From the NCBI GenBank assembly GCA_963621725.1, contig CAVFEY010000003.1, forward strand, positions 3,327-67,326: 64,000 nucleotides of DNA, in the 5' to 3' direction. The DNA is from Firmicutes bacterium AF25-13AC. GTDB lineage: Bacteria > Actinomycetota > Coriobacteriia > Coriobacteriales > Coriobacteriaceae. Below, one piece after another: positions 1 through 64,000 of this stretch. A program made the translations under genes and the position numbers. The notes under the pieces are model-generated. The model ran no database searches. It was not told the origin of the DNA and saw only the letters and a list, made by a program, of their open reading frames with translations. Each line of letters opens with the position of its first letter. The first letter of the stretch is position 1.

Positions 1-153
1 ATTCCCGAGGCCGAGTATGGTGACGAGATGATTATTGTCGGCCGCGATGGCGATGCCGAGATCACTATGGACGAGATGGCCCGACTGCGCGGAACGATTA
101 ACTACGAGGTCGCCTGCGGCTTTGGCATGCGTCTCGACAAGGTCTACGTGTAG
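1..153 (+). CDS. alr: alanine racemase, C-terminal fragment (gene begins upstream of window)
   Basis: Frame 1 is open from base 1 to TAG at 151-153. The tail ...RLRGTINYEVACGFGMRLDKVYV resembles the conserved Alr C-terminus, and alr next to tsaE is a common arrangement. Confidence 0.55.
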   Translation: MPEAEYGDEMIIVGRDGDAEITMDEMARLRGTINYEVACGFGMRLDKVYV

Positions 154-161
154 GAGCCGCT

Positions 162-782
162 ATGGGCGTCATGCACATCCCCGGCCATACCCATCAGGTG
201 CCACGTGAGGTCGCACTCGAGGAAATCGAGGCCGTTCTGGGCGATTGTCACCTCTGTCAGCTCTACCAGTCGCGTCACAATATCGTGTTTGGCGTGGGAA
301 ACCCCCACGCTCGCGTCATGTTTATCGGTGAGGCGCCGGGCCGCAATGAGGATTTGCAGGGCGAGCCCTTTGTGGGGGCGGCAGGCGAGGACCTCAACGG
401 CATTTTGTCGCTGGCGGGGCTCAAACGCGAAGACGTCTACATTGCCAACGTGCTTAAGTGCCGCCCGCCGGGAAACCGCAATCCGCGTCCCGAGGAAGTG
501 CTGGCTTGCTCGCCGTTTTTGCGTGAGCAGATTCGAAGCATCTGGCCCGATATTATCGTGACGCTCGGCAACCCCGCGACGCACTTTGTGCTTAAGACCG
601 AGATTGGCATTACTAAGCTGCGCGGCAGGTTCCACCAGATGGGGCATTTTGTAGTAATGCCCACGTTCCATCCGGCAGCAGCGCTGCGCAATCCGGCGTG
701 GCAGGAGCTGCTGGAGGAAGACTTTAAGATGCTGGGCGACTATCTGGAGCGACATCCCGCACCAGAGGACGCCTCGGAATAA
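162..782 (+). CDS. uracil-DNA glycosylase, family 4
   Basis: 206-aa ORF with GEAPG motif, CxxC near the N-terminus, KCRPPGNRNP and FHPAAALRNP motifs typical of family-4 UDG. Confidence 0.85.
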   Translation: MGVMHIPGHTHQVPREVALEEIEAVLGDCHLCQLYQSRHNIVFGVGNPHARVMFIGEAPGRNEDLQGEPFVGAAGEDLNGILSLAGLKREDVYIANVLKCRPPGNRNPRPEEVLACSPFLREQIRSIWPDIIVTLGNPATHFVLKTEIGITKLRGRFHQMGHFVVMPTFHPAAALRNPAWQELLEEDFKMLGDYLERHPAPEDASE

Positions 783-794
783 TAAGGAGCATAT

Positions 795-1301
795 ATGTCC
801 CTGGAGCGCCTGGGGGTAGGTACTTACAAAACGACTTGCGCTGCCGATACGGAGTACTTTGGCGAGCTAATTGCACCGTGCCTTGAGGACGGCGATGTGC
901 TCATCCTGACCGGTGGCCTGGGAGTGGGCAAAACTCACTTTACCAAGGGCGTCTCGCGCGGGCTGGGCGATGGGCATATGGTTACGAGCCCTACGTTTGC
1001 GCTCATGGCCGTTCACGATCAAGGTCGTATTCCGCTGTTTCACTTTGATCTATACCGCCTGGAGCATGCCTACGAGCTCGAGGATACGGGCATTTTCGAT
1101 GTGCTGGGCTATGAGGGTGCTTGCCTGCTGGAATGGGGCGAACAATTCCAGGACGAGCTGACGGATGAGTATCTTTCGGTGACGCTCAAGCGTGATGAGG
1201 GCGACAGCGATGTGCGAACGATAACGCTTGAGGCGCACGGTGACCGCGCAATGGAGCTTTCCCATTTGATTGATAAGGCTGTACAAGATGAGCTTGCATA
1301 A
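795..1301 (+). CDS. tsaE: tRNA t6A37 biosynthesis ATPase TsaE
   Basis: 168 aa with P-loop GGLGVGKTHFTKG and FHFDLYRL motif. AAGGAG lies upstream of the ATG. Confidence 0.85.
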   Translation: MSLERLGVGTYKTTCAADTEYFGELIAPCLEDGDVLILTGGLGVGKTHFTKGVSRGLGDGHMVTSPTFALMAVHDQGRIPLFHFDLYRLEHAYELEDTGIFDVLGYEGACLLEWGEQFQDELTDEYLSVTLKRDEGDSDVRTITLEAHGDRAMELSHLIDKAVQDELA

Positions 1302-3672
1302 CGACAACGCGCTGGTGGTGGCGCTCGATACCTCGACCGACATGCTTGCCTGCGCGGCAAGCTGGATTGATGGACAGACGGGCGAGACGAAGCTCGTGAG
1401 TGGCGACCACATGTGCCGCCGTCACGCCAACGTTGAGCTCGTGAATACCGTTGATGGCGTGCTGGCTCAAGCCGGTCTGGATCGCAGCGATGTTGGTTGC
1501 TATGTGGTCGGCCGCGGCCCGGGGTCCTTTACGGGTGTGCGCATCGGCATCTCCACTGCCAAGGGCCTCGCGCGCGGTGCCAATGTTCCGCTGCTGGGCG
1601 TGTCGACGCTCGACGCTTGCGCTTGGACGGCGTGGAAGGCTGGCGTGCGCGGCAAGCTTGGTATCTTGGCCGATGCTATGCGCGGTGAGGTATATCCGGC
1701 GCTGTATATGCTGGTCGATGAGGGTCCCGAGCGTCAATTTGAGCGCGAACACGTGGTCAAGGCCGCCGTGGCGCTCGATGAGTGGCGCCGAGCAGCGGAC
1801 TGGGACCAGGTTCAGCTGACCGGTGACGGTCTCGTGCGCTATGGCAAGCTGCTGGGTGAGGACGAGACCGCCCGCTGCGTGGAGCGCGACCTGTGGTGGC
1901 CTTCGGGCGAGGGCTTGCTGCTCGCGCACGCTGCGGGTGACGGCGATCCGGCCCGCGTCCTGCCGATTTACACGCGCCTTTCGGATGCCGAGGAAAACGA
2001 GCGCAAGCGTCTTGGTCTTGCCGAGAGTGCGCAGAGCGAAATTACGGGCGTTGCCGATGAGCTCGCCGGTCGTCATCTGCAGTTCCGTCCCATGGGCGCG
2101 GCGGATGCCGAGGGCGCGAGCGCGCTGGAGGCCGCCTGCTTTGAAGGTGTCGGACACGAGGCGTGGACGCCGGGCATGTTCCTGTCCGAACTGGGCGAGG
2201 ACGTCGCTGCGCCGCGTAGTTGGTGGGTAGCACACGACGACGGCAAGCTGCTGGGCCTTGCCGGCGGTATGGTCGTGGACGGTGATGTGCAGATTCTGGA
2301 TGTCGCCGTCGACCCGGCACATCGCCGTGAGGGCATTGCCCGCAAGCTGCTGTCGCATGTGAGCTATGATGCCCAGATGCTCGGCTGCACCACGGCTTCG
2401 CTCGAGGTCGAGGACGGCAACGAGGGAGCGATTGCGCTCTATAACGCTCTGGGCTTTACCGAGGCAGGACGGCGCCGCGGCTACTATGGTGCCGGCAAGG
2501 ATGCCATCGTCATGACGGCTCCGCTGCCCCTGGTGCTTCCGGTCGACAATGCTTCCCCAGAGCCGACGGCGGCAGAGCAGCGCGTATGGCCGCTGCCTGC
2601 GCCTAGGCGCTCCGAGGGGGAGCGTGCCGAAATTGAGCATCGCCGCCTAGTGCTCGCTATCGAGAGTTCCTGCGACGAGACGGCTGTGGCGATTATCGAT
2701 GCGGATGGCAATATGCTGGCTAACCAGGTGTCGACACAGATTGATTTCCATGCCCGTTTTGGCGGCGTGGTGCCCGAGATCGCCTCGCGCAAACACGTTG
2801 AGGTGATTGTGAGCGTCGTGGATGCGGCGCTCGAGGATGCCGCAGCATCGCTTGGTCTTGAGGGTGGAGCCATTGCCCCCAGCGAGCTTGCCGCCGTGGG
2901 CGTGACACAGGGTCCGGGCCTAGTGGGCGCCCTCGTGGTGGGCGTTGCCTTTGCCAAGGGCTTTGCGTATGCTGCCGGCAAGCCGCTCGTATGCGTCAAC
3001 CATCTGGAGGGTCATCTGTTTGCCAACCTGTTGGCGCAACCCGACCTCAAACCGCCGTTTATCTTCACGCTTGTCTCGGGTGGGCACACCATGCTCGTGC
3101 ACGTGAAGGCGTGGGGCGACTACGAGGTGCTTGGTGAGACGCTCGACGACGCTGTGGGCGAGGCCTTCGACAAGGTAGCCAAGGCGTTGGGTCTGGGCTA
3201 TCCCGGTGGCCCCATCATCTCCAAGCTGGCCGAGACAGGCAATCCCCGCGCGATCGATTTTCCTCGCGCGCTTAACAGCAGGGGAGATTATCGTTTCTCG
3301 CTTTCGGGTCTTAAAACGGCCGTGACGCTCTACATTGAACAGGAGACCAAGGCCGGGCGCACGATTCACCTGCCCGATCTGGCAGCTTCGTTTGAGGCAG
3401 CTGTCTTTGACGTGCAGTACAAGAAGGCCAAAAACGCATTGCACGCTACCGGATGCAAGGAATACTGCATCGGCGGCGGCGTCTCGGCCAACCCGCATCT
3501 GCGCGAGATGATGATCAAGAAGCTTGGACGTCAGGGGATTCGCGTAACGGTGCCGCCTCTTTCGGCATGCACCGACAACGCTGCCATGATCGCGGAGGTT
3601 GCCCGCCGTAAATTCGACCGAGGTGAAATCTCGCCGTTCGACGTCGACGCCGATCCGAACATGACGCTGTAG
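1288..3672 (+). CDS. tsaD: fused TsaB (YeaZ) / RimI-type GNAT acetyltransferase / TsaD (Kae1) protein
   Basis: One uninterrupted frame. N-terminus: VVALDTS...GPGSFTGVRIGISTAKG (TsaB). Middle: ILDVAVDPAHRREGIARKLL (GNAT). C-terminus: LAIESSCDETAVAI...SGGHT...GGGVSAN (TsaD). ATG at 1288 is preferred over the TTG at 1270 in the track. Confidence 0.85.
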   Translation: MSLHNDNALVVALDTSTDMLACAASWIDGQTGETKLVSGDHMCRRHANVELVNTVDGVLAQAGLDRSDVGCYVVGRGPGSFTGVRIGISTAKGLARGANVPLLGVSTLDACAWTAWKAGVRGKLGILADAMRGEVYPALYMLVDEGPERQFEREHVVKAAVALDEWRRAADWDQVQLTGDGLVRYGKLLGEDETARCVERDLWWPSGEGLLLAHAAGDGDPARVLPIYTRLSDAEENERKRLGLAESAQSEITGVADELAGRHLQFRPMGAADAEGASALEAACFEGVGHEAWTPGMFLSELGEDVAAPRSWWVAHDDGKLLGLAGGMVVDGDVQILDVAVDPAHRREGIARKLLSHVSYDAQMLGCTTASLEVEDGNEGAIALYNALGFTEAGRRRGYYGAGKDAIVMTAPLPLVLPVDNASPEPTAAEQRVWPLPAPRRSEGERAEIEHRRLVLAIESSCDETAVAIIDADGNMLANQVSTQIDFHARFGGVVPEIASRKHVEVIVSVVDAALEDAAASLGLEGGAIAPSELAAVGVTQGPGLVGALVVGVAFAKGFAYAAGKPLVCVNHLEGHLFANLLAQPDLKPPFIFTLVSGGHTMLVHVKAWGDYEVLGETLDDAVGEAFDKVAKALGLGYPGGPIISKLAETGNPRAIDFPRALNSRGDYRFSLSGLKTAVTLYIEQETKAGRTIHLPDLAASFEAAVFDVQYKKAKNALHATGCKEYCIGGGVSANPHLREMMIKKLGRQGIRVTVPPLSACTDNAAMIAEVARRKFDRGEISPFDVDADPNMTL

Positions 3673-3684
3673 TCGCAAAGGCGC

Positions 3685-3819
3685 GGTCCCCGGCCGGAGG
3701 GGCCGGATATAAGGTTTCCTGCTCTACAGTCCTGCGCAAGACGAAGGCCACATTAAGTGGCCTTCTTTGCGTGCGGAACTCGCGATAAACCTTATATCCG
3801 GCCCCTCCGGCCGGGGACC
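3685..3819 (+). repeat. family-1 structured palindromic element, copy 1 (32-bp perfect arms + conserved core)
   Basis: Arms GGTCCCCGGCCGGAGGGGCCGGATATAAGGTT / exact reverse complement flank the core TCCTGCTCTACAGTCCTGCGCAAGACGAAGGCCACATTAAGTGGCCTTCTTTGCGTGCGGAACTCGCGATAA. Starts 12 nt after the tsaD stop. Confidence 0.9.
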
Positions 3820-3962
3820 TTTCTGTATCGATATAGCTTCTGAGCTGGTTTGGCGTCGACAACGTCCAGCAAGATTAACAAGCCAGCGTCGAATTTCCGG
3901 CGTGCTTTAGCTGAAAGAAAAAGTTGGTGTGCGGAGCTTTGCTCCGCACATTTGGGACGGGA

Positions 3963-4115
3963 GCCCCCGAGAGCGGCGGGAGCCGGGCGGCGCATATGAA
4001 CTTTATCGCGAGTTCCGCACGCAAAGGAAAGCACTTAATGTGCTTTCCGTCTTGCGCAGGACTGTAGAGCAGGAAAGTTCATATGCGCCGCCCGGCTCCC
4101 GCCGCTCTCGGGGGC
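3963..4115 (-). repeat. family-1 structured palindromic element, copy 2 (42-bp perfect arms, inverted orientation)
   Basis: The reverse complement carries the same core, with inner hairpin GGAAAGCAC-ATTAA-GTGCTTTCC. Arms GCCCCCGAGAGCGGCGGGAGCCGGGCGGCGCATATGAACTTT / exact reverse complement. Confidence 0.9.
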
Positions 4116-4409
4116 ATCTCTCATGCAAAAACTTTTGTTGGGTAAAGTCCGAGGTCAGTGGCGTTTTATACCGAGAAATTCAAAAAAAGTTGAAAATTCA
4201 TTACATATTTGCGTTGACTTTAGGCAACTAAAGTTTCATACTCCTTTTCATCCACTGGGGGATGTGAACACGCACGGATCGTTCACATCATGATTGAAGA
4301 GGATTTCTCAGACATGTTCACGCATCAGCTAAACATTATCAGCGTAGTAATTATCTGATGCGGGTTAGCACATACAGCTAGCCCGTACGATAACGGGCGG
4401 CTGGTGAAG

Positions 4410-4449
4410 ATGAGGGCCGTCGAGCGCAACCGACGGCCCTCATTTTTAT
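4410..4449 (+). terminator. intrinsic-terminator-like hairpin immediately upstream of the cstA RBS
   Basis: ATGAGGGCCGTCG-AGCGCAAC-CGACGGCCCTCAT followed by TTTT. cstA's GGAGGA RBS follows about 20 nt later. Confidence 0.6.
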
Positions 4450-4482
4450 GTCTGAGTAGTTCTTTTTAGAGGAGGAAATGTA

Positions 4483-6372
4483 ATGAACGGAGTTTTGCTC
4501 ATGGTTGTGGCCGCGGCGGTGCTCGCCTGCGGCTATCTGGGCTATGGCCGATGGCTGGCCAACAAGTGGGGCGTTGACAAAGAGGCCCTCACGCCGGCCA
4601 AGCGCATGAAGGACGGCAACAGCTTCTCGCCCGTCTCCGCCTTCACCGCGTTCTCGCACCAGTTCAGCTCGATCTGCGGTGCTGGCCCTGTTACGGGTAC
4701 GATCGTCGCCATGGCCTTTGGCTGGCTGCCCGTCGTGCTCTGGGTCCTCGTCGGCGGCATCTTCTTTGGCGCCGTCCACGACTTTGGCGCCCTGTACGCT
4801 TCGATGAAGAACAACGGCAAGTCGCTCGCTCAGCTCATCGAGAAGTACATCGGCAAGACCGGCCGTCGCCTGTTCCTGCTGTTCTGCTGGCTGTTCTGCA
4901 TCATCGTCATCGCCGCCTTCACCGACATGGTCTGCAAGACGTTCATGTTCACCCCGGCCGTTGACGCTTCTGGTGCTGCTACCGGTGCCATCGACTTCAT
5001 CAAGTCCTATGCCGCCGGCTGCGCTGGTACCATCTCCATCCTGTTCACCTTCGTCGCTATCGCCTTTGGTTGGGCCCAGAAGAAGTTCAACCTCACCGGC
5101 GCTGCCGAGTTCGTCACCGGCGTGGTCCTCATGGTTCTCATGTTCGCCGTCGGTATGCAGTTCCCGGTCTACCTGGATAAGTTCCAGTGGTTCGCCGTCG
5201 TCATGGTCTACCTGGTCTTCGCTGGCGCTATGCCCATCCAGATGCTCAAGACTCCGCGTGACTACCTCACTTCCATCATGATGATCGTCATGATCGTCTG
5301 CGCTGTCCTCGGCATCGTCGTCCTGGGCGTCAACGGTCAGGCCACTATCACCGCTCCGGTCTTTACCGGCTTCTCCACTGCCTCCGGCATGATGTTCCCG
5401 GTCCTGTTTGTCTCTGTCGCTTGCGGTGCTCTCTCCGGTTTCCACAGCCTCGTTTCTTCCGGTACATCCTCTAAGCAGGTCGAGAAGGAGCAGGACGCCG
5501 TCAAGGTCGGTTACGGCGCCATGATCGTCGAGTCCTTCGTCGGCATCCTTGCCATCATCGTCGCCGGCATCATGTTCTCCGATATGAACACCGCCGGTAC
5601 CGGCGCCCTCAACGCCGGTGTCGCTTCCACCCCGTTCCAGATCTTCGCCGCTGGCATCTCCCGCGGTATGCAGGCCTTCGGTGTTGACGGCACGCTCGCT
5701 ACCGTCTTCATGACCATGAACGTCTCCGCTCTGGCCCTGACCTCGCTCGACGCCGTCGCCCGCATCGCCCGCACTTCGTTCTCTGAGTTCTTTGCCCAGA
5801 CCAACGACGCCCTGGCCATCGAGTCCAAGGCCGGCTACATGAAGGTCCTCGGCAACCCCTGGTTCGCCACGGTTGTCACCCTGCTTCCTGGTCTCGCCCT
5901 CGCTTTTGGTGGCTATGCCAACATCTGGCCGCTCTTTGGTGCTTCCAACCAGCTGCTCGGCGGTATGACCATGATCACCCTCGCCGTGTTCTGCAAGTGC
6001 ACCGGCCGCAAGGGTTGGATGCTCTACGTGCCCGTCGTCTTCCTGCTCTGCTGCACCTTCACCTCGCTGGTCCAGAGCGCCATGGGCTGCATGACCGCCG
6101 TCCAGGCCTACGGCTTCTTCGGTACCATCCCGGCTACCGCCACCACGGCCGCCGTCTCCGTCGCCGCCACCAAGGGCCTGCAGCTCGTCTTTGCCGTCCT
6201 GCTGATGGTCCTGGGCCTCATCGTTGCCGTCAACTGCCTCAAGGAGTTCTTCGGCAAGGAGGCCGGCTCCATGCCCGACGAGGAGCCCGAGTGGTCCGAG
6301 ATGGGCAAGGCCGAGTATGGTCGTGCCGCTGCTGCTGAGGCTCCTGCCGACGCTGAGGCCGCCAAGGCTTAG
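4483..6372 (+). CDS. cstA: carbon starvation protein A family peptide/pyruvate transporter
   Basis: 629-aa polytopic membrane protein. The N-terminus MNGVLLMVVAAAVLACGYLGYGRWLANKWGVD and overall pattern are typical of CstA. GGAGGA RBS. Confidence 0.9.
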   Translation: MNGVLLMVVAAAVLACGYLGYGRWLANKWGVDKEALTPAKRMKDGNSFSPVSAFTAFSHQFSSICGAGPVTGTIVAMAFGWLPVVLWVLVGGIFFGAVHDFGALYASMKNNGKSLAQLIEKYIGKTGRRLFLLFCWLFCIIVIAAFTDMVCKTFMFTPAVDASGAATGAIDFIKSYAAGCAGTISILFTFVAIAFGWAQKKFNLTGAAEFVTGVVLMVLMFAVGMQFPVYLDKFQWFAVVMVYLVFAGAMPIQMLKTPRDYLTSIMMIVMIVCAVLGIVVLGVNGQATITAPVFTGFSTASGMMFPVLFVSVACGALSGFHSLVSSGTSSKQVEKEQDAVKVGYGAMIVESFVGILAIIVAGIMFSDMNTAGTGALNAGVASTPFQIFAAGISRGMQAFGVDGTLATVFMTMNVSALALTSLDAVARIARTSFSEFFAQTNDALAIESKAGYMKVLGNPWFATVVTLLPGLALAFGGYANIWPLFGASNQLLGGMTMITLAVFCKCTGRKGWMLYVPVVFLLCCTFTSLVQSAMGCMTAVQAYGFFGTIPATATTAAVSVAATKGLQLVFAVLLMVLGLIVAVNCLKEFFGKEAGSMPDEEPEWSEMGKAEYGRAAAAEAPADAEAAKA

Positions 6373-6531
6373 TCGACCTGACGAGTTGAACGTCACATCT
6401 ATATGACTCGGAAAGACCGGGTCCGCGACTTCGCGGGCTCGGTCTTTTTTCATGCAAAAGCGGGTGACGCTCGAGTGTTCTCGCAGATGTTTTGCGTGGA
6501 TAAGGGCGCGCGTTGTACCATATAGACGTAT

Positions 6532-8730
6532 ATGTGTGCATATGAAAGGGGCCCCGTGGCCAAGACGGTATATTCCGATAACCAACAAAATGTCGATGCT
6601 CTGGCTGAGCGTCTGAGCGGACAAACGTCGCTTTCTGCCGAGCGGGCAAAGCTGGTTGCCTACGACCTGCTTTGCCGCAAGGCGCTCAAGATTAAGTCGA
6701 GTGCGCTGGCGCAGATTTTCCGCTCCGTCGATAAGGAGTGCGACACCAAGGCGATGCGCGATGAGCTTATCGCGGCAAAGATCGTGACCAAGATCGAGGG
6801 TAGCGGCATTAACGGGCGCCCGGCGTTCTATACCATCAATGCCGAGATCCGCGATGCCCAGGAGCAGCCTGCCGAGTCCGTCGAGGATTTTGTCGTCGAG
6901 GATCCCGCTGACGTGCCTGCTGTGGAAGAAGTTGCCCCGCGTGAGCATGTCGATACCGATGAGTTGCTCGATGAGAACGTCGTGCGTGCCTTTACGGCCA
7001 AGGCAGGACGCGGCGGTTTTGGCGGGGGTGGCAAGCGCGATGCGCAGCGCCGCGCCCAGCAGGAGCGCTTCCGTCGCGCCGTTGCTCGAAAGGGTGAGAC
7101 GGATGCTGAGGCTGTTGAGACCGAGGTTGCTGCCGAGTCGCAGAAGCCCGCGAGGGAGCAAAAGCCCGTGGAGGCCCAAGAGCCCAAGCGTCGTCGCGGT
7201 GCTCACTTTAAGACTGCACAGCAGGATGCCGCGCGTGAGGTTGAAGAGTCTTCTGAGGTTGCAGACGATGTTGAGGGGTCTGCCAAGAAGGCTCCGGGTT
7301 CGTGTCGTCCCGGCCGCGGTTTTGCGGGACGCGCGTATCCCGTAAAGCATCAGGAGAAGGGCGAGTCGGTTTCGACCACCCAGGACGAGAAGGCCGTTGA
7401 GCCGGAGGCTCGCGAGCAGAAGCCTGTTGAGCCGCAGCTTGAGGTTGATGCCGAGGCCAAGGGCCAGCAGCCTACTGATGAGCGGACGGAGCAGGGCGCG
7501 TCGAGCAAGCCTCGCCGCCGTCGCCATCGTGGGGGCCGCAGTTCCCATGCCGAGACTGCAACCGAGAAGACCACGCCGCAGAACGAGGATGCGAAGGCCG
7601 AGGTTTCTTCGGGGCAGCCTAAGCGCCAGCCGGCGAAGGAGAGCAAGTCCGTTCGTCCGCAGAAGCAGGCATCTATGCCGAAGCGCGAGCGCAATTCCCA
7701 AGGCGATTCTAAGCGCAAGTCTCAGAAGAAGCCGGAGTCTGCCGCAGCAGATACTGCTGCCCAGCAGCCCAGGCCGGACGTTCACGGCGAGGTCTCGGCG
7801 TTTGCCCTTGCCCGCGTTTTAGGCAGGCAGCTGCTCAAGGTTGTCCCTACGCCCACGGCGCTCTCTAAGATCAAGGAGCAGCAGACACAGATCGTAAAGG
7901 TTGAGGGCAAGGACGGCAAAAAGGCTCCGCAGCGCACTCAGCACAACGAGATGTCCAACCGCAAGATTGCCGAGGAAATCGCAATCATCCAGGCTTGGAT
8001 CGAGCAGAACCGAGGTGCCGATACGCCGGTTGCCTCGCGCCGCCAGCGTGCCTACCAGATCTTTAACGACGAGAAGGCTTTTGACGGCAAGCACGGTGAG
8101 CGCCTGATCAGGCGTATGACCGAAAAGGGCATCAGCATGCAGGCGATCAAGGTCGCTCCCAATCGCCCCGTGCACTTTACGGGTTTCTTTACGCTGGGTG
8201 CCGACAAGCCGTTCATTATGGTCGAGAACCTGGACACCTACGACGAGATCGTCAAGCTGCTGCGTGGCCGCAAGCACGCCAAGCTCTTTGGCATCAAGGT
8301 GGGCGGCGTGATTTTTGGCGGCGGATGCAAGGCAAGCGTCTCGCATGCCCTGGACGATTATCTGGCCGAGATTGGCTATCGCTTTAACTACGTCTACTAT
8401 GTGGGCGATATCGACCGCGAGGGCGCGCGCATCGTCGAGCAGGCTCGCAATGCCAATGTGGTTGAGATTCGCCTGCATGCCGGCATGTACCGCGCCATGC
8501 TCGCCGAGCATAGGCGTCGCGTGAAGGCCGGCGGCGCGTGCGAGCCCGCTGCTGCCAACCAGGGCGTGCCGCAGAACCTGGCGGCGACGATTAAGGATCT
8601 GCCCATGGTTACGCGCGTGCAGTTCCGCAACGTGCTGCGCGAGGGCGGGCGTATTCCGCAGGAGATCCTGATGACCGCAGACTATCGGGATGGCGACTCG
8701 GGAAGCTTCGACCGCATGCTCAACAACTAG
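6532..8730 (+). CDS. hypothetical protein with a ~330-aa charged disordered middle and a JetD/DUF2220 (Toprim-like) C-terminal domain
   Basis: The C-terminal ~170 aa contains FIMVENLDTYDE ... YVGDIDREGARI ... IPQE, resembling the Wadjet JetD C-terminal Toprim fold. The middle is K/E/R/Q/A-rich with repeated AREQKPVE. GTG at 6556 with GAAAGGGG upstream is a likely true start. Confidence 0.6.
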   Translation: MCAYERGPVAKTVYSDNQQNVDALAERLSGQTSLSAERAKLVAYDLLCRKALKIKSSALAQIFRSVDKECDTKAMRDELIAAKIVTKIEGSGINGRPAFYTINAEIRDAQEQPAESVEDFVVEDPADVPAVEEVAPREHVDTDELLDENVVRAFTAKAGRGGFGGGGKRDAQRRAQQERFRRAVARKGETDAEAVETEVAAESQKPAREQKPVEAQEPKRRRGAHFKTAQQDAAREVEESSEVADDVEGSAKKAPGSCRPGRGFAGRAYPVKHQEKGESVSTTQDEKAVEPEAREQKPVEPQLEVDAEAKGQQPTDERTEQGASSKPRRRRHRGGRSSHAETATEKTTPQNEDAKAEVSSGQPKRQPAKESKSVRPQKQASMPKRERNSQGDSKRKSQKKPESAAADTAAQQPRPDVHGEVSAFALARVLGRQLLKVVPTPTALSKIKEQQTQIVKVEGKDGKKAPQRTQHNEMSNRKIAEEIAIIQAWIEQNRGADTPVASRRQRAYQIFNDEKAFDGKHGERLIRRMTEKGISMQAIKVAPNRPVHFTGFFTLGADKPFIMVENLDTYDEIVKLLRGRKHAKLFGIKVGGVIFGGGCKASVSHALDDYLAEIGYRFNYVYYVGDIDREGARIVEQARNANVVEIRLHAGMYRAMLAEHRRRVKAGGACEPAAANQGVPQNLAATIKDLPMVTRVQFRNVLREGGRIPQEILMTADYRDGDSGSFDRMLNN

Positions 8731-8737
8731 GGCGTTC

Positions 8738-8874
8738 GGCCCCGGGAGAGCGGGGACACCGGCTTAGGTTTCCTGCTCTACAGTCCTGCTCACGACGGAG
8801 GCCACATTAAGTGGCCTCCTGTTCGTGCGGAACTCGCGATAAACCTAAGCCGGTGTCCCCGCTCTCCCGGGGCC
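8738..8874 (+). repeat. family-1 structured palindromic element, copy 3 (34-bp perfect arms)
   Basis: Arms GGCCCCGGGAGAGCGGGGACACCGGCTTAGGTTT / exact reverse complement. Core has compensated changes (GGAGGCCAC-ATTAA-GTGGCCTCC). Starts 7 nt after the stop at 8730. Confidence 0.9.
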
Positions 8875-8998
8875 TGTGGTTACCTGGTTGTTGCATGCGG
8901 CTCGCTTTTCGGAACTGGGCTGATATTTTCTTGATGTTAGGCGCTCTTGGTCCTAATGGGCTTGGGGCGCCTGTCTTTTAAAGGTAGATTTTTGGGAG

Positions 8999-9058
8999 GC
9001 CGGCACTTGGAGACGTTCCTTTAGTGCCGGCACTTTAGGAACGTCCCCAAGTGCCGGC
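8999..9058. repeat. 21-bp-arm hairpin with nested AGTGCCGGCACT palindrome
   Basis: GCCGGCACTTGGAGACGTTCC ... GGAACGTCCCCAAGTGCCGGC (one mismatch). The loop TTTAGTGCCGGCACTTTA is itself palindromic. Confidence 0.8.
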
Positions 9059-9192
9059 TGTGGGACGGAGGGATTCCGCGTCCGCCTTTTCGGCGGCCGC
9101 GTTCCGCTGCGTCGCTTCGCTTCTTGCGTGCTGCGCTGGAAAACGCTTCGCGTTTCCTCAGCTCCGCACCCTTGCGGGTTCGAATCCCTCCG
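9056..9192 (-). repeat. tRNA-Gln-derived flanked insert (direct copy of tRNA 3' end + GC-rich interior + inverted T-arm copy)
   Basis: 9056-9076 GGCTGTGGGACGGAGGGATTC matches the tRNA-Gln 3' end (9249-9268) apart from one inserted T. 9174-9192 GCGGGTTCGAATCCCTCCG is the inverted T-arm half. No complete cloverleaf could be built. Confidence 0.7.
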
Positions 9193-9199
9193 CTTGCCC

Positions 9200-9239
9200 A
9201 CAAGAAAGCGCCCTGGGCCGTTATGGGCTCAGGGCGCTC
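9200..9239 (-). terminator. terminator of tRNA-Gln
   Basis: On the minus strand: AGCGCCCTG-loop-CAGGGCGCT followed by TTCTTG. Confidence 0.55.
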
Positions 9240-9247
9240 AGTTTTAA

Positions 9248-9322
9248 TGGCTGGGACGGAGGGATTCGAACCCCCAACAGCCGGCACCAAAAACCGGAGT
9301 TCTACCGTTGAACTACGTCCCA
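9248..9322 (-). tRNA. tRNA-Gln (anticodon TTG)
   Basis: Reverse complement TGGGACGTAGTTCAACGGTAGAACTCCGGTTTTTGGTGCCGGCTGTTGGGGGTTCGAATCCCTCCGTCCCAGCCA. It has a U1-A72 acceptor, anticodon loop TTTTGGT, T-arm GGGGG/TTCGAAT/CCCTC and an encoded CCA. Confidence 0.9.
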
Positions 9323-9360
9323 ATGTGTGGTGTTGCCCAAAAGCAACTCGTTTAGTTTAC

Positions 9361-10266
9361 CTAATCTGCGAGGGCATCGCAAACGCCATCGAGCAGGCGT
9401 ACGGCGAGTGTCTGCGCGTCGCTGGCCGTGAAGGTGCCGTTGTAGCGCGTCATGCCCGTGAGCTCAATGCGAATGCGTGCCGGCTTCTGCTGCGCGGCGA
9501 CATTGGCAGTGCGGATGCGCTGGGCCAGGTTGTGGCACTCGGCGAGGGCAATCGTGGCGCGCGGTGCGGCGTCGGCGGGCAGCTCGTCGCTTGCGATCTC
9601 GAGCACCAGGTCAACGTCGGTTGGGACCTCGGAGTCGCAGAGCATCATGCCGCTGTTGTCGGTCGTTGCCGTGGCGATATTCCACATGCGCGACGCAACA
9701 CTGCGTGCGATGGGGTCCTCGCCGATAACGGCAATCTGGAAGCGCTCGAGCACGTTGGCGGCGCGAGCAAAACCGATGCGGGACTCGGCTTCGGTGACCG
9801 AGGGCTTGCCCTCCCACACATGGTGCAGGCGGTTGATGTAGGCGTAGGTGTCCTGGAAGGCCATGCCGTCGGCAAACAGGCCGACATTTTCCTGGAACTG
9901 CTGCAGGGCGGCCTCGGTATGCGGACCAAAGTAGCCGTCGTCTTCGCCACAGGCAAAGCCCAAAACGTTGAGAGCGCGCTGCAGGGCCTGCACATCGGCG
10001 CCATGGAAATTGGGCATGCGCAGATAGAGGGTGCGGTCGCCCAGCTTATACGAAGCGTCTACAAGGGCGCTCCAACAGGGGATATCGACGGCATGACCGG
10101 CAGCAAGGCCGCTGTCGAGCCTGAAGGTGCTGACGGCCTGCTCAGTGGTGGCTCCAAAGTACTTGTCGGTGACTTCGGCGGCATCAATCGTGTAGCCGAG
10201 CTGCAGGAGACGAGACTGCACGTCCTCGACGGCTGCTCCTTGCATGCCCGTTGTAATAGGTTCCAT
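9361..10266 (-). CDS. peptidoglycan-binding domain protein
   Basis: Two PG_binding_1-like repeats (VEDVQSRLLQLGY...YFGATTEQAVSTFR and VQALQRALNVLGF...YFGPHTEAALQQFQ) followed by an uncharacterised C-terminal half. Confidence 0.65.
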   Translation of the reverse strand: MEPITTGMQGAAVEDVQSRLLQLGYTIDAAEVTDKYFGATTEQAVSTFRLDSGLAAGHAVDIPCWSALVDASYKLGDRTLYLRMPNFHGADVQALQRALNVLGFACGEDDGYFGPHTEAALQQFQENVGLFADGMAFQDTYAYINRLHHVWEGKPSVTEAESRIGFARAANVLERFQIAVIGEDPIARSVASRMWNIATATTDNSGMMLCDSEVPTDVDLVLEIASDELPADAAPRATIALAECHNLAQRIRTANVAAQQKPARIRIELTGMTRYNGTFTASDAQTLAVRLLDGVCDALAD

Positions 10267-10404
10267 GAACGAACCCCTTTCGGCGTACCATTCGTACTAT
10301 TTGAGCGTCTGTCGGATAGACAACGCAAAGGGATGCATAAACATACACTCAACAGTGTAGCAAGTTGTGCCTAAATACGCTGCTGACAGGTTTTATAACC
10401 CCCG

Positions 10405-11430
10405 TTAGTTAAGGCGCTCCACAAAGAAATCTGCCATGGAGAGGAACAACTCGCGTGCGTGCGGATCAAGCTCAACGTTCTCGATGGCCGCTTTGGCCTT
10501 AGCGGTCAGGTCGAGCGCGTAAGTGTGGGCGTAATCGATGGAGCCGGTCTCCTGGAAGATCTCCACGGCGCGTGCGAGCTGCGCGGGATCATCGGTGCCC
10601 GAGGAAAGAATCGCCTCGATCTCGTCGTGGTGGCGCTCATCAGAGAGGGCGTGTACGGCGACAAGCGTGCGCTTGCCCTCGGTGATGTCGGTGCGGAAGT
10701 CCTTGTTGGCGGCTTCCTTAGTGCCGACAAGGTTGAGCAGGTCGTCCTGAATCTGAAAGGCAAGGCCCGTGTGCAGGCCAAAGGCGCGCAGCGCTTCGAT
10801 TTGCTCATCGCTGCCGCCGCCGATAATGGCTCCGGAAGCAAGCGGCGTGGCTCCGCTGTAAAACGCGGTCTTGTGCGTCGCCATGTCCAGGTAGTCATCA
10901 ACCGAGATATCAAAGCGCCCGTCACGGACCCAACCCAGGTCGAGTGCTTGACCCTCAATGGTGCGGACGATCATCTCGGTAAGCTCGTGGAGCACGCGCA
11001 GCTTCACGTCGGACTCCAGCGTGGGGTCGTCGAGAACCGTCTTGGTGACCATGGTGAGCGCCAGGTCGCCACAATTGATGGCAAGGCCCGTGCCCTCGGT
11101 AAGGTGCATGCAGGGTTTGCCTCGACGAAGCTGTCCGTTGTCGGCGATGTCGTCGTGGATCAGCGCGCCCGACTGGAAATGCTCGATAGCTGCCGCGGCG
11201 CTGCGGGCGCTCTCAAAGCTACCGCCCACTGCGGTTGCGGCGAGCATGCAGATAAGCGGGCGGTGGCGCTTGCCGGCGTTGGCCGTAAAAGCCGAGAGCG
11301 GCGCGTACAGGTAGCGCTCGATATCGACAGAGGTCGCCTGTCCGTCAAAGAACGTGGCCAGATAGTCGTTAATCTGGTCAAAGTGCTGGGCTAAAAAGCT
11401 GGTAAACGGACTGGACACGGGTTCTCGCAT
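10405..11430 (-). CDS. polyprenyl diphosphate synthase (trans-IPPS family)
   Basis: First and second Asp-rich motifs LIHDDIADNGQLRRGKP and FQIQDDLLN. The ORF extends to 11469, but the ATG at 11430 is the likelier start. Confidence 0.85.
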   Translation of the reverse strand: MREPVSSPFTSFLAQHFDQINDYLATFFDGQATSVDIERYLYAPLSAFTANAGKRHRPLICMLAATAVGGSFESARSAAAAIEHFQSGALIHDDIADNGQLRRGKPCMHLTEGTGLAINCGDLALTMVTKTVLDDPTLESDVKLRVLHELTEMIVRTIEGQALDLGWVRDGRFDISVDDYLDMATHKTAFYSGATPLASGAIIGGGSDEQIEALRAFGLHTGLAFQIQDDLLNLVGTKEAANKDFRTDITEGKRTLVAVHALSDERHHDEIEAILSSGTDDPAQLARAVEIFQETGSIDYAHTYALDLTAKAKAAIENVELDPHARELFLSMADFFVERLN

Positions 11431-11543
11431 TCTTTCTGAGGTTGCATTGGTGCAATATGCAGACAACATATTGCCACATCAGGGCGTTTGGCGCGGCAGT
11501 TTTGGCGATTTAGGACAACAGGCGTGCGTTTGATGGAGCGCGC

Positions 11544-13994
11544 CTAAATCAGCCTAAAATGCTCGAGCGCCGCAACGACACCGTCATGATCGACGGTGTC
11601 GGTCACGTAATCGGCCTTATCCTTGAGATAGTCCGGTGCGTTGCCCATCGCAATGCCGACATCGACGGCGTTCATCAGTGAGACGTCATTGCTGGCGTCG
11701 CCAATGCCGTATACGGTTCCGTGGTGGGGGTCGAGGGCGTCGAGTACAGACTGGATGCCCCCGCGCTTCGTGCATTCGCGGGGCGAGATTTCGGTTACCT
11801 CGAGTTCGAGCTCATTAAAGCACAGCAGCGGCTCAAGTGCCTTATCTTGAGCGATGTGGTTGGCGAGCGATGTAGACATCAAGATCTTGTAGACACTGTA
11901 ATGTTGCAGCTGCGTGACTGCGTCGCCCAGGGTGCGCGCGTATCCGGGAGCATCGGGCGCATCGGCACTCATGCGCACGACGCCGTTGAGGCCCTCAAAG
12001 CGGATGACCTCGCCCGATTGCTCAAGGTAGGGGGCAAGACGCTGCAGCATACTGGGCGTCATCGACAGATCGCGAATTGCGTGTCCGTTGATCTCGGCGT
12101 AACCGCCCGCAAGACAGACGATGCCGGTCCAGGGCAGCTCAAGAAGTTTGGGGTGGATGCAGCTCAGGGTGCGTCCCGTGCAGATAAAGGCCATGTTGCC
12201 GTTGGCGACAAACTCGCGGATGGCCTGCGAGACCGCCTCGTTGGGGTAGGGGGAGAGGTCCCGCTCGTCTTCGGGAAGGTCTTGGGCGAGCCTGGGGTCT
12301 TGCCAGGCGAGCGTTCCGTCGATATCGAAGAAGCAAATATCGCCGCGCTTATGGGCTGCGCTGGCGGCGGGGGAGGCCGAGGCGGTGGGCACAAATTCCG
12401 GCTCGAGGCCCATGATCTGGTCAAAATGCTCTTTAACGCGGGGAACGGAGATGCCGATGACCACCTGGGCGGTCTTGTCCGTAATGATGAGGCCCTTGGC
12501 GCCCACCGCGACAAACGACGCGTTATCTGCAACGATGGAAGGGTCTGCGACCTCGACGCGCAGGCGCGTGGCGCAGTTGGTTGCGCCCACAATATTGCCA
12601 ACGCCACCTAAAAGCTGAATTACCCGCTCAGCGAGGACGTGATCTTGATCGGATCGACTATTGACCTCGTCATTGGGAGATTGCTCTTTGGCAAAGCCGC
12701 TTTCCGTTAAACGATCGATTGCCGCGCGATTGGCAACATGATCCTCGCGGCCCGGCGTCTTAAGGTCATAGACCAAGATGAGTGCTCGAAAACTAACAAA
12801 AAAGATGAGGCTAAAGGCAAGGCCGATACCGAGCGCCAAAAGATAGGCACCGGCATGCGTGCGCATGAGCGGAATAAAGTTGAAGGCTGCCATCTCAATC
12901 AGGCCGCCCGAGAAGATGCCGACGATGCCAAAGAGATTCATGGTTGTGGCAAGGCAAGACGATAAGACGGCGTAGAGCAAAAAGAGCCCGGGGTGGGTGA
13001 ACATAAAGAGAAACTCGAGTGGCTCGGTAACGCCGCAAACCACCGAGGCGACGATGGCGGGCAAAAGGATGACCTTAAGGTCGGCGCGGCGCTCTGGTTT
13101 TGCGGTGGAGTAGAACGCGGCTGCGATGGCGGGAAGGCCAAAGAGCTTGACCCAGCCGGTGGCGGTAAAACCGGCCCACGGCGCAAGTTCATTAAGGGGG
13201 CGCGTGCTATGGGAGAGGATGGGGAGCAAGCTGCTCCACGTGGCGTAGATGCCGTCGTTAATGACCAGGTTGTCGTAGTAGATCGGCATGTAGAGCAGGT
13301 GGTGCAGCCCCATGGGCTCGAGCGCTCGCTCCAAAAGCACAAAGATGCCCACGCCAAAGGGGCCGACGCTCGTAAGTGCATGGCGCAGCGTTTCGGTCAT
13401 TGCGTATACGGAGGGCACGATGGCGGCCGAGATAGCGGCAAGGGCAAACACGGCAAAAAAGCTGATGAGGTAGACCAGCGAGGAGCCCGAGAAGGTGCCG
13501 AGCCAATCGGGAACCTTGGCATCGTAGAAGCGGTCATGGATGGCGACGACGGTTGCCGATACCGCCAGCGGGCCGATAATGCCGGTGTCGAGCGTCTTGA
13601 TGCCGTCGATGATGGTGATGCCGCTAGCGGAGGTCAAAGACGACGGGTATTTAAGTCCGAGATTGTCTCCGCTCAGCTTAATGATCTCGCTCAAAAAGAA
13701 GCAGTAGGCAAAATAGGCGACGAGAGCCTCGAGGCAGCAACGAGCCGGTTGTTTTTGGGCAAGACCGATGGGCAGCGCTACGGCAAAAAGGAGCGGGAGG
13801 CGTTTAAAGACCGTCCACGAGCCGCGCTGGATGATGGTCCAAAAAGCGTACCAAGGGGTTCCGTATACGGCGAGATCGCCGACGATGTCCGCAGTCGTTG
13901 CGAGAGCGGAGACGCCGACCATGAGGCCTGATATAGAAAACAGCATGGCGGGCGCGAACATTGCCCCGCCAAAGCGTTGGATTTTTTGCAGCAT
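11544..13994 (-). CDS. PTS EIIC-EIIB (glucose/maltose family) fused to a Cof-type HAD-IIB phosphatase
   Basis: N-terminus MLQKIQRFGGAMFAPAMLF plus about 10 TM segments (EIIC). GATNCATRLRV is the EIIB phospho-Cys site. C-terminus: FFDIDGTL ... CTGRT ... GIGDASNDVSLM ... (HAD motifs I-IV). Confidence 0.85.
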   Translation of the reverse strand: MLQKIQRFGGAMFAPAMLFSISGLMVGVSALATTADIVGDLAVYGTPWYAFWTIIQRGSWTVFKRLPLLFAVALPIGLAQKQPARCCLEALVAYFAYCFFLSEIIKLSGDNLGLKYPSSLTSASGITIIDGIKTLDTGIIGPLAVSATVVAIHDRFYDAKVPDWLGTFSGSSLVYLISFFAVFALAAISAAIVPSVYAMTETLRHALTSVGPFGVGIFVLLERALEPMGLHHLLYMPIYYDNLVINDGIYATWSSLLPILSHSTRPLNELAPWAGFTATGWVKLFGLPAIAAAFYSTAKPERRADLKVILLPAIVASVVCGVTEPLEFLFMFTHPGLFLLYAVLSSCLATTMNLFGIVGIFSGGLIEMAAFNFIPLMRTHAGAYLLALGIGLAFSLIFFVSFRALILVYDLKTPGREDHVANRAAIDRLTESGFAKEQSPNDEVNSRSDQDHVLAERVIQLLGGVGNIVGATNCATRLRVEVADPSIVADNASFVAVGAKGLIITDKTAQVVIGISVPRVKEHFDQIMGLEPEFVPTASASPAASAAHKRGDICFFDIDGTLAWQDPRLAQDLPEDERDLSPYPNEAVSQAIREFVANGNMAFICTGRTLSCIHPKLLELPWTGIVCLAGGYAEINGHAIRDLSMTPSMLQRLAPYLEQSGEVIRFEGLNGVVRMSADAPDAPGYARTLGDAVTQLQHYSVYKILMSTSLANHIAQDKALEPLLCFNELELEVTEISPRECTKRGGIQSVLDALDPHHGTVYGIGDASNDVSLMNAVDVGIAMGNAPDYLKDKADYVTDTVDHDGVVAALEHFRLI

Positions 13995-14223
13995 GTTCTG
14001 CCTTCCGAATATCGAGGCGCGTTGCGCGTGGGGAAACGTTTAAACAATGGATTCATTGTAGAGGACCAGACGATTGTCGTACCGGCAGTTTTGAGCGAAA
14101 CCGATTTGGGCATGACAGAAACCGTCAACGGTTAAATCCTGTCGCTTTACCGATATTCGGTTTAAACAACTTTAAGAAATGCTATCGTGCCTAGCCGGAA
14201 ATGAATAATGTAGAGGTGAAACA

Positions 14224-14943
14224 ATGCCAAAAGCGATATACGAAGGAATCTACCGAGAAATACGCTCGCGCATCATTAATGGGACCTATGCGTTTCAGGA
14301 GATGCTGCCAACCGAAGCCGAGCTGACCGCGGAATTTGGCTGCACGCGCAATACCGTCCGTCGCGCCTTGGGTATGCTGGCCGACGGGATGTTTGTGCAG
14401 CCCATACACGGCAAGGGCGTGCGCGTTATTTGGCTTAAGGGCGAAACCGACATGTTGGGCGCACTCGAAGAGGTTGAGTCGTTTGGCGAGTTTGCAAAGC
14501 GCAACAATGCCGTTGCATCTACGGACGTTAAGTCTTTCGAACATCTGGTTTGCACCGAGCAACTCTCTCGTCACCTGGGCTTTAAGGTGGGCGAGGAGTT
14601 GATTCGCGTAGTGCGTGTCCGAAGCCTCAACGGCAACGCGCGCCAAGTGGACCATGGCTATTTTTTGGCGTCGATCGCCAAGGGCCTGACTCCCGAGATC
14701 GCGGCAGATTCTATTTACGGCTATCTGGAGCACAAGCGCGGTGTCAAAGTGATGGCGAGCCGTCGTACGGTGAGTGTCGAGCTCGCCAACGATGAGGACT
14801 GCAGCTATCTTGACCTCGGCAAATACAACTGCGTTGCCGTCATGGAGAGTCAGTCGTACACCTCGGATGGCATCTTGTTTGAGGTGACGCACACTCGCAC
14901 ACACCCCGAGATCTTCCATTACCGCGTCAATTCCAAGCGATAG
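14224..14943 (+). CDS. GntR family (HutC/UTRA subfamily) transcriptional regulator
   Basis: wHTH LPTEAELTAEFGCTRNTVRRALGMLADGMFVQPIHGKGVRV plus a UTRA-like C-terminus. Divergent from the PTS fusion gene. Confidence 0.85.
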   Translation: MPKAIYEGIYREIRSRIINGTYAFQEMLPTEAELTAEFGCTRNTVRRALGMLADGMFVQPIHGKGVRVIWLKGETDMLGALEEVESFGEFAKRNNAVASTDVKSFEHLVCTEQLSRHLGFKVGEELIRVVRVRSLNGNARQVDHGYFLASIAKGLTPEIAADSIYGYLEHKRGVKVMASRRTVSVELANDEDCSYLDLGKYNCVAVMESQSYTSDGILFEVTHTRTHPEIFHYRVNSKR

Positions 14944-14983
14944 CCGGCTAGCTCGCAGCCTGACGAGACTCATGGCCTCAAAG

Positions 14984-15036
14984 AGAAAACGCCCGGTCAA
15001 ACCGACGGTACATCGGCTTGACCGGGCGTTTTCTCT
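14984..15036. terminator. bidirectional hairpin terminator after the GntR gene
   Basis: AAAACGCCCGGTCAA-loop-TTGACCGGGCGTTTT with flanking A/T runs. Confidence 0.7.
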
Positions 15037-15091
15037 GCATTCGATAACAAATAATTGTTTATACAAAACTTGTCAAGTATCAAGTTGAAAT

Positions 15092-15106
15092 TACCGTTCA
15101 CCGAAG
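15092..15106 (+). promoter_or_regulatory. candidate shared cis-motif TACCGTTCACCGAAG upstream of the ABC operon
   Basis: Near-identical 15-17-mers occur upstream of both mannose-type PTS operons (31456, 37801). Confidence 0.3.
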
Positions 15107-15249
15107 TTTTTCTACCGCTCTAGTAATACTTGTTCAAACAACTAGCCAAATAGCGTATCGTTCAAATCAGCAAAAGGGGCAAAGTCCCCGAGCCAATCTC
15201 CGAAGGCGGCGGCAAAGGGTGCCGCCACGGTGTGAAAGGGTGGATTGTA

Positions 15250-16566
15250 ATGAAGAACGAAATGAGCAGAAGGCAGTTCCTGGGCTTTGCTGGTTCCGCG
15301 GCTGCGGTTCTTGGTCTGGGTCTCGTGGGCTGCGGTGGCTCCGTCGGCTCCGGCTCCTCTGCTTCTGGTGACGCTGCCGAGGTCTACTTCCTCCAATTCA
15401 AGCCCGAGGTCGACAAGGAGTGGAAGGAGATCGCCAAGGCGTACAAGAAGGAGAAGGGCGTCGAGGTCAAGATCGTGACCGCCGCCTCCAACACCTACGA
15501 GGAGAAGCTCAAGTCCGAGATGTCCAAGAGCTCCGCTCCGACCCTGTTCCAGGTCAACGGCCCCACCGGTCTTAAGAACTGGAAGGATTACTGCGCCGAC
15601 CTGTCCGATACCAAGCTCCGCGGTGAGCTCATTGATGACTCCCTGGCTCTGCAGTCCGACGGCAAGGATGTGTGCATCGACTGGGTTCAGGAGAGCTTCG
15701 GCATCATCTACAACAAGCAGCTGCTCGAGAAGGCTGGCTACAAGGCCGAGGACATCAACTCCTTCGACAAGCTGAAGGCTTGTGCCGACGACATCCAGGC
15801 CCGCAAGGACGAGCTTGGTGTCGAGGGTGCCTTCACTTCCGCCGGCATGGACGACTCCTCCAGCTGGCGCTACACCACCCACCTTGCCAACATGCCGCTC
15901 TACTACGAGTTTGAGAAGGAGCACAACCAGGAGGACGACGAGATCAAGGGTGAGTTCCTCGACAACTACAAGCAGATCTTCGACCTGTACATCACCGACT
16001 CCACCTGCGATCCTTCGCAGCTTGCTTCCAAGACCGGCGACGACGCCACCAACGAGTTCGCAACCGGCAAGGCCGTCTTCTACCAGAACGGCTCTTGGGC
16101 CTACTCTGACCTCGTCAAGGCCGGCATGACCGACGATCAGATTGGCATGATGCCGATCTACATCGGTGTTGACGGCGAGGAGAACCAGGGCCTGTGCTCC
16201 GGCGGCGAGAACTACTGGTGCGTCAGTTCCCAGGCTTCCGAGGATGCCCAGAAGGCCACCGAGGACTTCATGTATTGGTGCGTCACCGCTGACACCCCGA
16301 CCAGCATCATCGCCGACAAGATGGGTCTGACCGCTCCGTTCAAGAGTGCCAAGGAGACCACCAACGTCTTCTCGCAGCAGGCCGTTGCCATGGCCAAGGA
16401 CGGCAAGAAGACCGTCGCTTGGGACTTCGTCTACATTCCCTCCGAGGAGTGGAAGAAGAACCTCAAGCAGGCTCTGATTGCCTACGCTGCCGATAACAGC
16501 AAGTGGGACGGCGTCAAGAACGCCTTCGTCGATGGCTGGAAGACCGAGAAGGCCGCTTCCGAGTAA
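15250..16566 (+). CDS. ABC transporter sugar-binding lipoprotein (family 1 SBP)
   Basis: Signal MSRRQFLGFAGSAAAVLGLGLVGCGGS with a lipobox. The body has a carbohydrate-SBP pattern. RBS AAAGGGTGG lies before the ATG at 15250. Confidence 0.85.
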   Translation: MKNEMSRRQFLGFAGSAAAVLGLGLVGCGGSVGSGSSASGDAAEVYFLQFKPEVDKEWKEIAKAYKKEKGVEVKIVTAASNTYEEKLKSEMSKSSAPTLFQVNGPTGLKNWKDYCADLSDTKLRGELIDDSLALQSDGKDVCIDWVQESFGIIYNKQLLEKAGYKAEDINSFDKLKACADDIQARKDELGVEGAFTSAGMDDSSSWRYTTHLANMPLYYEFEKEHNQEDDEIKGEFLDNYKQIFDLYITDSTCDPSQLASKTGDDATNEFATGKAVFYQNGSWAYSDLVKAGMTDDQIGMMPIYIGVDGEENQGLCSGGENYWCVSSQASEDAQKATEDFMYWCVTADTPTSIIADKMGLTAPFKSAKETTNVFSQQAVAMAKDGKKTVAWDFVYIPSEEWKKNLKQALIAYAADNSKWDGVKNAFVDGWKTEKAASE

Positions 16567-16597
16567 GCAGTTGCTGCCCAAGCTATCTGATTAGCGA

Positions 16598-16633
16598 CAG
16601 GGGGCGGGCAGACGTTGGTTTGCCCGCCCCCTG
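16598..16633 (+). other. intercistronic stable hairpin between the SBP and permease genes
   Basis: CAGGGGGCGGGCA-GACGTTGGTT-TGCCCGCCCCCTG with no T-run. This is typical of an mRNA-stabilising or partial-termination hairpin after SBP genes. Confidence 0.5.
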
Positions 16634-16653
16634 CATATTGAAAGGACCCTTTT

Positions 16654-17508
16654 ATGGGCAAAGCACTCAAGCGCTGGTGGCCGCTCTTTATGCTGCCCAC
16701 GTGCCTGGCGTTTATGATCGGGTTCGTGATCCCTTTTATCCAGGGCTTCTATCTCTCGTTCTGCCAGTTTATTATCATTAGTAACGCGCACTTTGTCGGT
16801 ATCGAGAACTACGTGCGTGCGCTGTCCGATCCGCAGTTCTCCACGTCGTTCTTCTTTACCGTGGCGTTTGCCTTCCTGTCGACGGTGCTCATCAACGTGA
16901 TCGCCCTGGCCATTGCGCAGGCGCTCACCCGCAAGGCGCTCAAAGGCACCAACATCTTCCGTACGATCTTCTTTATGCCTAACCTGATCGGCGGCATCGT
17001 GCTGGGCTACATTTGGCAGATTCTGATCAACTGCCTGCTCTCCAACGTGGGCGCCCAGCTCATCGCTCTTAACTCTGCTGCTGGCTTCTGGGGCCTTATC
17101 ATCCTGACCCTGTGGCAGCAGGTCGGCTACATGATGATCATCTACATCGCTGGTCTGCAGTCCATTCCGTCCGACTACATCGAGGCCGCCAAGGTCGACG
17201 GCGCTACGGCATGGCAGACGTTTTGGAAGGTTAAGATCCCTAACCTGATGCCGACCATCACCATCTGCCTGTTCCTGTCCATCACCAACGGCTTTAAGCT
17301 GTTCGACCAGAACCTCGCCCTCACCGGCGGCGCCCCCGCGCACTCCACCGAGATGCTCGCCCTGAACATCTACAACACGTTCTATTCGCGTGCCGGTATC
17401 GCATGGCAGGGCATTGGTCAGGCCAAGGCGGTTATCTTCTGCATCTTGGTCGTGGCCATCTCCATGATCCAGCTTAAGGCCACGAGGTCCAAGGAGGTGC
17501 AGCAGTAA
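16654..17508 (+). CDS. ABC sugar transporter permease (MalF/UgpA-like)
   Basis: 284-aa six-TM protein with an EAA-loop-like IEAAKVDGATAWQTFWKVKIP. Confidence 0.85.
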   Translation: MGKALKRWWPLFMLPTCLAFMIGFVIPFIQGFYLSFCQFIIISNAHFVGIENYVRALSDPQFSTSFFFTVAFAFLSTVLINVIALAIAQALTRKALKGTNIFRTIFFMPNLIGGIVLGYIWQILINCLLSNVGAQLIALNSAAGFWGLIILTLWQQVGYMMIIYIAGLQSIPSDYIEAAKVDGATAWQTFWKVKIPNLMPTITICLFLSITNGFKLFDQNLALTGGAPAHSTEMLALNIYNTFYSRAGIAWQGIGQAKAVIFCILVVAISMIQLKATRSKEVQQ

Positions 17509-18347
17509 TGAAACGCGATAAGGTTATCAACCGCGCGCTCTCGATTTTCTTTACGATTCTGTCGCTCGCGTGGATCTACCCTGTGTTTATGATCGCGCTC
17601 AATTCCTTTAAGAAAGCGACCGCAATCAGCACCACCACGGCATTCGATCTGCTCACGCCCGAGACGTTCAACGGCCTCGCAAACTACATGCACGCCCTTA
17701 ACGAGCAGGGCTTTGCCTCGGCATTTATGTACTCGCTCATCATCACGGTCACGTCGGTCGTGCTGATCTTGGTGTGCTGCTCCATGTGCGCTTGGTACGT
17801 GGTTCGTGTCAACAACAAGATCTCGAACTTCTTCTATTACCTGTTCGTGTTCTCGATGGTCGTGCCCTTCCAGATGCTCATGTTCACGCTGTCCAATTTG
17901 GCGGACCGCATCGGCTTCAACACGCCGTTCAACATCTGCTTTATCTACCTCGGCTTTGGCGCGGGCCTGGCGGTCTTTATGTTCGCCGGTTTTGTAAAGA
18001 ACATCCCGCTCGAGATCGAGGAGGCGGCCATGATTGATGGCTGCAACCCGGTCCAGGTGTTCTTTAAGATCGTCCTTCCCATCATGAAGCCCACCTATCT
18101 TTCGGTCGGCATCCTCGAGACCATGTGGGTCTGGAACGACTACCTGCTGCCCTACCTTACGCTCGACTCCACCAAGTATAAGACCATTCCTATCTTGATC
18201 CAGTACTTCCGCGGCGGCTACGGCCACGTCGAGCTCGGCCCCATGATGGCCTGCATCATGATGGTCGTTATCCCCATCGTCATCATGTACATCCTCTGCC
18301 AGAAATACATCATCGACGGTGTGGTGGCAGGTGCCGTCAAGGGCTGA
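17508..18347 (+). CDS. ABC sugar transporter permease (MalG/UgpE-like)
   Basis: 279-aa six-TM protein with EAA loop EEAAMIDGCNPVQVFFKIVLP. Start overlaps the upstream stop. Confidence 0.85.
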   Translation: MKRDKVINRALSIFFTILSLAWIYPVFMIALNSFKKATAISTTTAFDLLTPETFNGLANYMHALNEQGFASAFMYSLIITVTSVVLILVCCSMCAWYVVRVNNKISNFFYYLFVFSMVVPFQMLMFTLSNLADRIGFNTPFNICFIYLGFGAGLAVFMFAGFVKNIPLEIEEAAMIDGCNPVQVFFKIVLPIMKPTYLSVGILETMWVWNDYLLPYLTLDSTKYKTIPILIQYFRGGYGHVELGPMMACIMMVVIPIVIMYILCQKYIIDGVVAGAVKG

Positions 18348-18415
18348 TGCCGTAACTGTTTTGCAAGTTTTGGCGGCGTCCCTCAGCGCGGCGCCGCGTA
18401 TCGAAAGGTAAAGAC

Positions 18416-19615
18416 ATGGCCGAGATTGTTCTCAAACATGTTCAGAAGGTGTATCCCAACAACGAGTCAAAAAAGAAGGGCTTCTTTGGCAAAAAGAAGA
18501 AGACCGAGGAGAAGAAGCACAACCTCAAGGTTACCGAGGACGGTGTGCTCGCTGTAGAGGACTTCAACCTCACCGTTCACGACCAGGAGTTCGTCGTCCT
18601 CGTTGGCCCCTCTGGCTGCGGTAAGTCCACGACGATGCGCATGGTCGCCGGCCTGGAGGACATTACCTCGGGCGATGTGCTCATCGACGGCAAGCGTGTC
18701 AACGACGTGGCGCCCAAGGACCGCGACATCGCCATGGTGTTCCAGAGCTACGCTCTGTACCCCAATATGACGGTGTACGAGAACATGGCATTTACGCTCG
18801 AGCTCAAGAAGGTTCCCAAGGACGAGATCGACCGCAAGGTTCGCTCTGCTGCCGAGATTCTGGGCATTACCGAGTACCTCGACCGTAAGCCCAAGGCGCT
18901 CTCCGGCGGCCAACGCCAGCGTGTCGCTATCGGCCGCGCCATCGTGCGTGACCCCAAGGTCTTCCTGATGGACGAGCCGCTGTCCAACCTGGACGCCAAG
19001 CTGCGTAACCAGATGCGTGCCGAGCTCATTAAGCTGCGCCACGAGATCAAGGGCACGTTCATTTATGTTACTCACGACCAGACCGAGGCCATGACCCTTG
19101 GCGACCGTATCGTGGTCATGAAGGACGGCGTCGTCCAGCAGATCGCCACGCCGCAGGAGGTCTTCAACCATCCCGCGAACATCTTCGTCGCCGGCTTCAT
19201 CGGCGTGCCGCAGATGAACTTCTTCGATGCCCAGCTGGTGCGCTCGGGCAACGGCTTTACCGTCAAGACCGAGGATATGAACGTGGCGCTCGCCCCCGAG
19301 ACTTGCGCTCAGCTTGCCCTCAACTGGGACGGCGGCGACGTGAAGGAGATTACGGCCGGCGTGCGTCCCGAGCAGATTCTGCTTGCCGACAAGGGCGAGG
19401 AGGGCGCGCTCCAGGGTACCGTCGAGGTGACCGAGCTCATGGGCTCGACCGAGCATGTCCACGTGACCGCTCCCGACGGCCAGTTTGTCCTGATTATCCC
19501 CGTCGTCGACCTCGAGGCCAAGGGCGCGCTCAAGGCTGGCGACACCATCTGGTTCAAGTTCGAGAAGAACGCGACCCACCTCTTCGATAAGGTCTCTGGC
19601 AAGAACCTTATCTAG
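18416..19615 (+). CDS. ABC sugar transporter ATP-binding protein (MsmK/MalK-like)
   Basis: Walker A GPSGCGKST, signature LSGGQRQR, Walker B FLMDEP and a C-terminal TOBE-like domain. There is a Lys-rich insert near the N-terminus. Confidence 0.9.
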   Translation: MAEIVLKHVQKVYPNNESKKKGFFGKKKKTEEKKHNLKVTEDGVLAVEDFNLTVHDQEFVVLVGPSGCGKSTTMRMVAGLEDITSGDVLIDGKRVNDVAPKDRDIAMVFQSYALYPNMTVYENMAFTLELKKVPKDEIDRKVRSAAEILGITEYLDRKPKALSGGQRQRVAIGRAIVRDPKVFLMDEPLSNLDAKLRNQMRAELIKLRHEIKGTFIYVTHDQTEAMTLGDRIVVMKDGVVQQIATPQEVFNHPANIFVAGFIGVPQMNFFDAQLVRSGNGFTVKTEDMNVALAPETCAQLALNWDGGDVKEITAGVRPEQILLADKGEEGALQGTVEVTELMGSTEHVHVTAPDGQFVLIIPVVDLEAKGALKAGDTIWFKFEKNATHLFDKVSGKNLI

Positions 19616-19683
19616 GCCCGGTGCATCCAGGCTCTCCCTTTGGGCGACTGCGGTATTGCCATCCTTTTGCCGCGGTCACATAT

Positions 19684-19729
19684 AAGGCTCCCCTCCCGTC
19701 CACTGGGCGAGAGGGGAGCCTTTCTTTGT
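19684..19729 (+). terminator. terminator after the ABC operon
   Basis: AAGGCTCCCCTC-loop-GAGGGGAGCCTT followed by TCTTTGTG. Confidence 0.65.
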
Positions 19730-19754
19730 GTTGGGGTTGTCTGGCCGGTCGTTT

Positions 19755-19982
19755 GTCTCGATCTGTAACAGGTAGGGCCGATTTCGGACGTTAGATGTTA
19801 CAGATCGAGACGGTTCCGCTGAGCTAACCATTTCATCTAAATCTGTAACACCAAAGGTGAATTTCAGCTGCTAGATGTTACAGATTGAGATTGACCCAAG
19901 GGGAGGGGCCGGTATGTCTCAATCTGTAACAGCTGGGGCCGTTTTTACCGAGTAGCTGTTACAGATCGAGATTCTTCGGTCG
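19755..19982. repeat. array of three ~80-bp units, each a 16-bp inverted repeat (TCTCGATCTGTAACA / TGTTACAGATCGAGA) around a ~25-nt loop
   Basis: Units at 19755-19811, 19835-19891 and 19916-19982. Loops are related (GGNNGGGCCG.TTT...TAG). Lies in the convergent gap between the ABC ATPase and glgP. Confidence 0.9.
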
Positions 19983-20072
19983 AGTCGGGTCACAGGGTAG
20001 CGTGCGGGCACAAAAAACGGAGCCGTGTTGCCACGACTCCGTTTCTCAAGAGGATGGGTAAGGAAAGCGAAA

Positions 20073-22340
<2,268 letters not shown>

Positions 22341-22466
22341 GTTTTCTCCTGTGATGGGTTGTTTCATGTCTGCAATTCATAAGAAGCCCGCGCGAGGGGA
22401 TTGGGGTGGCCTCGCGCGGGAAAAGCAAGCGCGTCCGCACGGTGGGGGGGTCGGGCGCGGTAGCTC

Positions 22467-23987
22467 CTATTGAGGAAGCTCGATTTCGGCTTCCGACGGG
22501 ATGCGGAAGTAGGTCTCGGTCCAGTCGGTGAGTTTGTGCTCGAGCTCGCGGGTGATGGCGCCGTCGAGCATGCGCCAAGTCCAGTTGCCGCCCAGCGTGG
22601 CAGGGGTGTTGATGCGCGCCTCGTTGCCCAAGTTAAGCAGATCCTGCATGGTGTAGATGCACGTGTCGCTCACGCTGGCGGCGATGGTGCGATTGAGTGC
22701 ATCTGCCATGGGTTCGCCGGCCTGCTGATGGGTGTACAGGGCTGCCTGCTCGCGCTGACGCGGGGTGGCCGTTCCCTCAAACCAACCGCGCGCCGTCTCG
22801 TTATCGTGGGTGCCCACATAGGCGACGGTGTTGGCGATGTAGTTATGCGGCAGGTAGTACGAGTTGGTGCCCTCAAAGGCAAACTGCAGGATCTTCATGC
22901 CGGGGAAGCCCGAGTTGTCGCGCATGTCGATGACGCCGGGGGTGAGGAAGCCCAGGTCCTCGGCGATGATGGGCAGTGTGCCGAGCTTTTCCTCGAGCGT
23001 CTTGAAGAACTTAAGGCCGGGACCCTGCGTCCACGAACCGTAGGACGAATCGGGCGAGGAGAACGGCACCTCCCAATAGGCTTCGAAGCCGCGGAAGTGA
23101 TCCAGGCGGATGACGTCGTACATGTCGAGGGCGGCGCGAATGCGGCCCTCCCACCAGGAGAAGCCGTCGGACTCCATGGCGTCCCAGTCGTAGATGGGGT
23201 TGCCCCAGTACTGGCCGGTGGCCGAGAACTGGTCGGGCGGCGTGCCGGCGACGCTCACGGGATTGCCGGCGGCGTCGATCTTAAAGAGCTCAGGCGTCGC
23301 CCACATCTCGACGGAGTCACGCGAGACATAGATGGGCAGGTCGCCGATGATGAGAATGTCGCGCTCGTTGGCATAGGCCTTGAGGCGGCTCCATTGGCGG
23401 TCGAAGAAATACTGCGTCATCTGGTGGTAGAGCATACGCGCCGGATGGTCGGCGCAGACCTTGGCGGAAGCCTCGCCGCGGGTGCGAAGCTCCGCGGGCC
23501 ACTCCCAAAACGCCTTGAGACCGCACTCCTCTTTGACGGTCATGAACTCACTGTAGGGGATGAGCCAGTCCTCGTTGGCCTGGATAAAGTCATCGAAATC
23601 GGCCGGCTTGTCGGCAGCAAAGCGCTCGGCGGCGCGGTCGAGAATCTGACGGCGGCCACCAAAGATGGCACCGTAGTCGACATTGCTGGGGTCGGATCCC
23701 AGATACACGCCATCGATATCGCGCTGCTCCAGATACCCTGCCTCGATAAGCTCGGCAAAGTCGATAAAGTTGGGGTTGCCTGCGCGGGCCGAGAACGACT
23801 GATAGGGCGAATCGCCATAGCTGGTCGTCGTAAGGGGCAGAATCTGCCAGTAATGTTGTTTGCACGAGGCGAGAAAATCGACGAAGTCGTAGGCATTCCA
23901 GCCAAAGCCGCCGATTCCGTATGGTCCGGGCAGAGATGAGACGGGCATGAGGACGCCGCTTGCACGCTCCATGAATGCGCTCACCAA
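22467..23987 (-). CDS. malQ: 4-alpha-glucanotransferase (amylomaltase)
   Basis: N-terminus RASGVLMPVSSLPGPYGIGGFG, plus DHFRGF and WGNPIYDW motifs of GH77. The start could be GTG 23987 or ATG 23975. Confidence 0.9.
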   Translation of the reverse strand: MVSAFMERASGVLMPVSSLPGPYGIGGFGWNAYDFVDFLASCKQHYWQILPLTTTSYGDSPYQSFSARAGNPNFIDFAELIEAGYLEQRDIDGVYLGSDPSNVDYGAIFGGRRQILDRAAERFAADKPADFDDFIQANEDWLIPYSEFMTVKEECGLKAFWEWPAELRTRGEASAKVCADHPARMLYHQMTQYFFDRQWSRLKAYANERDILIIGDLPIYVSRDSVEMWATPELFKIDAAGNPVSVAGTPPDQFSATGQYWGNPIYDWDAMESDGFSWWEGRIRAALDMYDVIRLDHFRGFEAYWEVPFSSPDSSYGSWTQGPGLKFFKTLEEKLGTLPIIAEDLGFLTPGVIDMRDNSGFPGMKILQFAFEGTNSYYLPHNYIANTVAYVGTHDNETARGWFEGTATPRQREQAALYTHQQAGEPMADALNRTIAASVSDTCIYTMQDLLNLGNEARINTPATLGGNWTWRMLDGAITRELEHKLTDWTETYFRIPSEAEIELPQ

Positions 23988-24135
23988 CCTTCTTGTTGTG
24001 GGGTCGGCCTGCCGATGGGTGTGCAGTCCGCCTCCGATGTTCTGATTCGATACGCCTATTGTAAAACATGTTGTTTAAACATGTACAGGCAAGATAAAAA
24101 AGTTGGTCGATTTTCGGCGAATGGTTACATGCCAT

Positions 24136-24170
24136 GAAAAAGCCCCGACCTCACAACGTGAGATCGGGGC
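24136..24170 (-). terminator. terminator of galE
   Basis: Minus strand GCCCCGATCTCAC-GTT-GTGAGGTCGGGGC followed by TTTTTC. Confidence 0.7.
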
Positions 24171-24192
24171 AAGAGCGGTATGTAGGTTTTTG

Positions 24193-25254
24193 CTACTCGG
24201 CGTCGGCGAAGCCATTGGGGTTGTGGCTCTGCCAGTTCCAGCTATCGCGGCACATGTCCGCGATGTCGTACTGGGCCTTCCAGCCCATCATACGCTCGGC
24301 CTTGGAGGCATCGCACCAGTTGGCAGCGATGTCGCCGGCGCGGCGCTCGCGGATCACGTAGGGCAGCTCCTTGCCACAAGCCTTGGAGAAGGCGGCGACG
24401 ACCTCGAGTACCGAGGTGCCGGTGCCGGTGCCCAGGTTAAAGATCTCGACGCCGGTCTTGCCGTTCATCCAGTTAAGGGCGGCAACGTGACCAGAGGCCA
24501 GATCGCACACGTGGATGTAGTCGCGCACGCCGGTGCCGTCGGGGGTGGGGTAATCGTTGCCAAAGACCTGAACGGCCTCGAGCTTGCCCACGGCAACCTG
24601 GGCGACATAGGGCACCAGGTTGTTGGGGATGCCCTTGGGGTCCTCGCCGATCAGGCCTGACGGATGAGCGCCGATGGGGTTGAAGTAACGGAGCAGCACG
24701 ACGTCCCACTCGGGGTCGGCGGTGTGGACGTCCATAAGGATCTGCTCGATCATCCACTTGGTCCAACCATAGGGGTTGGTCGCGGGCTTCTTGGGATCCT
24801 CCTCGGTGACGGGCGGGTTGTCCGGGTCGCCGTAGACGGTCGAGGAGCTCGAGAAGATGATGGACTTGCAGCCATGGTTGCGCATGACGTCGATGAGCAC
24901 CAGGGTGTTCTCGATGTTGTTGTGATAGTACTCGACGGGCTTGCTCACCGACTCGCCGACGGCCTTAAAGCCGGCAAAGTGGATGACGCGGTCGATCTGA
25001 TGGGTATCGAAGATCTTGTTCATCGCATCGCGGTCGAGTACGTTGGCCTCGTAGAAGGTGAGGTTCTTGGCGGCCTCGTCGCCCACGATGGTCTTGACGC
25101 GGTCGACGGCGACGGCGCTGGAGTTGGAGAGATCATCGACGATGACGACCTGGTAACCACCCTCGAGCAGCTGAACGACGGTGTGCGAGCCGATAAAGCC
25201 GGCGCCACCGGTAACGAGGACGCAGGTGTCTTTGGGGTCGAGTGCTTTGGACAT
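24193..25254 (-). CDS. galE: UDP-glucose 4-epimerase
   Basis: VLVTGGAGFIGSH Rossmann motif, YGWTKWM (YxxxK), and an end resembling GalE. ATG at 25254 is chosen over the longer ORF. Confidence 0.9.
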   Translation of the reverse strand: MSKALDPKDTCVLVTGGAGFIGSHTVVQLLEGGYQVVIVDDLSNSSAVAVDRVKTIVGDEAAKNLTFYEANVLDRDAMNKIFDTHQIDRVIHFAGFKAVGESVSKPVEYYHNNIENTLVLIDVMRNHGCKSIIFSSSSTVYGDPDNPPVTEEDPKKPATNPYGWTKWMIEQILMDVHTADPEWDVVLLRYFNPIGAHPSGLIGEDPKGIPNNLVPYVAQVAVGKLEAVQVFGNDYPTPDGTGVRDYIHVCDLASGHVAALNWMNGKTGVEIFNLGTGTGTSVLEVVAAFSKACGKELPYVIRERRAGDIAANWCDASKAERMMGWKAQYDIADMCRDSWNWQSHNPNGFADAE

Positions 25255-25520
25255 GTAGTCTCCTATCGAATCAGGAACACTTCTAGAGGGGAGTATAGCG
25301 CAGGCAGGGACGCCCAAATCGTACGCGGCAGGAAAAGCAGAGGATTATGTTAACGTACTCATAACAGAGCTTGCGTACGCATAACCTGATCTTTGGCATT
25401 TGCTTACGAGCCGCCGACCTTGCAGTTTCCTGCCGTTCGTGGAAATCGTTGGGACGCGCCATATGTACGCTAATATGTATGAGTTGAGCGACATATAAAT
25501 AAGCATGTAACGGAGTACAT

Positions 25521-26726
25521 ATGTCACCAAACAGCGATTCCATCCTTTCCCAGGAGCTCTCGCGCCGCACTGCCCTCAAGGCCCTGTTCGGCGCCGCTTC
25601 TGCGGCAGTTCTTTTTGGCCTGCCCGCTCGCGCCCATGCGGCGGAGGCTTCCAAAGAAACCACCGATAAACTGAATGCCGCCCAGGCCCAGCTCGACGAG
25701 GTTCAGGCCCAGCTCGACAGCATCGCAAATGAGTATGCGGCGCTGGCCAACAAGAATGCCCAGACCCTCAACGACATCGAGAATGTCCAGGGCAAGATTG
25801 ACGACACGCAGGCCCAGATCGATGAAAAGAAGGCCGAGCTCAAGAAGAAGCGCAACGACCTTTCCGATCGCGTGGCCGCCAGCTACAAGTCCGGCGGCAC
25901 GAACATCCTGTCGCTGCTGCTGGCCTCTGGCTCGTTTGAGGAACTCGTCGCCAACGCGCATTACGTTGAGAAGATCAACAAGAGCGACCGCGATGCCATC
26001 GAGGATATTCAGACCATCCAGGAAGAGCTCGATGCGCAAAAGACCGAGCTCGAGTCGCAGAAGGCCGACTTAGAGAAGCTCAAGGACCAGCAGACTGCCC
26101 AGATGCAGGACATGCAGGCCAAGCAGCAAGAAGTCCAGACCGTGCTGAACGGTCTTTCCGACGACGTCAAGGAGCTCATGGCTCAGCGCGATTCCGAGAT
26201 CCTCGCTGCCGCCCAGGCTGAGGAGGCCGCTAGGAAGGCTGCCGCTGCCGCGGCTGCCGCGAACAAGAACAATTCCTACTCGGGTGGTTCGAGCTCGGGT
26301 GGTGGATCGTACGCGCCCGGAACTCCGCAGCAGAATGCCGGCTCGGGCAAGCAGCAGGCTGTCGTCAACGCGTGCTACTCCACGCCTTCGCCGGGTCAGA
26401 ACTGGTGCGCGGCGTGGGTCACCAATGTCTTCCGTAACGCCGGCGTTGGCTACTTTGGAGGCAATGCGTGCGACATGTTTAACGCCTGGTGCTATAGCTC
26501 CGACCGCTCGGCGCTGCAGGTGGGCATGATCGTGGCCGATTCCTCGCACAGCGGCACGGGTGCTCCGGGCCTTATCTACGGTCATGTGGGTATCTACGTT
26601 GGCGGCGGCATCGTTATGAGCAACGAGGGTGCCATTACATCGAAGTCGCTCGATTCGTTCATTAGCTTTTATGGTACTGGCTCTGGCGTGCGCTGGGGCT
26701 GGCTTGGCGGTATTGCGCTGTCGTAG
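25521..26726 (+). CDS. secreted coiled-coil protein with a C-terminal Cys/His (CHAP/NlpC-P60-like) domain, PcsB-like
   Basis: Tat/Sec-like signal RRTALKALFGAASAAVLFGLPARAHA, about 200 aa of heptad-rich coiled coil, a Gly/Ser linker, then NWCAAWV...GHVGIYVG (catalytic Cys/His pattern). Confidence 0.6.
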   Translation: MSPNSDSILSQELSRRTALKALFGAASAAVLFGLPARAHAAEASKETTDKLNAAQAQLDEVQAQLDSIANEYAALANKNAQTLNDIENVQGKIDDTQAQIDEKKAELKKKRNDLSDRVAASYKSGGTNILSLLLASGSFEELVANAHYVEKINKSDRDAIEDIQTIQEELDAQKTELESQKADLEKLKDQQTAQMQDMQAKQQEVQTVLNGLSDDVKELMAQRDSEILAAAQAEEAARKAAAAAAAANKNNSYSGGSSSGGGSYAPGTPQQNAGSGKQQAVVNACYSTPSPGQNWCAAWVTNVFRNAGVGYFGGNACDMFNAWCYSSDRSALQVGMIVADSSHSGTGAPGLIYGHVGIYVGGGIVMSNEGAITSKSLDSFISFYGTGSGVRWGWLGGIALS

Positions 26727-26745
26727 CTGCGGTTTGAAGTAAGTT

Positions 26746-26876
26746 GGTCCGGGACCGCGGGCGAGGCATAAGGTTGCCTGCTCTACAGTCCTGCGCAAGA
26801 CGAAGGCCACATTAAGTGGCCTTCTTTGCGTGCGGAACTCGCGACCAACCTTATGCCTCGCCCGCGGTCCCGGACC
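26746..26876 (+). repeat. family-1 structured palindromic element, copy 4 (30-bp perfect arms)
   Basis: Arms GGTCCGGGACCGCGGGCGAGGCATAAGGTT / exact reverse complement around a core almost identical to copy 1. Starts 19 nt after the stop at 26726. Confidence 0.9.
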
Positions 26877-26954
26877 TTCCGGGTTCGGGGCGCGACGCAC
26901 CGGACTGGGTTATCTGAATAAATATGGCGAAGGCCCCTTTCGGGGCCTTCTTTT

Positions 26955-27962
26955 TTATAAAAATTCGCCGACTCGGTGGACTTCGGGTTCTAGGTCTACG
27001 TTGAATTGGTCTTTGACGGTTGTCTGGATGTGGCGGATGAGTTCGTCGACATCGGCGGCGGTGGCGTGGTCGGCGTTGACGATGAAGCCGCAGTGCTTCT
27101 CGCTCACCTGCGCGCCGCCAACGGCGTGTCCTCGCAGGCCGGCATCCATGATGAGTTTGCCGGCAAAGTAACCCTCGGGGCGCTTGAAAGTGGAGCCGGC
27201 ACTCGGCATGTCGAGCGGCTGCTTGTCCTCGCGGCGCTGGCGGTAGTCGTCCATGTCGGCCTTGATCATCGCGGCGTTGCCCGGGGCGAGATTGAAGGTG
27301 GCCGAAAGCACGATAAAGCCGTCATCGGCGATGCGGCTCTTTCGATAACCCAGGTTGAGCTCGTCGACATCGAACTCGATGATATTGCCGCTGCCGCGGG
27401 TGCCGTCGTCGAGCTGGCGAGCGGGTTTGTAGACGCGCACGGACTCCAGCACATCGGCCATGCAGGCGCCGTAAGCTCCGGCGTTCATGTAGCAGGCGCC
27501 GCCGACCGATCCGGGGATGCCCGAGATGGGCTCCATGCCGGTGAGACCGGCCTCGGCTGCCGCCGCGGCGACATCGGAAAGCAGAGCGCCGGCTGCTGCC
27601 GTGACGTGCGTGCCGTCGACCGTAATGTCGGAGAGGCCTTCGCCCAGCGCTACGACGACGCCGCGGATGCCCTTGTCGCCGACGAGTAGGTCGGAGCCGT
27701 TGCCCACAATGGTGAGCGGCAGGTCGCAGCGATAGCAGGTGTCGAGCGTGGCGACGAGGCCCTGCTCGGTATCGGGCGTGATAAAGACGTCGGCCGGGCC
27801 GCCGATCTTAAACGTGGTGTGCTCGCGCATGGGCTCGCTCATGAGCACATTGTCCTCGCCGGCAACGCCAGCGAGCGCGCACAGCAGGTCCTCGTTAAAA
27901 AAGTCGTTCTCGTGCATATGAATATCCGCCTTTTGGTGGTCGTCGTCATCAATCGATTGCAA
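26955..27962 (-). CDS. murB: UDP-N-acetylenolpyruvoylglucosamine reductase
   Basis: FAD-binding HTTFKIGGPADVF, GNGSDLL, and C-terminal GGAQVSEKHCGFIVN. ATG at 27917 is an alternative start. Confidence 0.85.
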   Translation of the reverse strand: MQSIDDDDHQKADIHMHENDFFNEDLLCALAGVAGEDNVLMSEPMREHTTFKIGGPADVFITPDTEQGLVATLDTCYRCDLPLTIVGNGSDLLVGDKGIRGVVVALGEGLSDITVDGTHVTAAAGALLSDVAAAAAEAGLTGMEPISGIPGSVGGACYMNAGAYGACMADVLESVRVYKPARQLDDGTRGSGNIIEFDVDELNLGYRKSRIADDGFIVLSATFNLAPGNAAMIKADMDDYRQRREDKQPLDMPSAGSTFKRPEGYFAGKLIMDAGLRGHAVGGAQVSEKHCGFIVNADHATAADVDELIRHIQTTVKDQFNVDLEPEVHRVGEFL

Positions 27963-28100
27963 TATACCCCACCCGGACGGATTTGGTGCGCTGACGGCGA
28001 TAAAACAGCCGTCTACCGGATTGGTAAAGTGTTTATCACCGAGGTAGAGGGGTAGTCGCTATACTTTCAAGAGATTGCGCGTAAACCCGGAAGGAGCGAG

Positions 28101-29129
28101 ATGGCCAACAAAGTCACCCTCAAGCAGATCGCCCAGGAGGTGGGGCTTTCCCCCTCGTCGGTCTCGCTTGTGCTCAATAATCGGCCCTGTCGCATCTCGG
28201 AAGAAAACCGCAAACTCATCAAGGAGGTCGCGGCGCGCAACCACTATGTTCCTAACCAGATTGCGCGTAGTTTGGTCATGCGCGAGTCGCGCACGCTGGG
28301 CCTTATCGTCCCTAACATCGAGAGCCGCTTTTTTGCCTCGCTCGCCGGTAGCCTGGAAAAGCGCTGCCGCGAGGACGGCTATGCGCTCTTCATTACCAGC
28401 TCGGGCGGAAGCGCCGATGACGATCTGGAGCTGCTGCGCCAGCTGGTGACGCGCGGCGTTGATGGCGTCTTCCTGGTCGTAGGCGACGAGTTCTCCGACG
28501 ACCGCGCCCTGCGCGAAGAAGTCAGCCATCTGCCTATTCCTGCCGTGATGGTCGACCGTGCCATTGAGGGGCTCGAGTGCGACAAGGTGATGTTCGACCA
28601 CGAGATGGGTGGCTACATGGCCACTCGCTATCTGATCGAGCAGGGCCACCGTCGCATTGCCTGCTTGGTTAACGCGCGCCGTTCCAATACGGGGCGTAAG
28701 CGACTTGCCGGCTATGAGCGCGCGCTGCGCGAGGTCGGCCTGCCTATCGACGCACGCTTGGAGTTTGAGAGCGAGTACTACATTCCGAGTGCCTATGAGG
28801 CCTCGGAGGCGGTGCTCGCAACTGACGCCACCGCCGTGTTCGCAAGCTCGGATAACATTGCCCTCGGTCTGCTCAAGCGCTTGCACGAGATGGGGAAGAG
28901 CATCCCAGGCGGTATTTCGGTCGTAAGCTATGACAACTCGGCGGCCGACGTTCTCTTTGAGCCGGCGCTGACCGCCATTGAGCAGGATCCTGGTGTCCTT
29001 GCGGAGCATGCTTTTGGCTGCATGTCCAAGCGTCTTGCCGGTAGGGGTGGTAGGCGTGCCGAAGAGGTCGTCCTGGAGCCGGCGCTTATCGTTAAGGGCA
29101 GCGTGCTCGAGCTTACCGAATGTAGCTAA
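28101..29129 (+). CDS. LacI family transcriptional regulator
   Basis: N-terminal HTH VTLKQIAQEVGLSPSSVSLVLNNR plus a periplasmic-binding-fold C-terminus. Confidence 0.85.
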   Translation: MANKVTLKQIAQEVGLSPSSVSLVLNNRPCRISEENRKLIKEVAARNHYVPNQIARSLVMRESRTLGLIVPNIESRFFASLAGSLEKRCREDGYALFITSSGGSADDDLELLRQLVTRGVDGVFLVVGDEFSDDRALREEVSHLPIPAVMVDRAIEGLECDKVMFDHEMGGYMATRYLIEQGHRRIACLVNARRSNTGRKRLAGYERALREVGLPIDARLEFESEYYIPSAYEASEAVLATDATAVFASSDNIALGLLKRLHEMGKSIPGGISVVSYDNSAADVLFEPALTAIEQDPGVLAEHAFGCMSKRLAGRGGRRAEEVVLEPALIVKGSVLELTECS

Positions 29130-29183
29130 GCGTACTTGTTTGTTTGCATAGATTGCATGCGGAGTGTCCGCTATTTGCCGGCG

Positions 29184-29256
29184 GGGCCGGGGTGCCTGCC
29201 TTGTTTTGAAAAGTGGGCTCCGCGAACTTCTCAAAACAAGGCAGGCACCCCGGCCC
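29184..29256. repeat. 26-bp perfect-arm hairpin
   Basis: GGGCCGGGGTGCCTGCCTTGTTTTGA - 21 nt - TCAAAACAAGGCAGGCACCCCGGCCC, 55 nt after the LacI stop. Confidence 0.85.
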
Positions 29257-29378
29257 TCGTCCGTAAGCTCTTCCGCTGGGCGAGCCATAGACGCCGCGTA
29301 CCGATACGGTAAAGTGGCGGCTTGAAATTGGTGCTATATTCAGCTTGAGTTGTTTAATGCTAGTAAGGGGAGGCTGAT

Positions 29379-29867
29379 ATGGGGCTGTTCAAGAAGAAAA
29401 ACCCGCAGGATGCCTTTGATCCCGATGTGTTTACCATCACGGATACGATTTTGGACCCGCCGCGGTTTACGTTTTTGCCGGCTATCTACCAGGATGCCAC
29501 GCATCGCAAGTGGGCCGTACATCAGCGCGGCGGCGAGCCGAAGATTTTTGACTATGCGGACGTGTTGCAGTGCGAAGTGGCCGAGGCGGGCGATCCGGAG
29601 GCCGAAGAAGCGGTCTCTAAACAGGAATTTGCCCAGCGTATCCTGGCAAATCCTGCCAAGGCGGCGAAAATAAACGCTGCCAAGCGTAATATGTGTCTTG
29701 GTATGGGCGTTGTTGTGGCGGTTCAGACGGGAAAAGACGAGGTTTCCAAATTAGAGATTCCCGTTATGACCGACGAAGTCAAACGCGATTCAAGTCTATA
29801 TAAGTCGTATCGGAATGTCGCCGAGAAGATCAAGGCCGAATTTGATGCCATGGGAGGGCTGGCCTAA
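29379..29867 (+). CDS. hypothetical protein
   Basis: 162-aa ORF with GGGGAGG RBS. No recognisable motif. Confidence 0.5.
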   Translation: MGLFKKKNPQDAFDPDVFTITDTILDPPRFTFLPAIYQDATHRKWAVHQRGGEPKIFDYADVLQCEVAEAGDPEAEEAVSKQEFAQRILANPAKAAKINAAKRNMCLGMGVVVAVQTGKDEVSKLEIPVMTDEVKRDSSLYKSYRNVAEKIKAEFDAMGGLA

Positions 29868-29905
29868 TTTTGGCGGCATACGTTTCTGAATGAGGAGTCT
29901 GTGTA

Positions 29906-30673
29906 ATGGCAGGCGAATCTTATGCAATTCCCCCCAAAGATCGTGCTGTTGAGGGAATTCTTTGGTATATCCAGCACCATCAGCTTGCCGGCGGCGATCG
30001 CCTGCCGGCCGAGCGCGTGCTGTGCGAAGAGATTGGCGTTTCGCGTACGGCGTTGCGTGCCGGTATCACGCGGCTCATCTCGTGTGGAACGCTCGAGAGC
30101 CGTCGCGGATCGGGTACGTATGTGTGTCCTCCCAAGCCGTTGAACATCTTCCAGGAAACGTATAACTTTTCCGATGCTGTACGGACTGCCGGCCTGCACC
30201 CCTCTTCTCGTCTGGTTTCCACCGGGACCATCGAGGCGGATGAGGCGCTTGCCGACAAGCTTGGGGTGGCTGTAGGCGCTCCCTTGCTCCGCATGCAGCG
30301 CGTTCGACTTATTGAGGGCGAGCCGGCGTCAATCGAGACCGCTCACGTTAACCTGTCCCTGTGCCCATCGCTTCCCGAACACGATTTTGAGTGTGAGAGC
30401 CTTTACGATGTCTTGCTCAAAGAAGGTGGCGTGCGTGTTGAGCATGGACGTGAGCATATCTCCATCTCGCGTTTGGACGTCGAAGAGGCCGAGCTGCTCC
30501 AGCAAGAAGAGGGAACGCCGGTGTTCTATGAGAGCTCGATCGAATTTGATAAGGACATGCGTTTTGTGGAGCATTGCAAATCGGTGATTTTGCCCACAAA
30601 GTTCCGCTTTGCCGATAACGGCGAAGAGAACGGCATGAGGAGCGTGGCAGGTGAACAATGGCTGAAACAGTAG
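29906..30673 (+). CDS. GntR family (HutC/UTRA) transcriptional regulator, paralog 1
   Basis: wHTH LPAERVLCEEIGVSRTALRAGITRLISCGTLESRRGSGTYV plus a UTRA-like C-terminus. Confidence 0.8.
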   Translation: MAGESYAIPPKDRAVEGILWYIQHHQLAGGDRLPAERVLCEEIGVSRTALRAGITRLISCGTLESRRGSGTYVCPPKPLNIFQETYNFSDAVRTAGLHPSSRLVSTGTIEADEALADKLGVAVGAPLLRMQRVRLIEGEPASIETAHVNLSLCPSLPEHDFECESLYDVLLKEGGVRVEHGREHISISRLDVEEAELLQQEEGTPVFYESSIEFDKDMRFVEHCKSVILPTKFRFADNGEENGMRSVAGEQWLKQ

Positions 30674-31371
30674 ATGCCACCCCGGTTTATATGCGCATTC
30701 GACGCCGCATCGAGGAACGTATCGAGCGCGGTATATATCCCACGGGTTCCATGATTCCGTCCGAAAAAGACCTCGCCGAGGAATTTGGTACGACACGCTT
30801 GACCATCCGAAGCGCTGTCGATGAGCTGGTTCGGCGCGGGCAGATTCGCCGTGTTCGGGGAAAAGGTGCCTTTGTGGCGCAGAAAGTACCTGCTTTTTTT
30901 GAACGCACGGTCGGTTTCCGTGAATCGGTCCGTGCTTCGGGCGGCGAGCCGTCCGTCCGTATTCTCGCGCGTTCCAAGCGTTATGCGGGGCCATATTACG
31001 CCGACCTGTTTGGCATCGCCGAGGACGACCTGCTCTATTCCGTTCGACGCCTGAACTGCATAAACGGTAGCCCCGTATCGATTGAGACGGCGCTGATTCC
31101 CTGCCTGCTGTTCCCAACCATCGAAGATATTGACGTGTCGGTCTTCAGTTTGTACGAGACCTATGAGATGCTGGGCCGAAAGCCAGCCATGGCACAGGAA
31201 AAGCTCGATATCGAAGCGCTGGGCGCACGAGATGCCGGCCTCCTTGGACTGGAACAGGGCGATCTTGTTTTGCTTTTGGAATGCGTGAGCTATGACGCGA
31301 GCGGTCAGGCTATCGAGTATGTAAAGTCCTTCAATCGTGGCGATACGGGCGGCTACACCTATACGTACTAG
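30658..31371 (+). CDS. GntR family (HutC/UTRA) transcriptional regulator, paralog 2
   Basis: wHTH IPSEKDLAEEFGTTRLTIRSAVDELVRRGQIRRVRGKGAFV plus a UTRA-like C-terminus. Overlaps the upstream gene by 16 nt. Confidence 0.8.
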   Translation: MAETVDATPVYMRIRRRIEERIERGIYPTGSMIPSEKDLAEEFGTTRLTIRSAVDELVRRGQIRRVRGKGAFVAQKVPAFFERTVGFRESVRASGGEPSVRILARSKRYAGPYYADLFGIAEDDLLYSVRRLNCINGSPVSIETALIPCLLFPTIEDIDVSVFSLYETYEMLGRKPAMAQEKLDIEALGARDAGLLGLEQGDLVLLLECVSYDASGQAIEYVKSFNRGDTGGYTYTY

Positions 31372-31427
31372 CTGGTATTTTGTGAATAACGGCTGGGAAA
31401 CTAACCAGTTTTGATCGTTGGGTCAGC

Positions 31428-31437
31428 TGTATATACA
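31428..31437. promoter_or_regulatory. perfect palindrome TGTATATACA in the PTS-A promoter region (candidate GntR/HutC operator)
   Basis: 10-bp perfect palindrome about 130 nt upstream of the first SIS gene. Confidence 0.25.
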
Positions 31438-31455
31438 ACCCTACAGGGCTCAAAA

Positions 31456-31473
31456 TCGACCGTTCGCCGATGG
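31456..31473 (+). promoter_or_regulatory. candidate shared cis-motif TCGACCGTTCGCCGATGG upstream of PTS operon A
   Basis: Matches 37801-37817 (TCGACCGTTCACCGAGG) and 15092-15106. Confidence 0.3.
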
Positions 31474-31564
31474 GGATAAATTAATCGACAAAGAGGTATC
31501 AAAAAGCCGTAACCTATAACTGTGATTGGTATCAAATACTAATGATTTGTTACGAGGTGAGACG

Positions 31565-32680
31565 ATGAAGATGCTCGATTACGTTCAGCTTGCCCATGTG
31601 CGTATGGGGGAGAACCTCGAGCGTTCGTCTGAGCTGGTAGCGCAGCTCGTTGATATTTTCCAGTCCGGTTCTTTTGACGCGCTGCGCATCGTTGCTTCGG
31701 GTTCGTCGCGCCATGCCGCCGATTGCGCCCGCGATTACCTGCAAGATGCCCTGCAAATGCAGGTGTCCGTTGTGACGCCCGAGGCCTTCGTCGATTTTGA
31801 ACACACCTATCCGCAGCATGCGCTCAACATCGCCGTCTCGCAGAGTGGCTATTCGACCAATACGATTGCGGCGCTCGATTACATGCGCGCACACGATATG
31901 GCTGCAGTTGCGCTCACGGCAAACGTCGAGGCGCCCATCAAGGAGCACACTGACATCGTTCTTGACTACGGTGTGGGCGTCGAGTCGGTGGACTTTGTGA
32001 CTCTGGGCGTCGAGGTGCTCGTTGAGTACCTGGTGCTCTTTGGTATTTACGGCGGTCAGGCGCGCGGAACGATTGACGCCAAGGGCGTTGCCCAGCGTCT
32101 TGACGACCTGCGCGAGGCCATCCAGGCCAATGCCGTGATGTGCAAGACCGCCGAGGAATATGTCCAAGACCACATGCTCGAACTTTCTGAGCACATGCCC
32201 GCCATGGTCGTCGGCAACGGTCCCAACTACGGCGTTGCCGAGGAGGCGGCGCTCAAGCTGAGCGAGACCATCAAGATTCCTGCCATGCATCACGAGGGCG
32301 AGGAGTTCATTCACGGTCCCGAGATGCAGATCGTTCCGGGCTATCTGGTGTTTATCGTCGACGATCCGCAGGGGTCGGAGCGTCTTGCGAATATCGCCGA
32401 TGCGCTATCGAACGTTACGACAAAAACGGTGCTGCTCACGGCCCATCCCAGGGGTAAGGCTCACGAGGTTGCGGTGCCTCAGGTGGCTCCGCTGCTCAGC
32501 GCAATTCCCAATTTGGTGTTCTTCCAGACGATTGCGGCAATGATCGCCGAGCGTCTGAAGTCATGGGACGTGCACCCGTATCTTGATGCCGTCTCCAAGC
32601 AAATGGAGGTCAAGGCAGAGGGCTACGAAGAATCAGTCAATGCGCTTAAGGCCAAAGCGGCCGAGTGTTACGGAATGTAA
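31565..32680 (+). CDS. SIS-domain sugar-phosphate isomerase/deglycase-like protein (FrlB/AgaS-like)
   Basis: Two SIS halves (RIVASGSSRHAADCA...; VVGNGPNYGVAEEAALKLSE). RBS GAGGTGAG lies before the ATG at 31565. Confidence 0.75.
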   Translation: MKMLDYVQLAHVRMGENLERSSELVAQLVDIFQSGSFDALRIVASGSSRHAADCARDYLQDALQMQVSVVTPEAFVDFEHTYPQHALNIAVSQSGYSTNTIAALDYMRAHDMAAVALTANVEAPIKEHTDIVLDYGVGVESVDFVTLGVEVLVEYLVLFGIYGGQARGTIDAKGVAQRLDDLREAIQANAVMCKTAEEYVQDHMLELSEHMPAMVVGNGPNYGVAEEAALKLSETIKIPAMHHEGEEFIHGPEMQIVPGYLVFIVDDPQGSERLANIADALSNVTTKTVLLTAHPRGKAHEVAVPQVAPLLSAIPNLVFFQTIAAMIAERLKSWDVHPYLDAVSKQMEVKAEGYEESVNALKAKAAECYGM

Positions 32681-32739
32681 GCGGGTTTGATGCCCGTTGG
32701 CATGGGGGATGTGAAGACAACCCCAGAAAGGAGAGACAA

Positions 32740-33801
32740 ATGAAGGAAACCGAGAAGATCGAGATCATGCATTTCGACCAGGAGGGCTATCTCGAGGACG
32801 GCAAGGCGCTCTACGAGACCGGCAAGAAGATGACCGCGCTCGCCGACAAGGTCGCCGACGAGGGCTACGACGCCGTGTTCCTGATGGGCGTCGGCGGCAC
32901 CTGGGACGAGCTCATGCAGCTCGAGTACCTCATGAACAAGTTCGGCGACCGCGACCTCGAGGTCTACCTGATCCACGCCGCCGAGTGGAACGCCATGGGC
33001 CACAAGCGCATGACCGAGAAGTCCGTCGTGCTCACCGCCTCCGAGTCCGGCACCACCCCCGAGGTCCTCGAGGCCGTCAAGAAGATGAAGGGCATGGGCG
33101 TGCGCGTCTACGCCATGACCAAGCCCGAGGGCCCCATCGGCCAGGCTGTGGGTGCCGAGAACTGCGTCGCCATGGCTTCTGACCATGGTTCGGGCGGCTG
33201 CGAGAAGGGCTACTACCTCGCCGACTGCTTCGGCCTGCGCCTGCTCAACCGCCGCGGCTGCTTCCCCAAGTTCGATTTGTTTATCGAGCAGACCAAGGAC
33301 ATCTGGAAGGACATGCTCGATATCCGCAAGCGCTTCGAGCCGCGCGCCGAGGAGCTCGCCAAGAAGTACGCCCTGGCCCCCTACACCATGTTCATCGGCT
33401 CCGGCGCCCTGTGGGGCGAGACGATCCTGTTCTCGATGTGCATCCTCGAGGAGATGCAGTGGAAGCGCACCCGCTACATCACCTCGGCCGACTTCTTCCA
33501 CGGCACCCTCGAGCTCGTGGAGCCCGGCGTCCCGGTCTTCCTGTTCATGGGCGAGGACGAGAACCGCAAGCTCGACGAGCGCGTCCGCGCCTTCCTGACC
33601 CGCGGCGTGACCGGCGACACCGACATCAACATCATCGACACCGCCGAGTTCGCGATCCCCGGCCTTGACGACGAGTTCCGCGTCATCGTCTCCCCGTGGA
33701 TTCTGACGGTGCTCGTGACCGACCGCCTGGCTCGCTACTACGAGACGGTCACCAAGCACAACCTCAAGTATCGTCGCTACTATCACCAGTTCGACTACTA
33801 A
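32740..33801 (+). CDS. SIS-domain deglycase-like protein, copy A
   Basis: 353 aa with FLMGVGGTWDE and FIGSGALWGETILFSMCILEE SIS motifs. The first 950 nt are identical to 37929-38878. Confidence 0.75.
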   Translation: MKETEKIEIMHFDQEGYLEDGKALYETGKKMTALADKVADEGYDAVFLMGVGGTWDELMQLEYLMNKFGDRDLEVYLIHAAEWNAMGHKRMTEKSVVLTASESGTTPEVLEAVKKMKGMGVRVYAMTKPEGPIGQAVGAENCVAMASDHGSGGCEKGYYLADCFGLRLLNRRGCFPKFDLFIEQTKDIWKDMLDIRKRFEPRAEELAKKYALAPYTMFIGSGALWGETILFSMCILEEMQWKRTRYITSADFFHGTLELVEPGVPVFLFMGEDENRKLDERVRAFLTRGVTGDTDINIIDTAEFAIPGLDDEFRVIVSPWILTVLVTDRLARYYETVTKHNLKYRRYYHQFDY

Positions 33802-33847
33802 AGAAAACGGGTGCGGGAACGTGCCGGGCTATTGAGAGGAACACAGA

Positions 33848-34267
33848 ATGAGACAGTACATCATCGCCAGCCATGCGCACTTCGCCACCGGCATCAAGGA
33901 GAGCGTCGAGCTGCTCTCGGGCGCTCGCGACAACGTCCACGATCTTTCGATGTTCGTCGATGGCCGCATGGACGTGGCCGAGGAGGCCCAAAAACTGCTG
34001 GCAGGCATGTCTGCCGACGATGATGTCGTTGTCTGCACCGACCTCTTTGGCGGTAGCGTTAACAACGAGTTCACCAAGATCGTCCAGACGCGTCCCCGCA
34101 CGTACCTCGTTACCAACATGAACCTTCCTCTGCTCATCCAGCTGCTGTTCTCTGACGAGTCGGCGCCGGTTGAGGAGACGATTCGCGCCATCGTCGCTGC
34201 GGACGATACGCGCGTGAAGTTTGTCAACGATCTTTTGGTCGATGACGAGGAGGAGGAAGAGTTCTAA
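33848..34267 (+). CDS. PTS mannose-family EIIA (operon A)
   Basis: MRQYIIASHAHFATGIKES aligns with the ManX/LevD N-terminus, placing His9 at the phospho-His position. Also has the DLFGGS motif. Confidence 0.85.
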   Translation: MRQYIIASHAHFATGIKESVELLSGARDNVHDLSMFVDGRMDVAEEAQKLLAGMSADDDVVVCTDLFGGSVNNEFTKIVQTRPRTYLVTNMNLPLLIQLLFSDESAPVEETIRAIVAADDTRVKFVNDLLVDDEEEEEF

Positions 34268-34323
34268 TCCGCAGCACCTACTGACACGCCGTATGACGGC
34301 ACAAGACCTTTGGGGGTCACATT

Positions 34324-34806
34324 ATGATTCAGCTACTTCGCGTTGACCATCGCCTGCTTCATGGCCAGGTCGCAGTTTCCTGGGTTCAGGGCCTTGGCTC
34401 CAACTGCATCTTCTGCGTGGGCGATAAGGTCGCTAACGACCCGGTGTGGAAGACGACGCTCAAGATGGGCAAGCCTGCCGGCTGCAAGCTCGTCATCAAA
34501 GATATGGAGCATGCAATCGAAGCTATCAACTCGGGCGTGACCGACAAGTACAAGATGATCATCTGCGTCGCCACTATCGCTGAGGCAAAGCAGCTTGTTG
34601 AGGGCTGCCCGCAGATCAAGTCGGTCAACCTGGGCAACACCAAGCCCAAGGACGAGAAGCGTCCCGACGCTCGTCAGGTCTCTCGTCAGATCTTCCTGAC
34701 CGCGGCTGAGGAAGCCGATGTGCGCGAGATGCTGGATCGTGGCGTTGAGGTCGAGATTCGACCCCTGGCCGATGACCCCAAGGTCGACTGCGCCAGCGTG
34801 CTCTAG
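34324..34806 (+). CDS. PTS mannose/sorbose-family EIIB (operon A)
   Basis: RVDHRLLHGQVAVSW signature with the phospho-His. Confidence 0.85.
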   Translation: MIQLLRVDHRLLHGQVAVSWVQGLGSNCIFCVGDKVANDPVWKTTLKMGKPAGCKLVIKDMEHAIEAINSGVTDKYKMIICVATIAEAKQLVEGCPQIKSVNLGNTKPKDEKRPDARQVSRQIFLTAAEEADVREMLDRGVEVEIRPLADDPKVDCASVL

Positions 34807-34864
34807 GCGTTCAATTTCGAAGAGTCTGAGCTCTTCGTAGTGTCCTATATGGAAAGGGGGATGT

Positions 34865-35638
34865 ATGCTTACCCAAGCAATCCTCATCGGACTTATCGCC
34901 GCATTTGGTAAGTTCGACTGCCAGCTCGGTACGCTCTACGCGTTCCGCCCCATCGTCCTGTGCCCGCTCGTGGGCCTGGTGCTGGGGGACCTGCAGTCCG
35001 GCCTCGCGATCGGTGCGAGTCTGGAGCTGCTGTTCATGGGCTCGATCTCCATCGGCGCCTACGTGCCGCCTGATGAGACGATCGGCGGCGTGCTCGCCTG
35101 CGCCTTCGCTATCCAGCTGGGCCAGAGCACCGAGGCAGCCATCGCGCTTGCCATGCCCATCGCCACGCTGTGCCTTGCCATCAAGAACATCCTTAACGCC
35201 GCCCTGCCGATCCTGGTCGACCGCGCTGATGTCTACTCCGGCCAGGGCAACCTTAAGGGTGTCTATGCGATGCACTTCCTGATCGGTTTGACCGGTATCA
35301 TCATGGCGTTCCTGCTGTGCTCGCTGTCGTTCTATCTGGGTGCTGACGCCATCCAGGGCCTGCTCGACTTCATCCCGCCCTTTGTCCTTGCTGGCTTTGG
35401 CGTTGCCGCCAACATCCTGCCGGCCATGGGCTTCGCCATGCTCGGCCGCCTGGTGCTCACCAAGCAGCTCGTGCCCTTCTACTTCCTGGGCTTCCTGCTG
35501 TGCTCCTACGCCAACGTGCCCGTCCTGGGCGTCGCCCTGATCGCCATCATCATCGGCATCGACAAGTTCGACCTGCTCGGCCTGGGCGGAGCCCAGCCCC
35601 AGCTCTCCGCGGAAGGGGATGAGGACGATGACTTCTAG
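34865..35638 (+). CDS. PTS mannose-family EIIC (operon A)
   Basis: 257-aa polytopic protein with an EIIC-Man pattern (GASLELLFMG). Confidence 0.85.
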   Translation: MLTQAILIGLIAAFGKFDCQLGTLYAFRPIVLCPLVGLVLGDLQSGLAIGASLELLFMGSISIGAYVPPDETIGGVLACAFAIQLGQSTEAAIALAMPIATLCLAIKNILNAALPILVDRADVYSGQGNLKGVYAMHFLIGLTGIIMAFLLCSLSFYLGADAIQGLLDFIPPFVLAGFGVAANILPAMGFAMLGRLVLTKQLVPFYFLGFLLCSYANVPVLGVALIAIIIGIDKFDLLGLGGAQPQLSAEGDEDDDF

Positions 35639-36452
35639 TCCCGAGAACAAGATCACGCGCTCCGACCTCGTCAAGAGCGCCGTCAACGTCGGCGCCCTGG
35701 GCATGGAGTTCTCCTGGACCTACTACAAGCAGATGAACATCGCCTTCTGCCTGATGGTCGCCAACATGCTCAAGAAGATCTACGCCGGCCGCCCCGACGA
35801 CTACGCCGCGGCCCTGCACCGCCACTGCGCGTTCTTCAACATCACCGTCCAGTTCGCCCCGTTCGTCGGCGGCATCGCGATGGCCATGGAGGAGAAGGTC
35901 GCCCGCGGCGAGATCGAGCCCGAGAGCGTCAACGACGTCAAGGCCGCCCTCATGGGCCCGCTGTCCGGCATCGGCGACTCCATCTTCCTGTCGACGCTGC
36001 GCGTGGTCGCCGCCGCGGTGGGCATCAGCCTGTGCCAGGCCGGCAACCCCTTCGGCCCCATCGCCTTCCTGCTCATCTACAACGTCCCCGGCTTCGCGCT
36101 GCGCATCTGGGGCGCCGTCAAGGGCTACGAGCTGGGCGTGGGCTTCCTGGACGAGGCCCAGAGGACCGGCCTCATGCAGAAGATCATGACCTGCGTGGGC
36201 ATCGTGGGCGTCATGGTCGTGGGCGCCATGTGCAAGGACATGTTCTGGGCCAGCATCCCGGTGGCCATCGGCTCGGGCGAGGACGCCCAGACCCTCCAGG
36301 ACATCCTGGACGGCATCATGCCCGGCATGCTCGGCATGATCGCCTTCTGGCTGTACTACTGGCTGCTGTCCAAGAAGATCAACCCCATGGTGCTGATCGT
36401 GGCCACCATGGTCGTGGGCATCATCGGCGCGTTCTTCGGCGTGCTGGCGTAA
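35619..36452 (+). CDS. PTS mannose-family EIID (operon A)
   Basis: The N-terminus has the EIID pattern (FSWTYYKQMNIAFCLMVANMLKKIY). Overlaps the EIIC stop. ATG at 35628 is an alternative start. Confidence 0.85.
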   Translation: MRTMTSSPENKITRSDLVKSAVNVGALGMEFSWTYYKQMNIAFCLMVANMLKKIYAGRPDDYAAALHRHCAFFNITVQFAPFVGGIAMAMEEKVARGEIEPESVNDVKAALMGPLSGIGDSIFLSTLRVVAAAVGISLCQAGNPFGPIAFLLIYNVPGFALRIWGAVKGYELGVGFLDEAQRTGLMQKIMTCVGIVGVMVVGAMCKDMFWASIPVAIGSGEDAQTLQDILDGIMPGMLGMIAFWLYYWLLSKKINPMVLIVATMVVGIIGAFFGVLA

Positions 36453-36487
36453 GGGCCCGGCTGCATAGATTTTCGTTGCAACCTGGA

Positions 36488-36527
36488 AAGGGGATGGAGC
36501 AGGCCTATGCCCTCCGTCCCCTTTTTG
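36488..36527 (+). terminator. terminator after PTS operon A
   Basis: AAAGGGGATGGAG-loop-CTCCGTCCCCTTT followed by TTGT. Confidence 0.7.
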
Positions 36528-36543
36528 TATAGAAGGAGTTCGT

Positions 36544-37758
36544 ATGTTCGCGAAGGATCGCGAAGCAATGCGCCTGACGCCGGCAGAGGTCAGGCTGATT
36601 CTTATTGAGTCCCTGCAGTGGTGCGCCAACAACGCGGTCTACTTTTTGGGGCTTATCGGTGCGGCCACGTATGATCTGGCCGGCACGGCCTTTTTGGTTG
36701 CCGCCATTACGCTCGTGCGCAATCTTATGACGTCGGTGGGCAATATGGTGTCGGGCTCGGTCATCGATCGCTTTGGACCGCGCCGGACGTCGTTTGTGAC
36801 GTGCGTGATTACGGCAGTGCTATCGCTTGGCGTGGGGTTAGCGCCGTTGTCTGTCCCCGGGCTTGTGTTTGCCGCGTGCGTCTTGGGACTTGCGGGCGGC
36901 TTTATCAACACCTGCACGCATGCGTTTCCGGGATACCTGGAGTCGACCACCGAGGGTCGTACCCGCGTGAACGGCCTCATGGTGTTCTACAGCAATATTG
37001 CCTATACCGCTGGCCCGCTGCTCGGTGGTGCCATCGTGAGCTGTTTTGCCACGCAATCGGTCTATCTGCTCATGGCGGGCATGATGGGTGTGGCGGCCGT
37101 GCTCTCCTTGGGCTGTCACGAGTGTGTTGCTCCCGCAAAAGGGGAGAAGCCGAAGGGCGGTATTCTGGGCGGCATGGCCGAGGGTGCGCGACTTACGTTT
37201 CGCGATCACGACTTGCGCCTCATCTTTATCTCGGGCTTTTTGGGTTTCTTTGCGTTTGGCGCGTTCGATTCGCTGGAGTCGTTGTTCTACCGTGATGTAC
37301 TCAACGTGGATATCGTCTGGCTGGGCTGGTTGTCCTCGGTCGTGGGCCTTACTTCCTCGGTGGGTGCGTTCATCCTGACCAAGCTTTCTGCTCGCCATGT
37401 CAACCTGCGATTGCTGCTCGGCGCGCTCATGGCCGTGGGCATTGGGTCCATGGTGTACGTGGGCACCGATATGCTGGGGGTCGCGATTATCGGTCAGGCG
37501 ATTAACGGTCTGGCCTGGGGGTTCCTGGAGCCGCTGCAGATGATCTTGATTCAGGAGCGTGCCGACATCAAATACCTGGGGCGCATTACCGGCTTTGTGC
37601 GTTTTGGCCTGATGAGCGCCGGCGTGGTGCCGCTGCTGGCGGCTCCGTTTTTGGCGGAGGCTTTGGGCGTCCAGACGGTACTGTTTGGAGCATCGACCAT
37701 TATTGCGCTGGTAGGAACGCTGTTCTTTGTCACACAAGGGAGACGCCGGGGGCGTTAG
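36544..37758 (+). CDS. MFS transporter
   Basis: 404 aa with about 12 predicted TM helices. The loop motif DRFGPRR between TM2 and TM3 is typical of MFS. Confidence 0.8.
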   Translation: MFAKDREAMRLTPAEVRLILIESLQWCANNAVYFLGLIGAATYDLAGTAFLVAAITLVRNLMTSVGNMVSGSVIDRFGPRRTSFVTCVITAVLSLGVGLAPLSVPGLVFAACVLGLAGGFINTCTHAFPGYLESTTEGRTRVNGLMVFYSNIAYTAGPLLGGAIVSCFATQSVYLLMAGMMGVAAVLSLGCHECVAPAKGEKPKGGILGGMAEGARLTFRDHDLRLIFISGFLGFFAFGAFDSLESLFYRDVLNVDIVWLGWLSSVVGLTSSVGAFILTKLSARHVNLRLLLGALMAVGIGSMVYVGTDMLGVAIIGQAINGLAWGFLEPLQMILIQERADIKYLGRITGFVRFGLMSAGVVPLLAAPFLAEALGVQTVLFGASTIIALVGTLFFVTQGRRRGR

Positions 37759-37800
37759 CTATACATCAAATTATAATTTGATACCACTCACCAGAGAATT

Positions 37801-37817
37801 TCGACCGTTCACCGAGG
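37801..37817 (+). promoter_or_regulatory. candidate shared cis-motif TCGACCGTTCACCGAGG upstream of PTS operon B
   Basis: See 31456 and 15092. It is flanked by inverted TTGATACCA (37775-37786) and TGGTATCGA (37869-37882) half-sites; the related ATTGGTATCAAAT sits at 31525-31537. Confidence 0.3.
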
Positions 37818-37928
37818 ATTGGAACAGATTGAAAAGTGGTATTAAAAACACGTTGGGTGTATGTCTATAATTGGTATCGAAAAGAAACGCGATGTATAGA
37901 TTCGCGTGCTGGACAGAAAGGAAAAGCC

Positions 37929-38990
37929 ATGAAGGAAACCGAGAAGATCGAGATCATGCATTTCGACCAGGAGGGCTATCTCGAGGACGGCAAGGCGCTC
38001 TACGAGACCGGCAAGAAGATGACCGCGCTCGCCGACAAGGTCGCCGACGAGGGCTACGACGCCGTGTTCCTGATGGGCGTCGGCGGCACCTGGGACGAGC
38101 TCATGCAGCTCGAGTACCTCATGAACAAGTTCGGCGACCGCGACCTCGAGGTCTACCTGATCCACGCCGCCGAGTGGAACGCCATGGGCCACAAGCGCAT
38201 GACCGAGAAGTCCGTCGTGCTCACCGCCTCCGAGTCCGGCACCACCCCCGAGGTCCTCGAGGCCGTCAAGAAGATGAAGGGCATGGGCGTGCGCGTCTAC
38301 GCCATGACCAAGCCCGAGGGCCCCATCGGCCAGGCTGTGGGTGCCGAGAACTGCGTCGCCATGGCTTCTGACCATGGTTCGGGCGGCTGCGAGAAGGGCT
38401 ACTACCTCGCCGACTGCTTCGGCCTGCGCCTGCTCAACCGCCGCGGCTGCTTCCCCAAGTTCGATTTGTTTATCGAGCAGACCAAGGACATCTGGAAGGA
38501 CATGCTCGATATCCGCAAGCGCTTCGAGCCGCGCGCCGAGGAGCTCGCCAAGAAGTACGCCCTGGCCCCCTACACCATGTTCATCGGCTCCGGCGCCCTG
38601 TGGGGCGAGACGATCCTGTTCTCGATGTGCATCCTCGAGGAGATGCAGTGGAAGCGCACCCGCTACATCACCTCGGCCGACTTCTTCCACGGCACCCTCG
38701 AGCTCGTGGAGCCCGGCGTCCCGGTCTTCCTGTTCATGGGCGAGGACGAGAACCGCAAGCTCGACGAGCGCGTCCGCGCCTTCCTGACCCGCGGCGTGAC
38801 CGGCGACACCGACATCAACATCATCGACACCGCCGAGTTCGCGATCCCCGGCCTTGACGACGAGTTCCGCGTCATCGTGTCTCCGTGGATCCTCTCCTCG
38901 CTGATCACCGATCGCCTTGCCGCTTACTACGAGACGGTCACCAAGCACAACCTCAACTACCGTCGTTACTATCACCAGTTCGACTACTAA
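37929..38990 (+). CDS. SIS-domain deglycase-like protein, copy B
   Basis: Identical to copy A for 316 codons and divergent only over the last ~37 codons. Confidence 0.75.
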   Translation: MKETEKIEIMHFDQEGYLEDGKALYETGKKMTALADKVADEGYDAVFLMGVGGTWDELMQLEYLMNKFGDRDLEVYLIHAAEWNAMGHKRMTEKSVVLTASESGTTPEVLEAVKKMKGMGVRVYAMTKPEGPIGQAVGAENCVAMASDHGSGGCEKGYYLADCFGLRLLNRRGCFPKFDLFIEQTKDIWKDMLDIRKRFEPRAEELAKKYALAPYTMFIGSGALWGETILFSMCILEEMQWKRTRYITSADFFHGTLELVEPGVPVFLFMGEDENRKLDERVRAFLTRGVTGDTDINIIDTAEFAIPGLDDEFRVIVSPWILSSLITDRLAAYYETVTKHNLNYRRYYHQFDY

Positions 38991-39084
38991 TCGGTGACAA
39001 ATAAGCTACTGATCAAGAAGCACCCTGCCCGGGCGCATGCGTCCGGGCATTTTTATGCCGAAATTCGCAAGAAAGGGGAATCGA

Positions 39085-39501
39085 ATGAGGCAGTTTATCG
39101 TTGCATCCTATGCTCATTTTGCGTCTGGAATCGTCGAGAGCATTGGGCTGCTCTCCGGTGAGCGCGAAAACGTCCATGCGCTGTCTATGTATGTCGACGG
39201 AAACGAGGACCTGACCAAGGAGGCCGCAGCGGTTCTCGATGGGTTTGCTGCGGACGACGAGGTTGTCGTGTGCACTGACCTGTTCGGCGGCAGCGTCAAC
39301 AACGAGTTCACCAAGATCGTCCAGACGCGTCCCAACACGCACCTGGTGACCAATATGAACCTGCCGCTCCTTATTCAGCTGCTGTTCGTGCCCGACTCCA
39401 CTCCAATTGATGAGGCCATTCGCCAGATCGTCGAGGCGGACGACACCAAGGTCAAGTACGTCAACGACCTGCTGGGGCAGGCCGAACTCGATGAGTTTTA
39501 A
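39085..39501 (+). CDS. PTS mannose-family EIIA (operon B), Tyr at the canonical phospho-His position
   Basis: MRQFIVASYAHFASGIVES and DLFGGS. RBS GAAAGGGGAA lies before the ATG at 39085. Confidence 0.8.
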   Translation: MRQFIVASYAHFASGIVESIGLLSGERENVHALSMYVDGNEDLTKEAAAVLDGFAADDEVVVCTDLFGGSVNNEFTKIVQTRPNTHLVTNMNLPLLIQLLFVPDSTPIDEAIRQIVEADDTKVKYVNDLLGQAELDEF

Positions 39502-39518
39502 TCGCTAGGGAGCACATC

Positions 39519-39989
39519 ATGATTCAGATGATTCGCGTGGACTATCGACTGCTGCACGGCCAGGTTGCCGTTAGCTGGACTTCGGCTCTGGGTGCCGACT
39601 GCATCCTGTTGGTAAGCGACACGGTCCTCAATGACAAGCTTCGTCTGCAGGCCCTGTCCCTTGCAAAACCGGAGGGCTGCAAGGTTGTCGTCAAAAACAC
39701 CGAGGATGCCGTCAAGGCGCTCCAGAGCGGTGTGACCGATAAGTACAAACTCTTCGTAGTTTGCGAGACGATCCAGCAGGCCGGTGCCGTCGCCAAGGCG
39801 ATGGGCGTCAAGAAGATCAACCTCGGCAATGTTGCCTTTAGCGAGGATGCCCGCCAGGTCTCGACGAGCGTGTTCCTTACGCCCGAAAACGAGGCATACG
39901 TCAAAGAACTGCTCGGCGAGGGCTACGAGCTGTTCATTCAAATGATTCCGGCAGATGCGAAGACTGACGCCGCGAAGGTCATCGGTTAG
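39519..39989 (+). CDS. PTS mannose/sorbose-family EIIB (operon B)
   Basis: RVDYRLLHGQVAVSW signature. Confidence 0.85.
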   Translation: MIQMIRVDYRLLHGQVAVSWTSALGADCILLVSDTVLNDKLRLQALSLAKPEGCKVVVKNTEDAVKALQSGVTDKYKLFVVCETIQQAGAVAKAMGVKKINLGNVAFSEDARQVSTSVFLTPENEAYVKELLGEGYELFIQMIPADAKTDAAKVIG

Positions 39990-39997
39990 GGGCCATC

Positions 39998-40789
39998 ATG
40001 GTTATCAAGACAATCCTGATTTTCCTTATTGCCCTTTTGGGCTATTCCGAGTGGCTGACCGGTACGAGCTACCTCCAGCGCCCGATTGTGCTCGGACCTC
40101 TGGTTGGCCTTGTCATGGGCGACATGGTGACCGGCACGATCATGGGCGCCACGATGGAGCTTGCCATGGTCGGCGCCATCTCGGTCGGTGCGTATAACCC
40201 GCCCGATACGATTTCCGGAACCATCCTGGGTGTGTCGCTTGCCATGCAGGCCGGCGCGGACGCTTCGGCGGCCCTGACCCTGGGCATTCCCATCGCAACG
40301 ATCGTCCTGGCGCTCGATACGGCCCTGGGCCAGCCGGTGATGCTATTGCTGGTGCACCGTATCGACAAGAACGTCGAGGACGGAGACACCAAGGCCATTA
40401 CGCGCAACATGCTTATCGCCGGTTACGCGCAGAGCTGGTGCGGCCTGCTGATTATTCCCCTGGCCTTCTTCTTTGGCGCCGATGCTGTTGCCAGCCTGCT
40501 CAACATCATTCCCGATTTCGTTCAGACCGGCATGGATGTCGCCGCCGCCTTCTTGCCCGCACTCGGCTTTGCGATGCTGGCTCAGATGATCATGAACAAA
40601 ACGGTGGCTCCGTTCTTCTTCGCTGGCTTCTTCCTCGTTGCCTACTTTGGCATTAGCACGACGGGCGTGGCGATCTTTGCCGCGATCATCGTCGTCGCGA
40701 TGACGGTTTTGGGTGATAAGAAAAAAGCGGAGCAGCCCGCAGTGGCAACCGAGGATCCTGCGATTGGGAGTGGGTTCGATGAGTTTTAA
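39998..40789 (+). CDS. PTS mannose-family EIIC (operon B)
   Basis: 263-aa polytopic paralog of 34865-35638. Confidence 0.85.
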   Translation: MVIKTILIFLIALLGYSEWLTGTSYLQRPIVLGPLVGLVMGDMVTGTIMGATMELAMVGAISVGAYNPPDTISGTILGVSLAMQAGADASAALTLGIPIATIVLALDTALGQPVMLLLVHRIDKNVEDGDTKAITRNMLIAGYAQSWCGLLIIPLAFFFGADAVASLLNIIPDFVQTGMDVAAAFLPALGFAMLAQMIMNKTVAPFFFAGFFLVAYFGISTTGVAIFAAIIVVAMTVLGDKKKAEQPAVATEDPAIGSGFDEF

Positions 40790-41615
40790 GTTTGAGTCTT
40801 CTTACGACGGGCTGATTTCCCGCGCAGACCTTAAGAAGCTGTTCTGGCGCTCGATTCCCTATGAGCATTCCTGGAACTACGAGCGTATGGGCCATATCGG
40901 CTTTATGTGGGCCCTTATGCCGATTCTTCGCAAGCTGTATCCGCAGGATGCGGACTTTAAGGCCGCCCTTAAGCGCCATATGGAGCTCTATAACGTCACG
41001 CCGTACATCTCGACGCTTCCCATGTCCATCGCCGCTGCAATGGAGGAGGTCAACGCTACTGACGATAGCTTTGACACGAGCGCGATCTCTAATGTCAAGC
41101 TTGCTTTGATGGGGCCGCTGTCCGGCGTGGGCGATGCCTTCTACTGGGGCACGCTGCGAATTTTGGCAACGGGTGTCGGCACGTCGCTGGCGCTGCAGGG
41201 CTCCATTCTTGGCCCGATTTTGTTCCTGCTCGTGTTCAACGTCCCTCACTACATCATCCGTTACCTGCTGACGTTTGTGGGATATCGCTTTGGCTCGGAC
41301 ATGATCAGCAAAGTCCAGGAATCGGGCATTATGGACACGATCGTCAAGATGGCCTCTATCATGGGCGCCATGGTGATCGGTGCTATGACCATGGAGATGG
41401 TCACCGTGGACATTCCGCTCATGGTCGGCGCGGGCGATGGTGCTCAGACGCTGGCCGAGCTGCTCAACGGAATTTTCCCGGGCTTTGTCACGATGGGGCT
41501 GTTTGGAATCGTCTATCTCATGCTCAAGAAGAAGATGAATCCGCTGCTCATCATGCTCGTGATCCTGCTCGTGAGTATCGCCGGCGCGTTCTTTGGAGTG
41601 CTTGGTGTCCAGTAG
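40779..41615 (+). CDS. PTS mannose-family EIID (operon B)
   Basis: MSFKFESSYDGLISRADLKKLFWRSIPYEHSWNYERMGHIGF is a typical EIID N-terminus. The ATG at 40779 overlaps the EIIC stop. Confidence 0.85.
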   Translation: MSFKFESSYDGLISRADLKKLFWRSIPYEHSWNYERMGHIGFMWALMPILRKLYPQDADFKAALKRHMELYNVTPYISTLPMSIAAAMEEVNATDDSFDTSAISNVKLALMGPLSGVGDAFYWGTLRILATGVGTSLALQGSILGPILFLLVFNVPHYIIRYLLTFVGYRFGSDMISKVQESGIMDTIVKMASIMGAMVIGAMTMEMVTVDIPLMVGAGDGAQTLAELLNGIFPGFVTMGLFGIVYLMLKKKMNPLLIMLVILLVSIAGAFFGVLGVQ

Positions 41616-41698
41616 AGTATCCGTCATAATGAGAACAATGTAAGAGGGGGCGTCGCGCACACTGTGCTGCGGCGCCCTTTTGCCGAAAGGTGGACAAG

Positions 41699-42535
41699 AT
41701 GGAGTATCCGCAGCTTGCCGTCATGAATATCAGCCATCGTTATTTTGACCTTGAGGAATTCTTTTCCTCGGCAGCGGCCTCGGGCTACACGTGTTGCGAG
41801 CTTTGGACCGGGGCGATGCATCTGTATGTCGATTGCCATGGATACGATTCGCTCGAGCAGGTGCGGGAGCTGTCGCAGCAGTATGGGGTTCGGATTGTGG
41901 GGCTTTGTCCCGAACAGAACAACCCCAAGCCGTGGAATATCGCGGCGCGCGGGAATGAGGCGCGTGCCCGCACGCTCGCGTACTTTAAGAACGTTGTGGA
42001 TATCGCGGCGGAACTTGGAGCCGAGCAGGTCATGGTCTCGAGCGGCTGGGCATTTTTGAACGAGCCAATCGAGGACGCGTGGGGTCGCAGCGCCTCGATG
42101 CTGCGTGCGATTGCCGAGCATGCGGGAGAGTGCGGCGTTCGACTGGTGCTCGAGGCCCTACAGCCGGTTGAGTCGATGATCGTGAACTCGGCGGCCGATA
42201 CGAAGCGCATGATCGAGGCAGTTGATCATCCGGCACTTAAGGCGTGTCTGGATTTGGGCGCTATGGCGGTGGCGGGGGATACCATCGACGATTATTTCGA
42301 TCTGCTTGGCGATGATGTCGCCCACGTGCATTTTGTCGATGTTGCGGCAGACGGCACGACGCATCTTGCCTGGGGTGACGGCGACCGCGATATGCGCGCC
42401 GACCTGGATAGGCTGGTGGCGCGCGGCTATCGCGGAGTTGTTTCGGCCGAGACCTATGACTGGCGCTATTTTGCTGACCCCGCAGCTGCCGATGCACAGG
42501 TAATGGCAGAGTATCGTCGTGCGATTGGCGCCTAG
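41699..42535 (+). CDS. sugar phosphate isomerase/epimerase (xylose-isomerase-like TIM barrel, FrlC-like)
   Basis: About 278 aa with an AP_endonuc_2-type pattern (ELWTG..., VLEALQP, HFVD). GAAAGG lies 8 nt before the ATG at 41699. Confidence 0.7.
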   Translation: MEYPQLAVMNISHRYFDLEEFFSSAAASGYTCCELWTGAMHLYVDCHGYDSLEQVRELSQQYGVRIVGLCPEQNNPKPWNIAARGNEARARTLAYFKNVVDIAAELGAEQVMVSSGWAFLNEPIEDAWGRSASMLRAIAEHAGECGVRLVLEALQPVESMIVNSAADTKRMIEAVDHPALKACLDLGAMAVAGDTIDDYFDLLGDDVAHVHFVDVAADGTTHLAWGDGDRDMRADLDRLVARGYRGVVSAETYDWRYFADPAAADAQVMAEYRRAIGA

Positions 42536-42638
42536 GTGGGGTTGGGTTGCGGCAACCTGCCCCATGTTTCCAAATGAATACGGTGTGAGCGGCTTCGACG
42601 GATTTTCCCCGCAAGCACTCTAGTATGCTAAAGTACCC

Positions 42639-42675
42639 AGAAGACCGGCGGAGCTATGCCGGTCTTCTGTTCTAT
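42639..42675 (+). terminator. terminator after PTS operon B / before the his operon
   Basis: AGAAGACCGGC-GGAGCTAT-GCCGGTCTTCT followed by GTTCTAT. Confidence 0.6.
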
Positions 42676-42704
42676 ATGAAACACAGCATGAGGAGGCTCA
42701 CCAG

Positions 42705-44420
42705 ATGACGGCCACACCGTGGGGATTCCGGGACATATTGCCCGAGGAGGCTCAGGCGCGCGAGGAGATTGCGCTGACGGTGAAGGGCTGCTTTAGGGAT
42801 CATCATTACCTTCCGGTCGAGACGCCGCTGCTCGAGGACAAGGGCTCGCTCGAGGAGGGCGGCCGCATTGCGGACACGCCGTTTAAGCTCTTTGATGACG
42901 ACGGTCGCCTGCTGGTGGTCCGTCCCGACAACACGCTGCCGATCGTTCGCCTGGTTTCGACTCGCATGCGTGCGGCCGATCTGCCGCTGCGCCTGCGCTA
43001 CGAGGCGCCGGTGGTTCGCGAGTGTCAGCGCAATGCCGGTGGCTCGCGTCAGTTTACGCAACTGGGTTTTGAGCTCATCGGCGCGGGCGATACCGCGGGC
43101 GATGTCGAGATTGTCTCACTGGTCGCCGAGGCCGTGCGCAAGCTGGCGCTTCCCGGTGCGCGCATTATCGCGGGCAGCGTGCGTCCGTTTAAGGAACTGC
43201 TTGCGGCGTGCGATGATCGCGAGCTGGCTGCCGAGGCCCTGTGCTGCGTGCACGCCAACGACTTTGTGGGCCTCGATTCTCGCGTGGCGGCAAGCGCCGA
43301 GTCCGATGCTGTCAAGGCCGCCATTAGCGAGCTGCCGCGTCTACACGGTGGCCCCGAAGTGCTCGACCGCGTTGACGCGTTGCTGGTTGCCGCCGGTATC
43401 GTCGCGCCGCTCACGCGCGAGCTGCGTGCCCTGGTCGAGGGCCTGGCTCCCGAGGACGCCCAGGTGCTGTCCTTCGACTTCTCCATCATGAACTCGTTTG
43501 ATTACTACACGGGCCTGGTCTTTAAGGCCTATGCCGGTGGCCTGCCCGATCCGGTGGGTTCGGGCGGACGCTACGACTCCATCTTTACCGGTGCATTTGG
43601 CGATGGCATCGAGGTGCCGGCGGCGGGCTTCGCCTTTTCGCTCGAGCGCCTGGAGGCCGCGCACACCTCGGCCGAGGACGCTGCTTCCGATGGCGATCAC
43701 GCCGCGGGCCGTGGCGCCGAGGGTCCGCTGCGCATTGCCGTGCCCAAGGGCTCGCTTAAGGCCGACACACTCGACGTGCTCGAGGCCGCGGGCTTGGATG
43801 TCTCGGAGCTGCGCGATCCCGGTCGTCACCTGATCGTGCGCGGCCGCGACACGCGTGCCGGCGAGGGCACGGTCGGCGATATCGAGTTTGTCATCGTGCG
43901 CCCCAGCGACGCGCCCGCCTTTGTGGGCTGCGGCGGCGCCGACTGCGGCATCTGCGGCTGGGACTCGCTCATCGAGGCCGACCTCAACCTGCTGCAGCTG
44001 GTCGATCTGGGCTACGGCCTGTGCACGTTTATCGAGGCGGAGCCCGCGTGGCGCGCTGGTCAGGCCGAGCGCAACTACGCCCGTCGCGGGTCGCTTCGCG
44101 TGGCCACCAAGTATCCGCGCATCGCGAGCGCCTGGTATGCCGAGCGCGGCGTGAATGCCGACATCGTTTCGCTGCACGGTAACATCGAGCTGGGCCCCAT
44201 CGTCGGTATGACCGACCGTATCGTGGACATTACCGCCACGGGCGCCACCCTGCGCGATAACGACCTGGTTATTACTGGTCGCATTATGGACTGCACGGCG
44301 CGCTTCTTTGTCAATCCGGGTGCCGCGCGCCTGGATCCGCGCGTACGCAATCTTGCCGATCGCTTGGCAGCTGCTGTTAAGGACAAGCATTTTGAGCCCG
44401 TCGCGGGCTCGGCACAATAG
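42705..44420 (+). CDS. hisG: fused HisZ (regulatory, HisRS-like) / HisG (short-form ATP phosphoribosyltransferase)
   Basis: The N-terminal ~330 aa is class-II aaRS-like (GFRDILPEEA...VETPLLE...GGRYD). The C-terminal ~220 aa begins LRIAVPKGSL and includes DAPAFVGCGGADCGICG and the end of HisG-S. Confidence 0.8.
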   Translation: MTATPWGFRDILPEEAQAREEIALTVKGCFRDHHYLPVETPLLEDKGSLEEGGRIADTPFKLFDDDGRLLVVRPDNTLPIVRLVSTRMRAADLPLRLRYEAPVVRECQRNAGGSRQFTQLGFELIGAGDTAGDVEIVSLVAEAVRKLALPGARIIAGSVRPFKELLAACDDRELAAEALCCVHANDFVGLDSRVAASAESDAVKAAISELPRLHGGPEVLDRVDALLVAAGIVAPLTRELRALVEGLAPEDAQVLSFDFSIMNSFDYYTGLVFKAYAGGLPDPVGSGGRYDSIFTGAFGDGIEVPAAGFAFSLERLEAAHTSAEDAASDGDHAAGRGAEGPLRIAVPKGSLKADTLDVLEAAGLDVSELRDPGRHLIVRGRDTRAGEGTVGDIEFVIVRPSDAPAFVGCGGADCGICGWDSLIEADLNLLQLVDLGYGLCTFIEAEPAWRAGQAERNYARRGSLRVATKYPRIASAWYAERGVNADIVSLHGNIELGPIVGMTDRIVDITATGATLRDNDLVITGRIMDCTARFFVNPGAARLDPRVRNLADRLAAAVKDKHFEPVAGSAQ

Positions 44421-44525
44421 CGCGAGCACGCACGGGCGCCCCAACGTACGGGCTGCGGGTCGACTGGCGCCGCCGTCCGGCCTCTCGTTTTTCAAACGCA
44501 ACCTCGACCGATAGGGGATACCGAA

Positions 44526-45962
44526 ATGAAGACCATCAAGCTTGCTCCCGGTGAGCGCCTCGTTACCAACCAGCTCAACCGTAAGGGCGTGCTGCCGCAA
44601 AACATCGTCGACGCCGCCCGCGATATCGTGGCCAACGTGCGCGCCAACGGCGATGCCGCGGTGCGCGATTATTGCCAGCGTTTTGACGGCGTTGAGCTGC
44701 AGAGTTTTCGCCTGCCGCAGGAGCAGATTGATGCTGCACTCGAAGGCCTCGATCCTGCCTTTGTCGCGGCTCTCGAAAAGGCCGCACGCCAGATCCGCGA
44801 GTTCCACCAGCGTGAGGTCGAGCAGAGCTGGTTTACCACGCGCCCGGACGGCACGATGCTCGGCGTTAAGGTGACCCCGCTTGCCGCTGCCGGCATTTAC
44901 GTGCCGGGCGGTCGTGCGCAGTATCCCTCCACGGTGCTTATGAACGCCATCCCTGCCAAGGTGGCTGGCGTTAAGCGCGTGGTCATGGTGACCCCGCCGC
45001 AAAAAGATGGCCTAATCAGCCCCTATACGCTCGCGGCTGCCAAGCTCGGCGGCGTGGACGAGATCTATATGGTGGGTGGCGCCCAGGCCGTGGCCGCACT
45101 GGCGTACGGTACCGAGACCATTCCGCGCGTCGACAAAATCACCGGCCCGGGCAACGCCTTTGTCGCCGCTGCCAAACAGATTGTCTCGGGTGACGTGGGT
45201 ATCGATATGGTCGCCGGTCCCTCCGAGGTCTGCGTGCTGGCCGACGCCACGGCCAAGCCCATGGTGGTCGCGGCAGACCTGATGGCTCAGGCCGAGCACG
45301 ACCCGCTGGCAGCCTGCTATCTGGTGACCTGCGACGAGCAGTTTGCGCGCGAGGTCGAGGCGGGTATCGATATTCTGGTGGCGCAGTCCCCACGTGCCGA
45401 GATCACGCGCGCCTCACTCGACAACGAGGGCACCATCGTGGTGGCCGCCGATATGGCTGCTGCCGTCGAGGCGGTGAACACCGTGGCGCCCGAGCACCTG
45501 GAGCTGCACTGCAAGGACGCGATGGGCCTGCTCGGCGGCATTCGCAACGCCGGCGCCATCTTTGTGGGCGCGTGGAGCTCCGAGCCGCTCGGCGATTATG
45601 TTGCCGGCCCCAACCACACGCTGCCGACCGGCGGCACGGCCATGTTCTCCAACCCGCTTTCGGTGGAGGAGTTCGTCAAGCGCTCGAGCGTCATTTGCTA
45701 TACGCCTGAGGGCCTGCTCTCCGACGCTCCCGCCACACAGCGTCTGGCCGAGGCCGAGGGCCTGTGGGCACACGCGCTTTCCGCCGCTCTGCGTCGCCGC
45801 GTGCTGGAGCAGGGCGAGGATGCCGTGAGCGCCGCGTCGTTGGCCGCGGCCGACCTGACCAAGGTCGCCTGGCCGGGCGACGCCGTGGCGACGGTTGCCG
45901 AGGGTGTGGACCTGGTGGCTGCAAGTGCGGATGGCGCTGACGCGGTCGTCGAGGAGGCCTAA
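44526..45962 (+). CDS. hisD: histidinol dehydrogenase
   Basis: [17 protein letters not shown] and QAEHD motifs. It carries a ~45-aa Ala/Asp-rich C-terminal extension. Confidence 0.9.
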
Positions 45963-45963
45963 T

Positions 45964-47079
45964 ATGGCCGAGCTGACGCCCCGCATGAAGGAACTCGTCC
46001 AGCCCTACCTGGCCGGTATTGAGCCCTACGATCCCAACTTTACGCCCACACGCATCAACCTTTCGGCCAACGAGAACACCTATCCCGTGCCGGCTGGCGT
46101 GCGCGAGGCGGTCGACGCCGCCCTGGCCGCTACACCGCTCAACCGCTATCCCGATCCCATGTCCAACGATCTGCGCGACGAGCTGGCCGCTTGGCATGGT
46201 GTTGTGCGCGAGAATGTCTGCGTGGGTAACGGCGGTGACGAGCTGCTCTATAACTACCTGCTGGCGTTTGGCGGCGCTGGGCGGACCCTGCTCAACTGCC
46301 CGCCGTGCTTTAGCGAGTACGCGTTCTTTGCGTCGCTCTGCCAGACCGAGGTGCGCGACGTGTGGCGCGACCCCGCGACCTTTGAGCTCGACCAGGCAGC
46401 TGTGCTTGCGGCGGCGTCCGAGTGCAACCTGGCAATCGTGACCTCGCCCAATAACCCCACGGGCGATGTGGCGCCGCTCGACTTTGTCGCGGCGCTGTGC
46501 GATGCGTGCCCCGGCATGGTAATGGTCGACGAGGCCTACGTTGAGTTTGCCGACGATTCGTTTGGCGCGGCCACCACGGCGCAGGGGCTTATTGCCGAGC
46601 ATCCCAACCTGGTGATTCTGCATACGTTGTCCAAGGCGTTCGGCGCCGCCGGCACGCGTCTGGGCTACGTGATCGCGGCGCCCGAGGTCATCGACGTGTT
46701 CGCGGCGATTCGCCAGATCTATTCGGTTAATGTGCTGAGCCAGGCCGCCGCGCTTGCCTGCGTGCGTGCCCGCGATGCGTACGCGCCCGTGGTGGCACAG
46801 GTTGCATCCGAGCGCGAGCGCGAGCAGTGTGCCCTGCGCGCGATGGCTGCCGAGGGCATGCCCGTGGAGGCATGGCCGAGCGCTGCAAACTTTGTGCTCG
46901 TGCGCACGCCGCATGCCACGCGCGTGCGCGAGCGTCTGCGCGATGAGTGTTCGATTTTGGTACGCGACTTTAGCTATGCGCCGGGGCTTGCGGACTGCCT
47001 GCGCATCACCGTGGGTACCCCGCAGGAAAATGATGAGGTGCTGGCTGCGTTTGCCGCGCTGGTGAAGGAGGAGATGTAG
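45964..47079 (+). CDS. hisC: histidinol-phosphate aminotransferase
   Basis: Class-II aminotransferase pattern: NENTYP, SPNNPTG, LSKAFGAAGTRLGY (PLP Lys). Confidence 0.9.
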   Translation: MAELTPRMKELVQPYLAGIEPYDPNFTPTRINLSANENTYPVPAGVREAVDAALAATPLNRYPDPMSNDLRDELAAWHGVVRENVCVGNGGDELLYNYLLAFGGAGRTLLNCPPCFSEYAFFASLCQTEVRDVWRDPATFELDQAAVLAAASECNLAIVTSPNNPTGDVAPLDFVAALCDACPGMVMVDEAYVEFADDSFGAATTAQGLIAEHPNLVILHTLSKAFGAAGTRLGYVIAAPEVIDVFAAIRQIYSVNVLSQAAALACVRARDAYAPVVAQVASEREREQCALRAMAAEGMPVEAWPSAANFVLVRTPHATRVRERLRDECSILVRDFSYAPGLADCLRITVGTPQENDEVLAAFAALVKEEM

Positions 47080-47667
47080 ATGGGCCGCTATGCCGAGGTA
47101 ACCCGTAAGACGGGGGAGACCGATATTGCCGTCAAGCTCGACCTGGATGGAACCGGTACGTGCGATATCTCGACCGGCGTGCCGTTTTTCGACCACATGC
47201 TCAACGCCTTTGGCCGCCATGGCCTGTTTGATCTGACGGTACACGCGGTGGGCGACGTTGAGGTCGACGCGCACCACACCGTCGAGGATACGGGCATTGT
47301 GCTGGGCGAGGCGTTTTGCCAAGCGTTGGGCGACAAGGCGGGCATTACACGCTTTGCCGATGCAGCGATTGCCATGGACGAGACACTCGTGATGGCTGCC
47401 GTGGACATTTCGGGTCGCGGCCAGGCCTACTGCGAGCTGCCCGTGCCGACCGAGCGCGTGGGCAGCTTCGATACCGAGCTGGCCGTTGAGTTCTTCTATG
47501 CCTTCGCACGCGATGCCAAGCTCACGCTGCACGTGCGCGAACTGGCGGGCGGCAACTCGCATCACATTATCGAGGCCGCCTTTAAGGCCGTGGGTCGCAC
47601 GATGCGCCACGCCTGCGAGCTCGATCCCCGCGTGCAGGGCATCCCCAGCACCAAGGGCTCACTGTAA
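47080..47667 (+). CDS. hisB: imidazoleglycerol-phosphate dehydratase
   Basis: RKTGETDIAVKLDLDG, HHTVED and GNSHHIIEAAFKA motifs. Confidence 0.9.
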   Translation: MGRYAEVTRKTGETDIAVKLDLDGTGTCDISTGVPFFDHMLNAFGRHGLFDLTVHAVGDVEVDAHHTVEDTGIVLGEAFCQALGDKAGITRFADAAIAMDETLVMAAVDISGRGQAYCELPVPTERVGSFDTELAVEFFYAFARDAKLTLHVRELAGGNSHHIIEAAFKAVGRTMRHACELDPRVQGIPSTKGSL

Positions 47668-47778
47668 CCTGCCAAAAAGGGACAGGTTTATTTTGGCAGG
47701 TTTTATCTGCGGGAATGCTGTCTCATGTGGTGGGTGAACGTTTAACCGACCAAAATAAACCTGTCCCTTTTTGGCAGG
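47668..47778. repeat. 111-bp palindromic insert between hisB and hisH (29-bp perfect inverted repeats)
   Basis: CCTGCCAAAAAGGGACAGGTTTATTTTGG (47668-47696) and its exact reverse complement (47750-47778). It starts at the first base after the hisB stop. Confidence 0.9.
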
Positions 47779-47804
47779 TTTTGAATGGGAAAAGGGAGGG
47801 TCGC

Positions 47805-48506
47805 GTGGGCGAACCGAAAATCGTGGTGGTCGACTACCACAAGGGCAACTTGTCGAGCGTCGTGCGCGGGCTTGCGCGCGCCGGTGCCGCCGCCTGCACG
47901 TCGGACGATCCGGAGCAGATCCGCAACGCCGACGGCCTGGTCATCCCGGGCGTGGGCGCGTTCTATGACGCGATTGCCTTTATGCGCCAGAGCGGCGAGG
48001 AGACGGCCGTGCTCGATGCTGTCGCCGCTGGAACTCCGTTGCTCGGCATCTGCCTGGGTCTTCAGCTATTTTTTGAGCGCGGCGACGAGGGCGTGCCGGC
48101 GGACGAGGGCACGGTCGCGGACGGAAACGCTCCCAAACAGGCTGACGGTCCCTGGGTCGATGGCCTGAGTATTATGCGCGGCTCGTGCACGCGCCTGGAG
48201 TCGAGCCGCCTGAAGGTGCCGCACGTGGGCTGGGACCAGGTGCACATGACGTCCGCCGGTGCGGCTGATCCGCTGCTTGCCGGTTTTGCCGAGGGCGCCA
48301 ACATGTACTTCACCCACAGCTACGCGGTGTCCGACGACGTCGATGCCGCCGATGTGTTGGCACGCACGCACTATACACGGAGTTTCCCGTGCATCGTGCG
48401 CCATGGCAACGTGTGGGGCTGCCAGTTCCATCCCGAGAAATCCTCCGCGCTGGGTCAGTGCATCCTTAAGAACTTCGTCAACATCGTCGAGGAGGTCGGC
48501 CGATGA
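47805..48506 (+). CDS. hisH: imidazole glycerol phosphate synthase, glutamine amidotransferase subunit
   Basis: GICLGLQ (catalytic Cys), HVGW and FHPEKS. GTG at 47805 follows AAGGGAGGG. There is a ~25-aa insert after the Cys motif. Confidence 0.85.
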   Translation: MGEPKIVVVDYHKGNLSSVVRGLARAGAAACTSDDPEQIRNADGLVIPGVGAFYDAIAFMRQSGEETAVLDAVAAGTPLLGICLGLQLFFERGDEGVPADEGTVADGNAPKQADGPWVDGLSIMRGSCTRLESSRLKVPHVGWDQVHMTSAGAADPLLAGFAEGANMYFTHSYAVSDDVDAADVLARTHYTRSFPCIVRHGNVWGCQFHPEKSSALGQCILKNFVNIVEEVGR

Positions 48507-49246
48507 TCCTGTTTCCCGCAATCGATCTGATCGGCGGCAAGGTTGTACGCCTGGAGCGCGGCGACCGCAGCCGCTGCAAGGTATATTCCGACGACCCCGT
48601 GGCCGTTGCCCGCTCGTTTGCCGAGCAGGGCGCAAGCTGGGTGCATGTCGTCGACCTATCCGCTGCCTTTGGCGAGGACGAGGACACATGCGCTGCCAAC
48701 TCGGCGGCGATTAAGGCCATCTGCGGCGTCGGCGGTCTGTCCGTGGACGTGGGCGGCGGCGTTCGCTCACTCGCGCGCATCGATGAGCTGGCAGGCTATG
48801 GTGCTCGCCGCATTGCGCTGGGCACCGTGCTCGTGACCGAGCCGGGTTTTGCTGAGGTGGCAGCCCAAGGCTTTGGCGAGCTGCTGGTCGCCGACATTGC
48901 CGCGCGCGACGGCCAGGTTAAGGTGAACGGCTGGCGCGACGGCGCGGGCGTGGCGCTCGACGATGCCGTGGCGCAGCTTACCGAGCTGGGCTTTAAGCAT
49001 CTGGTGTATACCGACATCGCGCGCGATGGCATGCAGACGGGCATCGACGTGGCGGCATATCGCCATGTGGCGCAGGTCGCGGGCTTTCCCGTCGTGGCGT
49101 CGGGCGGTATCTCGACGCTCGGCGATATTCGCGCGCTTGCCGCGGTGGGCGAGGGCGCCATCGAGGGTGCTATCACTGGTCGTGCGCTCTACGAGGGCAA
49201 CTTTACGCTGGCCCAGGCGCTGGCCGCCGCCCGAGGGGAGGAGTAG
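48503..49246 (+). CDS. hisA: 1-(5-phosphoribosyl)-5-[(5-phosphoribosylamino)methylideneamino]imidazole-4-carboxamide isomerase
   Basis: MILFPAIDLIGGKVVRL ... ASGGIS pattern. Start overlaps the hisH stop. Confidence 0.9.
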   Translation: MILFPAIDLIGGKVVRLERGDRSRCKVYSDDPVAVARSFAEQGASWVHVVDLSAAFGEDEDTCAANSAAIKAICGVGGLSVDVGGGVRSLARIDELAGYGARRIALGTVLVTEPGFAEVAAQGFGELLVADIAARDGQVKVNGWRDGAGVALDDAVAQLTELGFKHLVYTDIARDGMQTGIDVAAYRHVAQVAGFPVVASGGISTLGDIRALAAVGEGAIEGAITGRALYEGNFTLAQALAAARGEE

Positions 49247-49249
49247 CCC

Positions 49250-50032
49250 ATGCTTACCAAACGCGTAATTCCCTGTCTGGATGTTAAGGACGGCCGCGTG
49301 GTCAAGGGCGTCAACTTTGTGAGCTTGCGCGATGCGGGCGACCCGGTGGAGCTAGCGCGCGCCTACGATCGCGAGGGTGCGGACGAGGTCGTCTTCCTGG
49401 ATATTACCGCCACGAGTGACAACCGCGCGACGACTATCGAGATGGCGGCGCATGCGGCCGAGGAGCTGGCTATTCCCTATACCGTGGGCGGCGGCTTTCG
49501 CAATCTTGCGGGCATGCGCACCATGGTTGCCGCCGGTGCCGACAAGGTGTCGCTCAACTCGGCGGCCGTGCGCGACCCGTCGCTGATTAGCCAGGCTGCC
49601 GCGGCGTTTGGCAGCCAGGCCGTGGTCGTGGCGATCGATGCCAAGCGCGTCGGTTTGCCCGGAGAGTCGGGTGCCGATAGGTGGGAGGTCTTTACCGCAG
49701 GAGGTCGCAACGCTACGGGTATCGACGCGGTGGCGTGGGCCGAGGAGGCGGCTCGTCGCGGCGCCGGCGAAATCCTGCTGACCAGCATGGATCGCGACGG
49801 CACCAAGGCCGGCTTTGATTTGGCGCTCACCCGCGCCGTGGCGCGCGCGGTGCCGATTCCCGTCATCGCGAGCGGCGGCGTGGGCACACTCGAGCATTTT
49901 GCCGAGGGCGTGATCGAGGGCGAGGCCGACGCTGTGCTGGCGGCGAGCGTCTTTCACTTTGGAACCTTCAGCATTCGCGAAGTCAAAGAGTATATGGCCT
50001 CTCAAGGTATTCCTGTGAGGCTGGACTTCTAA
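49250..50032 (+). CDS. hisF: imidazole glycerol phosphate synthase, cyclase subunit
   Basis: [16 protein letters not shown] ... [13 protein letters not shown] ... ASGG. Confidence 0.9.
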
Positions 50033-50174
50033 TGCTGCGGCTTGCCCAGGCACCCGACCTTCCGGCTCCAACCCTCCTCGCGTACTTAAGTACGCGTCGT
50101 CGGGCTTGTCGCTCGGAATCTCGGGCACCTGGACAACCCTCGCCGACCGGCGATGTTTAAATTGGGGAATTGAA

Positions 50175-50516
50175 ATGAGAGAAATTACTACTCCAGTGGA
50201 TCTTAAATACGACGCCAAAGGATTAATTCCTTGTGTGGTTCAGCAATATGACACTGGTGAGGTGCTTATGGTTGCTTGGATGAACGAGGAATCGGTGGGG
50301 CTGACGCTCAAGACCGGCACCACGTGGTTTTGGAGCCGCAGCCGCCAGGAGCTCTGGAACAAAGGCGCGACGAGCGGCAACATGCAGGAGGTCAAGGAGC
50401 TCTGGGCCGACTGCGATAGCGATACGCTGCTGGTCAAGGTCGACTCGCCGGGTCCGGCCTGCCACACCGGCAACCGTACCTGCTTCTTTAAGCGCGTGGA
50501 AGGGGGAGTGCGATGA
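50175..50516 (+). CDS. hisI: phosphoribosyl-AMP cyclohydrolase
   Basis: [24 protein letters not shown] ... [19 protein letters not shown] ... CHTG. Confidence 0.9.
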
Positions 50517-50740
50517 AAGTCGTGACGCCGTTCGAGGTCGCCGACTGCAACACCGAGCTCCTCCGCGCGGGCGTGCCATGCCGCGTGCACCTGACTGATG
50601 CCTGCGGGGCGCAGTCGCTTTGGCTCGAGGCCGAGAAAGAAAGGCTCGATGAGGCCCATGCCGTCATCGTCGAGTTCTTTGAGAAAAAGGGCGCAAAGCC
50701 TCGGTTCGATGAGACCGGTACCTACTTTACGCTGCAGTAA
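50513..50740 (+). CDS. small hypothetical protein embedded between hisI and hisE
   Basis: 75-aa ORF whose ATG overlaps the hisI stop (ATGA) and which ends 15 nt before hisE. No recognisable motif. Confidence 0.5.
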
Positions 50741-50755
50741 CGAGAGGAAATAACC

Positions 50756-51073
50756 ATGGGAGTCAGAACAGCTAACGTGCAGCCGGGAAATATCGGCGAG
50801 ACGCTGACGGGACTGGCCGAGGTGATTCACGGCCGTCGCGACGCATCGCCGCAGGAGAGCTATACCGCCCGTCTGTTGACCGACGTCGAGGATGAGCTGC
50901 TCAAGAAGCTTGCCGAGGAGGCGAGCGAGGTGATCATGGCCTGCAAGGACAACGACCACGACCACATCCGCTACGAAGCTGGCGACCTGGTCTACCATCT
51001 GCTCGTAACGCTCGAACGCTACGGTATCACCCTCGACGAGCTGGCCGGCGAACTCAACGCCCGCCGCCACTAG
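50756..51073 (+). CDS. hisE: phosphoribosyl-ATP pyrophosphatase
   Basis: SYTARLL...KKLAEEASEVIMA...EAGDLVYHLLV (MazG-like all-alpha HisE pattern). Confidence 0.85.
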   Translation: MGVRTANVQPGNIGETLTGLAEVIHGRRDASPQESYTARLLTDVEDELLKKLAEEASEVIMACKDNDHDHIRYEAGDLVYHLLVTLERYGITLDELAGELNARRH

Positions 51074-51139
51074 TCATTGGGGACGTTCTTAAACGACTAG
51101 TCGTTTGGGACAGTCTTTGTTGGTGTAACGGGGTCATGG

Positions 51140-51208
51140 AAGTTGCGGTGAAATAGGGACTGTTTAAGCGCTTCATCAGGCAAAACAATCCCTATTCCAC
51201 CGCAACTT
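51140..51208. repeat. family-2 palindromic element, copy A
   Basis: AAGTTGCGGTGAAATAGGGA - loop - TCCCTATTCCACCGCAACTT, in the convergent gap between hisE and hisK. Confidence 0.85.
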
Positions 51209-51220
51209 ATGAAGGGATGG

Positions 51221-52132
51221 CTAGTCGAGGGGTGTGGGTTGCCATTCGCCGTTGGGGTGGGGGATGTCGAAGGTTCGGTAGCCGCAGTCGTAAGCGTGGG
51301 CCTGGGCCTCGCGGATGTTCCAGCAGATGTCGCAGGCGCGGTGTGCGTCCGAGCCAAAGGTGATGGGTACCTCGGCGTGGGCGAAGCAACGCAATAGCCC
51401 GGTCGCGGGATAGTAATCGTCGAGCCCCTTGCGCGGCGCGGCGGTCGAGACCTCAACGCGGCGGCCTGTGTCGTGAGCGCACTCGGCCATCTGCCCCCAG
51501 AACGGCGTCGGGTCAAAGTCGGGCGCAAAGCCTTCCTTCGAAAAGCGCATGACCAGGTCGGGATGGGCCATTACGTCAAAGTTGAGTGAGCTTTCGCAGG
51601 CGCGGCACCAGTCGTCGACGTAGCGCTCCCACACGCCGTGTACCCCCAGGTTTTCCCAAACATGCAGGTTGGTGTCATCATCGATCCAGCCGCAGCGCGA
51701 ATCGGGTGTATCGGGGCGAGCGACGTCTTCCGTTCCCGCCGCACCCGCGGCACCGGCCATGATATCGCCCGGATAGCCAATCCAGTGCACACTGCCCAAG
51801 CGCACTATGGCACTCGCGGACCAGCGCTCAACCAGAGGCTCGCAACCTTCGTACCAATCGCATTCAAAGCCATAGATAAGCTCGAGCTCCGGCGTGATCT
51901 GCGCGGCGAGCTTGCGGGCATCCTCAAAGGCCAGACGATGTGCCGTCAGGTCACCCTCGACAACCTGTACTTCGCAGTTGGCGTCCATGCTGACGGGCAG
52001 GGTGAGGTGATCGGTCGAGACCATGACGCGGCAACCGGCCGCAGCAGCGGCGCGAACGTTGTCCTCAAACGAGGCATGTCCGTCCGAAAACGAGGTGTGG
52101 GTGTGGCAATCGACCAGCGGGCATGCGGGCAT
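51221..52132 (-). CDS. hisK: histidinol-phosphatase, PHP family
   Basis: VDCHTHTSFSDGH ... STDH ... PHP metal-binding pattern. ATG at 52132 is preceded by AAGGAG; the longer ORF to 52333 lacks support. Confidence 0.8.
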   Translation of the reverse strand: MPACPLVDCHTHTSFSDGHASFEDNVRAAAAAGCRVMVSTDHLTLPVSMDANCEVQVVEGDLTAHRLAFEDARKLAAQITPELELIYGFECDWYEGCEPLVERWSASAIVRLGSVHWIGYPGDIMAGAAGAAGTEDVARPDTPDSRCGWIDDDTNLHVWENLGVHGVWERYVDDWCRACESSLNFDVMAHPDLVMRFSKEGFAPDFDPTPFWGQMAECAHDTGRRVEVSTAAPRKGLDDYYPATGLLRCFAHAEVPITFGSDAHRACDICWNIREAQAHAYDCGYRTFDIPHPNGEWQPTPLD

Positions 52133-52433
52133 GGCGACTCCTTTGCATTTGGCGAATCCGCTCCATTGTAATGTTGCAGCTCTCAACACGCCGCGCGCGC
52201 CGGAGCTCGAAATCGATTGGAAAGGCTGCGCGGCGCGGCCTCGCTTGCTCCAATACATGTACATCAGCCTCCAAAAGCTGCAAATAATGACATGTTTGGC
52301 CGGGGCGGTGGAGTGTCGGTTTCTTGTCGACAAGGAAAATCGCGCTCATCACGCGCCGTCACACTCGCGCAGCCTGCGATGTGCTAGCGTTTGGGTGAAC
52401 AAAACGAGCCCGCGCGGAAAGGATCCAGACCGT

Positions 52434-52919
52434 ATGCAATGCGATAGCACATCCCCGCTGTCTCGCGAGACTGATGCGCCCGAAACTATCGTCAAACTGG
52501 AGTGCGACATCGATGATGCGTCGCCCGAGGTGCTTGCCTACGCTGCCGATTGCCTGCGCAAGGCCGGCGCCCGCGAGGTGCATTGGTTGCCGCTTTACTG
52601 CAAAAAGGGCCGCCCCGGCTGGCAGCTGCAGGTAATCTGCTCGCACGATGATATCGAGCGCTTGCAGACGATTATCTTTTTGGAGACCACGACCAACGCC
52701 ATTCGTCGCCAGGTGATGGAACGCGTTTGCCTGCCACGCCGCTTTGAGCGCGTAACGACGCCATGGGGCGAGGTATCCGTTAAGGTGGCGACCCTGCCCG
52801 ACGGCAGCGAGCGCGCGGCTCCCGAGTACGAGGATTGCGCCCGTCTTGCCCGCGAACATGGCGTGCCGCTCCAACGTGTGATGCAGGCGGCTCAGAGCGC
52901 GGCGCTGCGATTCGAGTAA
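52434..52919 (+). CDS. LarC-family (DUF111) C-terminal domain protein, stand-alone
   Basis: ECDIDDASPEVLAYAADCLRKAGAREVHWLPLYCKKGRPGWQLQVIC ... TPWGEVSVKV resembles only the C-terminal part of the nickel-pincer chelatase LarC. No N-terminal domain is visible upstream in any frame. Confidence 0.55.
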   Translation: MQCDSTSPLSRETDAPETIVKLECDIDDASPEVLAYAADCLRKAGAREVHWLPLYCKKGRPGWQLQVICSHDDIERLQTIIFLETTTNAIRRQVMERVCLPRRFERVTTPWGEVSVKVATLPDGSERAAPEYEDCARLAREHGVPLQRVMQAAQSAALRFE

Positions 52920-52992
52920 CACGGTAGATGGGCTCCGCATCCGCCGGACCCCGTATTCAGCCCCCATCAACCCCATTCGAAAGGATCTCCCC

Positions 52993-53541
52993 ATGAAATA
53001 CCTCATCGCCTCCGACATCCACGGCTCGGCATACTGGGCCGAGCGCCTCTGCGCCGCCATCGAGTCCGAGCAGCCTGACCGCGTCGTGCTGCTGGGCGAC
53101 CTGCTCTACCACGGTCCACGCAACGACCTGCCACGCGATTACGCTCCCAAGCGCGTTATCCCGCTGCTCAACGCCCTGGCCGACCGCATCATCGCGGTGC
53201 GCGGCAACTGCGACGCCGAGGTCGACCAGATGGTGCTCGACTTCCCCGTCATGGCCGACTACGCCACGCTGTTCGACGAGACCGGCCGCGAGCTGTTCCT
53301 GACGCACGGCCATGTCTTTGGCGCCGGCATGCACAACAGCGTCGACCACGCGCCCGCGTTGCCCGAGGGCTCCGCGCTCGTCTACGGCCACACGCACATC
53401 AAGGTCAACGAGGAAAGCGCCGCGCACCCGGGCCTGTGGCTCTTCAACCCCGGCAGCGTGAGCATCCCCAAGGACGGCACGCACAGCTACGGCATCTACG
53501 AGGGCGGAGCGTTCCGCCACGTGATCCTGGAGGAGGACTAA
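52993..53541 (+). CDS. YfcE/MJ0936-family metallophosphoesterase
   Basis: MKYLIASDIHGS, GDLLYHG, GNCD, THGH and GHTH motifs. Confidence 0.85.
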   Translation: MKYLIASDIHGSAYWAERLCAAIESEQPDRVVLLGDLLYHGPRNDLPRDYAPKRVIPLLNALADRIIAVRGNCDAEVDQMVLDFPVMADYATLFDETGRELFLTHGHVFGAGMHNSVDHAPALPEGSALVYGHTHIKVNEESAAHPGLWLFNPGSVSIPKDGTHSYGIYEGGAFRHVILEED

Positions 53542-53543
53542 CC

Positions 53544-54404
53544 ATGGCGCAGCATATGGCTCAGCAAAATGCCGAGGGCTCGCGCGATCTGTCCACGCTG
53601 ATAGACGCGTCGGCCGAGCTGCAGTATCTGGTGCAGACCATCTGGCGTCTGCGTCAGCCCGATGGCTGCCCGTGGGACCGCGAGCAGACGCACCGCAGCA
53701 TCGGCAAGAACATGATCGAGGAGGCCTACGAGGCGCTCGACTGCATCGAGGCGGACGACGCGGTTCACCTGCGCGAGGAACTGGGTGACGTGCTCATGCA
53801 GGTCGTGCTGCATGCGCAGATTGCTGCCGACGCCGGCGAGTTTACGCTGGCCGACGTGGCGCGCGATATCGACGCCAAGCTCATTCGCCGCCACCCGCAC
53901 GTGTTTGGCGATGCGGATGCCGAGAGCTCCGACGAGGTGCTCAAGATTTGGGACGAGGTCAAGCTTGCCGAGAAAGCCGCCAAGGACAAGGCCGTGGCGG
54001 CGGGCGAGGCCGCGCCCGAGGGTCTGCTCGATGGCGTGCCCACGCATCTGCCGGCGTTGATGCAGGCGCAGAAGGTGTCACGCAAGGCGGCTGCCGTGGG
54101 CTTTGAGTGGGAGACGGTCCAGGACGTGTGGGACGAGGTTGCCGAGGAACGTGCCGAGTTTGAGGCCGAGGCCCCTGGCTCGCCCGAGCGCGAAATGGAG
54201 TTTGGCGATCTGCTCTTTGCCCTGGTCAACGTCGCGCGCAAGGAGGGTATCGACGCCGAGAGCGCCCTGCGCGCGAGCACGGCCAAGTTTCGCCGTCGCT
54301 GGGCTGCGATGGAACAGATGGCGGCCGATGCCCACGTTGATCTTGCCGAGCTTTCGACCCATGGGCTCAACGACCTGTGGGACGCAGCAAAGGCAGGGGA
54401 GTAA
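53544..54404 (+). CDS. mazG: nucleoside triphosphate pyrophosphohydrolase MazG
   Basis: CPWDREQTHRSI ... EEAYE ... ELGDVL and a second EEVAE...EFGDLLF repeat. Confidence 0.85.
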   Translation: MAQHMAQQNAEGSRDLSTLIDASAELQYLVQTIWRLRQPDGCPWDREQTHRSIGKNMIEEAYEALDCIEADDAVHLREELGDVLMQVVLHAQIAADAGEFTLADVARDIDAKLIRRHPHVFGDADAESSDEVLKIWDEVKLAEKAAKDKAVAAGEAAPEGLLDGVPTHLPALMQAQKVSRKAAAVGFEWETVQDVWDEVAEERAEFEAEAPGSPEREMEFGDLLFALVNVARKEGIDAESALRASTAKFRRRWAAMEQMAADAHVDLAELSTHGLNDLWDAAKAGE

Positions 54405-54581
54405 GACTGCGGGAACGACGGGCTGACACGCCTCATCGTTCCCGCTAAATTTTTCGAAAATCAAGTGTATCCCTCGGCTAACTTAGGGCATAATGCAAAA
54501 AGTGCGACATGGCTAACTTACGGAGGCGCACCGACGGTGCACGGTCAGCCGGTCGCTTGCATCCACTACGTTTCCAAGTGA

Positions 54582-55883
<1,302 letters not shown>

Positions 55884-55946
55884 ACAAGTGGCGCTCGCGG
55901 GGGGCGGGGTTGACTCGGCTCCGTTCCACTTCTGATGGCCGCCATT

Positions 55947-55980
55947 GGGCGCTGGGCCATATGGCTCAGCGCCTTTTTTA
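55947..55980 (+). terminator. terminator of eno
   Basis: GGGCGCTGGGCC-ATAT-GGCTCAGCGCC followed by TTTTTT. Confidence 0.8.
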
Positions 55981-56070
55981 TGTCGAGCAAGGGCCGCCGA
56001 AGGCGTTGCGCGCGCTCGTGCTATAACTAAAAGACTTAGCGCAAACAAACCTCAACCGCACAAGGCGCAC

Positions 56071-56841
56071 ATGGATCAGATTTACGACAACAGGTACTAT
56101 TCCGCCGGTTCGCGTGAGCCGTCACCTCGCCGTGCGCGCACGGTGCAGCTCGGCGGGTCCGATTACGCCGGTGCCGACTGCTCCACGCAGCGACCGACAA
56201 GTGCCTCACACTCCCGTGCTCAAATGAATACGTCGACGGACCGCCCGCTACGTTCGGTGCGCCCGGCGCACTCGGAGCATGCTCAGCGTTCCTCGGCTCA
56301 AACGCATGAAAAGCCGAGTAGGCCCTCGAACCGTCTTTCGGGCTCGGACTTCATGCATTACGCCAACGATAACGCGGTGGTCAAGGCAATCTACGACTTT
56401 ACCCACGGTCCCCAGCGGGGGCTGTTTGTTGGCATTGTCGTCGCCCTGGCGCTTGTGAGCCTGTATTTCCCCGTGCGCGACCTGTATGTGGCAAAACGCT
56501 CGAGCGACATCTTGGCCAAGCAGGTCGAGATTCGCGAGCAATATAACGACGACCTGCAAAAAAGCGTCGACAAGCTGCTCTCGGAGGAGGGTATCAAGGA
56601 CGCGGCATCCGAGGACCTGGGCCTGGTGATGCCCGGCGAGAAGAGGATTGAAGTGCAGGGCCTGGACGACGATTCGGATGCCTCGTCGAGCAAAAAGTCC
56701 TCAAACGCCAAGAAGGCCAGCGAAGTGGCCAAGGAAATCGAAGAAGTCGGTAAGGACGCGCCGTGGTACATCCAAGCGCTCGACATGCTGTTTGGGTTTA
56801 ACGGCGTCGAGGGTCAGACGGTCGTGTCCAACGGCAAATAG
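56071..56841 (+). CDS. FtsB/DivIC-like septum formation initiator with an extended N-terminal tail
   Basis: A single TM (LFVGIVVALALVSLYFPV) is followed by a coiled coil (RDLYVAKRSSDILAKQVEIREQYNDDLQKSV) and LGLVMPGEKRIEV. Position after eno is conserved in many bacteria. Confidence 0.7.
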   Translation: MDQIYDNRYYSAGSREPSPRRARTVQLGGSDYAGADCSTQRPTSASHSRAQMNTSTDRPLRSVRPAHSEHAQRSSAQTHEKPSRPSNRLSGSDFMHYANDNAVVKAIYDFTHGPQRGLFVGIVVALALVSLYFPVRDLYVAKRSSDILAKQVEIREQYNDDLQKSVDKLLSEEGIKDAASEDLGLVMPGEKRIEVQGLDDDSDASSSKKSSNAKKASEVAKEIEEVGKDAPWYIQALDMLFGFNGVEGQTVVSNGK

Positions 56842-56861
56842 CGCCCGGAGGGGAGCTCGCA

Positions 56862-57863
56862 ATGACAAATTGCAAACGCTATAAGGTGGCCGCGATCGAC
56901 CTGGGAACGGTGTCGTCGCGACTGGTGTTGGCCCAGGTCGAGGGCGGGGCAATCGTGGAATCGTCCAAGCATACCGAGATTACCGATCTGGGTGAGGGCG
57001 TGGACGCGACGGGCCGCTTTTGCGAGGCGGCCGTTGAGCGCGTGCTCGCTGCGTGCCGCATGTTTGTGGACGAGGCTCGTGCCTTTGGGGCCGCGTGCAT
57101 CTGCACCACCTGCACGAGCGCCGCGCGTGATGCGTCCAACGCAGCACTGCTGCTGGACGGCCTGCGCGATCTGGGGCTTGAGCCACAGGTGATTCCGGGC
57201 GAGGTCGAGGCACGCCTGACGTTTTTTGGCGTGGCGCACGACTTTGCCGGCGAGCGCATCATTGTTGCCGATTCGGGCGGCGGATCCACGGAGCTCGCGA
57301 CGGGCGTCTATGCGCCGGAGCGTGGCGTCTTTGCGCTAGAAGGGACGCGCTCGCTGGACATTGGCTGCCGCCGCGTGACGGAGCGGTTTTTCTCGACGCT
57401 GCCACCCGCACGCGGCGAGCTTGCTGCCGCTGCCGCGTGGGCAGGCGAGCAGTTCGCCGCCTATTTTGAAGGCCTGCCCAGCGACTTTGAGCGCGCCGAG
57501 CGTCTGGTCGCGGTGGGTGGCACGGTGACTACGCTGGTGGCTCTGGTCCACGAGCTGGAACCGTACGATTCGAGCTTTGTTCACCTACGCGAGCTGTCGC
57601 TGGAGCAGGTCTCGGCCGCTATCGAGCGCATGTCTGTGTTGGACGCGGAAGGCATCGCCGCGCTACCGGGTGTACAGCTCAAACGCGCGGGCGTGATCTT
57701 GGCTGGCGCCGTGGTGATCCGCGAACTCATGCGTGCCGGCGGCTACAAGACGCTCACCGTAAGCGAGAACAGCCTGCTCGCCGGTATGGCCGCCACCATC
57801 AACGAGACCCTCGACGGCGCGACCCCCACCATCGGCTGGACCCCCAGCCTCAGCGCCCTCTAA
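56862..57863 (+). CDS. Ppx/GppA-family phosphatase
   Basis: AAIDLGTVSSRLV, DSGGGSTEL (ASKHA fold phosphate motifs). Confidence 0.85.
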   Translation: MTNCKRYKVAAIDLGTVSSRLVLAQVEGGAIVESSKHTEITDLGEGVDATGRFCEAAVERVLAACRMFVDEARAFGAACICTTCTSAARDASNAALLLDGLRDLGLEPQVIPGEVEARLTFFGVAHDFAGERIIVADSGGGSTELATGVYAPERGVFALEGTRSLDIGCRRVTERFFSTLPPARGELAAAAAWAGEQFAAYFEGLPSDFERAERLVAVGGTVTTLVALVHELEPYDSSFVHLRELSLEQVSAAIERMSVLDAEGIAALPGVQLKRAGVILAGAVVIRELMRAGGYKTLTVSENSLLAGMAATINETLDGATPTIGWTPSLSAL

Positions 57864-57868
57864 ATAAT

Positions 57869-57936
57869 AAGTTGCGGTGAAATACGGACTAAAATCGCCC
57901 TTTCGGGCACCAAACAGTCCCTATTCCACCGAAACT
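57869..57936. repeat. family-2 palindromic element, copy B
   Basis: AAGTTGCGGTGAAATACGGACT - loop - AGTCCCTATTCCACCGAAACT. Confidence 0.8.
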
Positions 57937-57984
57937 CAACAGCCGGCACCTGGGGACAGTCCTTGCGGGGCGTCCCCACAGCGC

Positions 57985-59286
57985 CTATGCCAGCTTGTCG
58001 ATCTGCCCAATCTCCCAAAGCGGAATATTGATGAGCATGCCCTCGTCTCTATATGCCGCCAGGGAGCTCCTCACGCAACGCTCGAGTTTGAATTTTTCGC
58101 AGGCTATTTTCAGACTCTTCGCTTTAAGGTTCTCTGCCGCCTTGACCTCAAGCGGAAGCACGGTTCCCGCATGGTCGATGGCAAAGTCGGTTTCGGCATT
58201 GCCGGAGGTAGAGGACCAATACGCGGGAGTTTTGTCCTGGAGCAAAAGCTCCTGCGCGACGTATTGTTCGGTCAGCGAACCTTTGAACTCGGTAAAAACA
58301 GCGGATCCGTTAAGAACGATGGCCGGAGAGAGACCGGAGAGCGCTCCGAGGATGCCGGTGTCGATGCAGAACAGTTTGAAGCCCGAGAGGTCTTCGTAGC
58401 TCGAGAGCGGCGCCTTTAGAGCGGAAACACGTGGCACCTTATGAACGATTCCGTAGTCCGTGAGCCACTGGAGGCTTTCCTCGAAATCGCGTGCGCGCGC
58501 TCCGGGACGAAGGGCGCCATAGACAAACTTCTTGTTCTCCTTTGCAAGCTGGCCGGGAAGGGATTTCCAAACCAACCTCATGCGCTCGACGATGCGGGCG
58601 GGTGCATGTTTGCCAAAATCGGATTCGTAAGCCTCGATGATTTGCTGCTGAAGCCTTCGGGCTTCGATGAAGTCGCGTGTCTCGGCGAAAGCGGAGACAA
58701 CTTCGGGCATACCGCCGACAACAAGGTATTCCTTGAGCAAGCGCTCGAGCTTTTCGGTAACGTTTGCCAGAAGGTTCATGTCTGCGGCAAGGATGGCATC
58801 GGCGAGCGGGTTGCCGTCGACGGCACGAACGAACTCGGCAAACCCCATGGGACGCATGGTGAGCTGGTCGATTTTGCCGACGGGAAATGACTCGTTTTCG
58901 CGTCGGAGCGCGAGGCCCATATAGGAACCGGCTGCCACGATGTGGTATTCGGGTGCAAGTTCGTTGAAGTACTTGAGTGAGGTGATCCCGCGTGGTGCCT
59001 CTTGGATCTCGTCGAAGATGATGAGCGTGTCTGCCGGCGTTACGGTTTGGCCACGTAGGAGTTCTATCTGGGAGATGATGCGCTTGGGGTCGAGGTCCCC
59101 ATCGAACAGCGAGCGTGTGCTCGGCTCGAGCATAAAGTCAAAACGAATGACGTTTCGATACTGCTGGCTTGCGAATTCGTTAAGAAGCCAAGTCTTTCCT
59201 GTCTGGCGGGCTCCCTTAAGCAAGAGAGGTTTGCGATTCGCCCTTGATTTCCAAGCGATAAGTTCACTCATAAGCTGTCGCTGCAT
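57985..59286 (-). CDS. AAA+ ATPase (AAA_14) with a DUF4143 / PD-(D/E)xK-like C-terminal domain
   Basis: Walker A GARQTGKT, Walker B LIIFDEIQ, and C-terminal ETDFAID...LPLEVKA. ATG at 59286 follows GGGAGG. Confidence 0.8.
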   Translation of the reverse strand: MQRQLMSELIAWKSRANRKPLLLKGARQTGKTWLLNEFASQQYRNVIRFDFMLEPSTRSLFDGDLDPKRIISQIELLRGQTVTPADTLIIFDEIQEAPRGITSLKYFNELAPEYHIVAAGSYMGLALRRENESFPVGKIDQLTMRPMGFAEFVRAVDGNPLADAILAADMNLLANVTEKLERLLKEYLVVGGMPEVVSAFAETRDFIEARRLQQQIIEAYESDFGKHAPARIVERMRLVWKSLPGQLAKENKKFVYGALRPGARARDFEESLQWLTDYGIVHKVPRVSALKAPLSSYEDLSGFKLFCIDTGILGALSGLSPAIVLNGSAVFTEFKGSLTEQYVAQELLLQDKTPAYWSSTSGNAETDFAIDHAGTVLPLEVKAAENLKAKSLKIACEKFKLERCVRSSLAAYRDEGMLINIPLWEIGQIDKLA

Positions 59287-59329
59287 ATTGCCTCCCAACC
59301 CTCTCGGTTAGTATAAGGCCATTTGGGTG

Positions 59330-59420
59330 TTTCCATCGGAAAATGTGCGAGACAACCACGTTTTTCCATCGGAAAATGTGGGAGACAACCACGTTTTTCC
59401 ATCGGAAAATGTGGGAACAC
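59330..59420. repeat. 2.7 copies of a 33-bp tandem repeat (TTTCCATCGGAAAATGTGGGAGACAACCACGTT)
   Basis: Units at 59330-59362, 59363-59395 and 59396-59420 (truncated). Each contains the palindrome TTTCC-ATC-GGAAA. Located 44 nt upstream of the ATPase start. Confidence 0.9.
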
Positions 59421-59426
59421 CAACCT

Positions 59427-59495
59427 AAGTCGCGGTGGAATAGTTCCTAAATGGGCTGGTAAACTGCCAAAACAGGAACTATTCCACCGCAACTT
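59427..59495. repeat. family-2 palindromic element, copy C
   Basis: AAGTCGCGGTGGAATAGTTCCT - loop - AGGAACTATTCCACCGCAACTT. The distal arm is compensated relative to copies A and B. Confidence 0.85.
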
Positions 59496-59496
59496 A

Positions 59497-59777
59497 GAGT
59501 CCCACCGGCATCTAAAAGAAGCGAGCCCGCATCCCTGAGGAACACGGGCTCGAAAGCTCCATATGGTAGGGGCGGTGGGACGTCCGCGCATTTGCTGCGC
59601 AAATACGCACCGGCTTCGGCCGCCTGTCGGCGCCCTCGCCGGCTCGCTACGGACGCTGCGCGTCCGCTTAACGCTCGCCCCCTCGCGGGTTCGAGTCCCA
59701 CCGGCATCTAAAAGAAGCGAGCCCGCATCCCTGGGGAACACGGGCTCGAAAGCTCCATATGGTAGGGGCGGTGGGAC
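59497..59777 (-). repeat. 196-bp-period duplication carrying the tRNA-Leu 3' end and terminator, with a GC-rich insert homologous to the tRNA-Gln-linked one
   Basis: The 85-bp blocks 59497-59581 and 59693-59777 are identical except for one base. Between them lies GTCCGCGC...CCCCTCGCGGGTTCGA (59582-59692). Confidence 0.85.
59709..59749 (-). terminator. terminator of tRNA-Leu (a second copy lies at ~59513-59553)
   Basis: Minus strand CGAGCCCG-loop-CGGGCTCG followed by CTTCTTTT. Confidence 0.6.
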
Positions 59778-59844
59778 TCGAACCCACAATCCTTGCGGCG
59801 AGAGATTTTAAGTCTCCTGCGTATGCCAATTCCGCCACGCCCCC
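59760..59844 (-). tRNA. tRNA-Leu (anticodon TAA)
   Basis: Reverse complement GGGGGCGTGGCGGAATTGGCATACGCAGGAGACTTAAAATCTCTCGCCGCAAGGATTGTGGGTTCGAGTCCCACCGCCCCTACCA. It has anticodon loop CTTAAAA, a long variable arm, a canonical T-arm and an encoded CCA. Confidence 0.9.
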
Positions 59845-59875
59845 GTGAGACTAGAAGTCTAGCACAAGCCGTCCG

Positions 59876-60499
59876 TTACGCGTTGACGGCCATCGAGTGT
59901 TGGCCCGACTTCTCCAGGAACTCCTGGAACTTGGCTTCGTCGCCCTTGTTCTGGTACTGCAGGGCTAGCAGGTACTCCAAGCGGCAGCGCTTGACCGGGT
60001 CGTCGCCGACATCCTCGAGCATGCGCTCCAGCTCGGGAATGTCGTTGTGGCGCTTGAGGATCATCGTGTCGTACATCAGCTGGCATTCGTGTGCGACTGC
60101 CTCGGCCTGACCGCCCTCAAAGCCCTTGATCTCGTGCAGCAACTCCTTGGCCTTTTTGCGGTCCTCCTGGCCAACGTAGTAGTTAAAAGCTTTGATTACC
60201 AGGTCGACGCGCTGCATCTTGGGCAGGTTGAGTCCCAGTAGCAGGTCGAACATCTCGTCGGCGCGCTTATGGTCCTCGCGCAGCAGATAGGAGTTCAGGC
60301 GCAGGTAGTCGCGGTTGTAGCGCGGGTACAGCATGCTGGTGAGTTTGCCGTCGAGCAAACGATCGAACTCGTCCCACTGCTTGGCGGCCATCAATTGCTG
60401 CAGGCGTTTAAACGTGGTGCGTTTTTTGACGCTAAAGAACACCGACACGGCGATGCAGATGATAACGACGGCGGTCCAGAGTGTGCGGGAATCGGGCAT
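59876..60499 (-). CDS. membrane-anchored helical-repeat (TPR-like) hypothetical protein
   Basis: N-terminal TM LWTAVVIICIAVSVFFSV followed by an all-helical repeat-like sequence. Confidence 0.55.
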   Translation of the reverse strand: MPDSRTLWTAVVIICIAVSVFFSVKKRTTFKRLQQLMAAKQWDEFDRLLDGKLTSMLYPRYNRDYLRLNSYLLREDHKRADEMFDLLLGLNLPKMQRVDLVIKAFNYYVGQEDRKKAKELLHEIKGFEGGQAEAVAHECQLMYDTMILKRHNDIPELERMLEDVGDDPVKRCRLEYLLALQYQNKGDEAKFQEFLEKSGQHSMAVNA

Positions 60500-60662
60500 A
60501 TTAGGGTCCTTAGTCGCTCATAAAGCGAGCGGTATGACAACACGTACTAGATGTATTATACGCAGCGCGCAAGCAAACTGGCATAAAAGCTCATCGAGGC
60601 CGAGTGCCATCGCTCGCTGCGGTACACTTACCTAAAGTAAACCATGAAGGGAGACATTACCT

Positions 60663-60950
60663 ATGAAGAAGATCGTTTTGGCTTGCGGTGCTGGCGCTGC
60701 TACTTCCACGCTCGTTGCCCAGAAGGTCGCTACTCTGCTCGACGCCAACGGTTACGCCGACAAGTACGAGATCGTGCAGTGCGCCATCTCCGAGGCCAAG
60801 GACGTTTGCGACGAGGGCGCCGACCTGCTGATCGCCACCACCGTTGCCCCCGAGGGCCTCACCTGCCCGTACGTGAGCGGCGTGCCCTTCATGACCGGCA
60901 TGAACCGCGTCGCTGCCGAGAAGGCCGTTCTCGACGTCATGGCTCAGTAG
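60663..60950 (+). CDS. PTS EIIB component (galactitol/ascorbate-type), orphan
   Basis: MKKIVLACGAGAATSTL phospho-Cys loop. 95 aa. Confidence 0.75.
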   Translation: MKKIVLACGAGAATSTLVAQKVATLLDANGYADKYEIVQCAISEAKDVCDEGADLLIATTVAPEGLTCPYVSGVPFMTGMNRVAAEKAVLDVMAQ

Positions 60951-60961
60951 GCGCTGACTGC

Positions 60962-61336
60962 ATGAGTGAGCAGAACGCCAATCCGGTAGAGCTCTTTGGT
61001 ATGCGCGTTGCCCATGTGGGCATTAACGCCGCCGACCCGGCAGACGCCTTGGAGATTGCGGAGCTGTTCTCGACGATGATGGGCCTGCCCGTTATCGAGA
61101 CCCCGGTTTCGTACTTTAACGATTCGCTGGTCGAGATCATGAAGCAGAACGGTCGTGGCGCCAAGGGCCACATCGGCTTTGCCGTCAACGACATCGATGC
61201 GGCCGAGAGGTGGTTTGCCGAGCGCGGGCTCGAGGTCAACGAGGAGTCGCGCGTGCTGCTGCCCGACGGCGGCACCAAGCTCGTGTACTTTAAGCGCGAG
61301 TTCGCCGGCTTCGCCGTGCATTTGTGCCGCGAGTAG
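60962..61336 (+). CDS. VOC (glyoxalase/bleomycin-resistance fold) family protein
   Basis: 124 aa; VAHVGINA ... GHIGFAVNDIDAAERWFAERG pattern. Confidence 0.65.
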   Translation: MSEQNANPVELFGMRVAHVGINAADPADALEIAELFSTMMGLPVIETPVSYFNDSLVEIMKQNGRGAKGHIGFAVNDIDAAERWFAERGLEVNEESRVLLPDGGTKLVYFKREFAGFAVHLCRE

Positions 61337-61358
61337 CGCACAAGCTGCCATAGCTGGC

Positions 61359-61397
61359 AAAAAGGGATAGGGTCGCGTGGCCCTATCCCTTTATTTA
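61359..61397. terminator. bidirectional terminator between the VOC gene and the histidine kinase
   Basis: AAAGGGATAGGG-TCGCGTGG-CCCTATCCCTTT with flanking A and T runs. Confidence 0.7.
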
Positions 61398-61411
61398 TGC
61401 CGAGGGGCTTC

Positions 61412-62707
61412 CTACCGCGGCAGGCGAATCGTAAAGCGGCTGCCGACGCCCTCGACCGAGGTCACACCGATGACGCCGCCGTGGCTGTCGACGATCCACT
61501 TGGCGATCGCAAGCCCCAGACCCGAACCCTGTGCGCCGGCATCGCGCGCGTTGTCGGCACGGTAGAACCGCTCGAACGCGTGAGCTGCGGATTTCTGGTT
61601 CATGCCGATGCCCTCGTCCTCAACACTTATGTCGATCGTGCCCGCGCCCGCATCTGGCGTTATGCCAAATGTGACGGTCGTTCCCGCATCCGAGTACTTG
61701 GCGGCGTTTTGCACGATCACGCGCAGAGCCTGCTTCACGAGCGCCACGTCGACGGGCGCGTCGCAGCGCGGGTCGCTGGCAAGCGCAGCGTCAGAAGCCA
61801 GCCGATACGTGTGCTCGGTATCGATCATCTGCGATTCTTCGCATATCTCGCTGACCAGTGCAGCCAAGTTGGTATGCGCGCGCCGCAGGACCGTGCGCCC
61901 GGCATCGCCGCGCGCCAAAAACAGCAGCTGCTCCACAAGCTCTTGCATGTGCTCGCTTTCGGCTTTAAGGGACGCGATGGATTCCGCCAGCACGTCCGGG
62001 TCGTCCTTACCCCAGCGGTCGAGCATGTTTACGTAGCCCTGAATCACCGCGATGGGCGTGCGCAGCTCGTGGCTCGCATCGTTGACAAAGCGCATCTGCT
62101 GCAGCTTGGCCTCTTGCATCTGGCGCAGTAGGCGGTTGAGTGCGACCTCGATGCTCGCCAGGTCGGCGTCGCCGGTGGTGACGCTCGGCGAGTCGACGCT
62201 TGCGCGCGCGATGGCCTGCTCCAGTGTTTCCATTTTGCCGCCGGAGAGCTGCATGCGACCGAGTTCGTCCACGCGCAGGGCCAGATCGTTGAGCGGCGCC
62301 ATGGTGCGGCGCACGCGGCGGGCGCCGCCGAGCATGTTGAGCACGCTGATGACCTGCCAACCCACAACGACAAGGTAGAGAGGCCATAGCGTGACGAGGT
62401 CCTGCGCGAGGGGGAAGGTCTTGGTGGTGCGCGCAAGCTCGACGGTATAGGTGAGCGTTGCCAGGTCCCAGCCGCGCGCGGGCGTCAGCGACATGCCGTG
62501 AACGGTGGCACCGGGGATCCATCCTGCGGTAAACGTGTCGTCGGGCAGTGTCTGGTTGTATCCATAGACGAGGATCGCCGCCGCAATCACTACCAGCAAC
62601 AGATCGAGCCAGACGTAGCTTATCAGGCGGCGCCACATATAGCTCCAGTTGATGGCGCGGGCGATGGATGTGACGCGCTTGGCCTCGGCGTTACGCACGG
62701 CAGACAT
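61412..62707 (-). CDS. sensor histidine kinase
   Basis: Two TM segments, H-box SHELRTPIAVIQGY, N/G boxes NAAKYS and GSGLGLAIAKWIV. The ATG at 62707 overlaps the RR stop. Confidence 0.85.
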   Translation of the reverse strand: MSAVRNAEAKRVTSIARAINWSYMWRRLISYVWLDLLLVVIAAAILVYGYNQTLPDDTFTAGWIPGATVHGMSLTPARGWDLATLTYTVELARTTKTFPLAQDLVTLWPLYLVVVGWQVISVLNMLGGARRVRRTMAPLNDLALRVDELGRMQLSGGKMETLEQAIARASVDSPSVTTGDADLASIEVALNRLLRQMQEAKLQQMRFVNDASHELRTPIAVIQGYVNMLDRWGKDDPDVLAESIASLKAESEHMQELVEQLLFLARGDAGRTVLRRAHTNLAALVSEICEESQMIDTEHTYRLASDAALASDPRCDAPVDVALVKQALRVIVQNAAKYSDAGTTVTFGITPDAGAGTIDISVEDEGIGMNQKSAAHAFERFYRADNARDAGAQGSGLGLAIAKWIVDSHGGVIGVTSVEGVGSRFTIRLPR

Positions 62708-63470
62708 AGCCCACCCCGCGCACGGTTTGGATGATGCGGGCACCGCCGGCGTCCTCGATCTTGGCGCGTAGATGCGCGATGTGCACGTCGACGTTGTTGG
62801 TGTCGCCCACGTATTCGTAGCCCAGCGCCTCGTGCGCGATGTGCTCGCGCGTGAGCACGGTTTTGGCATGCGCCATAAGCAAGGCGAGGACATCGAACTC
62901 GCGGGCCGTGAGCGCAATGGGCGAGCCGCCGACCGTGACTTCGCGGCGGTCGGGGTCGAGCGCAACCGAGCCCACGGCGAGCGTGGCGGGGGAGAGCGAG
63001 ACGGAAACCTGGGTCGAGTCACTGACCGGGGGCATCGCAGTGGCGCCGACACCCGTGCCGCCTGCCGCGCCCGTCCCGATGCCGCCAACGCCCGAAGCCG
63101 CCCGCACGGCCTCCGAGCGCTTCAACGCCACGCGGATCCGTGCGAACAGCTCCTCAATCGCAAACGGCTTGGTCAGGTAATCGTCGGCGCCGGCATCGAG
63201 CCCGGCCACCTTGTCCATCACGGCATCGCGCGCGGTGACCATTATCACCGGCACATCCTTGTGCTTGCGGACGCGCCGCAGGACCTCCATGCCGTTGAGC
63301 TGCGGCAACAGCACATCGAGCAGAATAAGATCGTAGTTGCGCTCCAGCGCCAGGTCCACGGCGGTGCGGCCATCGGCGGCGTGTTCCACCTGGTAGCCCT
63401 CGTGCTCCAGCTCGAGCGTCACAAAGCGGGCGATTTTCTCCTCGTCCTCTACGATCAGGATCCGTGCCAT
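62691..63470 (-). CDS. OmpR/PhoB-family response regulator
   Basis: MARILIVEDE...DLILLDVLLP receiver and C-terminal wHTH (LTAREFDVLALLM...VDVHIAHLRAKIE). The interdomain linker is unusually long and Gly/Ala/Thr-rich. Confidence 0.85.
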   Translation of the reverse strand: MARILIVEDEEKIARFVTLELEHEGYQVEHAADGRTAVDLALERNYDLILLDVLLPQLNGMEVLRRVRKHKDVPVIMVTARDAVMDKVAGLDAGADDYLTKPFAIEELFARIRVALKRSEAVRAASGVGGIGTGAAGGTGVGATAMPPVSDSTQVSVSLSPATLAVGSVALDPDRREVTVGGSPIALTAREFDVLALLMAHAKTVLTREHIAHEALGYEYVGDTNNVDVHIAHLRAKIEDAGGARIIQTVRGVGYVCRA

Positions 63471-63488
63471 GCGTGTCCCCGTTTGCGA

Positions 63489-64000
63489 TTACTTGTCGTC
63501 GTTCAGATTTTGCTTGATGTCGTTCGCGGCATCGGCGGCGTGATTCATAAGGTTGTTGATGCTGCCGGGCACGTCGCCGTCGCTGTCGATGCGGTAGCGC
63601 ATGCCAAAGAACAGGCCAATCAGCATCAGCCAAATCGTAGCGCCCCAGGCAAACAGGGCGATGATGGGGATCAGGATGGGGATGTTGAGGATGATCGCAT
63701 CGCGGCGCGTGGCGATAAACTTGGTGTCCAGGCTCAGGCGGAAGAGCTTTTTGAGGTACTCCCATACGCTGTCCATCTTCTTGGAGAAGTCGGTCTTTTC
63801 GCTCGACTTCTCGTAGGCGGCCTGCGCGGCGACCATCTCGGCTGAGGGCTCATCGACTGGCGCGGACTCGGTGGCGGCGTGCGCCGACGTGGTCTGCGTC
63901 TTGCCCTGCGACTCGAGCCAAATGATGGCGTCCAAAACGTTGCCGTCGGCGGCGTCGAGCGCGGCCTTGGCATCGGTGTAGCTCACGTTGCACTTGGTGC
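63489..64000 (-). CDS. UBA-like / DUF4342-like membrane protein (5' end probably beyond the window)
   Basis: SYTDAKAALDAADGNVLDAIIWLESQG resembles a TS-N/UBA-like domain, followed by two TM segments. The frame stays open to the window edge. Confidence 0.45.
   Translation of the reverse strand, partial: TKCNVSYTDAKAALDAADGNVLDAIIWLESQGKTQTTSAHAATESAPVDEPSAEMVAAQAAYEKSSEKTDFSKKMDSVWEYLKKLFRLSLDTKFIATRRDAIILNIPILIPIIALFAWGATIWLMLIGLFFGMRYRIDSDGDVPGSINNLMNHAADAANDIKQNLNDDK

Follow-up and report, generated by a model that had tools for sequence, protein, structure and literature searches.

The DNA analysed here, a stretch of 64,000 nucleotides that we call the window throughout, comes from a Collinsella of the aerofaciens group and carries four copies of a palindromic intergenic element (Table 1). 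An earlier note on this DNA had reported four copies, and all of them were recovered where it had placed them, the core 17-mer CTGCTCTACAGTCCTGC matching four times as compared to a chance expectation of 0.21. A profile search of the 64,000-nt window revealed no further copy, so that the total is exactly four. According to an inverted-repeat finder, the two arms are 100% complementary in all four copies and are spaced by 69 nt in each of them. The same analysis confirmed that the arms are perfect within a copy and different between copies. Past the inner ~9 nt, the arms of the four copies could not be aligned with each other; the core is near-identical. The arm lengths proposed earlier (32, 42, 34, and 30 bp) were right for copies 2 and 3 and off by one base pair for copies 1 and 4, a discrepancy that results from where the final pair is counted. 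All four copies are predicted to fold into one rod-like hairpin each, with an energy of −102 to −111 kcal/mol and a z value of −13.7 to −15.7 relative to shuffled sequences.

Table 1. Positions of the four copies and of the neighbouring terminators in the window
Feature	Position	Strand	Arms	Arm length	Core	Remarks
Copy 1	3685-3819	+	3685-3717 (left), 3787-3819 (right)	33 nt	3718-3786	
Copy 2	3963-4115	-	3963-4004, 4074-4115	42 bp	4005-4073	inverted relative to copy 1
Copy 3	8738-8874	+	8738-8771, 8841-8874	34 bp	8772-8840	
Copy 4	26746-26876	+	26746-26776, 26846-26876	31 bp	26777-26845	
Core (copy 1 as example)	3718-3786	+				69 nt, conserved, imperfectly paired
T-tract terminator hairpin downstream of copy 2	3950-3928	-				
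Canonical terminator downstream of copy 4	26929-26950	+				

The orientation of the surrounding genes was taken from a codon-usage caller trained on annotated coding sequences; plain open reading frames were misleading owing to long spurious antisense ORFs. As had been noted before, the three plus-strand copies begin 7–19 nt downstream of a same-strand stop codon. Copy 1 starts 12 nt past the stop of tsaD, which encodes a TsaB-RimI-TsaD fusion, copy 3 starts 7 nt past the stop of a hypothetical gene (724–732 aa), and copy 4 starts 19 nt past the stop of a PcsB/CHAP-like gene, whose convergent partner is murB on the minus strand. Copy 2 is found ~370 nt upstream of cstA, flanked on one side by the promoter region of this gene and on the other by a small terminator hairpin. 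On its own strand, this T-tract terminator hairpin follows 12 nt downstream. A distance of 52 nt separates the end of copy 4 from a canonical plus-strand terminator, which is common with murB.

The terminator role that had been considered plausible for the element found no support, as no T-tract follows the arms and separate canonical terminators are located past copies 2 and 4. A T-tract terminator within 160 nt downstream was found for only 7 of 96 copies, and the canonical terminators of this genome consist of 9–13-bp stems with a T-tract. The element resembles intrinsic terminators, including the U-tract-less "I-shaped" actinobacterial hairpins, in being a GC-rich hairpin just past stop codons. 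It differs from them by its stems of 31–48 bp, its conserved insert of 69 nt, and the missing T-tract.

Extent of the family and architecture of the core

Further copies exist beyond the window. When one genome of every GTDB species was scanned for the exact pattern, the element was detected at at least 120 additional loci, almost all of them in Collinsella and a few in obviously contaminated bins. The annotated relative C. aerofaciens NZ_OY725717.1, a record of 900 kb with the label "plasmid" and with recA, ftsK, der, and tsaD among its genes, contains 10 matching places, which corresponds to a low density, and the element itself is not annotated there. The sole match in the phage and plasmid collections was a Collinsella record mislabelled as a plasmid, and a scan of viral contigs returned only one chance match and two copies of locus 3, the locus of copy 3. 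At the gathering score, Rfam detected nothing but two tRNAs in the whole window, and a permissive search of positions 3600-4200 gave only spurious sub-threshold matches. Loci carrying sister families yielded just tRNAs and an FMN riboswitch. Full-text literature searches, including one for the core sequence, retrieved no description of the element. The earlier impression that it belongs to no named family was therefore correct with respect to Rfam families, phage records, and papers.

Other Collinsella hairpins follow the same design of a conserved tip and variable but perfect arms, and several of them contain GTCCT...GCGGAA or GCTC...GGAAC. One such sister family, with the core CCCTCTCGCTCACGGCTGCGCAGGGTCGCGCGAGGC, comprises seven copies with seven different arms. 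A sister pair in L138 (30942-31045 and 31205-31307) flanks the terminator between two convergent genes, and more sister forms are present in L126, L054, and L001. We conclude that the element is a real, previously undescribed family of ~130–150-bp repeats and that it belongs with a superfamily of palindromic repeats of Collinsella. The superfamily is best explained as a Collinsella-specific set of dispersed palindromic ("foldback") intergenic repeats. Collinsella is among the most prevalent actinobacterial genera in the human gut, and to our knowledge its repeat content has not been described.

A consensus fold of the core was built from an alignment of 33 diverse apices. At the base of the core, a 2-nt internal loop above the arm is followed by a 3-bp helix, UGC/GCG, which covaries to UAC/GUA. 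Above this helix lies an asymmetric internal loop with UCUACAG on its 5′ side, and then an invariant helix, AGUcCUG/CGGaACU, with a conserved C·A mismatch and a U·G wobble. The middle helix is variable and occurs in three subtypes, with copy 3 of the window belonging to the subtype CTCACGACG/TGTTCG. The apical stem of 8–9 bp covaries freely and carries the loop ATTAA. Covariation of this stem, claimed previously from the copies in the window, was correctly recognised (GAAGGCCAC, GGAAAGCAC, and GGAGGCCAC). The loop had been called invariant, which is true for the window and not for the family, where 188 of 195 copies have ATTAA and the others ACT or different loops. Outward from the core, arm positions 1–8 are conserved (0.9–1.8 bit) with the consensus TTAAGTTT/AAACTTAA of 8–9 bp, and the information content falls sharply to 0.2–0.5 bit beyond position 9 and at the outer end. 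The outer arm has a GC content of ~80%, as compared to ~60% for the genome.

Two other readings of the core were considered. A coding function was rejected: the frame is open over 69 nt in the three main subtypes and is broken by 68-nt variants and by the variable arm lengths. A search for a promoter within the core gave no sigma-70-like match.

Evolution of the arms

Among the matches listed, 111 complete copies contained 79 distinct left arms. In these copies, only 64 of the 3737 arm pairs were mismatches, which means that ~98% of the positions were paired. The mismatches comprised 18 that are wobbles on the plus strand (GT+TG), 17 that are wobbles on the minus strand (CA+AC), and 29 of the transversion type. 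The spectrum is thus strand-symmetric and shows no excess of G:U. For an orthologous comparison, we used 343 pairs of copies with the same flanks in different genomes. The identity was 0.90 and 0.87 in the two 60-nt flanks and 0.82 in the arms, and it amounted to 0.93 in the core, a value that is inflated because 28 of the 69 core nucleotides were set by the search pattern. In 143 of the 343 pairs, both alleles were perfect, yet unlike each other. Alleles of one locus also differ in the length of their arms, which is 33, 42, or 44 bp in those behind tsaD and 34, 41–44, or 48 bp in those of another locus. Since all of these alleles are perfect, indels must have been mirrored in both arms. Arm drift at or above the neutral rate together with ~98% pairing is not expected of selective compensatory evolution, because a single mismatch in a 35–48-bp stem with 80% GC is near-neutral and the passage via deleterious intermediates is slow.

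Beyond the 12 conserved nucleotides next to the core, the 5′ arm turned out to be rich in G, with 303 G versus 225 C (p = 8e-4, one allele per locus), and the difference between T and A was not significant. As the arms are palindromic, the 5′ G excess is present on both strands, and its source is therefore neither transcription nor the orientation of the core. A 5′ G asymmetry as observed in the arms is predicted for 5′-templated intrastrand template switching (PMC8794818), a process that homogenises and extends the arms of inverted repeats and inverts their spacers (PMC8794818, PMC8604942, PMC5941160). We detected no bias with respect to replication orientation, the GC skew of the flanks being positive in 55 and negative in 44 cases.

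Arm-to-arm copying also left direct traces. In one MAG (L049), a single case, TCCTGCGCAAGACG on the 5′ side of the normally imperfect middle helix has given way to a sequence exactly reverse-complementary to the 3′ side, resulting in a perfect 22-bp palindrome around the intact loop. A population sample of locus 3 that is independent of the element was obtained by collecting 80 metagenome contigs via the upstream protein at ≥98% identity. In this sample, one arm site occurs in three states, which are C/C in the majority, C/T, with C in the left arm and T in the complement of the right arm, in L146 and L154, and T/T in L166, L173, and others. C/T and T/T are the intermediate and the completed compensation, respectively. 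The direction from C/T to T/T is the one expected if the wobble-bearing hairpin strand is corrected from its 5′ base. Allele c of the same locus is a mosaic, with its outer arm as in allele b and its inner arm and core as in allele a, and its arms are nevertheless perfect along 38 bp, so that a one-sided exchange must have been followed by symmetrisation. Among the most recent polymorphisms of locus 3, ~7 changes are uncompensated and ~2 compensated. Thus, the copying does not occur at once, and selection may play a part as well. The palindromised core of L049, the series C/C–C/T–T/T, allele c, the mirrored arm lengths, and the 5′ G excess are the traits by which quasi-palindrome correction is recognised.

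The core behaves differently from the arms. Its mismatches, bulges, and wobbles are kept in >190 copies, including those of species with otherwise unalignable intergenic DNA, and the cores of L125 and L131 are intact although the TsaD proteins of these two are only 86–88% identical to that of the window. As the core retains its imperfections despite the same perfecting pressure, we infer purifying selection on the imperfect apex, which would make the apex a selected module and the seat of any function.

The family thereby provides a rare natural system in which the "arm copying" by template switching can be read directly. Its independent hairpins number in the hundreds, and every one of them includes an internal control, namely a core that must stay imperfect. 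The contrast between arm and core allows mutational causes of compensatory evolution to be told apart from selective ones, an issue of long standing in the study of RNA stems. The family also serves as a warning that perfect covariation alone is no proof of a functional RNA.

Origin of the perfect arms

The earlier note had described the arms as variable but always compensated and had offered selection on an RNA duplex and a DNA-level copying of one arm from the other as alternatives. The arms are best explained by the latter, in the form of template-switch copying, together with recombination between copies or alleles. Near-neutral drift, mirrored indels, the missing wobble bias, two-step compensation, and the palindromised core all support DNA-level copying, and selection on an RNA duplex is not needed for the arms and has left no footprint in them. 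We consider it probable that the element belongs to a foldback superfamily in which the apex is selected and the arms are kept perfect mainly by template-switch copying and by exchange between copies and alleles. In such a mechanism, the selected conserved module would be an apex of ~87 nt, consisting of the imperfect 69-nt core and 8–9 bp of inner arm, and the outer 15–40 bp of each arm would form a GC-rich clamp with a sequence that is free to drift. The nascent strand would fold back in the course of replication, the presumed setting of the copying, and copy one arm from the other by intrastrand template switching, that is, by quasi-palindrome correction. A change in one arm would then be either erased or passed to the opposite arm. 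This step can be followed in the concerted near-neutral evolution of the arms, the mirrored indels, the lack of wobble bias, the intermediate and completed compensation at one site, and the one palindromised core. Homologous exchange between copies and alleles would reshuffle cores and inner arms, as seen in the mosaic alleles, and template switching would make them symmetric again. The turnover of copies is visible in presence and absence at orthologous sites and in loss through microhomology deletion. The mismatches of the core would persist because selection removes perfected copies. We found no identical arms at two non-orthologous copies, so that recent transposition of the whole unit is unsupported. 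The 80% GC content of the arms and the 7:1 sense bias near stop codons suggest that the hairpin itself is useful, which is a point against a view based on mechanism only.

The core may act as a recognition module for a trans-acting factor that binds the single-stranded hairpin as DNA or RNA. More specifically, and only as a tentative proposal that we rate as rather doubtful, the apex could be recognised by a putative hairpin-specific factor of Coriobacteriia, either an ssDNA transposase/recombinase or an RNA-binding or RNA-processing protein. If so, the superfamily would amount to a replicator or a regulatory system of a new type, with the architecture of a REPIN turned "inside-out": a conserved tip would be combined with freely drifting, self-repairing stems, and the mismatches of the tip would be upheld actively in the face of a measurable mutation pressure towards perfection. 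A binding partner of the core would make it a new REP-like system in Actinomycetota.

A different explanation regards the element as a structured RNA of 3′-UTRs, with the duplex of 30–48 bp serving as an RNase III substrate or exonuclease block and the apex as a protein-binding site, both kept by selection on the RNA. The positions of copies 1, 3, and 4 just past same-strand stop codons agree with this idea, and so does the orientation of those loci that are no more than 45 nt away from a stop codon (7 sense, 1 antisense). Copies 2 and 4 precede same-strand T-tract terminators and would hence lie within a transcript. The conserved U·G pairs and the C·A mismatch render the plus-strand hairpin better paired than the minus-strand hairpin, and the arms are kept rich in GC. 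Alifold, moreover, identified double changes at 18 of 29 pairs, but this covariation is no proof of an RNA, because template switching accounts for it without one. Selection on an RNA should also have left G:U pairs in excess among the arm mismatches, whereas wobbles on the two strands are equally frequent. It would hardly remove single, near-neutral mismatches from stems of this length and GC content, yet pairing is nearly complete while the arms drift at a neutral rate, and indels are exactly mirrored instead of being tolerated as bulges. Copies distant from stop codons are present in mixed orientation, mostly antisense or in promoter regions, one locus is reversed in one genome, and Rfam contains no match. 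On balance, we regard the 3′-UTR RNA as an unlikely explanation of the element, and RNA selection as an unlikely cause of the perfect arms. Judged from the sequences, an RNA or 3′-UTR function in addition to arm copying is possible.

Even less probable, in our opinion, is that merely the apex of ~87 nt, i.e., the core with its TTAAGTTT/AAACTTAA ends, is mobile and has entered the loops of pre-existing GC-rich hairpins, so that the outer arms belong to the host. Such a scenario would fit the sharp fall of conservation 8–9 nt outward of the core. The outermost ~8 bp are locus-specific and common to otherwise differing alleles (GGCCCCGG in the case of locus 3, GGTCCCCG in that of the site following tsaD), and the alleles of locus 3 are unlike in arm interior and core subtype with flanks that are 97% identical. 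In addition, the elements reside 3–33 nt past stop codons, where hairpins are expected, and element-free genomes possess short GC hairpins after the tsaD stop. Allele differences of this kind are, however, explained equally well by recombination between alleles, as exemplified by the mosaic allele c. The outer arms of 15–40 bp lack the T-tract of the canonical terminators with their much shorter stems, no empty site was found with the outer arms as a simple hairpin, the same unit of apex plus inner arm was never found at two loci, and no mobilising enzyme was found. A classical MITE, meaning an insertion sequence of the DDE-transposase type that has been shortened by deletion and is moved in trans by way of its terminal inverted repeats, would share with the element the small size, the intergenic location, the multiple copies, the palindromic form, and the presence or absence from species to species. 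Here, however, the termini differ between copies and the centre is conserved instead of the ends, the junctions of ~20 independent loci show no target-site duplication, and 0.9 Mb of element loci contained no half-cores around a gene or ORF. A MITE is therefore highly improbable, in agreement with the earlier argument, which had pointed to the unconserved ends. A tblastn search with IS200 TnpA in 1.29 Mb of Collinsella DNA (element neighbourhoods, the 64-kb window, and a 50-kb chunk) gave no match to an IS200/Y1 transposase; the same query recovered IS200 at 100% identity in the plasmid collection.

REPINs are intergenic hairpins of ~100 nt that occur in multiple copies, are long-lived in one lineage, and show compensated changes across the hairpin (PMC3116915). 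The element, too, is a multi-copy intergenic hairpin of roughly this size with compensated changes and a long life in one lineage, and both decay to solo remnants. In REPINs, however, the ends (REP 16-mers) are invariant and the middle is variable and compensated, whereas the element has an invariant middle and varying ends. It also lacks a conserved GTAG-type tail, and no gene for a RAYT (Y1/HUH transposase), which in REPIN systems mostly has REPs on either side, was found in the 1.29 Mb. The Correia (CREE/NEMIS) and ERIC/IRU elements are likewise palindromic intergenic repeats, of 100–160 bp, with a distinctive central region, and like the element they are sources of rearrangements and assembly breaks. 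Transcripts of Correia elements are RNase III substrates, and transcribed repeats of this sort form long hairpins. Conserved terminal inverted repeats, and in Correia the TA target duplication, distinguish them from the element, which has neither. By analogy, the element is best explained as a functional counterpart of REP/REPIN, ERIC, or Correia sequences that is built in reverse.

Quasi-palindrome template switching has been described by the Ripley model, at the hotspots studied by the Lovett laboratory, and for template-switch mutations in RNA genes. Its mutagenesis gives rise to templated arm correction, multi-base and indel compensations, a 5′ G excess, and occasional spacer inversion (PMC8794818, PMC8604942, PMC5941160, PMC7202029). 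It is a general mutational process, whereas the element is a dispersed repeat family with an apex protected from that process. A likeness to attC sites was considered as well. In attC, structure is conserved above sequence, the arms are site-specific, the sites are found immediately 3′ of genes, and mismatches or extrahelical bases are functional. The element shares with them the conserved hairpin structure, an arm sequence of its own at each site, the position just 3′ of genes, and mismatched bases within the hairpin. None of the conserved outer R″/R′ boxes, variable centre, cassette arrays, and adjoining integrase of attC was seen, the last in a non-exhaustive search. We rejected this reading, since the outer ends are unconserved and the copies lie scattered behind housekeeping genes.

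Turnover and rearrangement

Presence and absence at orthologous sites, a comparison proposed in the earlier note, was observed in the tsaD-cstA intergenic region. Both copies are present in L125 (TsaD 86% identical) and L131 (88%), and neither is present in L128/L129 (79%) and L133 (85%). In L207, a deletion with CCGC microhomologies at its ends has removed the element of locus 3 except for 12 nt of the right arm. In 15 contigs of locus 3, the left half is replaced by an unrelated hairpin sequence of 165 nt, with the junction in the apical loop. A general role of the apical loop as a breakpoint hotspot was not apparent, as such breakpoints were confined to locus 3 and a single further remnant.

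Overall, the element appears to drive rearrangements. Chimeric copies, whose left and right arms stem from different loci, were found in several MAGs and metagenome contigs. Many of them may be artefacts of short-read misassembly, and some may reflect genuine inversions or deletions via the 69-nt core, possibly those of L164 and L179, which have different partner alleles. The elements fragment metagenome assemblies of Collinsella and mark sites of apparent inversion and deletion. At locus 3, 24 of 70 anchored contigs end within the element. The reversed locus mentioned above, with the element in opposite orientation in one genome, is that of L075. Exchange between paralogues was detected in L115 and L081, where copies 2 kb apart in a segmental duplication have swapped their inner arms. 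The genes between the paired copies of L115 encode an ECF sigma factor and its anti-sigma factor within the segmental duplication, with no transposase among them.

Altered copies of the Family-1 element

At locus 3, the site of copy 3 of the palindromic Family-1 element, at least 15 metagenome contigs (among them L139, L140, L151 and L153; positions ~1950-2150) carried a 165-nt sequence in place of the left arm and the left half of the core. This replacement is composed of a terminator-like hairpin and an imperfect hairpin of 125 nt. Its junction with the intact right half lies precisely at the apical loop; there, the bases differ from contig to contig. In contig L207, the element at this locus was deleted between two CCGC microhomologies (~1948-1975), leaving ATTCCGC/TCTCCCGGGGCC. 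The deletion looks like hairpin-promoted slippage and not like a precise excision.

Chimeric copies, which combine the left arm of one locus with the right arm of another, were observed in contigs L164 and L179 and also in L019, L105, L061, L062, L168 and L188. In some copies of this set, the core was inverted. Such chimeras arose either from genuine inversion or deletion events through the 69-nt core or from misassembled short reads.

Other palindromic families and the records that carry them

The window and the compared loci contain further repeats and hairpins, which are listed in the table.

Repeat families and long hairpins in the window and in compared loci (L numbers)
Feature	Location	Description
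Second repeat family	window 47666-47780	inverted pairs of AACCTGCCAAAAAGGGACAGGTTTATTTTGGCAGGTT
Third repeat family	window 51140-51208, 57869-57936, 59425-59497	conserved arms AAGTTGCGGTGAAATAGGGAC.../...CCCTATTCCACCGCAACTT
Long hairpin	window 29184-29256	arms of 31 bp, 97% complementary; loop of 11 nt
Long hairpin	window 8999-9058	near-palindrome of 60 bp (90%)
Sister family, two copies	L138 (NZ_OY725717.1) 30942-31045, 31205-31307	core ATTCCATGCTCAAACATTCTCGC...GCGCGTGGAAC
Hairpin family with conserved tip	L059 2746-2833, 3685-3770; L068 3754-3843, 4667-4752; L079; L091; L100	tip CCCTCTCGCTCACGGCTGCGCAGGGTCGCGCGAGGC

Whereas the arms of the Family-1 element are variable, those of the third repeat family are conserved. 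The arms of the second family are likewise conserved from copy to copy. In the Collinsella sequence searched, BLAST returned 53 hits for the second family and 22 for the third, the window's own copies included in both counts, and matches to the second family often lay near a Family-1 element. The first of the two long hairpins sits ~55 nt past a plus-strand gene. The near-palindrome adjoins a tRNA (9251-9322) and is conserved in L123 and L035.

The two sister copies in L138 have different arms, 28 and 23 bp long, which pair perfectly. The copies form a convergent pair flanking a hairpin with a 22-bp stem, between a glycosyltransferase gene and dut, and each is sense to its own gene, 10-17 nt past the stop codon. 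The seven copies of the conserved-tip family have seven different arms, all of them perfect and 19-29 bp long; Rfam gave no match for this family.

The record NZ_OY725717.1, from which L124 and L138 originate, is labelled 'plasmid 6' (899,693 bp) and typed as non-mobilizable. Its genes include recA, ftsK, der, rny, lexA and tsaD, and the record is therefore evidently part of the chromosome. The Collinsella Family-1 element, with typical arms, also occurred on contigs binned as archaeal (L017 and L045; CAVHBE01, 'Methanobrevibacter smithii' bin), which is likely due to bin contamination.

Surroundings of copies 1 and 2

Between copies 1 and 2, a GC-rich hairpin of 10 bp was observed (3928-3950), with its T-tract on the minus strand (CCAACTTTTT). 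It reads as a minus-strand terminator immediately downstream of copy 2; upstream of this copy, neither a gene nor a promoter was found on the minus strand.

An open frame of 1135 aa on the minus strand (4378-7785) was rejected as a spurious antisense ORF. It had no Pfam match and overlaps two real plus-strand genes, cstA (4483-6372) and a hypothetical gene (6556-8730). Spurious antisense ORFs are common in GC-rich DNA, and frames of this kind mislead naive ORF-based analyses of gene context.

About 150 nt upstream of cstA, a conserved leader containing …CAGCTAAACATTATCAGCGTAGTAATTATCTGATGCGGGTTAGCAC…GGGCGGCTGATGA… was observed in L125, L128, L131 and L133, both with the repeats (L125, L131) and without them (L128, L133). 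It may be a regulatory leader; at its end, right before the cstA start codon, stands a strong terminator hairpin with a T-tract.
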